A stretch of 64,000 nt of DNA from contig CM000152.2 in assembly GCA_000004695.1 (NCBI GenBank), positions 2,112,001-2,176,000 on the forward strand, written 5' to 3'. Shown here piece by piece: positions 1-64,000 of this stretch. Origin of the DNA: Dictyostelium discoideum (Eukaryota). The notes under the pieces are model-generated. The model worked only from the letters and a program-made list of their open reading frames with translations. It was not told where the DNA came from and searched no databases. The translations under genes were made by a program, and so were the position numbers. The number at the start of each line of letters is the position of its first letter. The stretch's first letter is position 1.

Positions 1-328
1 ATTACATTTTTCTTTTTCTTTTCTTTTTATAATAAAATTAATAATTTATGTATGATAGTAAATTAACAATTATTATTTTTTTAGTTTTTTTTTTTTTTAT
101 TTTTTTATTTATATTTTTTATATATATATATATATTCTATTTATATTTTATTTTTATTATTATTATTATTAATTAACTTATTATATTGGTTTTTTTTTTT
201 TTTTTTAAGCCACAACTTAACAATATTATTAAAATACAAATAAAAAGGGAATAAATGAAATAAAATATCCTGAAATAATGATGTAATCAAAAAATTTCTG
301 AAAATAAAAAATTTGAAAAAATCTCTTA

Positions 329-359
<31 letters not shown>

Positions 360-612
360 GGATTTATAATAATAAATAATTAATAGAATTGTTTTTTTAT
401 TTTAATTTAGTTTTTAATATGATAAATGTTATAAATTTAAAATAATAAAAATGTATAAATAAATAAAAAAATTGTATGATCAATTGAATTTTTTTTTTTT
501 TTTTATTTTTTTTAAAAAAAAAAAAAAAACGATGCTTTTGAGAAAAAAATATAAAAAAAAAAAAAAAAAATTGGAGTTTTTAAATAAAATTGTGCCGTTA
601 TGTCGGTAATTA

Positions 613-1065
613 AATGATTTTGTCGGCAACTTTTCACTTTTTTTTTATTTTAACGAATATTTTAACCTGAAAAAATCTTTTTTTTTGAACCTACCAATTT
701 TTTATTTTATTTTTTTTATGAAACCATTTGACAAAAATACTCTTTTTTTTTATTATTATGACTATTATATTTTTAATTTGTTTGTAATCGAATAAAATGA
801 ATATTAGCTGTGAGAGCCCAACCAAGAGCATGATAAACCTACACCTAAGAGAGAGAAGAATCTTGGTCAACTTTATGGTGATTTGGATCATAACAAGCAA
901 TTACATAATCTGGATTGGCATGTTTCATTTCACCAATGATCATAATATTGGAAGCAGCAGAGGCATCGGCAACTTTTCATTTTTTTTTTTTATTTTAACG
1001 AATATTTTATAGAAAAAATCTTTTTTTTTGAACCTACCAATTTTTTATTTTATATTTTTTTTTTA
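613..1065. repeat. Two ~95-bp direct repeats (about 622-716 and 966-1065) flanking a ~250-bp GC-richer unique segment
   Basis: The string 'tcggcaacttttca..ttttattttaacgaatatttta..aaaaaatctttttttttgaacctaccaattttttattttat' is seen twice with few mismatches. Confidence 0.7.
780..960 (-). other. Short GC-normal ORF fragment between the direct repeats, no start codon
   Basis: Minus-strand translation ..VADASAASNIMIIGEMKHANPDYVIACYDPNHHKVDQDSSLS* has protein-like composition unlike the surrounding AT-rich DNA; identity unknown. Confidence 0.25.
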
Positions 1066-1626
1066 GGAAACTACTCTTTTTTTTTTTTTTTTTTTATACC
1101 AAATTTGAGATTACAAAATTCTTTACTATTTTTTTATTTAAGTTTTATTTTTTTTTATTTTTTATTTAATTTTTATCTTTTGGGTCTTTTTTTTTTTTTT
1201 TTTTAACCCAGTAACCATATTTTTATTTTCATTAAAAATAAATAAATAAAAAAAGGGTTTAAAAAAATTCTTTTTTTTAATTTTTTTTTTTTTCATTATT
1301 ATTTTTAATTTTAAATAGATAACACTTAATATGAAATTACTAAAAAAATAGAACACCCAAAAATACACAAAATGATATAAAATATAAAAAAAATGAATGT
1401 AACCATTATTTAATGATTTTTGAATTTTTTTTTTTATTATTTTTTTTTATTAAAAAATTTATTTTTAAAATTTAATTATCCATTTTTTTTGTAATTGTTT
1501 TTTTTTTTTTTTTTTTATTTTTTTTTTTTTTATTTTGAAGAACAATGAGAATGGAATAAATTTTATATAAGAAATATATTTTTTTTGAATATTTTTATTT
1601 ATTATTTATTATTTTTTTTATTTATT

Positions 1627-1861
1627 TATAATTTTGGTGGAGTTGGTAAATAAATTGACATTTGAACACCTTTTCTTTCAAATTTACATTTTTCATAAAA
1701 TTTAACATTTGCTTCTGAACAATCTAAAATAATTTTATAGCAACCTGCTTGAGATCCAATACACTTTAATTGTTCAATTATTCTTTTTTTATTTTTTTTA
1801 TTTTTATTTTATTTTTATTTTTATATTTTAAAAAAAATAATAATTAATTAATTAATTAATC

Positions 1862-1904
<43 letters not shown>

Positions 1905-2348
1905 CAAAAAATTTATTTATAAATACCTTAAACCTAAATTTTTTCCTCTATAATTATTATTTACAACTATATCTTCAATATGACCACATTTTCCACAATT
2001 TCTTATAAATTTCTTTTCAACAAATAATGATCCACATGCAATGATTTTATTTAGTTTTACATCAACAGCAACGATTAAAAAATAGGTATCTGATTGTTTT
2101 TTAATTTGATTAAATCTTTCTATAAATTGTTCTTTTGTAAATTTTGCTTCTGTTAATTGTTGTAAACATTCTGAATATCCTTTATCAAAATCGTCGATAT
2201 CTAATGGTCTAAATGAAATACCATCGTCAACAATTGAACTCTTTTTGGTTTTTTTTTTTTTTTTTATAAAAATTATTTAAAAATAAATTAATAAATTAAT
2301 AAATTTCTATTTTAAATAAGGAGGTAAATAAAATAATAAAATTACCAT
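1627..2348 (-). CDS. gna1: Glucosamine-6-phosphate N-acetyltransferase (GNA1, GNAT family); exons 2348-2346 (ATG only), 2240-1927, 1772-1627
   Basis: Translation ..FRPLDIDDFDKGYSECLQQLTE..FLIVAVD..IIACGSLFVEKKFIRNCGKCGHIEDIVVNNNYRGKNLGLRIIEQLKCIGSQAGCYKIILDCSEANVKFYEKCKF.. carries GNA1/GNAT motifs. Donor is GTATTT and acceptor AG joins in phase. An in-frame stop upstream of exon 2 forces a one-codon first exon, ATG|GTAATT. Confidence 0.55.
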
Positions 2349-2473
2349 TTTTAAAAATAGTTTAATTAAATTATATTTGGAATTAAAAATAAAAAAAATA
2401 ATAAAAAAATTTATTTTTGTATTTTTTTTGATTTTTATGAAAATATTAAAAAAAAAAATTAAAAAAAAATTAA

Positions 2474-2511
<38 letters not shown>

Positions 2512-2834
2512 AAAATAAAAAAAAATAAAAAAATAAACACACTAGTGTTGGCAAATAATCATTTAAAATTAATTTTTTCAATAAATATATATATAAATTT
2601 ATATATAAATTAAATAGTAAATGAGTGTTGGTATTCCTTAAATGGTAAATATTTATTTATAAAATTTTGAAATTTTCACTTTTTTTTTTTTTTTTTAATT
2701 TTTTTTTTTTTTTAAAAAAAATTTTTATTTTTTCTTTTTTTTCAAAATAACAAAAAAAAAAAATAAATAAATAAACAAATAATAATAATTAAAAAAGATA
2801 TTACATGTATATATAGTTTTTAAAAAACGACAAT

Positions 2835-2873
<39 letters not shown>

Positions 2874-2896
2874 ATAAATACATACATATATATAAA

Positions 2897-3170
2897 ATGT
2901 ATTTTACATTTGGATGGCCAAAAATTTATTCGAGTGAAGTTTGTGAACAATTTATAGATGTTTCACATAATTCAGATAATACATTAATAGCATTCATTGG
3001 TATAACAACATTATCATTATGGTCAGGTGAACAACATAGGGTTCAACTTGGTTATATCTCACGATCTGATGATTCGATCAATAAATTTGGTAAAAATGAA
3101 AAATTATGTTGGTCACCCGATTCTTCATCAATTGCAATTGTTGTAAGTTAATTAAAAATTTTTTTTTTAA

Positions 3171-3206
<36 letters not shown>

Positions 3207-3429
3207 ATTTTATATTAATAAATTAATAAATAAAAAAAAAAAAAGACATCACTAGGATATATTATAGTTTATAGAATTGAAAAAGAAGGTATAGATATTT
3301 TAAATTTTAAATATTATAAAGATCATCACTCATCATATCTTCAACATGATATTACGAAATATTATATTAAATTTTCATCATCATTTAGACCTTCATCATT
3401 GGGTACATTATGGTAAATATATATCAATT

Positions 3430-3472
<43 letters not shown>

Positions 3473-4027
3473 TTAACCCTTAAAGAGAATAAAATTTTTT
3501 TTATTTTTTAAAATAAATAATAATAATAATAATATTATTAAAAAGTATAACATCAAATAATGAATATATTTATATATTTACAAAAGAAGGATATTTAGTT
3601 AAATCATCATGGACAGGTGAATTAATTAGTCAATTTTCATTAGATATTGTACCATTTGATGGATTAAATGATAAAAACGATACAAATAGTGGTAGTATAC
3701 CGAGTAGTTCACCATTAGTAGTTTCAAGTGTATTTTATAATCCAATATTCTCAATATTTGGTTAAATATTTGAAAATGGTTCAAGTGCAATTTTAAAAAA
3801 GAAATCAAAAGATAAATTAAGAGGTTATTGGTTATCAAAAGAAAATTCAGTTTCAATATCATTAAATTTAAAACATAGATAAGCTGCTGTTGGTTTGAAA
3901 AAGTAAAAAAAAAAAAAAAAAAAAAATAATATTTTTGTTTTAGTTTGTTTTAGTTTTAGTTTTAGTTTTAGTTTTAGTTTTAGTTTTAGTTTTTTTTTTT
4001 TTTTTTTTTTTTAAAAACCTTAAAATT

Positions 4028-4082
<55 letters not shown>

Positions 4083-4400
4083 ATATATTAATTTTTAGTG
4101 GTGATGTATTAATTTATAAATTACCAGGACCAATAATTAAACCAAAAGGATTTCAAGGTGATATTAAAGAATTAGAGAATCAAATGAATTCATGTCAATA
4201 TTTAAGAACATTTTCATTATTACAATTTAGAGAGATAACACCAGAAGCAATTGGACCAGTATCAACAATGAGGTGGAATCATGATGATAATTGTTTAGCA
4301 GTTGGTTGGAAGAATAGAGGATTTTGTGTTTGGTCAGTTTATGGTTGTAAATATAACTTGTACAATACCACAAATGAGTAATGATGGTAATAATAATATC

Positions 4401-4465
<65 letters not shown>

Positions 4466-5449
4466 TAATAATAAATATTTAGAACCATGTAGAGATGGTG
4501 TTTTATCATTTAGTTGGGGATTAGAATCATATCATTTAATTTTATTATCAAATGATAATGATGATGGTGAATTTTTTCAATTTACATTTTTAAAAGCATC
4601 ATTAGCATCGAATCCAACATTAAATTATTCTGAGCGTATTATACTTCAAACAGAGGATAGATTAATGTTATTAAATTATAAAGGTAAAGAATTGGGTGAT
4701 ATTCGTTGGAAACATCTTCAAATTCCATCAGCATATTTAAATGATAATTGGCCAATTCGACATATAGCATTATCACGTGATAGAAATCAATATGCAGTTG
4801 CAGGTAAACGAGGTATCATTTTATATAATCAATTAAGTAAACGTTGGAAAATGTTTGGTGATAGAAATCAAGAGCAAGAAATTCAAAGTCTTTCATTGGC
4901 ATGGTATAAAAATGTGGTAATCGTTGCAAACTATTCCATTGAAACCACTAAAAAACATCAATTTCTATTCTTTCCAAAACAACATCTTGATAATTCCTCA
5001 TTATTATACTCTTATCAAATACCTCAAAACCATACACCACAACTATTAGATTGTAATGATATTCATTTAGTATTATTCACTCAAGAATCTTTCTTTTATT
5101 TATTTAGAGTTTTAGAACGTAATCAAAAAATTGAATTACATTTAGTTCATACATTATCAATGGCTGTACCATCAATACCTTTATCAATTTCATTATTACC
5201 ACCAATTCAAGTTTTATTAAATAATAATATTAATAATAATAGTAATAATAATATTAATAATAATATTATTAATAATAATATTATTAATAATAATATTATT
5301 ATTAATAATAATAATCAATCAAAATCATCTTTTATTTCTTCACCAATTAAATTAAATAGAAATAATAATACTAATACTAATAATAGTAATAATAATATAA
5401 CAAATAGTCCATCTTCTCAACAACAATTACAACAATTACAACAACAATT

Positions 5450-5535
<86 letters not shown>

Positions 5536-6521
5536 TACAACAACAACAATTACAACAACAAAAACAATTAGCATATTGTTTAATATTATATTCAAATGGT
5601 AGATTATGTTTAATAAATGCAGAGAATTCAATACAATGTGAATTATCAAATAATATTGAACAATATTGGTTTACAAATATTTATAGAGATAATGAATTAA
5701 TTGGTAATACATTATGGGCATATGGTAATTCAGGTATACAAGTTTGGTTTCCATTTTCATCGGAAGAAATTTTATCAAATAAAAATTTCAATCATAATAA
5801 ATCATTAAGTTTTAATAATGAAGTTTATCCAATTGGTTTTTTAAATGAATTGGGTGTAATTGTTGGATTAAGTCAAGGTATAAGTTATTCATCATGTTCA
5901 GTTTATCCAAATTATGAAATTCATATTAAAACTCATCCATTCCTTCATTCAATTTTAAAACATTTACTAGAGAGAGGTGGTGCTGAAAAAGCTTGGAATC
6001 TATCAAGTAAATTCTATACAATTCCTCATTTCACTCATTCTCTAGAGTTGTTACTTCATGAATTCATCTCTGAAACCGATGATTTAAAGAAACAATTTAA
6101 AATTAAATCACAATCAACCGGTCAATTAAGTCCTGCAGGTTTAAAATTAGAATATGTTATAAACTTTTTAAAGAAATTTCCACAATTTCCAGAGGTTGCA
6201 ATGCGTGCTACAAGAAAAATTGATGCTTCACTTTGGAGAGGTCTATATACAATCATTGGTGATCCTTTTATACTCTATCAAAAATGTTTATCAAATGGTA
6301 AAATTGAAATTGCTGCATCCTATTTAAAAATATTACAACATTTAAATACAAATTCAAATACTTCATTTCAAGATGATATTAGTAGAAAATGTGCAATTGA
6401 ATTATTAGAAATTTCTTTAGATTTTGATAATATTGATTTAGTTGGTGATTTAATTAGATTTTTACATACTTCTGATGAAGATAATGCAACAACTCCAAAA
6501 TTAAATAATAATAATAATTCA

Positions 6522-6552
<31 letters not shown>

Positions 6553-7025
6553 GTTATTATAATGATAATAATAATAATTTAAAAGATAATAATAAACCAA
6601 TTAAACCAACAATTTCAAAAGAATCAAAATTATTTTATAAACAATTAGATTTAATTTTATCAACTTATGCAAATAAATTATTAAAGAATAAACTATTAAG
6701 AAATTTTTTATTATTTTCAAGAAAAACACTTTGTGATGATTTATCAAATTGGTTAATCACTAAAAAGAGATCAACAATTCTTAGAACAGTTGAAGATTTA
6801 GATATGGCATTAAATTCAATTCATGTTCAATTTTATATAAATTTACCAATTGAACCAATTAATCCACCATTTTCATCACAAAGTTTATTAATGGTTTTCT
6901 CACCACAATCAAATGGTTTAGTTGGTAGTACAAGTAATACTGATTTTAATAATTTAAAACAATCTTTATCAATTGATTCTGAATTAGAAAATTTAAATAT
7001 TGATAATATTATTAATAATAATAAT

Positions 7026-7070
<45 letters not shown>

Positions 7071-7637
7071 CAATCATTACCATTATCAATATCACAAGAA
7101 CAACAAATGATTCAAAATTTATCACAATCACCACCAACAATGGTAACAAAGGATGAAATGATTGAATCACTTAAATCAAGAATTAATAATACACCATCAA
7201 AAGATCATCATGTTTCAAGTAATAGTAATGTTGTTAGTAGCGGTGGTGGTGGTGGTGGTGGCGGTAATGGTGGAGTTGTTAATTCTAGTAGTCAATATAA
7301 TTTTAGATCTCATCAATTTATGATTGCACCAACAACTTCAAATGAATATAGCGATCCATTCTTTTTAAAAGAATCAATTGAATCATCAATGGATGATCTT
7401 TATTATTTATTACAAGAATTAACAAATGCAAATTGTTATGAATGGGTATTGGTAATTGCTACAGTTTTATTAAATCCAGTTTTAATCTCAAAAACTTTAA
7501 AAAAAATACCAGATATTTATGAAAACTATTGTAAAATGTTATCACTTCAAAAACCAATTGGATATAATCAATTATTAAAATTTATTGAAGATTCAGTTTA
7601 TCCATTATTACAACAAAAATATTTAGATAAAAAATAA
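2897..7637 (+). CDS. RIC1 homolog (RAB6 GEF complex partner). Exons about 2897-3142, 3246-3412, 3546-?, 4099-?, then a main exon ending 7637; internal structure unresolved
   Basis: N-terminus MYFTFGWPK.. and the long ORF (..DGVLSFSWGLESYHLILL.., ..NWPIRHIALSRDRNQYAVAGKRGIILYN.., WD-like repeats) resemble RIC1. GTAAGT and GTAAAT donors are present. The gene contains (CAA)30 and poly-N tracts. Confidence 0.55.
5450..5533 (+). repeat. (CAA)n microsatellite, about 28 units, encoding poly-Gln inside RIC1
   Basis: Pure caa repeats read directly. Confidence 0.9.
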
Positions 7638-7959
7638 TTTTTTGGAAAATATTATTTTAAAAAATTTAATTATTTCAAAATCCAATACCAAAGAATTTTC
7701 CAAAATTTATATAAACGATCAAATTTTAATAAATAAATAAAAAAAAAAAAAGAAAATTATTAAAATAATAATAATAATAATAATGATTAAAAAAAAAAAA
7801 AAATTGTCTATTTAAATTTTTATTTATTTATTTTATTTTTATTTATTTTATAATATGTTTGTGAGTCACCAATCCAATAACTTTTTTTAGGACGTGTTTA
7901 TTGTTATTTATAACTTAATTTTTTAAAATTATAAAAAAAAAAAATAAAAAAAAAAATTG

Positions 7960-7999
<40 letters not shown>

Positions 8000-8058
8000 T
8001 TACTTAGTTTCATTTTCACATTTGCTGTTAATATATTTTAATAACCTATATATACATA

Positions 8059-8154
8059 ATGATAATGCTTTCTTTTATGGGATTTTTACAATCTTGTTTA
8101 TTGATTGTAAATTCCTTTGCAATCTTAAATGAAAGATTTTTAAATAAAAGTAAG

Positions 8155-8185
<31 letters not shown>

Positions 8186-8481
8186 GTTATTATTATTTAA
8201 AATTCATCTAACTTATTATTCTTATTATTATCATTATCATTATCTATTATAAAGTTGGTTGGGGTGTAAAAAGTGATTTAGATATGAACTCATTTAAAGG
8301 GAAAATAATAACATTATTACATAGTTTAAGATTCTTTTTTAGAAGTATGTTCTCAAATATTTAATAATAGTAATAAAAAATATTTATTTAATCTAACTTA
8401 CTTTTTTACGTAACCAAATATATAGTTCCTTTAGCTTTAGTTAATGCGGTTGTAATCGTTTTCCTTTTAATCTTTGGTTAA
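8059..8481 (+). CDS. Yos1 / IER3IP1 small ER-Golgi membrane protein; exons 8059-8149, 8255-8344, 8426-8481
   Basis: MIMLSFMGFLQSCLLIVNSFAILNERFLNK | IGWGVKSDLDMNSFKGKIITLLHSLRFFFR | IPLALVNAVVIVFLLIFG* matches the IER3IP1 pattern (..LLCVNAIAVLHEERFL..IGWG.....VPLIIVNSIAIVLLLLFG). Donors are GTAAGT and GTATGT; the three exons join in phase 1-1. Confidence 0.6.
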
Positions 8482-8793
8482 ACGATTATTTTTTTATAAT
8501 ATATATTTTATTTTTTTTTTTTATTTTTTTTTTATTTTTTTATTTATTTTTTTTTTTTGGGAAATAAACACTATAAAAAAAAAGAAAAAAAAAAAAAAAA
8601 AAAAAAAAGAAGATATAAAAAAAAAGAAAAAGAATCAGATTCAAACAAACAAAAAAAAAAAAAATTTCCTTTTTTAAAAATAAAATGTAACATAATATAG
8701 AAATTTCTTCAAAACAAACTTTTTTATTTTTATTTTTTTTAATTTATTTTTTTTAATTATTTTTATTTTTTTTTTTATTTTTTTTTATGTAAA

Positions 8794-8824
<31 letters not shown>

Positions 8825-8887
8825 TATTTTTTCATTAATAATAATACATATAAATATATATATATAAAAAAAAAAGAAGAAAAAAAA

Positions 8888-9862
8888 ATGGGTGAACGTA
8901 AAGTTATTTCAAAATATTATCCACCAGATTTTGATCCAAGTAAAGTTGCAAAGATTAAAGTTAAAAGACCAACATTTACAAAAGTAACAACAATGTTACC
9001 AATGAGTATAAGATGTAATACATGTGGTGAATATATTGGTAGAGGTACAAAATTTAATGCAAAAAAAGAGACAGTTCAAAATGAAGATTATTTAGGTATT
9101 AAAATTTATAGATTCTTTTTACGTTGTAAAAAGTGTGCAGCAGAATTAACAATTAAAACCGATCCAAAGAATTCTGAATATGTTTGTGAATCTGGTGCAA
9201 CTAGAAACTATGAACCTTGGAAAGAAACAGATGAAGAGAAATCAAATAGAATGACAAAAGAACAAGAGGAAGAACAAGATGCAATGATTGCTCTTGAAAA
9301 TAGAACTTTAGAATCAAAACGTGAAATGGAAATGCTGGATGCCCTTGAAGAAATTAAATCTTTAAATTCTAGAAATTCTGAAATTGATACTGAACAATTA
9401 TTAGAATATAATTTACAAAAACAAGAACTTGAAGAAAAATTACAAGATGAAGAGGATGATCTTTTAGTAAAATCAATTTTTAATAATAAAAATAAATTAG
9501 AATTAAATCAAATTAATGATAATAATAGTATTAATAATAATATTGACTCTAATAAAATTAAAAGAATTGAAAATGATGATGATGATGGTGATAAATTTAA
9601 TAGTTTATTTTCAAATAATAATAAAAATAATAAAAATATTATCAATAATAATAATAATAATAATAATAATATTAATACAACCTCAATATCCAATACAATC
9701 GAAACAACACCAACAACGAATCAAAAAACATCAATTTTAGGTAATAAAGTTAAAGTAGTAATAAATAAACAAGAGGAACCAATACCGAAAAATAATAATA
9801 ATAGTGAGCCAAATTCATTTTCATCTTTTATGTCGGCTTATAGTGACGACGAAGAAGATTGA
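8888..9862 (+). CDS. Splicing factor YJU2 / CWC16 (CCDC94-like), single exon, 324 aa
   Basis: MGERKVISKYYPPDFDPSK..CNTCGEYIGRGTKFNAKKE..YLGIKIYRFFLRCKKCAAELTIKTDPKNSEYVCESGATRNYEPW is the conserved N-terminal YJU2/DUF572 zinc-binding region, followed by an acidic coiled-coil tail. Confidence 0.8.
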   Translation: MGERKVISKYYPPDFDPSKVAKIKVKRPTFTKVTTMLPMSIRCNTCGEYIGRGTKFNAKKETVQNEDYLGIKIYRFFLRCKKCAAELTIKTDPKNSEYVCESGATRNYEPWKETDEEKSNRMTKEQEEEQDAMIALENRTLESKREMEMLDALEEIKSLNSRNSEIDTEQLLEYNLQKQELEEKLQDEEDDLLVKSIFNNKNKLELNQINDNNSINNNIDSNKIKRIENDDDDGDKFNSLFSNNNKNNKNIINNNNNNNNNINTTSISNTIETTPTTNQKTSILGNKVKVVINKQEEPIPKNNNNSEPNSFSSFMSAYSDDEED

Positions 9863-9957
9863 TATGATAAAAAAAAAAATGAATAATAAAATTGTAATAA
9901 TATTATTTATTTAATTATATGATATAATATAATTGAATAAATAATTTATATTTCTTC

Positions 9958-9982
9958 TCCCAAACACACACCCACACCCCGC
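9958..9982. promoter_or_regulatory. CA-rich element (cccaaacacacacccacaccccgc) in the 3' flank of YJU2
   Basis: A C/A-rich island in otherwise AT-rich DNA. It resembles the Dictyostelium CAE/G-box (GBF-type) motif. Confidence 0.3.
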
Positions 9983-10140
9983 TATCGCAATTTTTTTTTA
10001 TTTTTTTTTTTTTTATATTTTATTTTTCAATAATCGTATCAATGTAATAATAATTAATCATTTATCGAAAGTAAACTTTTTATAATAATTCTTTAATTAA
10101 TTATTTGTGTTTTTATTTTATTTAAATTATTTTTTTTTTT

Positions 10141-10176
<36 letters not shown>

Positions 10177-10376
10177 TTTTTTTTTTTTTTGTTTTCTTTC
10201 ACACCATTTCCAAATTTGTAATAATTGATTAATTCATATTCATTGTAAAAATAAATTATTAAAAAAGTGATTTTTTGTAAAAAACATTTATTTTGAAAAA
10301 AAAAAAAAAAAAAAAAATATAATTAAACACTTCAAATAAATATCATCAAATTATAATAATTTTTTATTACTACAAT

Positions 10377-10434
<58 letters not shown>

Positions 10435-10584
10435 CTATTTTATTTTTTTTATTTTTAAAAAACTAATTTTTTTCAAAAATAAAATAAAATAAAATAAAAA
10501 AAATAAAATAAAATAAATAAAAAAAATAAAATAAAATAAAATAAAAAAAAGATAAAATAAAATAACAATAAACTTTTTTAAAAA

Positions 10585-11047
10585 ATGAATTTATCACAAG
10601 AACATGCAATAAACCAAAATTTACATAAAAATCAAAAAAATGAAGAAAAGATAGAAAAAAAAACAATTAACAAAGATGGTAGAGGTCAAATGAATTATGA
10701 TGGTGAAGAAGGACAAGGAGAAAAATCAAGATTCCAAAAAATGGTTGAAAATGAAAAAATTGAAGAACCACAACAAAAAGATGAAAATATTCCAAATACA
10801 GATGTAATAGAAAGAAAAGAAGTTGGTGTAATTGAAAGAATAAATAGTGAAGATGTACCAATTTTAATGACAGATAATGCTACAGATTATAAAGTTTTAC
10901 AACACAATCTTAAAAAAGGTAAAGTTTCAAAGAAAAGTAAAGAACAAATTGAACAAATCTCTAAACAAGAAGAAAATGATATGTTGGAATATTTAAAAAA
11001 TTATAAATCAAATGAAGAATTTACAATTCAATTAGAAGATTTATTAA
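10585..11047 (+). CDS. KE-rich low-complexity ORF; possible first exon of the EF-hand/PLD gene (the donor 'gttttg' at 11048 joins in phase 1)
   Basis: The ORF ends ..SKEQIEQISKQEENDMLEYLKNYKSNEEFTIQLEDLL, which looks like the N-terminal helix of a calcineurin-B/CHP-type EF-hand domain. A phase-1 donor matches the phase of the next exon. Confidence 0.35.
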
Positions 11048-11067
11048 GTTTTGAAACTTATTGTTTG

Positions 11068-11104
<37 letters not shown>

Positions 11105-11188
11105 TTTTTAAAATACTAATTTAATTTTTATTTATTTATTTTATTTATTTTATTTATTTTCTTAAATAATAATAATAATAAAAAAAAG

Positions 11189-11432
11189 TTTCAAGAGATG
11201 AATTACATTTATTATATAGAGAATTTAAAACAATTTCAAAAAGTGGTATGTTTATGTCAAAAGAGGATTTTATAAGTAAATTAACACCATTCTCAAGAAA
11301 TGCTGATTTAACAATTTCATTAATGAATGCAATTGATCGTAATGGTGATCAAAAAATTGCATTTCCAGAATTTGTTCAAGCATTATCAATAATGTGTAGA
11401 GGTACTAAAAAAGAAAGATTAAGATGTAAGTG

Positions 11433-11472
<40 letters not shown>

Positions 11473-11879
11473 TAATTAATAATTTTTTATTTAATAATTA
11501 TTAATAAAATTATTTTTTTATTTTTTTTATTATTATTTTAATTTAATTTTTATTTTTTTAAAAAAAAGTTACATTTGAAATTTGTGATTTTAATGGTGAT
11601 TCATTAGTATCAAGAGATGAAGTTTATTCAACAGTTAAAGCAATTTCTGATATTTTTTCAAAGTTTGGATATTCAAAAGATAAATTTGGTGATCCATCAG
11701 AAGCTGTAGATTCAATATTTTCAAGTGGTTTAACAACTAATGGTATTTATTTACATAATAAAAAAGAATTAACATTAAATGAATTTTTAGAAAGAGGTGA
11801 ATTAAATCCTGATTTATCAAAATGTTTTGGAATGTTTGATTATTTTTATTTAAAATTTATTGGTCAAATTGATTTATTA
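11189..11879 (+). CDS. EF-hand pair (calcineurin-B/CHP-like), exons 11189-11425 and 11569-11879. Neither exon has a start or stop codon, and both are in phase with flanking exons
   Basis: ..SRDELHLLYREFKTISKSGMFMSKEDFISKL..NAIDRNGDQKIAFPEFVQAL.. contains EF-loop DRNGDQKIAFPE, and ..FEICDFNGDSLVSRDEVYSTVKAISDIF.. contains EF-loop DFNGDSLVSRDE. The donor GTAAGT at 11426 is phase 1, the acceptor AG at 11568, and the donor GTAAAT at 11880 is phase 0. Confidence 0.6.
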
Positions 11880-11983
11880 GTAAATATTATTTTAAAAAAA
11901 AAAACTTTTTTTTATAAAAAAAAAAAAAAAAAAAAATAATAATTAATTTATTAATACTAATTTATCAATTTTTTTTTTTAAAG

Positions 11984-14750
11984 TTTAAAGATAAAGAAAT
12001 TAATATGAATGGTCAATTAACAAAAATTAAACCAAAAACAATTTTTAATTTTAATATTTCACATAGAAGAACTTTATCATTAAGAGATGGATTTTTAATT
12101 GTTTATAAAAAAAAGAAATTTAAACATGATGAAGATAAACCTTCAAAAGTTATATTTTTACCTGGTTCAACTGTTAAAGTTGTAGTTGGTAGTCAACCAA
12201 GTAAAAAAAAGAAATTTTTAAGTAAAAAATTTCATAATTATTATGGATTTAGAGTTACAAAAGGAAATGTAAAAATTTTAAAAATAATTTTATTATTTTT
12301 TTTTTTAGTATATAAATTATTAAAATAATTACTAATTTTTTTTTTTTTTATTTTTTTTTTATTTTTTTTTTATTATTATTGTTATTATTATTAATTTTTT
12401 TATAAATTAGTATAATAGATTTTTTTTAATGGAAAATAGAGATGAAGCATTAAATTGGGTAAATGCAATTAGATTTCATTCTAGACAAGGATTTAGATTT
12501 CAATCATTTTCAAAAGTTAGATCGAATATTAGTGTTGAATGGTTTATTAATGGTTCATCATATTATAATGAATTAGCAGAAACAATTAGAAGAGCAAAAC
12601 ATGAAATATTTATAACAGGTTGGTGGGTTAGTCCTTATGTTTATCTTCAAAGGGATAATGGTATTGAAAATATGGAAAAATCAAGATTAGATAGAATTTT
12701 AACAGAGAAAGCCAAAGAAGGTGTAAAAGTTTATGTATTAATGTGGAATGAAACAAATTTAGGTGTTCAATTGGGTAGTAGACATGCAAAGAATTGGTTA
12801 GAAGGTTGTCATTCAAATATTCATGTAATTAGACATCCAAAACGTTATCCACTCTCTTGGAGTCATCATCAAAAAAATGCAATTATTGATCAACAGATTG
12901 CTTTTGTTGGTGGTATAGATATTTGTTTGATGAGATATGAAACTAGTAAATTTCAATTGACCGATGATCAAGGTAAAAGATTCCCTGGAAAAGATTATGG
13001 TAATTTATTAGGTACTGTCATTAGAACTGGTGATCCTAAAAAAGATCAATTCAATCGTAGAGAATGTCCAAGAATGCCATGGCATGATGTTCATACTAAA
13101 ATAGTTGGTCCATCTGCAAAAGATGTTGCAAGTAATTTCATTCAACGTTGGAATCATGCAATCTATGTTGAGAGATCAAATAGATTTCAACCAATTTTAG
13201 TTCCAAAGAATTACACTGGTTTACCATCTGATGATGCAAAACCTGATAAATGGAAAAATCTTGTTTCTAATATTAGAAAAGGTTTCTCTCATGTTTCTTA
13301 TGGTAGAGAAAAGCCAACTCATTATCAAAGAGCTGGTGATAATCCAAAAGTTAGATCACATACAAGACAAGGTGCTTTTGGTTTACAATCTGATCAAATT
13401 GATAATAAAATTGATAAACAAAAAAATAATTCAACAAATTCTGAAAATTCTGAAAATTCTTATTCAGAATTTGATGAAGAAGATGAAGAAGGTAATCAAG
13501 AAGAAGAAGATGAAGATGAATTTGATGAATTTGAAAAAGATGAAAATCAAAAACAAGAAAATTCAAAAATTCCATTTAATAATAAACCATCAGATGCTGG
13601 TGGTTTAAAATCAAAAAATTATAAAAATAATAATAATAATAATATAATTGAATCATTAAAAGATGAAGAAAGTTTTGAATTACCAGGTACACCAAAAATT
13701 GATTTAAATAATGATAAATTATTAAAATCAATTTATCATTTATCTTCAAATATGTCAGAAAATAGTTGTGTTGTTCAAATGGTTAGATCAATTTGTCCAT
13801 GGTCAGCAGGTACTGATGTTGAAGATTCATGTTATAAAGCTTATTTAGGTTTAATTAAAAATGCTCAACATTTTATTTATATTCAAAATTTATTTTTTAT
13901 TTCAAGTTGTGGTTCAAAATTACCAAAGAATCGTATAGCATTAGCAATTTTAAATAGAGTTAGAAGAGCAATAACTTTAAAAGAAAAGTTTAGAGTTATT
14001 ATAATGGTACCAATTAGTCCATCTGGTGATCTTGCATTAGCATCCTCAAGAATGATTATTGGTTGGACTAATAGAACAATAAGTCAAGGTGGTCAATCAA
14101 TTTTAGAATTATTAAAAAATGAATTTCCTGATGTTGATTTAGATCAATATATTTCATTCAATTCAATTAGACAATGGGAAGCTAATGGTGATAGAATTTT
14201 CACTGAACAAATCTATGTACATAGTAAAGTTTTAATAGTTGATGATCGTGTAGCTGTAATTGGTAGTTGTAATATTAATGATAGAAGTATGATGGGTTCT
14301 CGTGATTCAGAATTGGCAGTAGTCGTTTCTGATCAAAGTAAACTATTAATTACAATGAATGGTAAACCTTTTAAAGTTGGTAAATTCCCTCATACACTTA
14401 GAGTTGGTCTTTGGAAAACTCATTTAAATTTAACTGATTCTGAAATTTCATCAATAATAGATCCAATAACTGATAATGCTTTTATTAATATTTGGAGAAA
14501 AACTGCTAGAAATAATTCAATCATTTATAAAGAAGTATTTGGTGATTGTATTTTAGAAAATCAAAGAAGACTTGGTATTGTTCAAAAAAAATATATTCCA
14601 AAAACAAATGAATTAATTGTTCAATTATCACAAATTCAAGGTGTTTTAATTGAATATCCACTAGATATGTTTTGTGAAAGTAATTTATTTAATGAACAAG
14701 TTGGAATTTTTACTGCTGAATCTTATGTTGATGTTTCAATTTTTACTTAA
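11984..14750 (+). CDS. Phospholipase D, HKD superfamily. A PH-domain exon (11984-12268) joins the catalytic exon (12411-14750). The EF-hand exons upstream are probably part of the same gene
   Basis: Two HKD motifs, WSHHQKNAIIDQQIAFVGGIDI and YVHSKVLIVDDRVAVIGSCNINDRSMMGSRDSELA, plus an acidic insert. The PH-like exon ends in the ..DEALNWVNAI helix. The donor GTAAAA at 12269 and the acceptor tag at 12410 are both phase 0. The upstream acceptor aaag|ttt at 11983 is also phase 0, matching the donor at 11880. Confidence 0.8.
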
Positions 14751-14805
14751 ACAAAAAAAAAAAAAAAAAAAAAAAAATAAAATAATTTTTTATTACATAT
14801 TGTGA

Positions 14806-15020
14806 AAATCATTCAAATCCATTTAAAATATTTGTAATTACAAAAAAGTGAGCAAACTTGGATAGTTCTTACAATAAATATTGTGAAAATAATTCAAAGT
14901 TGTACACTTTTTAAAATTTGAAAATTGTTCATATTATTTTTATATTAGTCCCATTATAAAATATTTGTAGTTACAAAAAAAGTGCTCAAACTTGAATGAT
15001 TCTTACAATATTTATTTAAA
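14806..15020. repeat. Imperfect tandem duplication of a ~70-75-bp unit ('tattgtgaaaat(c/a)attcaaa...aaatatttgta(a/g)ttacaaaaaagtg(a/c)(g/t)caaacttg(g/a)at(a/g)(g/a)ttcttacaata') between two convergent gene 3' ends
   Basis: Two copies were found by eye at about 14806-14890 and 14880/14958-15020. Confidence 0.55.
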
Positions 15021-15092
15021 TTATTTAAATTATTTATTTTTTATTTATTTAAATTGATTTTGATTATTTACTTTTATTTTTTTTTTTTTTTT

Positions 15093-18000
15093 TTAAAGTG
15101 TATTTTTTTTTGAAAAACCTCTTTTAAAAAATTTATAATAAATTAATCTTGAAGTTGTACTATGTCTATATAAAACGATACCAAGTAAAATTACTAAAAT
15201 AACAAAAAGGAAAGCACCACCAATTATAATACCAACTAATTGTGGAGTTGTTAAACCTTTTTTATTTGAAGAACAAATTGAATTTGGATCATCACTATTT
15301 GTTGATCTTGAATCAACTAAAACACTAAAATTTGGATCTAAACTAATTTCTCTTTTATAATTTGGAATTTCCATTGCAATAAATGATTTTGAATTACTAG
15401 AATTATTACTATCATACATATTAATTGGTATTTGAGTTATTGTTGAAATTAAACCATCAATAATTGAACGTTTTAAAAATCTACCTAATAAAATGATATT
15501 ATCAATTTTAACTTGAATAAAACTTGAATCACCATTATCACCAAATTGAGAAGATGAGCAAATATCATCAGTTTTACTAGTTTCAAGTGATGCTGAAATT
15601 AATAGTTGTAAAGTATTTAAATTTGATTTAAATTCATAATGATCCATATCAATACTATATTTAACAGTATTTGGTTCAATTGAAATATTTGAATTTGCAA
15701 ATGTTATAATTTTATATTCATGATATCTTACAATTTTTACAATAATATTAGTTTTCAAATTATTAACAGTATCACTAATAATTGAAGTATTAAATTGAAA
15801 ATGATCATTATCAGTTTTAATAAAACTCCAATTTGAGAAAATAAATTCTCTAACTAATTTACCATTGAAATCAATTTCTTTAAGTGAATAAACTACAATT
15901 AAACTTTTATATTCACCTTCATAATTGAAATTAACATTTGGTGCATTTGGATCAATTGTACCATTTGAACCAGAACTTGTTGATAAACAATCTAAACCTG
16001 TATTTGGTGCAATACAAAGACATGTAAAATCAGATTTACAAGTACCTCTCGATGGGCCACCACAACTTGGTATACCTGGACATTGTTTTGGTGTAGTAGT
16101 TGGTGTATTAGTTGGATTAGGAGTTATTGAACCATCGGCTGGAATAGTTAAAGGATAATAATCTGAAATTAAACCATCCGATGTTTGAATTGCAATTTCA
16201 ATTTTATTTTCAACACCAAAACTTTTAATTTGATCAGTTATAATTTGTCTATCAGAGAATGAAATAAAATTTTTAATTGTTACTGATGATGAACCACTTG
16301 TAATAAATTTAATAATTAAATTTGAAGTCAAATAACCCATTCTAAAACCATTAATTGTAATTAAACCATTATTATAATTTGCGTTTAGAATTTCTGGTTT
16401 CTCTTCGATCGTATTATTAATATAATAGGTTTTACCTAAAGATTTTAAACTATCAGTACTAAAACCAATTACATTTAAACAATTATCAGTTACACCAAAT
16501 ATTGAAAGTGTAATACCATCTGGATAACCAAAAGAGAATGGAATCATTGCATTCATTGAATAACTATAGGATCCATCATCATTTATTGATTTCATTGTTT
16601 GATTTGATGTAATAACTGATAAACTTGATGAAGCTAAATAAACAACTGGATCATGTCTTTGAGAGATACCATAGGAAAAAGAACTTGTTATAACATTAAA
16701 TGTTATACTTTTAAAAAGTCCATCATTGGTTTTTATTAATGGTGAAACAGTGAAATCAATAAGATTTGGTGGATTTGGTTGACAATTTTGTTTACCACCA
16801 ATTGTAGTTATTGATAATGCAGTTAAATTGACTTTCATAAATGGATTAACTTTTGTAACCGATGGATATTCACTAATATGACCTTGTTTATCTACTAACC
16901 AAGCATAGGCAATACGATAAGTTTGAGCTCTATCATTAGGTGTAATTGGAATATTTAAATGTTTAAGTGAATCTCCTTTTGAATTTAAAGTGAAATTCCA
17001 ACCCAATGGATCTAAATCACTAATAATAGTAATTATACCATAATCGAAACCATTAATTGAATCTATTATATAAAATGAAAATGTAATATTAATTGTTTCT
17101 GTTGTTGGAATTTGGACTGGACTTGCTAAATATGAATAATAATCAATAATTGGTGGCATAATATCAGAGGTTGAAGATTTAACTCTTAGTTCTGCACTTG
17201 AATTAAAAACTGAATATAAAAGTACATTATCAAATTGAATTGGTGAAATCATATATGATATTGGACCAGTGAAAACATTTGCAGGTATATTAATTGTAAA
17301 CTCTGAATAATTTGTAATTGGATTAAATTTACTAATAATTGCTTGATCAGTTTCATCACGGAAATAATCATTACCTTTTTGAGCTTGATAAACAATACGG
17401 AAATTTGTTGCCAATGCAAATGAATAATTTGGAATTACTGGTTCAGTTTTAAGATACATTATTACAGTTTTTGGGGAATTTGTAACATCTAAATCATTTT
17501 CACTGAAATAAATATCTTTAATAAAATCTAAACTACCAATTAATGGTGGAATATATGGTACACTTGTAATAATATCCAAATTACTATTATAAACATCATA
17601 TTGTCGAAATAATTTTGAATTACCAACTCTATCAATTAATGTGAGTTTAACAGCAGCAAATGCAACACCAATCACTGCTTTTGGAATTGTAATTCTATAA
17701 GTTCCATTATAAATTGTACCTTGAATTAAATCATTTGGAGAAAATTGATAAATACATGCAACTGAACATAAATTTACAGATATTGAACCAACACCACTAT
17801 CTTTATCACCAACACTAACAACAATTGAAAAAGATGATCCTTTTTCTTCATAACCATAATAATATAAAATTGGTGTTTGATTATCAGTGAAACCACTATC
17901 TGTTGGTGTAAAAACTTTATCAAAATAAATATCATTATTTGATAAACCAAAATAAACTGATAAACTAATTGATTGTTGGAGATATCTAAGAGTTGGCATT

Positions 18001-18272
18001 TCAAATTGATAATTAATTAAATTATTTGTAACATTAAAAACTCCAAATGGATAATTAATTGATTGTCTTATACTTGAAAATTGATCATTAATTAAAACAA
18101 TTGGTCCTAAATATGGTGAACTAAATAAATATGAAATACCTGAATAATTTATATCTTTAATAACTTTACCTCCAAAATTATTTGGTATCATTTCATTTTC
18201 TATTTTTTTTAATTATTTAAATTAAATTAATAAAAAAAATGAAAAAAAATAAAAAAAATAAAAAAATATTAA

Positions 18273-18341
<69 letters not shown>

Positions 18342-18775
18342 AATATAATTAATAATTAAATTTTTTTTCAAAAAAATATATATTTACTATAAAATGAAGT
18401 ATTAAATTCTTGAATAGTTGTTATTCTATCACCATAATATGTAAAAACATAATTAAAAGTTGAAATTGATGATGATGGTAAAACATTTAAATAGGTAACA
18501 GTATTTCCATTATTTAAAACTTTAAAATTTAATGTTAAAGCAGCGTTTGGTGAAATTTGTGTTGTTTGAAAAAGATATTTATTTGAATCATCTATTGAAT
18601 ATTCATATATATTATAACAGTGCCAATATTTCATATTTAAATTTTTATTACAATCAATTGGGTATGTATTATTTGAAATTGGTGTTGGTGGATTACTTTG
18701 TATTTCTATTTTATTTATTTTTAATTAAAAATAATAATAAATTAAATTAATATTAAATAATTATAAAATATGATA

Positions 18776-18858
<83 letters not shown>

Positions 18859-19232
18859 ATACTTGGATATAATTGATTTGGAAATTCAAAATAAGTAGTT
18901 TGATTAAAAATTGGAATTGTTGTAGTTGCTATGGTATTAGATACTTGTTTATCATTTAAAATAAGTGAAAAATACATATAATAATTATTTAAATATCTAA
19001 AATTACTTGATGAATTACTTGTAAGTATTCTGAAACCATAAGCAGTAATATTTTGTGGAAAAACTACCCTAACAGTTGGAAAAAGTTGATCAATACCATT
19101 TAATTTTGCTAAATATGTATAATATCCTGCAAAACCTTTATAAGGGTAACCATTTGCTAATGTTTTAACATAACCTATATTACTTGGTACAACTTTAATT
19201 TTAAATATTAATATATTGAAAATATCTCCATG

Positions 19233-19298
<66 letters not shown>

Positions 19299-19698
19299 AT
19301 AATAATAATTACTTACCTTTACAAATAACTGATACAGATATTGGATTTACAGTTACTTGAGGAACATTAAATGTTGGTTTAATTATAATTGTTGAATTAA
19401 ATCCAATTGAACATGAAATCTTTAATCTATATAATTCTGAAAAATTATTATCAACCCCTTGAGAATATGGTTCTTGTGTTGCTGAAAAACCATTTTCCCA
19501 TTCTGTGATTAAAATACTTGGATCACTTTTATCAACTCTAATTATATATTCATTGCTGCAAGAACTAGCTTCAGATATCATTCTATTATTTACAATATTA
19601 AATGTACTTGTATAATCTGTTAATTTTACATTTAATGAAAATGTTTCATTCACATTTAAAATAAATAAAATGAAAAAATAAATTATAAATTTATTCAT
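15093..19698 (-). CDS. Large secreted/type-I membrane glycoprotein with an EGF-like module and a C-terminal TM segment. Exons 19698-19317, 19225-18863, 18705-18388, 18199-15093
   Basis: Signal peptide MNKFIIYFFILFILNVNETFS. A Cys-rich EGF-like stretch CPGIPSCGGPSRGTCKSDFTCLCIAPNTGLDCLS. A C-terminal TM GIIIGGAFLFVILVILLGIVLY followed by a basic tail. Many N-glycosylation sites. The GTAAGT, GTATGT and GTAAAT donors join in phase 1-2 throughout. The domains may be IPT/TIG-like, as in Dictyostelium tgr-type proteins, but this was not verified. Confidence 0.6.
18241..18340. repeat. (ATT)n microsatellite, about 33 units, in an intron of the glycoprotein gene
   Basis: Pure att repeats. Confidence 0.9.
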
Positions 19699-20449
19699 TT
19701 TATTTTATTTCTTATTATTTTATTTATTATTTTTATTAATTATTATTATATGTATATATATATATTTTTTTTTTTTTTATATGTATGGAAAAAAAAAAAA
19801 AAAAAAAAAAAATAGAATTACAATTTTATTTAAGTAACAAAGATAATAAATTAAAAAAATATAAAAAAAAAAGGAAGAAAATCAGAGAATTGTTAATTGA
19901 CGAAAAAAATAAATAAAAATATTGAAAATAAAAAAAAAAATAAAAAAAAAAAAAAAATAAAATGAAAAAAAAATAAGAAAATAAAAAAATAATTAAGATA
20001 TTTTTATAGTTTTTGATTTTTATTTTTTGTTTGTTGTTTTGGAAATTTAAAAAGACTTTTCGGATATTTTTTTTTTTCCCTTCCAAAAAAAATTAAAAAA
20101 AAATAAAATTAAATTATAAAAAATAAAAAAAAAAATTCTTTTTACCAAAAGTGATTTTGAAAATATCACAATTAAATCACATTTTTATTTTACAAGGTAG
20201 ATACCCCCTTATTATTTAAAAATTTCCATTAATTTGATTGATATTATTTAAAAATTTTAAAATAAAAAAAAAAAAAAACCTACCTATAGACACACTGAAA
20301 AAAAAAAAAAAATTTTTGTGATCTTATTAAATAATAAATAAATATTTTTTTTTTTTTTTTTTTTAATAATTTTCTGTATATATATATTTTAATTTTATTT
20401 TATTTTTAATTTTTTTTAATTTTTTTTTTTTTTTAATTTTTTTTAAATT

Positions 20450-23400
20450 TTATTTTTCAATATCACTATCAGGTGATAATTTCATTAAAACTCTTTTATG
20501 ATAATCAATTAAAGAATTTGCCATTGATGAATCACCAGATAATTCTAATTGTTTAATTAAATCATCCATTACAATGGATTCTTTAAAGATTTGAAGTGAA
20601 TGAACTAAAGTTCTTTCAGCAGCTAATTTTAGAGGTAAATTAGTTCTTTCTTTTAATCTATTCATAGTTGGTACGACAATATCACGTAAATATTGTCTTG
20701 ATAATTGTTGATTTGATTTACAGAAACGTTTAATAACATTGAGAGCACTAATTGATACGGAAGATGATTGATCACCAATGAGATGACAAATGGAAGGTAC
20801 TAAATCCTTTGCATAGGTTAAAGGCGAAGCAACTAAAATAGCTTCAGCCAAATAAGCAGAGGATTCACGAATTGGACCTTTTTCATCACGACAATCGGTT
20901 TGAATGATTTTAATGATGGTTGGCATATTTGGTGATTGAGAATCGATTAAATTCTTACCAGATGCTTTGAAAATTTCACCCAATGCCAATGATTTACCAT
21001 AACGAGAGAGTACTGATTGAGAAGGTGAGATGAGATTGGTTTTAATGAATTGATTCAATTCAGTGAGAGAAGTAAAACATTTTGAAGAGGCACCAATAGT
21101 TTGAGCGACCATTGATCTGAGATCATCGGAAGGTTGATAAAGGAAGTCCACAATGGTGGCGATTGCTTTATCGAGTGTAGCTTGTTCAACTTTTGGTTTC
21201 TTTTCAAAAATGGATTGAAGTGCTCTAAGTTTACTTTCTTGTGAAATACTATCGGCTGTACTAATACCAGTGATTAATGAATTTACCAATTGATCAACTG
21301 AAGAACTTAATGTCATTAAAAGACCCAAAGCAGAGGCTGCATTGGTTCTAACATTTTTATGAGAATCAGAGAGACATTTAATAAAGGTTGGTTGAAGTTG
21401 ATGAAGGAAAATCTTCATACTTGCTGGTGATTTACTAATGAGTAATGATAAAGTTTGAAGGATTGCAGATTTAACTTGCCATGGGAATTTATCACCAATT
21501 ACCAAAATCAATGGACCAGTGATTTGCATAACAAATGGTTTGAGAGCATCGGCACTAGTATGATTGATAACGGTTCTAAGGGTATTGGTAGCTTGTTCTC
21601 TTTGATCACTTGTACCATACATAAGACCAGAGATAAGAACTGGTAAAACTGAAGCCAAACCTTTTGGTAAACAAAAGCCTGGAATAGTTGAAACCTCTTC
21701 ATAGGTTTCATTAACCAACAATTGAATACCTTTTTGGAAGACTGGTAAATAGGTAAGATTATCTTTTTTCAAAGATTTAGTGATGAAACCCAAAGCATTA
21801 TTTGCTGCTTGTTGTACCAATGCATCTGGATCATTAAATAATGAAAGTAATGAAAGTAATAATTCCTCTGGATATTCAGTGACCATGGTATTACCATTAT
21901 AGAATTCACCAATGAGTTCACAAGCACCCAAACGAATATTTGGTAATCTAATTTCAGTTTGTTCAATTAACAATCCAATTAAAGTATCCCAACCTTGTTC
22001 ATCGATTGATTTACAAATTGAAACGGCGGCTTCTTTAATTTCTTTAGCATTTGAAATAGTATTTGGATTTGTGAAAGATTCAATAAGTGATGGAATAATA
22101 GTTGAAAGATGAACGTAAAGACCTTCACCAGCATCAGCGGCAAGTGATGATAAAGCAGTGACATTACTTGTTGAAATAGGTCTACTTAAAAGTTTTGGAA
22201 TAAGTACAGGCAATACAATACTACTTCTAACTAAAATAACTTGACGAAGACCATCCAAAGCATAACCAGCAAGATCCTTATTGTTGGAATTATCCAAGAG
22301 TTGAATAAGTTGTGGTAAAATTTCATTACTAGCTTTTGAACCAAAAGTATGATAGAGATGATCGAAAGCTTTAGCGGCTGCCTCTCTAACATCAATGAGT
22401 GGATCACATAATGCTTTGGTGATACAAGTTACAACACTTGAAAGGTATGGAAGTAATTGAGTCTTTGCAGAGGAAATAACTTCACTAAGACCAATACAAA
22501 CACCTTGTCTAGTTTCTTCGAGTTCTGATCTAAGACCACGTTCAAGAATTGGTAAAATCTCTGGTAAAATACGATCACTAAGTTTACTAACAATATCACC
22601 CAAAGTTTTAGCGGAAATTTGTCTCTTTTCAACATTATTTGAACCAATGGAACTAATAATCATTTCAATAAGAGTTGGTAAAATCTCACGAAGTGTCTTT
22701 GGTGTATTACTAACAATATATTTCCAAATTAATAATACCTTTTGACGAACTGATGAATTATTATCAAATCTCATCATATACAATGATGAAAGAATACGAC
22801 CTAATCTTTCTTTACCTAAAATCTTTTGAATATCATTACCACTTGAACCTGGTTCATCATCATCATCATCTTTAGCATTATAAGAACTATTATTTGATTG
22901 GACTTCTTGAGCGGTTGTACCTGCTAATTTGAATAATAAATCACCAAATAATTGAACACAAGATAAACGAATTCTCCAATTTTCATGGAATAATACTTTC
23001 TCTAAGGCTGGAACAATCACTTCAATACCTGTTACTGCAAATTGTAAAACAATCGATTGACCACATCTCATACAAACTTCACGAACTGGATCAGAATCAT
23101 CAGCTAAACCTTTCAAAACTTGTGGTAAAACTTTTGGAAGATATGGAAGGAAAAGATCACCCAAAGAAATTGGTGTAAAAATAAAGATTGATAAAATACC
23201 TTCTCTAACATGTGGACGTGGTGAATTGGTCATTGCTAACAATTCATTGATTAATGAATTGAATCTACTAATATCTAATGAAGCTAAAACCTCTGATAAA
23301 CCTTGAGCAGCACCACTTCTTTCGACAGCACCTTGATCAGATTTAACGGTTTCCAATAACCAAGGAATAAGAGTTGAGAAATTCTCTTCACCCATACCAC

Positions 23401-26400
23401 GAACTAATAAACCAAGTGCACGTGCACAAATGGCTCTAACCTCTGGAATTGGATCTAAAAGTACGGTTTTCATAACTGGCATTAAAATATTTAAATAAGG
23501 TACTAAATCTTTTGGTTCAGTTAATGAACAAAGATTACCAACGATTTGACAAGACATTTTCTTTAATTCACTACTTCTCTCTTTAAGAGTTCTCTCTAAA
23601 ATTGGAAGTAATAAAGAGAGTGAAGCTGGATCAATTGTATGAACGTAATTGGTTGATAAAAGATTCTCTAATAATTCTTTTGAATGAATTTCTGGATCAT
23701 CATAGGTTTGAAGTAATAATGGTACATGAATTTGAATTTCTGGATTTCTAATGACTGAACCAATATGAGAGAGAGCTTCTTTAGCTGCTTCTTGAACTTT
23801 GGTATGAGTATCATTGAGAACATAGGTAAGTTTTGGTACAATAGTTGGTAAACATGATGAGAGTTGTTTTGGTGCACAAAAAGCCATAGCACCCAATAAT
23901 TCAATTGAGCCTTCTTTGGTTCTCCATGAACGATCATCCAATGCTTTTAATAGTGCTGGTAAAACGATTTTAACACCATGACCACTAAGTTGTGACATGA
24001 TAGCTTTGGCAGTATCTGCTGTAGCATCACGAACCTCACTAACATTATCACCAAAACAAACTAAAAGTTTTGGAAGAATATGAATAATGTATGGTTCGAA
24101 AACACGACCAATTGTATTACAAAGACATTCGAAAGCAAATAAAGCACCTTGACGACTAGTTGGATGTTTTTTATCTTCGATATAGGATTGAAGAGTATCG
24201 AGAATTGAATAGTTTTTCAAAGAACCAATACCTAAACCCTTGACAGAACCTGCTAAACCAAATGCTGCACCACGTCTATCTGCATAATTACCACTACTAT
24301 TCTTTAATTTCTCTAATAACATTGGAATTAAACGATCACCTTGTTTCTTAAATGATGGAATCAATTGAGCGATACATTTTGAAATACCAACTTGAACACT
24401 CTCTGATGGAATTGATAAAGCATCCACTAGCTTATCAATTACAATTGAAACTTTTGGATTTGAAGCATCCATATGTTTTGCCAAAGCACCCATATAGACG
24501 ACGACATTTGCACGAATTGAATCCTCTTCACCTGTTCCATTATCTGGACGTGCCAAGAAAGCTTCAAAAGTTGCCAACAATTCACCAGAGAATTGAACAC
24601 CTTGTTGATTAATAATTGACATACCAGTTGATACAAACTCTTGAACAACCTCTTCCTTTGGATCGAATAAACCACGCTCAATGATTTTAGTGAATAATGA
24701 TTTCAATACCTCTGGTTCAACGATTGCATTACCTAAACCCGATAAAGCAGTGGCTACGGAAATTCTAAATTTACTAGTGATTGGAGTTTCTCTAATTTCA
24801 TCTGGATAATTTTGTTCATAAATCTCGAAAAGATTATCAACAATCTCTGGAATCATATGAGTATGACAAGTGGCAGCCTCTTTAATTGCCAATGCATTGA
24901 TTTTTCTAGTTTCAGAGTTTACATTAAAAGTTGAATCTGATAAAAGTTTCATGAAATCCTCTGGTAATTGAGTTGGTTGATTTGTAGCCAACCAAATCTT
25001 CTCTGCCAATGCAGAGGTATTTGCATCATGATTATCGAATCTTGCAAACCAAAGGCTACCAATATATTTATCTTCCCAAACGAATGATGGTGAATAAATG
25101 GAAGGAATTTTCTCAATTGCTTGTAAGCAAATCGAACGAACTTGAACATGTTTAGAGATAATACCCTCCATTAATTCACCAATATCACTAGTTTCAACAC
25201 CTTCAATCAATTGGAAAATTGTATTTCTAGCTTGAGCTTCTAAACGTGAATTGGTTGAAACCACAATAATCAAAGAAGAAATCATTGAACCTCTTGGATA
25301 GGCTTGACCTTGAGCGGTATGTTTTTGAATGATCTCCATTGAAATCTCTTGAATTGTAAAAGAGATTGTAGTCTCTAAACCATTCTTTATAATTGGCCAA
25401 AAGTAATTAAAAGCGAAACCACTCAAAGCCTCTTTTGCAATGGATTCTCTAATATGAGTTAAAATCTTTTGAATGAAACCTAAAATTTGAATCTCTGATA
25501 AAGTTGGACGATAATAAATATTATTGATAATGTAAATGTAATGACGTGCAAATGAACGATCCAATTTGAAACGTGATGGTACGCAACAAATTAACTTTTC
25601 AAATACTTGAGTGAATTGATGATTGGTAATTTCATGTTTCATCAATTGTAATAATGCCACTATAATTGGTGACATAAATTCACCAACAAATTGAGGATTT
25701 GAACTTGACTTGGCCATAGTTTGACAGGTATCCATTGCTAAATGTAAACGATCGATAACATCTTGAACATCTTTACGAATTACAGCTTGAGCAGCCAATT
25801 GTTTTTGTCTTTCTTTCTCTTGTTTCTCTAATTCACCAGATTGAATCTTTTTCTTTTCTTCAATTCTCTTTCTAGACTCTTCATCACGTTGTTCCTCGGC
25901 TGTCTTTGGCTTAACTTTACGATCATTTCTAGATTCAACGAGTTGTTCTTGTTTTTCAACAAATAATTCAGTTGGTAGCGTATGATAGATTGACCATTGT
26001 TGTTGAGTAATTGCTAAAACTGGTTCATAAGATAATGCTTTTACCATTAATTTAACCAATTCTTCATTCAACAATGGTACATTATAATTCATTAAACCAT
26101 TGATAGCTTGTTGGAATGCTTGTTGATAAGATTTATTTTTCTTTTGATTTAAACCTTTTTCAAAAATATATTTACTAATTTCAATAGCATTTGAACTTAA
26201 AGTTGTATTTACATCATTTTGAATCAATGATGAAACACGTTTCCAATTATAATTTATAAATGGATGATAACAAATTAATGATAACATTGGATATAATTCA
26301 CTTTTTATATTTTTTGATAAAATTGATCTAAATGCAATTAAATAATTCTTTTTATTTGAAATTGTAGTTGTTGTAGTGGTTGTTGATTCAACATTTGAAT

Positions 26401-27161
26401 TAATTATTTGTGGTGTTATAATTAAAGAATCATCAAATAAAATTGTAGAAAATTCAATTAATAATTGATTTGATAATAATGGATAATCAATATCAACAGA
26501 ATCATTTCTTGATAAAATAGATCTAATTTTAATTGCAGAATGTTTTGAAACTGACCATTGACTATGAAGTAAACAATTTAATACAGATGAATAAAGTGGT
26601 GATTTGTCATTTAATTTAATTGATGGAAAAGATTTAACTCTAAGGAATAATGTTAATAATAAATCGATTGCATGATCTTTTTTTGAGGTTCTTTGAATGA
26701 AACCATCAGTATGAAGGAATGATGTTGATGCATATAGATTTGAGATTGTAGTTTTATCAGTTGAATATTTGGTGAAAATATCATTCTTTGGTACACCAGT
26801 GGTTGTAATCAATGATAACATATAATGTAAGGATGCTGTTGTTGTTGATGGATCACAAGTTTTAGCATTCTTTACATTCTTTAAGATTGTATTAATAGTC
26901 TCTGTAAAACCATTAATAATTTGAATCACTTTTTTATTTGTACCATTTGCTTCGGGTCCTAATGATTTTGAAAGTGATAAAATAACTTGTCCCTTTATAA
27001 TATCATCATCATTCTTTAAACTATTTGTAATAATTTTTATAGTTTGTTCTGGTAATTCTTCAACCATTTTCATAACTTTACCTAATAATTTAAATCCTTT
27101 ATTTCTATTATCTTTATTTACTAAATTATATATTAAAAATAATTTAAAATAATTAATAAAT

Positions 27162-27212
<51 letters not shown>

Positions 27213-27937
27213 AAATAAAAAAAAACTACTTACATTCTTTTTCTAAATAAATTGAAATTGATTGAAGTATTTGTTTTGATAATTGTAATTTTTCAGTTGT
27301 TAAAGATAATCTTTCAATGAAATTTTTAGTTGAAATGATTGAAGAGATAATTGAAATTATGATTAATTTTTGTGATGGATTACCAGCTACTGATAAAGTT
27401 TTTAAGAGATCATCGGTAATCATTGATGAGATTAATTTTGTATCTTTTGATCTCTCAATGATTAAAGTAAAAGTTTTCTTTAAGAGTTTACGATTCTCTT
27501 CGATTGAAATGGTTGATTGAATCACTGGTAGCAACATTGGTAATAACATTGATTTCAAAAGTGATGATAAATCAATTACATTGAAATCACTTGAAAGATT
27601 CTCTAAAATGAATATCAAAATTTTGAAAACTTGATCTTGATCTCTCTTGATATGACGTGATAATGGTGGTAATATAATCGATTGTAAATCTTCATTTGTC
27701 AATTGATTAAATAACCTCTTAAAAAATTTATGTTCTTCAATCTTTTGTTGACTACTACCAATAACTGTCTTATTATAAATATTTAATAAATCATTAATTT
27801 TGAATGTATTATCTTGTTCTTTTTGTTTATTTGATTGATCTGTAAAATTTCTAAGTAAAAAATAAACAATAAAAAAACTTTTATTACTTGAATCTTTTGT
27901 AACAATATTTTGATAAAATGTTAAAATTTTATTTTTC

Positions 27938-27976
<39 letters not shown>

Positions 27977-28696
27977 AAATTACAAAAAAAAAAAAATTAA
28001 TATGTATGTTAAAATTTATTATTATTAATTATTATTATTTTTATATTTTATTTTATTTTTACTTACGTTTAAAATTTGATTAAAAATTGGTTGATTATTT
28101 TTCATATGTTGTAAAGTTAATTCACGATATAATAATTCTTGAGCAGCAAATAAGAGTGTAGTTAAATCGGAATTTGATTGAATTTGATCAATGAAATAGT
28201 TTAGTAAAACTAAAGAGAATGACATTAAAGTATTTTGTGGAACATATTTTGATCTTTTATTTGTTGGTAATAATTTCGCTAATCTACCAATCTCTCTAAG
28301 TGTAAATTTGACAATATTTATCTTTAATTCATCGGTCACAAGGCTAGTATTAGTTGCGCTTGAAATATCCTTAAATAATTGCTTTAAAGATTGAACTAAA
28401 CTGAAAATCCATTGTGAATCAGGTCCAATTGAATAACTTGTAAAGTATAAATAGATCAATACTTTTAATTTCTCTTCTAAATCAACTGTTGTTGTTGTTG
28501 TTGTCGTTGTTGCATCATTCTCTTGAGTTGATAATTCGTGTTTACCTATTGAGTTAATTCTTGTTAATGTATTTTTTCTTTCACTCAATTTATTTGATTG
28601 AATTGATTTCTCTAATTCTTTAATTTCACTATAGAAACTGTCTTGTTGTTGCTGATCATCTAAAATAATAGATGATGATGGGTTCTCTTCATTCAT
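20450..28696 (-). CDS. gcn1: GCN1 (eIF2alpha-kinase GCN2 activator; HEAT-repeat protein). Exons 28696-28067, 27936-27234, 27111-20450, about 2,660 aa
   Basis: HEAT repeats run the full length, including ..[54 protein letters not shown].. . The size matches GCN1 (about 2,670 aa). Donors GTAAGT are at 28066 and 27233; acceptors (T)n-aatag and aaag join in phase 0/0 and 1/2. Confidence 0.8.
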
Positions 28697-29799
28697 TTTT
28701 TCGTGTATTGTTAAGGTGGGATGTATATTAATATAATTATAATTTTTGGGGATGGGAAAGGGATGTTTAAAATTATTTAATTATTAACCAAATTTTTTTT
28801 TTTAAGTTGTTAAAATTTAACTTTGGCAACAAAAAAAAAATTGGTTGCTTTAAAAACAAAAAAAAAAGTTTTAAAAGTGTGGTGATTTGAAAAAATATTG
28901 TGAAAAAAAAAAAATTAAATGATTATGTGTTTCTTTTTTTTTTAATCTTTTTTTTTTTTTTTTTTTTTAGGGAATATGTGAGTTGAATGAGTTTGAAATA
29001 CTAAAATATTAAACACAAACAAACAATATAAACTATTTTTTTATTTTTTTTTTTTTTTTTTTAACAAAAAACAAACAATGCAATGTTGTTCTTTTGGTGA
29101 GTGATCAAAAAAAAAAAAAAAAAAAAAAAAAAGGAAAAAAGTGAAAAAAAAAAAAGGAAAAAAGTGAAAAAAAAAAAAATAAAATTTTTTTTTTTTTTTT
29201 GACTTCAAAAAATAAAAAAAAAAATAAAAAAAAATAAAAAAAAAATTGAAGTTTCGTAATTATATATTTGACAAAATAAAATAATTCCTTTATTTTTTAT
29301 TCACAATCAAGTATTTTTAAAATAATAATAAGTTATATATAAAAGTAATTTTTTATACTATTTTATTTACTTGGATCACATTTTTTTACCACTTTTCTTT
29401 TTTTTTTTTTTTATAGTTTAACGCAGCTTATATATTTTAGGTTTGATTATTTATTTTAAAATTATATTCTTTGTGAATCACCATATTGAAAAAACAAATT
29501 GAGAAAAAAAAAATAAAAAAAAAAAAAAAAATATTGATATTATATTAAAAAAAAAAAAAAATGAAATAAGAATAACAAAGCGATGATAAAAATTTTTTTT
29601 TAAAAAAAAAACAATGATAATACAAATATTTTTAGTTAAATAGATTAAGTAAATAAAAAAAATTTTAATTAAATTTAATTAAATTTTTGGAAAAAAAAAA
29701 AAAAAAAAATGAAAAAAAAATAAAAAAAAAAATAAAAATAAAAAAAAAAATGTTTAAAATTAATTTTCAAGAAAAAAAAAATAAAAATAAATCAGTTAT

Positions 29800-29837
<38 letters not shown>

Positions 29838-29938
29838 CATTTTTTATAATTTTTTTTAATAATTTTTTTTTTTTTTTTTATAATTTCTTCTAAAGATAAA
29901 GATAACAATAATATCAATATAAATAATTGTTATCAACG

Positions 29939-30223
29939 ATGATGTTCCAATCAAATCAATATGATGAATACAATAAAACGAATAAGAGTGATGAAGAAAA
30001 CGAAAGTAATGAAAATGAAAATGAAAATGAAAACGAAAATGAAAATAGAAGTGAAGACGGTGATCAAGATAGCGAAGATAGTTTCATCTATGAAGAAGAT
30101 GATGAAGAGGAAGAAGATACACCTAAATTAAGTTTTGGTGCAAAATTTTTGGTATGTGTCACTTTTTTTTTTTTTTTTTTTTTAAAACTTTTAATAATAA
30201 TAATAATAAAATTTACTAATATT

Positions 30224-30263
<40 letters not shown>

Positions 30264-30850
30264 AAAAAGGCAAAACATGGACATATTGAAGGTCAAGGAT
30301 TAGGTAAGGAAAAAGATGGCAGAATTGATTTAATTGAAGTTGATAGATTCCAAAGTACAAAAGGACTTGGATTTGCAGAGAATGATTTACCAGAATTTTA
30401 TAGAGTAACTAAACATATATTAGAGGATGAGGATGTTGATTTTCCATCAAAACAAAGATTTGAATGGATAAGTTGTAATAGTGAAGGTTATAATTTTTGG
30501 GAAGGATTTCCAGTTGATCATACTCTTGTTAAATTTGTTGCTAATGATTCAATAACAGATAAACCAAGAAGAGGTCATTGTTCAGTAGAGTTATTAATGG
30601 AATTAGATCAACATAAAAATGCATTGGATACTTTAGACCCAAATAGATTCTATGTTGCAAGAAAGAAATCAAATCCTTATGAATCAATTAAAGGTTCAAT
30701 CTTTATTAATAGAGCTGCTGTTAAAATGGCAAATATTGATAAATTGGCTGACTTATTAACACCAATTATACCTGTACCTGGTAAACCAGTAAGTATAAAA
30801 TAATAATAAAATAATAATTTATTTTTTTTTTTTTTTTTTTTACTAATTTT

Positions 30851-30891
<41 letters not shown>

Positions 30892-31665
30892 GAGATTTTA
30901 TTTATTTTGGTGATGTTTGTGCAGGACCTGGTGGATTTACAGAATATGTTTATTGGAAGAAAACTAGAGGTGGTAAAATTAAAGGTGAAGAAGGTTTAGA
31001 TTTAGATGATGTTGTAAAAGGATTTGGATTTACAATTAAAGGACAATGTGATTGGAATGTTGAGAAATTTTCAAAACAAATTCCAATTCATAACTTTGTG
31101 AAAGAGTATGGTTTAGATGATACAGGTAACATATTAAAGAGTGAAAATATTAGAGATTTCTCAAGTAAAGTTTTCTATAATACCAATGGATTCGGGTTAC
31201 AATTGTTTTTAGCCGATGGTGGTATAAACACCGATGGTAAGGAGAGTTTACAAGAATTAATGCTTCAACAATTAATTCTTTGTCAAATTTTAACAATGTT
31301 TGAAACTATTGGTAGAGGTGGTAATTTTGTTTGTAAAATTTTCGATACTTTTACTCCATTCACAATTGGTTTACTTTATTTAGTTTATCAACATTTTCAA
31401 TCATTTTCAATTGTTAAACCTTTTACAAGTAGACCTTTAAATTCTGAACGTTATATAATTTGTAAAAATTTCTTATCTTATCGTCCAATGAATATCATTG
31501 ATTTCTTACATTATATAAATTCTTTATTAAATAATAATCAAACAATTTTAGAATTAATTGAAATTAATTCAATGGATCCAAATTTTTTAAGATATATTTT
31601 AGAATCAAATGAATTGTTTGTATTTTTTTATTTTTTTAATTTTATTTTTTTTATTTATTTTACTA

Positions 31666-31705
<40 letters not shown>

Positions 31706-32170
31706 GAATATGTTTAAGACAAATTAAAGCATTTTCTTTATTTAAAAAATATGTTGAAGATATTGAATTACCTCCAATTGATCAAAAAGAAATTAGAGCA
31801 AAATGTTTAGAAGAATGGGGTTTACCAAAAGAAACAAAATATGATATTGAAAATTATCAAAAACATAAAAATAGGCAAAAGCATCACCATAATAATCATA
31901 GTAATAATAATAATAATAATAATAATAGTAATAATAATAATAATAATAATAACCAACACCAACACCAACACCATCAACATCAACATCACCAAAACCAACA
32001 TCAAAATCAATACCAACATCAAAATCAACATAAAAAATATAATAATAATATTAATAATAATAGTAATAATTCATCCCCAAATTCATCACCAAACTTGACT
32101 TCATCACCAAATTTAAATTCACCACCAAATATTAATAATGGTAATAACCACCAAAATAACAATAATAATA

Positions 32171-32258
<88 letters not shown>

Positions 32259-32526
32259 GAATCGTAGATTTATCAGTACAAAATTAGTAAAGAATAATTC
32301 TCAATTTCAACAAAAACCTCCACCACCTCATAGACATATGTCTCCATTACAAATACAACAACAATTTTTACTTCAACAACAAAAAGAGCAACAGCTACTT
32401 CAACAACCACAAAAAGATCAATTACATCAATTACACCAACAACAATCACAATCAGCTTTACCCGATTTCTCTGCTGCCAATTTCATGGAAGCATTATTAA
32501 AGAGAAAAAATGATTCACAACAATAA
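29939..32526 (+). CDS. Cap-specific mRNA (nucleoside-2'-O-)-methyltransferase 1 (CMTR1-like), with a G-patch and an FtsJ/RrmJ methyltransferase. Exons 29939-30151, 30270-30788, 30891-31615, 31707-32526
   Basis: G-patch ..SFGAKFLAKHGHIEGQGLGKEKDGRIDLIEV. SAM-binding FtsJ motif FGDVCAGPGGFTEYVYWKK, with catalytic K/D/K context. A poly-N/His-Gln-rich C-terminal tail. Donors are GTATGT, GTAAGT and GTTTGT; all junctions are in phase. Confidence 0.7.
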
Positions 32527-32686
32527 TATCAAGATATCAAATTTAATGTTTTTTTTTTTTTTTTTTTCAAAAAATAAAAAGAAAAATCTTTGTACAAAAA
32601 TAATAAAAGAGATAATAAAAAATAGTTAAAGAATTCTTATCTTGTATTTAAAGAGTTTTGTGTATATATTTTTTTTTTATTCATTT

Positions 32687-32868
32687 TTATTTTTTTGTTG
32701 ATACAACATACGAATCTAATATTCCGAATGCATTTGATGGGTCGACATTATTTTTAGTTTTGTTTGGGTTATTATTATTATTATTACTACCATTGTTACT
32801 GTTAGTTACTGGAGATTTAATGGTGGTTGTGACAAATTCAAAATCCAGGTTTGATTTACCAGTATTAT

Positions 32869-32902
<34 letters not shown>

Positions 32903-33273
32903 GTTATTATTATTATTATTGTTGTTGTTGTTCAAATTATTGTTAAATCCATTACCAATAGTTGGGCTACTATTCATCTTTGGTAGAGTTGTTGTGTAAA
33001 AGGCAGTTGAAGTATTTGTACTATTATATGCAGTGGTTGTAAATGGTGGGGTTGAGGTTTTAATTGGTGGGGTAGTTGAGGATTTTGTTGGAGTTGGTTG
33101 GAGTGGTGTATTTGGTGATATAATTGCGATTGCATTTGTATCAACTTTAGTATTACTGTTACCTGTGAATGAAATACTTGAAAAATCTAAGTCATCCATT
33201 ATACTTGGTACTTTTTTATCATTAATCTCTGCTTTGCATAGAGGATCTAAATCATCCATTTTCTTACTCTCAC

Positions 33274-33364
<91 letters not shown>

Positions 33365-33654
33365 GTTTGTAATGTTATTGAGGTTGGTGTTATTTATATT
33401 ATTATTGTTTGTGGTGTTATTAATTGATAGTTCACTAAAGAAATCAAAGGATGAGTTATTATTGTTGTTATTATTTGTAGTATTGATATTATTGTGATCC
33501 AAGCCATTAACTTTTTTTTGTTGGTTTGGATTATTGACAGATAAACCACCAAAAATATTTTGATTCTGAGATTGATGTTTTGGTTGATTTGCTTGTGATT
33601 GCGATTGTGATTGTGGCTCTGGTTCATCAAAATTGAATATACTACCAACTTGTG

Positions 33655-33738
<84 letters not shown>

Positions 33739-34029
33739 TGTCATTAATATTATTATTGTTATTATTATTATTATTAAAATTTCTATTTGATCTTTGTTGT
33801 AATTGTTCTTGTTGTTTTAAATATTGTTGATATTGTTCTTGTCTTTCTTTTTCATCCTTTTCATCTTTAATTCTTTGTTGTTCTTTTAGTGATTCTAAAC
33901 TTTTTTCAAAATCAATACCAATCATTCTTAGGATAGATTTTGATTTTTCACGTGGTCCAATATGAGTTGAGGTTGTTAATGTAATTAAATGTGAATGATT
34001 CTTTTTAAAGAAATCCATAACCATACTAC

Positions 34030-34083
<54 letters not shown>

Positions 34084-34372
34084 CATGCTTATCATTACCA
34101 TGATATTGTAATAATTGTTCAATTAATAATAAATATCTTTGTTTAATTTGCCATTTTTTAACAGAATCTATAGAGTAATAAAGTATTGATAATATTGTTT
34201 CAATAGTATCTTTATTACAACTACCATAGAATGATATGAATTTAGAGGTTGAAAGATTACTTAAACTAGTTTCACTTGTACTTGTTCCAATTATATTAAT
34301 AATTGTATTATATTCATTTGTACCTAAATATGGATTATTTGAATCTGTATTTATATCATTTCCATTTATATA

Positions 34373-34419
<47 letters not shown>

Positions 34420-35315
34420 TATTATTATTATTATCATCATTATTATTATTATAATCTATAAAACGAGAACCATCTTTCATTGGCACTAATGATAAATTAT
34501 TATTATCTGTTACTGGAACTGAATCGAAATTAAGTTTTGATTGTTCATTATTAAATATTTTTGAAGGTAATGATTGAATCTTTTGTTTAAATTCATCTAT
34601 TGCAGTTTGTTGTTGTAATGGTGCATTTGTAATTGCACCTGAACTACCAACACCAACCATTGGTCTATGTGTATTACCAATATCATATGATAAATTTGAA
34701 TTACCATGACCTTCATATAAAACTATGTCATTATTATTATTATTGCTGCTGCTGCTGCTGCCATTATAACCATTACCATTATAATGATTATTTACAGAAG
34801 TGACTTCTGAATTTGAAGAATATTGATATAGAATATTTAAAATATCTTGAGACTCTTTTCTAACCAACATGAATGGATTATCACCATGCAATGAATCACT
34901 TCTACCTGAAAAATTTGTACAATTACGTACTTCTGCTAAATTTAATATTAACTCTTGTTTAAATGCTGCGTTACCCTTTAATATTAAATGTTTAATGATT
35001 TTCAATGTCTTTAATTTAACATGTGATGAATTATTCTTTAATCTCTCTTGTAACTTTTTTAAAATATCCATACATTTTTCAAATGATTTATTGGTTTCAT
35101 CTTTTATTATAGATTATTATTATTTATTAATATAATTATAATTATAAATTTTTTTTTTTTTTATTTTTTTATTTTCGTTTTTACCTACTTTGTATATCTA
35201 AAAATAAATAACCAGGTGTTGGTTCAGGTGTATCGACTGTCGCTTTCCCAACAATTGAAAGTACAGAATTTACATTATTTGCAATATTAACTATTAAATT
35301 ATTTACATTATTCAT
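32687..35315 (-). CDS. Tepsin-like ENTH-domain protein (AP-4 accessory-like). Exons 35315-35189 and 35090-32687; extremely poly-N-rich
   Basis: ..TPGYLFLDIQNETNKSFEKCMDILKKLQERLKNNSSHVKLKTLKIIKHLILKGNAAFKQELILNLAEVRNCTNFSGRSDSLHGDNPFMLVRKESQDILNIL resembles the tepsin ENTH (..GKLKVLKILLYLC..GS.F...L.RN...I......F.G..DPLHGN..Y..VR..AQDL). Donor GTAGGT and acceptor aaaag join in phase 1+2. Confidence 0.5.
33240..33390. repeat. (ATT)n microsatellite, about 50 units, encoding poly-Asn on the minus strand in the tepsin-like gene
   Basis: Read directly. Confidence 0.9.
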
Positions 35316-35616
35316 TTTATTTCTTTCTCTTTAATATTAAAAAAAAATATAAAAAAAATGAAAAAAAAAAATAAAAAAAAATAAAGGTGAAAAAAAAAAA
35401 AATAAAAAAAAAAAATATCCCAAAAAATAAAGGTGAAAAAAAAAAAATAAAAATAAAAACTTTTTTTTTATCATCAAACCATTTGGGAAAACGATTCCAT
35501 AAATTAGCTGGAAAATTTGAACCAAAGGTTGGAAATTTTTATTTTTTATTTTTTTTATTTTTAATTTTTTTTTTTTTTAATTGGTTTTAGGTTTATTATT
35601 ATAATTATTTACAATA

Positions 35617-36087
35617 TTAATCATCACTATCATATCTGGATCTTCTTCCTCTGCCTCTGCCTCTTCTGTCATCGTCATCATCATCATAATGATCACTGTC
35701 ATCATCGCTGTGATTTCTATTTTTTCTAAAAGGTGAAGATGAAGAATTAACATTTTTTTCTTCATTTTTAGGTACTGAAGATGATGATAATGGTGATGAA
35801 GCTACATTTGAACTTGTTGTTGTAGTTGTAGTTGTTTCTTCTTTTCTTTTTAATGAATCATTTTCTTCATCATGTTCTCCCTCTTCTTTTTCATTATTAT
35901 TACTATTATTATTATTATTATCATTATTATTTCCAGAGTATTTTCTTTCATTTTCTTTATTTTCATGATTTTTAATTGTAATTTTAATATTTTCTAAATC
36001 CTTTTCTGAATAGGTATCTTTATAATCAATATCGGCATAACTTCTATTATTAGAACTTCTTGATGAATCTATTTGAGAATTATCATG

Positions 36088-36128
<41 letters not shown>

Positions 36129-37527
36129 ATCTTTCTTTTCTTTTGTTATAGTTTGAATCATTATCTTTTTCATCTCTACTGTTATTGTCTGAATATCTAT
36201 TATCCCTATTATCCCTAGCATTGTCTCTATAATCTCTATTATCCCTATAACCTCTATTATCCCTATTATCCCTATAATCTCTATTATCCCTATTGTCCCT
36301 ATATTCTCTACCAAATCTATTACTACCATTTCTATCTTGAGAATATTTTACAGCACCTCTACCCTTTACAGTTCTACCACTTGAATCACTCTGTCTAATT
36401 GGTGAAGTTGATTTTTTATCATATCCTCTTGATGATGATGATGATGATGATAATGGTTTATACCTATCCTTTAATTCATCAATTGAACCACTTCTTGATC
36501 TATCTCTTTTTGATGATGATGATTTTCTATCTTTTGATCTTGATCTCGATCTACCTCTTTTATTTTTATTTTTTTTATTATCATCATCATCGTCATCAGA
36601 ATCAGAATCATCACTATAATCAGAATCATCACTTGATGAACTATATGATCTTTTCCTTTTCTTTTTTCTATCTTTTGATTTTCTTTTTTTCTCTTTTCTT
36701 TTCTTTCTTTTCTTTCTCTTTTTTCTATCTTCTTCAGATGATGATGAATCTGAAGAGTCTGAATCTGAATCTGAATTTTCAGAGTCTGAATCTTTTTTAT
36801 TATTTTGTGAACTTGATTTTAAAACCAATTCACCACAATGAACTATTTTAACATCTGCATATGGTTTATCATTTTGATCTGTTAATAATGAATTTAAAAT
36901 GTCTACAACATTTTGTCCTGAAACTACTTTTCCAAATACACAATGTTTACTTTTTTTTTTTAAAAAAAAAATATTAACATTAGTAATTATATAGTTATAT
37001 ATTATATATTTAATATAATTACCCATCTAAATGTGAAGCAGGTGCAGTTGTAATAAAGAATTGACTTCCATTTGTATTTGGACCAGCATTTGCCATTGAT
37101 AATAAATATGGTTCAGAATGTTTAATTTTAAAGTTTTCATCATCGAATCTTTTACCATAGATTGATTCACCACCTGTACCATTCTTATTTTGAAAATCAC
37201 CACATTGCACCATAAAGTTTTTAATGATACGATGGAATGGTGTTCCTTTATAATGAAGACGAGTTTGTGTAATCTTTGAATATTGTGTACCTAAACATAA
37301 TACTCTAAAATTTTCTGTAGTTTTTGGTGCAACATCATTAAATAATTCAAAAATAATCCTACCAACTTTAATAAAATAAAAAACATTAGTATAAAAAAAA
37401 AAAAAAAAAAGAAAAAAAAAAGAAATAATAATTATAATTATAATTATAAAAGAAAAAAAAAAAATAAATGAAACTTACTAGGTTTACCATCAATTTCGAC
37501 ATCGAAAAATGTTCTTTGGTTAACCAT
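35617..37527 (-). CDS. Cyclophilin-type peptidyl-prolyl isomerase with a C-terminal RS/SR-rich domain (PPIG/SR-cyp-like). Exons 37527-37479, 37365-37023, 36949-35617
   Basis: [16 protein letters not shown]|[91 protein letters not shown]|[18 protein letters not shown].. is a canonical cyclophilin core. It is followed by a 300-aa tail rich in SDS, RKKRK, RSRS and (RDNRDY)n. Donors are GTAAGT and GTAATT, all in phase. Confidence 0.75.
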
Positions 37528-38257
37528 TTTGGTTGTGTTGTGAAAATTTGAAAAATGAAAAAAATAAAAAATAAAAAAAAATAAATATTGAAATTTTTTG
37601 TAAAAATCAATTTAAAAAAAAAGTAATATTAAAATTTTGTTATAATTATTTCCAAACCAAAAAAGTAAATCAATTTAAATCAGGATTATTTGTTTTTTTT
37701 TTTTTAATTTATTTTTCAAACATTCAAATTTAACTTTTGTAAAAAAAAAAAAAAAAAAAATATACAAATTCAACCAAACCAATCTTTTTTTTTTTTTTTT
37801 TTATATTTCACATCATTTTTAAAAAAAAAAATTCAATTCTATCCCTTCATTCCTTAAAATAAATAACAATTATAAAAAACAAATGATAAAAAATTAAATT
37901 CTAAAAATAAAATTTGTTATAAAAAAAAAAAAATTTTAAAAAAACAGAATGTTTACTTTCATTTTTTTTTTTTTTATCATTTTGTGTTCTGTTTAAATAA
38001 AAAAAAAAAAGTTTTTTTTTATTTATTGCCCAAAAGTAAATAAAATATTTTTTTTAATGCACAAATGAAAAAAAAAAAAAAAAAAAAAGTTTTAATGCAT
38101 CAAAAGAAAAAAAACTTGAAGGTCGATTTTTTTTTTCCGGGTTTGAAATAAGTTTTATTCGTGAAAAAGTGAGTTAGGCGAGCATTATAAATTAATAATA
38201 ATATTATTTTTTTTTTTTTTTTTTTTTTTTTTCTTTAATGCATCACAATTAAATAAA

Positions 38258-40187
38258 ATGAAATCAATTAATAAAATAATAATTTTATCAGTTTTACTAT
38301 TTTGTACATTTGTTTGTGGGTATAATGATGAAGACCCCCTTGAAACTTGTATCTTTCCAGTAGGTGGCAATTCATACATTGATTTAACTTTATTAAAAGA
38401 AAAGTAATTTTAATTTATTGTTGTATTAAAAAAAAAAAAAAAAAAAAAAAAATGAAAAAAAAAAAAATTATTAATTTTTAATTTTTAAAATTAGTGCAAA
38501 TGGATATTCATACTCAGTAAATGACTTTGAATATTACTTTTCATTTTGTGAAGATTCATTGTTTTGCAATAAGGAAATGGGTCGCTCTGGAGTTGAAGCC
38601 TGTCAAGTAGGAAAACATGATGCTTTTTCCTATGAATTGGGTAGCACAATGACAGGTGAATATTCAATTAATAAGGAAAAGGGTGGCATGATATTAAGTT
38701 ATAATTCAACCAATAAAGAAACTTGCCAAGATGGTTACTATCGTAGTAATACCTTTTTCTTACAATGTACTCAAAATCAAACATTTTTAGTAACTTCTTT
38801 AACTGAAAACCCACCTTGTCATTATAATTTTGTTATTGAAACTTGTAATTATCATTAATGTATATATTTTTTTCTTTTCTTTATTTTCTTTTCTACTAAC
38901 TTTCTTATTTTTTTTCTTTTCTTTATTTTCTTTATAACTAACTTTTTTTTCTTTCTTTAGCTGCTGCTTGCCAAATTACGCCAACTCCATCGCCAACTCA
39001 ATCACCAACTCCATCACCAACTCAATCACCAACCCAATCACCAACCCAATCACCAACTCCATCACCAACTCCATCACCAACTCCATCACCAACCCAATCA
39101 CCAACCCAATCACCAACCCAATCACCAACACCATCTCCAACTCAATCACCAACTCAATCTCCAACTCCATCACCAACTCCATCACCAACTCCATCCCCAA
39201 CTCCATCCCCAACCCCATCCCCAACTCAATCCCCAACTCAGTCACCAACCCAATCTCCAACTCCATCACCAACTCAATCTCCAACTCCATCTCCAACTCA
39301 ATCCCCAACTCAGTCACCAACCCAATCACCAACTCCATCACCAACTCCATCACCAACCCATTCGCCAACTCAATCTCCAACTCATTCACCAACTCAATCT
39401 CCAACTCATTCACCAACTCAATCACCAACCCATTCACCAACTCAATCACCAACCCATTCGCCAACTCAATCTCCAACCCAATCTCCAACTCAATCTCCAA
39501 CACCAACACCACCAACACCATTACCAATACCAAAATCTTGCATTTTCGAATCTGGAAAAAATTCTTTAGATTTAACTGGTTTAATATCAAATGACTATTA
39601 TGGTCATATTTATTATGATAATTCAACAGATTCAGAATACTTTTTCAATTTCTGTGAAACTGTAAAGTATTGCTCAGATATCGTTAATTCAGATCTTCAA
39701 TCTTGCCAAAAAAAAGGTGCTTATGAATTTGAACTTTCATTTGTGGACTCTGGTAAATATATTTCAACAAGAAAGGGATTGGAATTATATTATAATTCTG
39801 ATCAATATTTATGGTGTAATGGAAATTCTCAAAAATCTACAGTTTATATTATTAACTGTAACCAAAATTACACATTTGAAATTGTTGATTTCGTTAATAG
39901 TGATAACTGCACTTACACCTTCACCATTGAAAGTAGTTATGTTTGTGCTAATTCTAATCCAACACCATCTCCATCTCCGACTATATCCCCAACACCAACT
40001 CCATCACCAATGGAATCATGTATTTTCCCATTTGGACCTACTTCAAATAGCGCTTTAAACCTTTCACCTCTTAAAAATAACACTGATGGTTATATGTATT
40101 ACAATCAACAATTGAATATTCAAGTATGTATTTTTAAAATTGCAATAATTATATTAATGTTTTATATATTTTTATTAAAATTTTTTT

Positions 40188-40221
<34 letters not shown>

Positions 40222-40592
40222 TATAAAAATAGTTTTATTTTGGAATTTGTGAATCAAGTACATTTTGTGAACAATTAACTGGTCAAACTGATGTTGAATC
40301 TTGTGGAGCTACTGGTGCATCAGGTTTTACAGATAGTTATGTGTTTGGATCATTAAACTCATCAACATATTCATTCAATCCTGAAGGAATTACACTTTAT
40401 TATAATTATACTGGTTCTAATTCCCTATGTTCACAATCCAATTATTCATCTGTTTCAATTCAATTTATATGCAGTTCAACTTCTGACTTTAATATAATTA
40501 ATGTTTCTAATGTTGGTGATTGTCAATATTCATTTATCATTCAAACATTTTATGCATGTGTAAGACAATTATCAAAAATTTTAATTAATTGA
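38258..40592 (+). CDS. Secreted protein with three MRH (mannose-6-phosphate receptor homology) domains and a long PT/S mucin-like linker. Exons 38258-38403, 38495-38844, 38961-40123, 40233-40592
   Basis: Signal peptide [21 protein letters not shown]. Three ~140-aa modules each begin C-I-F-(P/E)..(I/L)(D/N)L(T/S).L and end ..C.Y.F.I(E/Q)(T/S)...(A/V)C, with the conserved Cys spacing of MRH/CIMR repeats. Donors GTAATT, GTAATT and GTATGT join in phase 2/1, 1/2 and 0/0. A possible unused donor GTAAGA lies at 40558. Confidence 0.6.
38985..39500 (+). repeat. Coding minisatellite of 12/24-nt units (ccaact(c/ca)a(a/t)c(a/c)) encoding (P-T-[PQH]-S)n, about 170 aa, the linker between MRH domains 1 and 2
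   Basis: Periodic sequence read directly. Confidence 0.85.
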
Positions 40593-40740
40593 AATTAAAT
40601 GTTTAATTTTTAAAAAACTATTAAATAATAAATTCTTTTTGATTTTTTTTGTAAGATTTATTTTATTTTTTATTATTATTATTTTTTTTTTTTTTTAAAG
40701 ATATGTATAAAATATTAATTATTTAATTTTAATTTAAACT

Positions 40741-41160
40741 TTAAAATTGCCCTAGTACAATTTATTAAGTAGAGTCGAGTAAAAGAGCTTTTCATCTTTA
40801 GATGGTTTGTCGATATGCAAATCCACCCAGATGTTATGAATTATTAATTCCAAAATGTTTCTATATGTGAAGGTTCAGGATAGGTCATATTTTACACATT
40901 TATATCCCATTTGTAACAAGATCTCAAAAATATCTTGTTAATACTAATATTTATTTAATTTTATGAAATGTTCTAAACAGAACATTTAAAAATAACTATT
41001 AATATTGAAATAATAATTCAATATTAATTATTACTAACTTAATTTATTTTAATAAATTGTTTCATTTATAATAAACTCACACAATTTAAACTACAATATT
41101 ATATTATTTTAATTTAATTATTATTTTCTCTTTTAATTAAATTATTTTTAATTTTATATT
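40741..41160. other. Non-host-like, palindrome-rich segment of uncertain origin, adjacent to the mobile-element block
   Basis: GC content is above the intergenic background. Short perfect palindromes are present: aacaagatctcaaaaatatcttgtt, aaatgttctaaacagaacattt, atattgaaataataattcaatat. Confidence 0.3.
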
Positions 41161-41439
41161 ATTATTTTATATGGTGATTTTGTGTGTGGATCTAACCCTA
41201 TCGGCCGAGGTTGGAGTAGTTAACAGATTTGGGTTCGCTCAAAGCTAAGGACTATAAAAGGAAAACTAGGTTTCTAATTCAACCTCAGTAATAAATATAT
41301 ACAAATAATAAAAACACGATAGGGCTACGGTCATTAATTAATTTTGCGTACATTTATTTCTTAAATAATTAATCATTTACTTTAATAATAATAGAATAAA
41401 TAAATAATCAAATTTTATTAAATAATTTATTTTAAGAGA

Positions 41440-41814
41440 ATGTCAACTAATAATAACGAAGATATTGATAATGATGAATTGCAACAGGATAATGAGGAAC
41501 AACAACAACCACAGGTATCAACATTCAGTGAACAGCAACGTCAGATAAGGGAACAGCAGCAGGTAAAAGATAAACAAAATCAACTTCTTCAACAACACAT
41601 TCAATTAATAAATCAACAATCTCAACAACAATTAAATAATCATTCGACACCACCATCATCACCCAACATTACAACACCAATAACTTCAGCAGCAATAACC
41701 AACACAATAAAGAAATCATTAGGAAAAATTAACACTGATGATACCGACCACCAGTTGTTACACCATTCAAAGTATTCTTGGTTAAATCAAAGATTTGGGT
41801 ATAGTCTATATTAA
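41440..41814 (+). other. Q-rich 124-aa ORF preceded by a TATA-like 'ggactataaaagg' (about 41245). Possible fragment of a second repeat element; not assignable
   Basis: ORF MSTNNNEDIDNDELQQDNEEQQQPQVSTFSEQQRQIREQQQ... . Codon usage is less AT-biased than in host genes. Upstream there is GC-normal sequence with 'cgatagggctacggtc'. Confidence 0.25.
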
Positions 41815-42221
41815 CCTCATGACTTCTTCATATTTGGTGAGATTTTTGATGTGATTCTGTTTGGAAATTTATTGTTGGGTCTAACTCTTTATTGGGTCCA
41901 ATGTTTTCTGCGAACTGTTTCAATGGATATGAAAGTTTTTCAATATGTGAGGTTGTATAAATTCTAATTTTTTCTTTTTTTTTTTTTTTTTTTGAATATT
42001 GGATTAACAAGATTGATATATGTCCATCTGTGTTAATACGAGTTTTTATTTAATATTTATTTATAGGCTTATCATTTAAGCTGAAGGGTTATTTTAATCA
42101 TATGAATTGATCAAAAGATATAATATTTGGGAGAGATGATTCTGGAATACAATAGTAATTAGCTGTTGTTTTTCTTAGCTTGATCGTTGAGGTGAGAAGG
42201 ATCTTAGGATCTTTGAAGTTA

Positions 42222-43037
42222 TTATGGTCTTTTGCTGATAGAGTTATGGTTGGATGACAGCTCCCTTGAATAATCGTTAAGTAGGAAGTCTATTTTCTTA
42301 AGCATTATGCTTGAGAGGATTGAGGATTTTTTTAATCTCCATCTGCGCTTGTTCATCTGTATGTTGGGTAGAGTGAAAGTGGTTGATAGGAAGTTGTGAT
42401 CTGATAGAGGTATGTCGTTAATTTTTGGGGGGATTAGGTTCCTTAAGTATAATTGGCTGTAGTTGATTAAGCTATTGTTAAGGTATATTCTGTCTAGTCT
42501 CCTTTCCAAGATTCTTGTGAGGTTATGTATCGTTCTTGAGAAGGTGGGTCTTTTATTTAGTTGGTCCATATCCATTAGGTTATTTGAAATTCTGATGGCT
42601 TCGATTACTGTGGCCATCTCATCTGGGGATTGTGTTGTCAAGTTGCCTTGGTCATCATTTGATGTGTGATTGTCATTGAAGTCTAAACAGTTGAAGTCGC
42701 CTGCTATGATGTCGATGTTTTTATTAGGGTTAGACGTTAGGTTGTGGTATTGGTTGTTGAAGTGTTTGTTTAGTGTTGAAGCTAGTGTTTTTCTTTTATC
42801 AGGTTGGGCCGGGGCGTATATGGCCAAGATTCTCGTTGTGGTATCTTTTATTAGAATGTCTGATATTATTAGTCTACCTTCTATTATGAATATTGGTGAG
42901 AGTTTTATGTTTTGGTTGTTGTGGTTTAGTATTCCTATTCCGTTGCCTCTGTTGGTTGCGCTAATGATGGAGCCAGGAAATAGCTGGTGTGCTTGTGTTG
43001 CGTCGGCGTTGAGTTCATTGACTATGGTTAGTGCCAA
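42222..43037 (-). pseudogene. Retrotransposon ORF2 fragment: apurinic-like endonuclease (EEP) domain only, with the reverse transcriptase missing
   Basis: ..ILAIYAPAQPDKRKTL..IDIIAGDFNCLDF..RPTFSR...RLDRIY..IPLSDHNFL.. shows the L1-type APE endonuclease motifs (GDFN, SDH). The ORF stops after about 270 aa. Confidence 0.55.
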
Positions 43038-43141
43038 TGAGTTTGGGGGGGATTGGGATTTGATAAAGTCTGTTTTGTTTTTGAAGGAGGTGTCAGTGCC
43101 CCAACCTCTGACATTCTATTGGTTGATTTTGATTACTACTA

Positions 43142-44392
43142 TTATGAGATGATATCGATCTCCTCTTGGGAGTCGTATAGCTGCGGTTTGGATGGTGAAG
43201 GGTAGATACTCTCTATGAAGCTCTCAATGATTCCTTTCCTTTCTTTTTTGACAGGTGTCTTATGGGTGGATGGGATGTAAGGGTTGCTTCTGTTTATTGT
43301 TGGTGAGAGTTGGTTGACTTCATTGTTTGAGTGGATTTCCTCGTTCTTGCGTTTATGTGATGGAGGGATGTTTAGTGTCTTCTCTCTGTTTTCCGAGGAT
43401 GAATGGATGTTAGTGCTCGTTTTGTTGGCATTGTCTTTTTGGATGGCGTTGGATGTTGTGGTAGTGGTTGTGGTGGGTTTGACAGATTGAGATTCTGCTG
43501 GGTTTTTGGGGGGAAGAGGTAGAGATGACTTTTTTGCTTGGGCTTTTTTCTCTTGGGTTGATTGTTTATCAGACTGATTGTTTGCTGGGTTGTTTGTTTG
43601 TTGTTGTGGTTTTGGTTGAGAGGATTTGATTGCTATCCTGTTTTGGGTGTTAGGAGGATCTGTCATCTCATCTTCTGATGGTTCCTCCGTGTTGTTTGTC
43701 TCTACTTTCTTGTTTTTCTTTTGGGAGGAGTAGGTTTTGGTGGCCGTTCTGATGGTAAAGTTTGCGATTTCTGTAATGTGTTGGCCAGATTTCATTTGAT
43801 CGCCTATTTGGCATTCTATTAGACCGAATACTATGAGGTGGTCGGTGGAGTATGGAGTATTGTATATTGCATAGGGTATTTCTTCTGCAAAGGCAGTTTT
43901 GATGAGGGCGTCCACTATTCCTGCCTTTTCTCTGGGAATTCTTACTCTTCCTGTGAGGACGTGGAAGTCTCTACTGGAGGTGATGAAGGTTCCCAATTTG
44001 CTTCTATCTCTAATGATATTTAGGAGAGATTGTTCGTTTTTAATCATCAGGTGGATCGTTTTTCTAGTTCCTTTGCCTATGTATATCTTGTCGATTGGGA
44101 TATCGTAGTTTGAGAGTGTTTTTCTCATTTCTTCTAACCCCTTGAGATCCATTTTGGGGAATTCGAGTGTAATTGGGTAGAATCCGTTGTTCTTCTCGTA
44201 GGTTGAGAGCGCAGTCATGTTCAATATGGTCTCGCAGTATTTGGAGATGTCTTTGAGGCCTATTGATAGTTTGGGGTAGGTCTCCTTTATCTCTGCTGTT
44301 TTTGTGGAGAATTCCTTAATGAAGTTCTCCGATGCCTCGTCCATATGGGTGGAGGGTTTGGCCATTTTAGCCGCGTCTGCGTAGGAATTCAT
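43142..44392 (-). CDS. Retrotransposon ORF1 protein, 416 aa
   Basis: ATG-initiated ORF MNSYADAAKMAKPSTHMDEASENFIKEF... with a basic/PQ-rich C-terminus. Codon usage is non-host-like (ccc/ctc/gac). Confidence 0.6.
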   Translation of the reverse strand: MNSYADAAKMAKPSTHMDEASENFIKEFSTKTAEIKETYPKLSIGLKDISKYCETILNMTALSTYEKNNGFYPITLEFPKMDLKGLEEMRKTLSNYDIPIDKIYIGKGTRKTIHLMIKNEQSLLNIIRDRSKLGTFITSSRDFHVLTGRVRIPREKAGIVDALIKTAFAEEIPYAIYNTPYSTDHLIVFGLIECQIGDQMKSGQHITEIANFTIRTATKTYSSQKKNKKVETNNTEEPSEDEMTDPPNTQNRIAIKSSQPKPQQQTNNPANNQSDKQSTQEKKAQAKKSSLPLPPKNPAESQSVKPTTTTTTTSNAIQKDNANKTSTNIHSSSENREKTLNIPPSHKRKNEEIHSNNEVNQLSPTINRSNPYIPSTHKTPVKKERKGIIESFIESIYPSPSKPQLYDSQEEIDIIS

Positions 44393-44611
44393 CTCGATGA
44401 GATTCCTTTGAATCGGCGATTTGGTAAGTTAGATCTGTAGATCGTGGTGGATTGGTGATTTTTTTTTGAAAGATTGTTTAAAATTGACCGAGATTAAGGA
44501 TAGAAAAGGATGAATTACTTTTCACGTGTATCTTGTATCCTCTTGATCGCGGTACGAAAATTCCTAATTTTTTCTTACAATTTCAACCAATTTTAAACTG
44601 TCACCCTAAGT

Positions 44612-44624
44612 GGGATTCGAACCC
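44612..44624 (-). promoter_or_regulatory. External B box (ex-B, gggattcgaaccc, which is GGGTTCGAATCCC on the tRNA strand) about 30 bp downstream of tRNA-Glu
   Basis: A perfect B-box consensus without the rest of a tRNA; the flanks do not fold into a T-stem. This is a known feature of Dictyostelium tRNA loci. Confidence 0.5.
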
Positions 44625-44653
44625 TTAATCTAATTTTGGTCGGAATAAAAACC

Positions 44654-44725
44654 CTCCCCATTCGGGAATCGAACCCGAGGTACCAGTGTGAAAGACTAGA
44701 GTGTTACCGACTACACCAATGAGGA
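44654..44725 (-). tRNA. tRNA-Glu (anticodon UUC), 72 nt
   Basis: Minus-strand sequence TCCTCATTGGTGTAGTCGGTAACACTCTAGTCTTTCACACTGGTACCTCGGGTTCGATTCCCGAATGGGGAG folds by hand as follows. A 7-bp acceptor stem with one G-U pair. A D-arm GTGT/ACAC with a GG loop. Anticodon stem CTAGT/ACTGG with loop CTTTCAC. T-arm TCGGG-TTCGATT-CCCGA. Confidence 0.8.
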
Positions 44726-45077
44726 ATTGGATGAAATTTCAATTTTTTTAGTAAAAAATATTTATAAAAAAAAAATTTATATGGAAAATAAAATACCATT
44801 AAAACAAAAACCACAAAAAACAACAAAGCCAACAAAAAAATAAACAACAAAAACCAACAACATCCTAAGGCTGTTTAAAAACTAGGCCCTCTATTAACAA
44901 AACCATAAATAAAATGACAACAAGTAGAATCAACAAACAATTGCATTAACCAATTCAAAAAAAAAAAATTCCAAAAATAAAATATTTCAAAATTACAATT
45001 ACAATTTTAAAATATACTAATTTGATAAAATATTTTATTTAAAAATAAAATCTATTAAATTTATGGTTTTAGGAAAA

Positions 45078-46745
45078 TTAATAATGAATGAATGATAATG
45101 CAATACCAATGAAGAACAATGAAATAAAATTAAAAGACTTTAAATAAGAGGAATCACTAGTTGAACCATCAGTAGTACTTGAAGAAGAAACAGTAAATGG
45201 TTGTTTACCAGTAGTTGAACCTCCAGTAGCAGAGCCACCGGTTGTACTTGATTGAGAGGATGATGTAGGGAATGATGTTGTACCAGTACTGGTACCATCA
45301 GCATTACCACAAAAGTTTGGAATATTACATTTGTTACAAGTGACTGATATTTGAGAAGTTGTACCCATAAAACTAATACCACTAATATTAACAAAACTTG
45401 ATGAACAAGATATTGCTGGTGGACCACTCATTAAACCAATGGTATTATTTGTAATGAAAACATTTGAACCTTGAGTATTAACCAAATATCCATCACATTG
45501 AGTACTTGAATTCAATGATGATATAGTAGATGTTTGGATGGTTAAAGTTGAATTAACAATATAAACTAAACCACCACTATTAAAAGCAGAATTTGATTGG
45601 ATAAACTTTGAATTACTAAAATTCAATGGAGTATTAATTGAATAAACTACACCACCACTATTTGATGCATAACTTCCACTAAAACTACAATTATTAATAT
45701 TACTAAGTGTTGGTTGGAATTGTCCAATATTTGATGCATATATTGAGCCACCATTTTTGGAATAACAATAGTTAAATTGACAATTTTGAAAACTAAAATA
45801 ATTACTATCAGTTGTAGTTAATGATGTCAATATACTTCCAGATACTGATGATTCACAATTTGAGAAACCTGTACCATATGATTTAAATGTTGTATCTTGA
45901 ATTTTAAATACACCATATTGAGTTGCAACAGATCCAAAATTACTATATGAAAGAGTAATGAAACTATTAATTGATGATATAAAACTTTGAGCCGATATAT
46001 TGGAAGTTGTTAAACCTTGTAAAGTGATTGTAGTTGCCGATATAGAAATTACTGGGAAACTATTATTAATTCCACTAGATCCTGTGAAATATGAATTTGT
46101 AATTGATATACTAGCTGGATAAGTTTTAGTTACATTTGACCAAACATTAATCAATGACACATTTTGAATATTTGTTGAGAAATTACTAAAATTACAACCC
46201 TCAAATTCAATACTTGCAACTGATAAGTTTACAATTACATTAATGATTGGTGATGTACAATCTTGGAATGTAATATCATAAATTGATACACCAGTTGTAA
46301 TACCATTACCACTACCAACAACAACATTATTAATACTTTCATCTACATTAATCAATGGTAAATTATTTTTATTTCCACCTTTAACAATTACATTGGTTGA
46401 ACCTTGAGTAAATGATGCAATTCCAATGGTTTTACCAAATACTTGAATACTATTATTTGAGAAATCATAAATACCATCAACTAATAAAAATCCAACTTGA
46501 CTTACATCTCCAGAAAGTGTATTTGCATAATTTAATGCATCAGCCATATTATTACATGAAAATGAAATATTACCTCCACATTCTCCACCAACTGGATAAA
46601 TATTAAATTTATTTGAATCAACTATTAAATTTAATAAAGAATTATTGGTATCGTAAATATTATCTTTATTTGATTTTACTTTAATGCAAAAACAAAAATT
46701 AATAAATAAAAATGATATTAAAAGAGTATTTATTAATTTATTCAT
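45078..46745 (-). CDS. Secreted, probably GPI-anchored, parallel beta-helix (pectin-lyase-fold-like) repeat protein, single exon, 555 aa
   Basis: Signal peptide MNKLINTLLISFLFINFCFC. Repetitive G/N/S/T/V/I-rich ~22-aa turns typical of right-handed beta-helices (..CNFSNFS.., ..ISNCS..). A Ser/Thr-rich stalk and a hydrophobic C-terminus FNFISLFFIGIALSFIHY. Confidence 0.6.
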   Translation of the reverse strand: MNKLINTLLISFLFINFCFCIKVKSNKDNIYDTNNSLLNLIVDSNKFNIYPVGGECGGNISFSCNNMADALNYANTLSGDVSQVGFLLVDGIYDFSNNSIQVFGKTIGIASFTQGSTNVIVKGGNKNNLPLINVDESINNVVVGSGNGITTGVSIYDITFQDCTSPIINVIVNLSVASIEFEGCNFSNFSTNIQNVSLINVWSNVTKTYPASISITNSYFTGSSGINNSFPVISISATTITLQGLTTSNISAQSFISSINSFITLSYSNFGSVATQYGVFKIQDTTFKSYGTGFSNCESSVSGSILTSLTTTDSNYFSFQNCQFNYCYSKNGGSIYASNIGQFQPTLSNINNCSFSGSYASNSGGVVYSINTPLNFSNSKFIQSNSAFNSGGLVYIVNSTLTIQTSTISSLNSSTQCDGYLVNTQGSNVFITNNTIGLMSGPPAISCSSSFVNISGISFMGTTSQISVTCNKCNIPNFCGNADGTSTGTTSFPTSSSQSSTTGGSATGGSTTGKQPFTVSSSSTTDGSTSDSSYLKSFNFISLFFIGIALSFIHY

Positions 46746-47312
46746 TTTTATGTTTAGTAAAAAAAAAAAGTAGGGCGCTTATAGAAAAATAAAAAATCAA
46801 AAAAAAAAAAAGTAGGACATTTATAAAAATAAAAAATCAAAAAAATCAAAAAAAAAAAATATCCTGGTTTGAAAGAATGGGTTTAATATTCTTTGGAATA
46901 TTAAATTATACCAATAACTTATTTTCTAAGTAAAAAAAAAAAAAATTTCTGCTCAGAATATCAACACAGAATACGTTAAAAATGTTAATTTTTGGCTTTT
47001 TTAAACATAAAAATTTTAAAACTTATTTTTACCACATTTAGATTTTTTTTTCTTTAAAAATTAGGATAATTGAACTTTTTACATATTACTTTTTTTTAAT
47101 CAATAATTTACAAACCTTTTATTTGCTAAAAAAAATTTTTCTTTTTTTTTTTTTTACTAAAAATTATCTAACACGAAATTATTATAAGATTATTTTTTTT
47201 TTATTTTTTTTTTTTGCGGGTTGAAATTATTTATTTTGAAATTAAAAATAAATTTCAAAAAAACGAGACTTAAGGTTACGTTTTTTCGTTTTTTTTTTTT
47301 TTTTTTAAATTT

Positions 47313-47359
<47 letters not shown>

Positions 47360-47482
47360 AAAATTTTTGGCTATAAAACAATTTTTTTTTTTTTTTTTAT
47401 AATCACAACACTTTCGTTTTAATAAAAATATTTTATTGGTATGTAATTAAACTGTCAAAAAAAAAAAATTAAAAAAAAAAAA

Positions 47483-47598
47483 TATGCGTATAATATTTTA
47501 GATGATGAATATTTTTGATTCGTGTTTCTGATTACACCCTGATTATAAATGAGCCTTTGGCTCTTGGCTGATTTAAAATATTATACGCGTATAAAAAA
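47483..47598. repeat. Inverted repeat 'gcgtataatatttta' (15-18 bp) flanking a 75-bp GC-containing spacer
   Basis: aaaatatgcgtataatattttag ... taaaatattatacgcgtataaaa; a GC-containing IR is unusual in this AT-rich intergenic DNA. Confidence 0.5.
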
Positions 47599-47835
47599 TA
47601 AATAATAATAATATATTTTTTTAAATAACTTACTAATTATTATTTTATTTTTTTAAAAAACAACAGATTTTCCTGAATTCCTTTTATTGTCCCTTGTTCC
47701 TTTTTTATTATTATTGCTATTACTATGAAAATACTAAATAAAGATAATTTTAATTTAATCAAAAAATTCTATTATGTGTTTTTTATTTTTTTATTTTAAC
47801 ATTTAAAAATTTTTTTTTTCTTTTTTATTTTTTTT

Positions 47836-48539
47836 TTAAAAGTTTCTCTTTACCCAATCACCATGTGCTATAATTGTTTCTCTATTACAATCTTCTCTAT
47901 GGTAAATGTAACAATATGTATGGTCATTTTGAGTTTGGTTACCATCAACAACTCCATCCTTGTTGGCATCACCACCATCTTCATTTAAATGTTTCACCTT
48001 AATGATTGATCTTTTATAAATTTCAGGATACTCTTCAATTATATCAGCCTCTTTCAATTTCTCTTCAAATAATTTTTCAATGTCATTTGTGTCGCTCAAT
48101 AAAGTTTCGTCAATAGTTGCCAAATATCCAACAATACCATTACACTGATTATCATTATATAGGTTCATAAGGGTTTCATCAAATTTCTTAATTGAAGGGT
48201 TACTCTCATCTGAATGGTAATGGTCATTATCACTATATAATAAAGATACTGTAGGAAACTCATCAAAAAATAAAATTCCATCCCTAAAATGTGCTTTTTT
48301 AAATTTTAACCCTTTTACAAAATCTTTTGTCCATGGTGCTTGACTTATTATATATTTATTTTAACAATAATAATAATAATAAATTAAAATTATATTGTTA
48401 GTAAGTAATTAATTAACATATATATAAAATTTTATATTGTTAAATAAAAAACCTCTTACCTATTATCATCAGGTCTTAATGTACCATAAACAAAAAAGCT
48501 TGTTATTTTTACAGTTTTAGTAGTTCCTTTTTTTATCAT
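47836..48539 (-). CDS. AIG2-like / gamma-glutamylcyclotransferase-like protein; exons 48539-48460 and 48343-47836
   Basis: N-terminus MIKKGTTKTVKITSFFVYGTLRPDDN has the AIG2/GGCT signature (FVYGTL.). The donor GTAAGA and the acceptor ataag join in phase 2+1. The C-terminal part (..APWTKDFVKG..HGDWVKRNF) is not recognised. Confidence 0.45.
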
Positions 48540-48564
48540 TTTTTTTTTTTGTTTTTTCTTAAAA

Positions 48565-48610
<46 letters not shown>

Positions 48611-48864
48611 GTTTGTGTGTTTGTATGTTTGAAAATTTTTTATTTTTTTTTTTTTTATTTTTTAACTTTTTTTCCCTCCTCTTTTTTTTTTTTTTTTTAT
48701 TTTATTTTATTTTTTTTTTTTTTATTTTTTTTTTTTTTTACTTTTCATTTTTCATTTTAAACATTACACATAAGTTCAAGTTTAAAAAAAAAAAAAAAAA
48801 GATATAAAAAAAAAAAAAAAAAAAAAAAAAAGAATAACATTCAAAAAAAAAAAAAAAAAAACCG

Positions 48865-50796
48865 ATGAAGAGAAAGGAAGATATTGGGAGAGTTCCAATA
48901 AATAATAATGATCCAATACTTTCTCAATCATTATTAATGAATAATAGTAGTATAATGATGAATAGTAGTAGTATAATGATGAATAATAGTAATTTTGCAT
49001 TTAATAATACAATAAATAATAATAATAGTATGATGATGAATAGGACAATTAATTCATTGGCATCAAGTGTAATTATTCCTTCAAATACAGAAAAAAGGGA
49101 TTACCTTTCAGAAATTATAAAGTTTTTAATATGTCATGAAGAAGGTCATTTCAATAATATTGCAGAATCATTTAATATGAGTACAATGTTAAATAAAACT
49201 ATAAATAATAATAATAATAATAATCACAAAAATAGTAACAATAGCGCAGGAAGTACATCAACATCACCAATATTAAATAGTAGTTTATTAAATTTAAATG
49301 TTAGTAATATTGCATTAAACACAACATGTACTACAAATATATCACCAACTTTATCTTCACCAACTACATCGACAACTACATCAACACCATCAACAACTGC
49401 ATCAACAGCTACATCATCATCATCATCATCATTAAAAGGAAAAACCAATAAAATATTCGACTCATTTAGTTTTTCAATTGGTGAAAAGTTATGGTTAATA
49501 CATGTTATCGATTCAATTCATAATAATTTAAATGGTATTGTTGAACCACATGGTGATATATATAAAGTTATTTATAATTTAATTAGATTTATATTAGATA
49601 ATGATACATTTTTAAATAATGGCAGGAAAAATTCAAGTAATACTAATAAAAATGTTGATCAACAACAACAACAACAACAACAACAACAAAATAAAAGAAT
49701 TAAATACAGTAATAGTAATAATCAATTTGAAAGATTACCAGTTACATCTAGTATACAATCAATTCAAGATGTATTAAGTAGAGATAGAAATCAAACATCT
49801 AAATCATCTTTAAAGGATCAAGATAATCAAATTTTAAGAATTTTAATTGGAAAGGTTGGTTCAATTCAATCTAATAATGCAAATACAAGTCACATACTTA
49901 CATTACAAGATTCAACGGGTGAAATTGTTATTGAAATTTGTGAAACTAAATTTTATTTATTGGATACCATTGTATTCATACCATTTTTTAATGTTATTTG
50001 TCCATCAAATTTTAGTAATACTTATGGTAGCAGTGGTAGTGGTGGTGGCAGTGGTAATAGTTTAATAAGTAGAGCATCTATTAACAATAGTATGTTAATG
50101 TCAACATCAATAAGATCATCATTAGGAAATTATAGTATAATATCAGGTATTGGTAATACAAGAATCGATCTATCGAAATTGAATTACCTTGAAATTGAAA
50201 TCATTTATATCATTCATAGATATAGTGATCATTATTATGAACAAATGATCAACTATTTCAAAGAGTCATTAGAGAGACAAAATCAAAAAGTACCATCTTA
50301 TGAACTCTCTTCATCACGTAATCAAAGATTAGAAAATTTCATCATTGATCAATATTCACCATTCACTCCAATTACGAAATTGAATCAATTGGATAATCCT
50401 CAAATTGAATCAATTAATATCTATGGCATCATTTTATCAAAATCTGCAATTTTACATACTAGACCATCAATGAAAGAATCTCAAAAAGATACTATGTTTT
50501 TCGTTAGAATCAAAGATATTGGTGGTATTAGTAGTGGTGGTAGTGGTGGTAGTGGTAGTGGTAATAAAGAAGAATCATCAATGGGTAATTGTGAAATATT
50601 TTTAATATTTTTTGAAGAAAGTTTAAGATGGTTTCATTTATTATCAGTTGGTAGTAAATTTATATTTACAGATGTAATGTGTCAAAATTCATTATCGAAT
50701 TCTGAATCAAAAAAGAATATAATTATAATTAAACCAACAACAAATATTTATAGTATATTGGATGAATCATTCAATCATTTAGAGAAGATCACTTAC

Positions 50797-50856
<60 letters not shown>

Positions 50857-53012
50857 CCAATTAATTGTTCATCAAGAGTTTTAGATTATAATAGTGAAAT
50901 CATTAAAGAATTAAATTACAATTCTTGCTCAACAATCTATGGTAATGGTTCAATCAATTGTATAGTTACAATCACTGAGGAGATGAATACGAAATTGGGA
51001 ACTATTGGAATCGATGCAAATAAGGGTAAATTATTCATTTCACATTATCGTTCTCATTTATTCCATGGTAGAGGTTTAAGAGTTGGTACAAAGATTGCAT
51101 TATTCGATGTTCATCCAATCTATAACCCCAATGGTAATGGTAAATTAATTGGTTTAGGAATGTGTACTTCAAGTAGTTTTAAATTTTTAAAATTTGATAC
51201 AACTTCTTTATTAACTCATATTCCATTCTCAAAAGATACTTTAATTGATACATCATCTATAAATAATAATAATAATAATAATAATAATAGTAATAATAAT
51301 AATAATAATAAAAATAATAATAGTAATAATAATTATATTAATGGAGAACAACCTTCATTTAGTGAACTTTGGAGAAAATATTCAATTGTAAATTCATATA
51401 TTTTATCAATTTTACTATTAAAACTTGAAAGAAAATTTCCAAACGTTTTTCAATCATTTGAATCATTTAAATTTAATTTCTCTGGTAAACCACTTTATGA
51501 ACATATAGCAAAATTATTTAATATTCCAAAAATGATTGATGATGGTTTTAGTGGTTATGATAATATTTTATGTCATAATATTAAATGTTCATTAAATTAT
51601 AATAATAATAATAATAATAGTGATAACAAGGGATTAAACTCAACACCAATTTTACCGACATTAATAAAACTATCACAATTATCAAATTTAAAATCAGATA
51701 GATACTCAAGTAAATTTGATTACTCTAAAAAGTATTCATTAATTGGTCAATTGGAATTAAGTCCACAAGGTTTTGAATGGGGTAAAATTTCATTAACAGA
51801 CTCAAATTCAACAGTGGATTGTTTTATTACAGATGTAAATGAATATCATTTAAATAAAATTTGGAAAATTAATAGTTTTCAAGTGAACTTTGAAGAATAT
51901 CAAGAAACATCACAAGATAAAATTAAAACTATAAATTATTTACAATTTTCAATGAAAGATTGTGAATTATTATCACCAATAATTAATAATTTTAATAATT
52001 CAAATTTACCATTTCAAAATTTATTTAATCAATCTCAAATTAATATAATTCAATATTTTAAAAATAATAATAATAATAGTAATAATAATGCAACAACTCA
52101 ACAAACCATATCTACAACTACACATAACATATTTATATTATTGTTAGAGAAAATCGTTGAGTTAGGATTAATTACTTTAAATGCAATACTATTAATACCA
52201 TCATTACCAAAGATTAGTATTCATACTACTTCATCTTTAAAAGTTAATTTCCCAATTTTACAAGTTGGTCATTGTTATTATCTTAGTGGTGTATCATTTA
52301 AACCTTCAACAAATGATAATAGTAATAATAACAGCAATGAAAATGATACTCCAATATGTTCATCTTCTTTATCTAAACCGATTAAAGATTATGATTTTAT
52401 TTTAACAACAAATTGTATGTATTGATTATTATTATTATTTATTATTTATTATTTATTATTTTTTTGAAAACAAATTTACTAATTAATAATTTCATTAAAG
52501 CAATTTTAAAAAGTATTGCATTAGTTCATTATGTTGAAGAGAATAAATTAATTTTATTCCCAACAGTTTTGAAAGCTAAAACAGTTAATCATTTAGGTAT
52601 ACCATTAGTAACAATAAGTGATAAAAGCTATTTTAAGAATATTTCAAAGATTGATACCACTGGTAAATTCATTCAAACCAAATCTATCGAGCAAATTCAT
52701 CAAGGTCAAGGTGTTGATCAATGCGATTTCGTTTCATTTAGAGGTTTAATAGTTTCAAAAAGAATTGAAAAATTACAAAATACAATTATATTATCTTCAA
52801 CATTACCAAAAGATAAAACAACCACAACAACCACCACCACCACACCAAATGTTAAAATTAATGAAACTATAGTTTTACATTTAACATGTACTGATCCGAA
52901 TAGTCCTGGTAAACATTTAATTCCAATTTCAATTGAAAACTTTTATTGTGGTTTAACAGTTGGCTCTGTTATTGACTTTTATTTTTTACAATGTAAATCA
53001 GTTTGGTCTTTA

Positions 53013-53062
<50 letters not shown>

Positions 53063-53503
53063 AAATCCTGAGAAATCAAAAATATTATGTCATTCAAATA
53101 GATTTTTTTATTATAAAATTGTTGATCAAGAAATGGATATAAATTTATTCGATTTTATTGATAACTCAAACTTATCAAATATTAATAAAAGTTCATTGGA
53201 TCAATATTATAGAGTTTTGGCAGATATCGTATCAATAGTGAAATTGGATTTATCTTACAAGTGCAATAAATGTAATCAAATCATTAAAAATTCATATTCA
53301 TCATCATTAGTCTCAACTGGTAATGTGTGTAGTTGTAAAAATCCTCAAGATTTCATTTTTAATGGTTCTTTAGAATGTGAATTATCTGATGGTACTACCT
53401 TAAAAAAATTATTAATTAAAAGAGAACCAATAATTTCAACAATTTTAGGATTATCTTTAGAGTATGTATTTTAATATATTAATTTTAAAATATATATATA
53501 ATA

Positions 53504-53557
<54 letters not shown>

Positions 53558-53924
53558 GATGAATAATATAAAACTATATTCAATTCAAACAAAACTATCA
53601 TTTATTTGGGAAAGGAAATATATATATTTGAATAAAAAGAATACAGTTGAAAAAGACAATGAGGACGACGAAGGGGAGGAAGATGACAATTTAAGTTCAT
53701 CAACAACAACAACAACAACAACAGCGACAAACTCTCAAATTATTACCAATACATCATTTTCAAATCAATTCCCGGTTTTAAAGGATATTTTCAAACAAGT
53801 TCCACATTCCTATAATATTATAGTAAAGAAAATTGATATAGATGGTAATTTATTAATGTGTTGTCAAGTTGACTATGTGGAAAGTACTGAACAATCTTGG
53901 AAACTTTTAAATTCTTTAAAATGA
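48865..53924 (+). CDS. Large (about 1,620-aa) N/S/T-rich protein of unknown function with a C-terminal CxxC...CxC zinc-ribbon-like motif. Exons 48865-52414, 52501-53461, 53555-53924
   Basis: The long ORF has GTATGT donors at 52415 and 53462, and acceptors aaag and (T)32ag in phase 1+2 and 2+1. C-terminus ..YKCNKCNQIIKNSYSSSLVSTGNVCSCKNPQDFIF..; no confident family assignment. Confidence 0.5.
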
Positions 53925-54250
53925 TCAAAAAAATTAAAAAAATAAAAAAAAAAAAAAAAAAAAAAAAAAACTATATTTTCCAAATATATTCAGTTTCATT
54001 TACAAATAATAAACTTTATTATTGTTAATTATTAATACACAACATATCTAAATACAATTTCCAACAAAATTTATTATTTATTTTTTTTATTTTTTTTTCA
54101 AAACAATATTTTTCTTTTTTTTTTTTCCATTGAAATCTTTGCAACGTTTTAATAAAAAAACAAAAACAAAAAAATCGTCATTGTACGAATGGTTAATTTG
54201 TTTTTGTGGGTGTCAAACCAAAAAAAAAAAAAAAAAAAACAAATAATTAA

Positions 54251-54274
54251 GCGCTGGTGGGTTTGTGTGGCCTC
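54251..54274. promoter_or_regulatory. G/T-rich G-box-like element gcgctggtgggtttgtgtggcctc, about 350 bp upstream of the 54622 gene
   Basis: A GTGTGG-type motif in an otherwise AT-rich promoter region. Confidence 0.3.
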
Positions 54275-54621
54275 TTTTATTTTTTTTATTTTCTATGCGA
54301 CTCCTCTTAATAATTAATCCTTACACCAAATAATTTTATTTATTTTATTTTTTTTTATTTTATTTTTTATTTTATTTTTCTCGCATCCAACCGACTTTAA
54401 AGTATCACAAAAAAAAAAAAAAAAAAAAAAAAAATCAAAAAAAAATCAAAAAAATCAACGAATTTATGAAAATATTTTTTTCTAATCACAAAAAAAAAAA
54501 AATAAAAAAATAAAAAAACTCTTTGTATGGTTTAAAACTCAAAATTTCCCACATCAAAACTCTATTGATTATTCAATTTGAAAGAATATTTTTATCATTT
54601 TTTTGAGGTAAAAAATTTAAA

Positions 54622-58410
<3,789 letters not shown>

Positions 58411-59045
58411 ATTAATTATAATTCACCATCATCTTTTTCTTGTAAATAAATAAAAAAAAATAAAAATTAGAAAAAATAAAAAACAATTATGTCATTCTTT
58501 CAAATTTAATTTCTTGTCTTGAAGTTTTTAATTTTTACTCTTATAGTATATTTGTGATAAACTTTTATTTTTTTTTTTTTAAAAAAATAAGGTGTAAATA
58601 TAAAAGACTTTTTTTTGTTTTTTGGGTTTTTAGACAATGTTAGGAGGAGTTAGTGTTAATTGATTCATAATATTATAAAGTATAAAATGTAGTTGCCTAC
58701 GTGTTAACAATTCTTGATCAATTCTTAATGTTTAAAATAAAAAAACTAAATATTTTTTCATATGTTCACTTTATTTTAGTTTTAGAATTAAAAAAAAAAA
58801 AAAATAGAATCAATAGAATCAAGATATTTTTTTTTTTTATAAAGAAACTTCAATATTTTATTTTTAATTTTTATTTTTTTTTAACTAAAAACATAAAATA
58901 ATATCTTCTATAGAATTGTTTTTTTTTAATCTAAATTAATTTAAAAACTGTTAAATTTATGATAATTTTAATATTTACTGACTATAAATAACTTTTTTTT
59001 TTTTTTTTTTTTCATCCTAATTAATAATTAATTAAAATCGAAATA

Positions 59046-59144
59046 AACCAAAAAAATGTTATTAAAAATTTCTTTAATTTTATGCTTCTTTATCTCATTA
59101 TCAATGGTATAGGTTTATTATAAAAAAAAAAAAAAAATAAAAAA

Positions 59145-59215
<71 letters not shown>

Positions 59216-59942
59216 ATAGATAAATAAATAAATAAATAAATAAATAAAATAAAAAAAAAAATAATAATTACTAATTAGTAATGTTTAAAAATAAAAGGGA
59301 TTTTCAATTAATCAAGGAAATATTCCAAAAGTTACAATTAAAAATGAGGTTGAATCTTATACATATTCAAAAGATGCAGGTTTTACAAGTGGTAAATCAC
59401 AAGATGTAGATTTTACTGGAGGAACAAGTGGTCCATCAAAAATCAATGATCATTCAAATAATATTCAAAATCCAGTTGAATCTTATACATACTCAAAAGA
59501 TGCTGGTTTCACAAGTAGTCAATCATCAGCACAATCAAATCCAACCTCAACAACTGGTCAAGGTAATAATGCAAATGGTCAAACTAAGAATCCAGTAGAA
59601 TCATACACATATTCAAAAGATGCTGGCTTCACAAGTGGTCAATCATCAGCACAATCAAACCCAACATCAACAACTGGTGAAGGTAATAATTCAAATGTTA
59701 AAACAAAGAATCCAGTAGAATCATACACATATTCCAAAGATGCTGGTTTCACCAGTGGTCAATCATCAGCACAATCAAACCCAACCTCAACAACTGGTCA
59801 AGGTAATAATTCAAATGTTCAAACAAAGAATCCTGTAGAATCATACACATACTCAAAAGATGCTGGTTTCACTAGTGGTCAATCAACACCATCTAATCCA
59901 ACTTCAACTGGTCATGGTAATGGAATTACAATTTATCATTAA
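59046..59942 (+). CDS. Small secreted protein of 40-aa tandem repeats. Exon 1 is 59046-59106 (signal peptide); exon 2 is 59299-59942
   Basis: MLLKISLILCFFISLSM|GFSINQGNIPKVTIKNEVESYTYSKDAGFTSGKSQD.., then four or five copies of NPVESYTYSKDAGFTSGQSSAQSNPTSTTGQGNNSNVQTK. Donor GTATAG at 59107; acceptor aaaag at 59298, phase 0. Confidence 0.5.
59345..59935 (+). repeat. Tandem array of 120-bp units, about 4.8 copies at 90-95% identity, coding
   Basis: Units start near 59468, 59588, 59708 and 59828. Confidence 0.8.
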
Positions 59943-60139
59943 TAATTATTTCTAAAATAAAAAATAAAAAATAAAAAATAATTATTCAGAAAAAAAAAAA
60001 AAAAAAAATACATTTAATTTTTAATTTCTTTTTTTTTATTTTAAAAATAAAGTTTTAATTTATTTATTTAGTTTTATTTTATTTTTTTTCAGTTTTTTTT
60101 ATTTTTTATTTTTACCATTTTAATTTAAAAAAATAAAAT

Positions 60140-60512
60140 TTATTTGTTGATATGATATTTCTTGATATGGTTAATAAAATTACCATCATGTCTTTCGTTT
60201 GTGCATAATGGACATACAATATAAATACTTTTTAATAATTGTTCTTGATGACATTCTAATAAATGTAATGCCAATTCATGTTCATCATAACCTTCACTTA
60301 AACAGTTTAAATATGGACATGCATAAATTTCTTCTTGGTTATTAAAATTTCCAAACATTTTAAATAATTCTTGATTTTCATCATCGTCAATAAAATATTC
60401 ATTTTCGTCATTATAATTGAACTGATTCATAAAATCAATAGAACAAGTATCACAGAAACTAAAAAAGGAAAAAAAAAAGGAAAAAAAAAAATTATTAATT
60501 AGTTTTTAATTT

Positions 60513-60544
<32 letters not shown>

Positions 60545-60713
60545 CATTTTCTAACTAAAAAAGAAGAAATTAAAATTAACATACCCATTTATATCATTAC
60601 ATTTTGATTGACCATTATTATTATTACTATTGTTATTGTTATTATTGTTATTGTTTAAATAATCATGATTACATGGAATAATTACTAAACTTTGATTATT
60701 GTCTAAATTCATT
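60140..60713 (-). CDS. Small C2HC/C2H2 zinc-finger protein (RNF114/125-like fingers). Exons 60713-60585 and 60466-60140
   Basis: MNLDNNQSLVIIPCNHDYL..NGQSKCNDING | FCDTCSIDFMNQ..YACPYLNCLSEGYDEHELALHLLECHQEQ..IVCPLCTNERHDGNFINHIKKYH. Donor GTATGT; acceptor ttttag. Confidence 0.45.
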
Positions 60714-60996
60714 TTCCTATTTTTTTTGTTTTATTTTAATTCGAGATTTTTTTTTTTTTTTTTTTTTTTTTTAAATAAATAATAAATAAAATATATTTTA
60801 TAATTAAAATATAGATTGTTTGTACAAGAAATAAGAAAAAAGGTTTTTTTTTTTTTTTTGTTTGTTTTTTTTTTTTTAATAAATTGATAAAGATATTTTT
60901 TTTTTTTTAAAATAAAAAAAAAAATTATTTGATTTTTATATGAATTATTAAAACAATTAAAATAAATAAGTAAATTAAAATAAATTAAATTTAAAA

Positions 60997-61031
<35 letters not shown>

Positions 61032-61161
61032 AAAAATAAATAAAAATATAAATATAGATAATATAAAAAGGGAGTAATTATGATTAATTGATTTGGTTTT
61101 GATTAGATTTTTATTTTTTTTTAGTCTATTTAAAAAGTTTTTAATGATGTGGAATTACATG

Positions 61162-61221
<60 letters not shown>

Positions 61222-61392
61222 ATAAAATTAAAATAAAATATGGTTGAGGTGATTTCTATCTATATATGGTCAATATCAAATCAAACAAATACTGATCACT
61301 CACCATAAAAACAAAATAAACAATTATTGAAAAAAGGAAAAAAAAATAAAAATAAAAATAAAAATAAAATAATTAAATGATAAAATAAATAA

Positions 61393-61417
61393 TACACACA
61401 CGCACACACTCTCTCAC
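61393..61417. promoter_or_regulatory. CA-rich element acacacacgcacacactctctcac
   Basis: A C/A island in AT-rich intergenic DNA. Confidence 0.3.
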
Positions 61418-61820
61418 TTATTTTTATTTTTTAATTTTTTATTTTTTATTTTTTATTTTTTATTATATTTTATTTTAAAATTTAATCTTTTAATAATTTT
61501 ATAATTATTATCTATTACTATTTAATAAAAATTACTAGTAGAAGTAATAATAATAGATCCAGTAAGGTTACTGGCATTTAGGATAAAAAATCACATTTGC
61601 AATGATTTCCATTCTTGATATGATTTTATAATAATTTTAATAAAAAAATTTTGAAAAAAAAAAAAAGCTATTGATTTTTGTGAAGATTGATTTTATCATA
61701 ATTTGTTTTTAATTTGATTGTTTTAATTGGTTAATATAGCATTTATTTTAAGTATAATGTTGGGTCTTGAAAATAAAATTTTAAAAAAATAAAACAAAAT
61801 TATAAAAAAATAATAATAAC

Positions 61821-61950
61821 GCCACATTCACACATTCACACACACACTCACATACTCGTTCAAACACGAGAGCACATTAACGACAATTACCCTATCTCTA
61901 TTTATTTCACTATAATCATTCACTCACTCACCCACACACACACTCCTGGT
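61821..61950. promoter_or_regulatory. 130-bp CA/CT-rich non-AT island (cacattcacacattcacacacacactcacatactcg ... cactcactcacccacacacacactcc), about 900 bp upstream of PLRG1
   Basis: Repeated CACAC(A/T)C motifs resembling Dictyostelium CAE/G-box sequences. Confidence 0.35.
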
Positions 61951-62693
61951 TTTTTTTAAAAAAAAATTTTATTTTTAAAATCATTATTTGAACATTTTAC
62001 AAAATAAAAATAATAAAAAAAGTATATTTCAAATGAATTACAGAAAGTCTTTATAATAATTTTCATCTATCTCTCAATGATCTCTATTAATTTTATTAAT
62101 TTACTAATTTATTAATTAAATTTTAACAATCAAAAGAGATTGGATGATTTTTTTTACTTAAAAAAAAAAAAAAAGAAGATTAATTTATTAATATTATATT
62201 AATTAAAATAAATAAATTAAAAAATAACATGAAAATTAAAAATAAAATTAAAAATAAAATATTAAATTAAAATTATAAAAAATAACCAATTATTATAATT
62301 TAAAAATAAAGTTAAAGTTTTTTATTTTTTTTTTATTTTTTTTTTTTATTTTTTTTTTCTTTTAATTACTTTTTTAATAATAATAATAATTATTATTATA
62401 ATATTGAATTTCAAATTGTGTTATAACGAAAAAAATGATTAAAACTATTTGTATTACTTTTTTTTGATATTTTTTGCTATTAATTTATGGTCAATTTAAT
62501 TTTTTTGGATATTTCAACATTAAAACCTTTTTATAAAAAGGTTGGAATTTGGCATTTGAAAAAAAAAAAAAACAGAATAGCTATATTCATTTTATATGAT
62601 TTTGTTCATTTTTGAGTGGCCTATTTTTGTATACTAAATTCATATTATAAATAAATAAAATTAATTCATTGTTGTAAGTAAATAAAAATGAAA

Positions 62694-62728
<35 letters not shown>

Positions 62729-62874
62729 TTTCAAAAATTTCGTGAATTGCCAACTTTTTTTTTTCTTTTTTTATTTTTAATTTTTTTTTTTTTTTATTTT
62801 CATTAAAATAGTTGGAACGTGACTATTGAAAACTTTGTATAAAAAAAAAAAAAAACCAAAAAAAACCACAACAG

Positions 62875-62992
62875 ATGGTAGGATTAAAAGATACCACTGA
62901 AGAAAATAGTAATGGAGAATCTACTTTATCACAAAATATAAAACAAAATATAGATAGAATTTATAAATCTTCAATATTGAATACATTAAAAT

Positions 62993-63044
<52 letters not shown>

Positions 63045-64000
63045 AACATCAACAACCACAAATACAAATAATAATAAAACATCAATTGACGATAATGGTG
63101 AAGATGAATCAAAAAGGATAAAATTATATTCAAAAATTAAAGATGAATATGAACCAGTTAAAGATTTACCAATGGTAGCACCACAACAAAGAAAACCTGC
63201 TGCTACTGCTAAACAAACTTCAACACCTACAACTACCTCAACAGAATCAAAACCAACTATTGAAGAAATGGAAATTGATAAATCAATTGATAATATAATA
63301 AAAAGTTTACCAAAACAAGAGTATGTATATAAGTTAATAAATATATATAAATATAAATTATTATTTTTTAATATTAATATTTTTTTTTTTTTTTTTTTTT
63401 ATAAGTGAAAAAAGAAGAAAAATTGAAGATGATAAAAGTTCACAAATTACAATATATAATAAAACAAATACAGATGATATAAATAATAGAACATTAATAA
63501 ATCAATATGAACCATTAACTTATACAAAACCAGAATGGCATCCACCATGGAAATTAATGCGTGTAATTAGTGGTCATACAGGATGGGTTAGAGCAATAGC
63601 AGTTGATAAATCTAATGAATGGTTTGCAACAGGTAGTACAGATAATACTATAAAGGTATGGGATTTAGCATCTGGTGAATTAAAGGTAACCTTGACAGGT
63701 CATGTTAGTGCCATTAGAGGATTGGAGGTGAGTTCGAGACATCCTTATCTCTTTTCAGTGGGTGAAGATAATAAGGTGTTATGTTGGGATTTAGAGTCCA
63801 ACAAACAAGTTAGAAACTACTATGGACATAGGCAAGGTGTTTACTCGGTTGCACTTCATCCAACATTGGATGTATTGTTTAGTGGTGGTCGTGACAATTG
63901 TGTACGTGTTTGGGATATGAGAACCAGAGCAAACATATTCGAAATGAAGGGTCACAAAGGAACAATTCTATCTTTGAAATCTCAAAATGCAGATCCACAA
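62875..64000 (+). CDS. Pleiotropic regulator 1 (PLRG1/PRL1/Prp46 WD40 spliceosomal protein), 5' part. Exon 1 is 62875-63319; exon 2 starts at about 63404 and runs off the window
   Basis: ..[134 protein letters not shown] is nearly invariant PLRG1 WD sequence. Donor GTATGT at 63320. Confidence 0.8.

Follow-up and report, generated by a model that had tools for sequence, protein, structure and literature searches.

Introduction

At the plasma membrane, the mammalian phospholipases D PLD1 and PLD2 produce phosphatidic acid by hydrolysing phosphatidylcholine. The plant C2-domain PLDs are HKD enzymes in which the PX-PH pair is replaced by an N-terminal module that binds membranes in a Ca2+-dependent manner.

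The neuronal calcium sensor (NCS) family includes NCS-1/frequenin, KChIP1-4, hippocalcin and recoverin. Most of its members are N-terminally myristoylated and operate a Ca2+/myristoyl switch, and in functional NCS proteins EF2 and EF3 are active while EF1 is dead. Hippocalcin is cited as a trans-acting regulator of mammalian PLD (PMC5233403, citing Hyun et al. 2000). Calcineurin B and CHP also regulate through four EF-hands and fall in the same broad group as the domain described below.

In Dictyostelium, PldB has roles in quorum sensing, motility and PIP3 patch dynamics, and the original pldB paper is reportedly that of Chen et al. 2005. A study using overexpression and null cells (bioRxiv 10.1101/2024.07.08.602473) calls PldB a PLD1/2 homologue, treats it as a PLD, and maps EF-hand-like motifs, a PH domain (residues 346-464) and a catalytic domain (residues 886-1216) on it. 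The PH domain alone and residues 1-346 alone were cytosolic, and residues 1-464 were weakly bound to the plasma membrane (bioRxiv 10.1101/2024.07.08.602473).

Here we analyzed a gene in a 64,000-nucleotide stretch of the D. discoideum genome (the window; contig CM000152.2, positions 2,112,001 to 2,176,000). A sequence-only reading of the window had proposed that a phospholipase D gene is fused to upstream EF-hand exons.

Results

The locus is a five-exon gene identical to pldB

The spliced translation of positions 10585-14750 (+ strand) was identical in all 1216 of 1216 residues to PLDB_DICDI (Q54WR4 / XP_641653.1 / EAL67680.1 / UniRef100_Q54WR4). This residue-for-residue match is far beyond chance, and the locus is the annotated, already studied D. 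discoideum gene pldB, phospholipase D B. No difference from annotated pldB was found: the product, the genomic neighbours and the published domain map are the same. Window positions 7585-17750 showed 99.5% identity with the D. discoideum assembly GCA_054883475.1, where the neighbouring genes are also the same. The sequence-only reading had rebuilt this gene almost exactly from the letters, so its finding is real but not new; the gene proved identical to annotated pldB, and the conceptual protein of ~1,400 aa turned out to be 1216 aa long.

Table 1. Features of pldB and its upstream region (positions in the window; aa, residues of PldB)
Feature	Position	Strand	Description
5' intergenic / promoter region	9863-10584	+	Saf4/Yju2 stop to pldB ATG; extremely AT-rich, long T and A runs
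Exon 1	10585-11062	+	aa 1-159 and first base of codon 160; ATG at 10585
Exon 1 content			K/E/N-rich low-complexity N-terminus, then start of NCS-like domain from ~aa 146 (…LEDLLSFETY)
Intron 1	11063-11188	+	126 nt, 4.8% G+C; gtttgt donor, phase 1, …ag
Exon 2	11189-11425	+	aa 160-238 and first base of codon 239; degenerate EF1 TISKSGMFMSKE and EF2
EF2 loop DRNGDQKIAFPE	11335-11370	+	aa 209-220; matches PROSITE PS00018
Intron 2	11426-11568	+	143 nt, 2.8% G+C; gtaagt…ag, donor phase 1, acceptor takes 2 bases
Exon 3	11569-11879	+	aa 239-342; EF3, degenerate EF4 with insertion, C-terminal helix CFGMFDYFYLKF
EF3 loop DFNGDSLVSRDE	11586-11621	+	aa 245-256; near-canonical, Ser for Gly at position 6
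Intron 3	11880-11983	+	104 nt, 4.8% G+C; gtaaat…ag, phase 0 on both sides
Exon 4	11984-12268	+	aa 343-437; N-terminal beta-strand part of PH domain
Intron 4	12269-12410	+	142 nt, 3.5% G+C; gtaaaa…ag; interrupts PH domain
Exon 5	12411-14750	+	aa 438-1216 and TAA; PH C-terminal helix, PLD1/2-type catalytic domain
First HKD motif HQKNAIIDQQIAFVGGID	12867-12920	+	aa 590-607; Pfam PLDc
Second HKD motif HSKVLIVDDRVAVIGSCN	14220-14273	+	aa 1041-1058; Pfam PLDc aa 1037-1063

The coordinates of the gene are given in Table 1. The AT-rich gaps between the exons had been taken for introns rather than promoters, and this was borne out: they have gt…ag ends and in-phase junctions, and their removal yields the exact database protein. 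The introns (104-143 nt) have a G+C content of 2.8-4.8%, compared with 20-27% for the exons. The junctions 11425/11569, 11879/11984 and 12268/12411 were present in the sequence with the phases that had been proposed for them; the splice junctions are predicted ones, based on the annotated protein and on collinearity with homologues. The K/E/N-rich low-complexity N-terminus encoded by exon 1 had no Pfam match, and a repeat in the 3' intergenic region had no Rfam match. As a whole, the locus is with high probability best explained as five-exon pldB encoding an EF-hand–PH–PLD protein, with a putative Ca2+ switch.

The proposal for the first exon was right about its start codon (ATG at 10585, + strand) and wrong about its donor, which is not gttttg at 11048 but gtttgt at 11063. 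The two donors are 15 nt apart, with 11063 downstream, and the nucleotides between them encode S-F-E-T-Y, of which T158 was invariant in the homologue alignment. The model spliced at 11048 (1211 aa) was absent from the protein collection, and the model spliced at 11063 was the exact match. It is very unlikely that splicing employs gttttg at 11048, even just as an alternative 5' splice site, to give a 1211-aa isoform without S-F-E-T-Y. In its favour, the two donors share phase 1 and each fits the gtaagt consensus poorly; yet the protein collection contains only the 1216-aa product, and the shorter one would lose T158 and Y159 of a T-Y-F motif at the start of the NCS domain. This motif is conserved in homologues and reads T-N-F in KChIP1.

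The EF-hand–PH–PLD arrangement is found in other Amoebozoa

The inclusion of the EF-hand exons in a single gene, as first proposed, agrees with the exact match of the spliced product to the annotated 1216-aa protein. We weighed this against the possibility that these exons form a separate small calcium-binding-protein gene and that two genes have been artificially merged in the annotated 1216-aa product. Retention of intron 3 would bring in a stop at 11937 and leave an EF-hand protein of ~360 aa; merged models do sometimes occur in AT-rich genomes, and the Heterostelium model (P0007) has obvious faults. However, exons 2 and 3 have no stop codon and no sensibly placed start codon, as the sequence-only reading had observed, and each of the four junctions keeps phase and has good gt…ag sites. 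The gaps of 104-143 nt and 3-5% G+C are of typical intron size and too short for a terminator and a promoter.

A homologue search with the exon 3 translation as query gave 10 matches at a stringent library-wide E-value. The same EF-hand–PH–HKD×2 arrangement was present as single open reading frames in other Amoebozoa, transcriptome assemblies included, which shows the fusion to be genuine and old. P0006 and two metagenome proteins (P0008, P0013) had Pfam EF-hand, PH and PLDc matches in a single protein. For P0014 and the TRINITY transcript ORFs of Clastostelium and Protostelium, it was exon 3 homology and the alignment, not Pfam, that revealed the EF-hand region. Each metagenome protein nearly fills its contig of 3.2-4.1 kb, and P0006 aligned through all four pldB junctions with no indel at any of them. 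In all homologues a conserved CFG[LM]F helix continues without a break into the PH domain. The transcript ORFs and single-ORF contigs that join an EF-hand-like region to PH and PLD, the uninterrupted passage of this helix into PH, and the expression of PldB fragments 1-346 and 1-464 on the same domain map (bioRxiv 10.1101/2024.07.08.602473) together leave the two-gene alternative extremely improbable.

PldB combines a PLD1/2-type catalytic domain with an EF-hand domain in the PX position

In PldB, a disordered K/E-rich segment at the N-terminus is followed by a four-EF-hand domain (~aa 146-342), then by a PH domain (~aa 346-464) and finally by a PLD1/PLD2-type catalytic domain. A Pfam search of the whole protein placed two PLDc stretches (51.7 bits, cut-off 21.9) and the PH domain (aa 350-460; 28.8 bits, cut-off 25.1) above their cut-offs, in line with the domains first read from the sequence, while EF-hand_1 at EF2 (aa 204-226) scored 24.4 bits, just under its cut-off of 25.4; PLDc_2 was also found. 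The EF-hand module and the PH domain are joined in frame to the HKD phospholipase D, as had been proposed, and the further suggestion that this is not the classical PX-PH-HKD arrangement was also upheld: the Pfam search gave no PX match at E ≤ 1, and the EF-hand domain is in its position. The NCS-like domain thus stands where the PX domain sits in animal and fungal PLDs. In the structural model the PH domain is a beta-sandwich with a C-terminal helix, at low confidence (pLDDT 37-77). Because intron 4 splits the PH domain, this helix (to ~aa 460-464) is carried by exon 5.

Both HKD motifs, HxKx4Dx6G[GS]x[ND], are intact in one chain, and the catalytic domain contains an acidic low-complexity loop (~aa 775-860). 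It matched human PLD1 (6U8Z) at E 5e-111 and PLD2 (6OHM) at 9e-97, the limits of the range for mammalian PLD1/PLD2 (6U8Z, 6OHR, 6OHM). Like PldB, these enzymes have two HKD motifs, a PH domain before the catalytic domain and an internal loop region; they differ in their PX-PH-HKD order, where PldB has no PX domain and an NCS-like four-EF-hand domain in its place. The catalytic domain of plant PLD alpha 1 (6KZ8) was much more distant (E 2.8e-35), and in the plant C2-domain PLDs the Ca2+ module is C2 rather than EF-hands and, unlike in PldB, there is no PH domain. By these comparisons PldB is predicted to be a PLD1/2-type HKD phospholipase D.

The EF-hand domain resembles NCS and KChIP proteins

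The module had been described as a calcineurin-B/CHP-like EF-hand pair; we found instead a complete four-EF-hand domain, closest to NCS/KChIP among the matches listed. Among the 60 phmmer matches listed, query residues 9-182 aligned with KChIP1 residues 9-178 (E 1e-20) and NCS-1 matched at E 1e-17, compared with E 1e-10 to 1e-13 for calcineurin B over query residues 13-118; CHP had no entry among these 60. The calcineurin B match is the more distant because only the first half of the domain aligns, ~25-30 bits below KChIP and NCS-1, which score over the full length. In the AlphaFold model the domain had a pLDDT of ~60-88 per ten-residue block, and the best Foldseek matches of the model were NCS-1 and KChIP1 (~185 aligned columns; target TM 0.75-0.80, ~0.77 for NCS-1). 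A calcineurin B/CHP assignment was accordingly set aside in favour of NCS/KChIP on the phmmer and Foldseek results. Judged by alignment and predicted structure, the module is a four-EF-hand domain of the NCS/KChIP type, collinear over ~170-185 residues.

As in the NCS family, EF1 is degenerate, EF2 and EF3 are canonical or near-canonical, and the C-terminal helix is conserved; in PldB this helix (CFGMFDYFYLKF) lines up with the final helix of KChIP1. The domain differs from NCS proteins in being internal to a 1216-aa enzyme, starting at ~aa 146, in the replacement of the EF1 Cys-Pro (KSG instead of CPSG) and in the insertion in EF4. The N-terminal Met-Gly myristoylation site is absent from PldB, which starts MNLSQE, and the domain therefore cannot be a Ca2+/myristoyl switch. 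A search of an incomplete literature library returned no paper assigning the PldB domain to NCS or drawing an NCS–PLD link from it; on EF-hand or NCS domains in amoebozoan PLDs it yielded just the one PldB study (bioRxiv 10.1101/2024.07.08.602473).

Two of the four EF-hand loops are canonical or near-canonical

The EF1 loop (TISKSGMFMSKE) is degenerate, without Asp at position 1, and EF4 is degenerate with its insertion. EF3 fails the strict PROSITE PS00018 pattern because loop position 6 is Ser and not Gly; all its side-chain ligand positions are kept (D1, N3, D5 and E12; D-x-N-x-D…E). D245, V252 and E256 (EF3 positions 1, 8 and 12) were invariant in a five-sequence homologue alignment at ~30% identity, and the EF2 and EF3 loops were unchanged among five D. 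discoideum-group strains. In the distant homologues P0008, P0014 and P0015 EF2 is degenerate, and Clastostelium P0012 has weak versions of both loops.

These data bear on whether the domain still senses Ca2+. The locus could be pldB exactly as annotated, with an NCS-like domain that has lost Ca2+ sensing and serves as a structural or protein- or lipid-interaction module aiding constitutive PH membrane binding. The degenerate EF1 and EF4, the departure of EF3 from PS00018, the weakened loops of the distant homologues and Pfam EF-hand scores at or under the gathering thresholds are what such a module would show, and the PldB study goes no further than the term 'EF-hand-like motifs' and contains no Ca2+ experiment on the protein (bioRxiv 10.1101/2024.07.08.602473). 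Set against this are the perfect PS00018 match of EF2, the retained EF3 ligands, and the invariance of EF3 positions 1, 8 and 12, a pattern expected under selection for metal binding; moreover, active EF2 and EF3 with a dead EF1 is what functional NCS proteins normally show. We regard a non-sensing module as possible, at somewhat less than an even chance. Direct Ca2+ control of PldB, which the sequence-only reading had suggested, is plausible from the loop sequences; no test of it was found in the searchable literature.

Discussion

The hand reconstruction of this locus was correct and the gene is known, so that nothing new is added about the locus itself; splice-phase reasoning works in this AT-rich genome. 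Nor is the EF-hand–PH–PLD arrangement of PldB new, as it is annotated and its EF-hand-like motifs have been described (bioRxiv 10.1101/2024.07.08.602473). What our analysis would add beyond the known gene is modest: the NCS-type identity of the domain and the parallel to hippocalcin–PLD regulation in mammals.

We tentatively propose that PldB carries at its N-terminus a genuine calcium sensor of the NCS/KChIP type, which took the place of PX in an old amoebozoan PLD lineage and gives the enzyme a built-in switch for membrane recruitment or activation; the evidence leaves this proposal short of even odds. Ca2+ would bind EF2 and EF3, the pair that is always functional in NCS proteins, and would alter the hydrophobic groove and the C-terminal helix of the EF-hand domain. 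This helix runs directly into PH. The change might tune membrane recruitment, relieve autoinhibition of the catalytic domain, or both. PLD would thereby contain its own calcium switch, one that works without myristoylation.

If this is true, the 'Rosetta-stone' fusion would be independent support for the idea that NCS proteins and PLD are direct partners, to be compared with the hippocalcin-dependent Ca2+ activation of PLD reported for mammalian cells, and would place the PLD docking site for NCS proteins in the PH-proximal region. The reading of the PldB EF-hand region as a complete NCS-type sensor would suggest a simple way, open to test, in which Ca2+ could control the production of phosphatidic acid. 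The EF3 site and the helix into PH, both conserved, would be the obvious targets, and the presence of an NCS-type domain in PldB would argue on evolutionary grounds that NCS proteins and PLD are directly coupled in animals.

Gene structure and locus of pldB

Window 9800-15500 had a Dictyostelium-type composition, with coding blocks of 20-27% G+C and stretches of 3-6% G+C between them. Three-frame translation of 10400-14800 revealed five open segments on the + strand, and joining these at gt…ag sites produced an unbroken coding sequence of 3651 nt. The junction phases were 1, 1, 0 and 0, in agreement with the sequence-only reading, and the introns were 126, 143, 104 and 142 nt long. Donors 2-4 (gtaagt, gtaaat and gtaaaa) also stood as that reading had placed them, A/T runs preceded every acceptor, and retention of any intron led to a stop codon within 2 to 21 codons. 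The exon 1 donor was corrected. The originally proposed gttttg at 11048 was rejected, as the resulting 1211-aa product had no match in the protein collection. The 15 nt between the two candidate donors encode S-F-E-T-Y. The first donor was assigned to gtttgt at 11063 because the resulting 1216-aa model gave an exact database match, T158 and F160 did not vary when four homologues were aligned with it, and the T-x-F motif also lined up with the start of KChIP1.

Features of pldB and of neighbouring sequence in the window (exons from gt…ag joining of open segments)
Feature	Position	Strand	Sequence	Remark
pldB exon 1	10585-11062	+
pldB exon 2	11189-11425	+
pldB exon 3	11569-11879	+
pldB exon 4	11984-12268	+
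pldB exon 5	12411-14750	+
EF1 loop			TISKSGMFMSKE	degenerate
EF2 loop			DRNGDQKIAFPE	PROSITE PS00018 match
EF3 loop			DFNGDSLVSRDE	all side-chain ligands present, Ser at position 6
EF4 loop				degenerate, with insertion
ORF upstream of Yju2	4302-7637	+		1111 aa; very long poly-Asn and poly-Gln tracts
Upstream neighbour	8888-9862	+	MGERKVISKYYPPDFDP…	intronless, 324 aa; Pfam Saf4_Yju2 (splicing factor) in matching genome record
Direct repeat, copies	14824-14882; 14957-15016			83-96% identity, 133-134 nt apart
Inverted copy, pairing	14873-14912 with 14977-15016			83% complementarity
Downstream convergent gene	15093-18191 and beyond	-		1032-aa ORF in window
tRNA-Glu (TTC)	44653-44726	-		sole tRNA found in window

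The 1216-aa translation agreed exactly, over its whole length, with a single database protein, entered as "phospholipase D1 [Dictyostelium discoideum AX4]" and "Phospholipase D B, PLDB_DICDI" (EAL67680.1, XP_641653.1, UniRef100_Q54WR4). The locus was also present in D. discoideum assembly GCA_054883475.1, where the gene spans 4161 bp and is flanked, as in the window, by a Saf4/Yju2 gene on one side and a large convergent gene on the other; window 7585-17750 was 99.5% identical to this record (one mismatch, eight gap openings). The same architecture was found in four other, independently annotated D. discoideum-group strains (1207-1223 aa). Most strain differences affected the acidic loop or the N-terminus of low complexity, and the EF2 and EF3 loops were identical across the strains.

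Several features were noted beside pldB. The 342-bp gap between the convergent stops (14750 and 15093) contains an imperfect direct repeat of ~60 nt, with only two copies in the window and none expected by chance. The repeat (in 14794-15016) is somewhat richer in G+C (~21%) than the other intergenic sequence here (5-12% upstream of pldB), and an Rfam search of it gave no match. The annotated product of the downstream gene (1378 aa; DUF7035, DUF7034, DUF7949 and ComC_SSD domains) has the look of a large protein that is secreted or membrane-bound and has a transmembrane segment at its C-terminus. The 1111-aa ORF probably belongs to a 1435-aa gene that the matching record places upstream of Yju2 and for which it lists no Pfam match.

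Domain organisation of PldB

A Pfam search of the 1216-aa protein identified PH (aa 350-460, over cut-off), PLDc in two stretches and PLDc_2, with no match to a PX domain; EF-hand_1 (aa 204-226) scored 24.4 bits, just under the cut-off of 25.4. Neither HKD motif (aa 590-607 and aa 1041-1058) is disrupted, and exon 5 matched the human PLD1 catalytic domain with E 5e-111. Together with the exact database match, these domains confirm the earlier observation of EF-hand and PH regions joined to an HKD phospholipase D in one gene.

The EF-hand part had been described as a calcineurin-B/CHP-like pair. EF-hands were upheld, but the domain has four of them rather than two and is better matched by the neuronal calcium sensor (NCS) family: residues 146-342 matched KChIP1 end to end (E 1e-20; NCS-1, E 1e-17), whereas calcineurin B matched the first half only (E 1e-10 to 1e-13). 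The structure of aa 141-480, predicted from a five-sequence alignment, had a mean pLDDT of 69, with about 60-88 per ten-residue block (mostly 77-88) in the EF-hand domain and lower values in the PH domain. Among PDB structures the model was closest to NCS-1, KChIP1, frequenin and hippocalcin (~185 aligned columns, target TM 0.75-0.80). In NCS proteins EF1 is usually inactive while EF2 and EF3 are functional. The PldB domain is internal in the protein and therefore not N-myristoylatable. Overall, these results support the earlier interpretation and refine the EF-hand family.

Homologues of the fused protein

When the exon 3 translation was searched against 1.84 billion representative proteins, there were 10 matches, seven of them proteins of 1027-1420 aa. 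P0006 and the metagenome proteins P0008 and P0013 each combine Pfam matches to EF-hand, PH and PLDc in a single chain. P0012 (Clastostelium recurvatum) and P0015 (Protostelium nocturnum) had Pfam PH and PLDc, their EF-hand region being identified via exon 3 homology and alignment, and P0014 had Pfam PLDc alone, with EF-hand-like and PH-like regions visible in the alignment. P0007 (Heterostelium album XP_020431582.1, annotated 'phospholipase D1') begins inside EF3, lacks most of the PH domain and ends in ~330 unrelated residues including another EF-hand pair, where its Pfam EF-hand matches fall; the gene model is probably wrong, having lost its 5' part and been joined to the following gene. P0006, the closest homologue found (65% identity in exon 3), aligned across all four pldB junctions without an indel at any. 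The Clastostelium and Protostelium sequences are TRINITY transcript ORFs and so provide transcript-level evidence of one reading frame, and each of three metagenome homologues fills nearly the whole of its 3.2-4.1-kb contig. That the EF-hand exons form a separate gene is very unlikely.

The alignment revealed conserved blocks at the domain start (T-Y-F…E-L…L-Y) and over EF3 (LS-M-RG…F-ICD…V…E), and a CFG[LM]F-YF helix, also strongly conserved, which corresponds in alignment to the last KChIP1 helix and runs directly into the PH domain. A canonical EF2 was restricted to dictyostelid sequences and P0013; EF3 was canonical or near-canonical in 6 of 7 sequences. The main alternative to Ca2+ sensing is a degenerate module that serves for interaction independently of Ca2+; we regard this as possible but less likely than not.

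Additional N-terminal sequence was also observed in more distant PldB-like proteins: a Vps62 domain (E 2e-13) ahead of the EF-hand-like region in P0013, and ~150-170 aa without a Pfam match in each of P0008, P0014 and P0015, which look related by eye (…ITIINNTNL…).

Published knowledge and possible Ca2+ control

Honda et al. (bioRxiv 10.1101/2024.07.08.602473) have published the domain organisation of PldB, in which 346-464 is the PH domain and 886-1216 a catalytic fragment; thus the gene and the arrangement that had seemed surprising are already known. In that study the PH domain alone and residues 1-346 were cytosolic, residues 1-464 bound the membrane weakly, and the EF-hand and PH regions acted together in membrane binding. 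We found no paper on NCS-family assignment of the module or a Ca2+ test on PldB in the part of the literature that was searched.

If the module is a Ca2+ sensor, Ca2+ would bind EF2 and EF3 and may reshape the domain's hydrophobic groove together with its C-terminal helix; passed on by the PH domain, which follows directly, this change could alter membrane recruitment or PLD autoinhibition. A parallel comes from mammalian cells, in which activation of PLD by Ca2+ reportedly depends on the NCS protein hippocalcin as a mediator, according to a statement in PMC5233403 citing Hyun et al. 2000. There the NCS protein is separate, whereas in amoebozoan PldB an NCS-like domain is fused to the PLD. Speculatively, such a fusion in amoebozoans would fit a direct partnership between NCS proteins and PLD.
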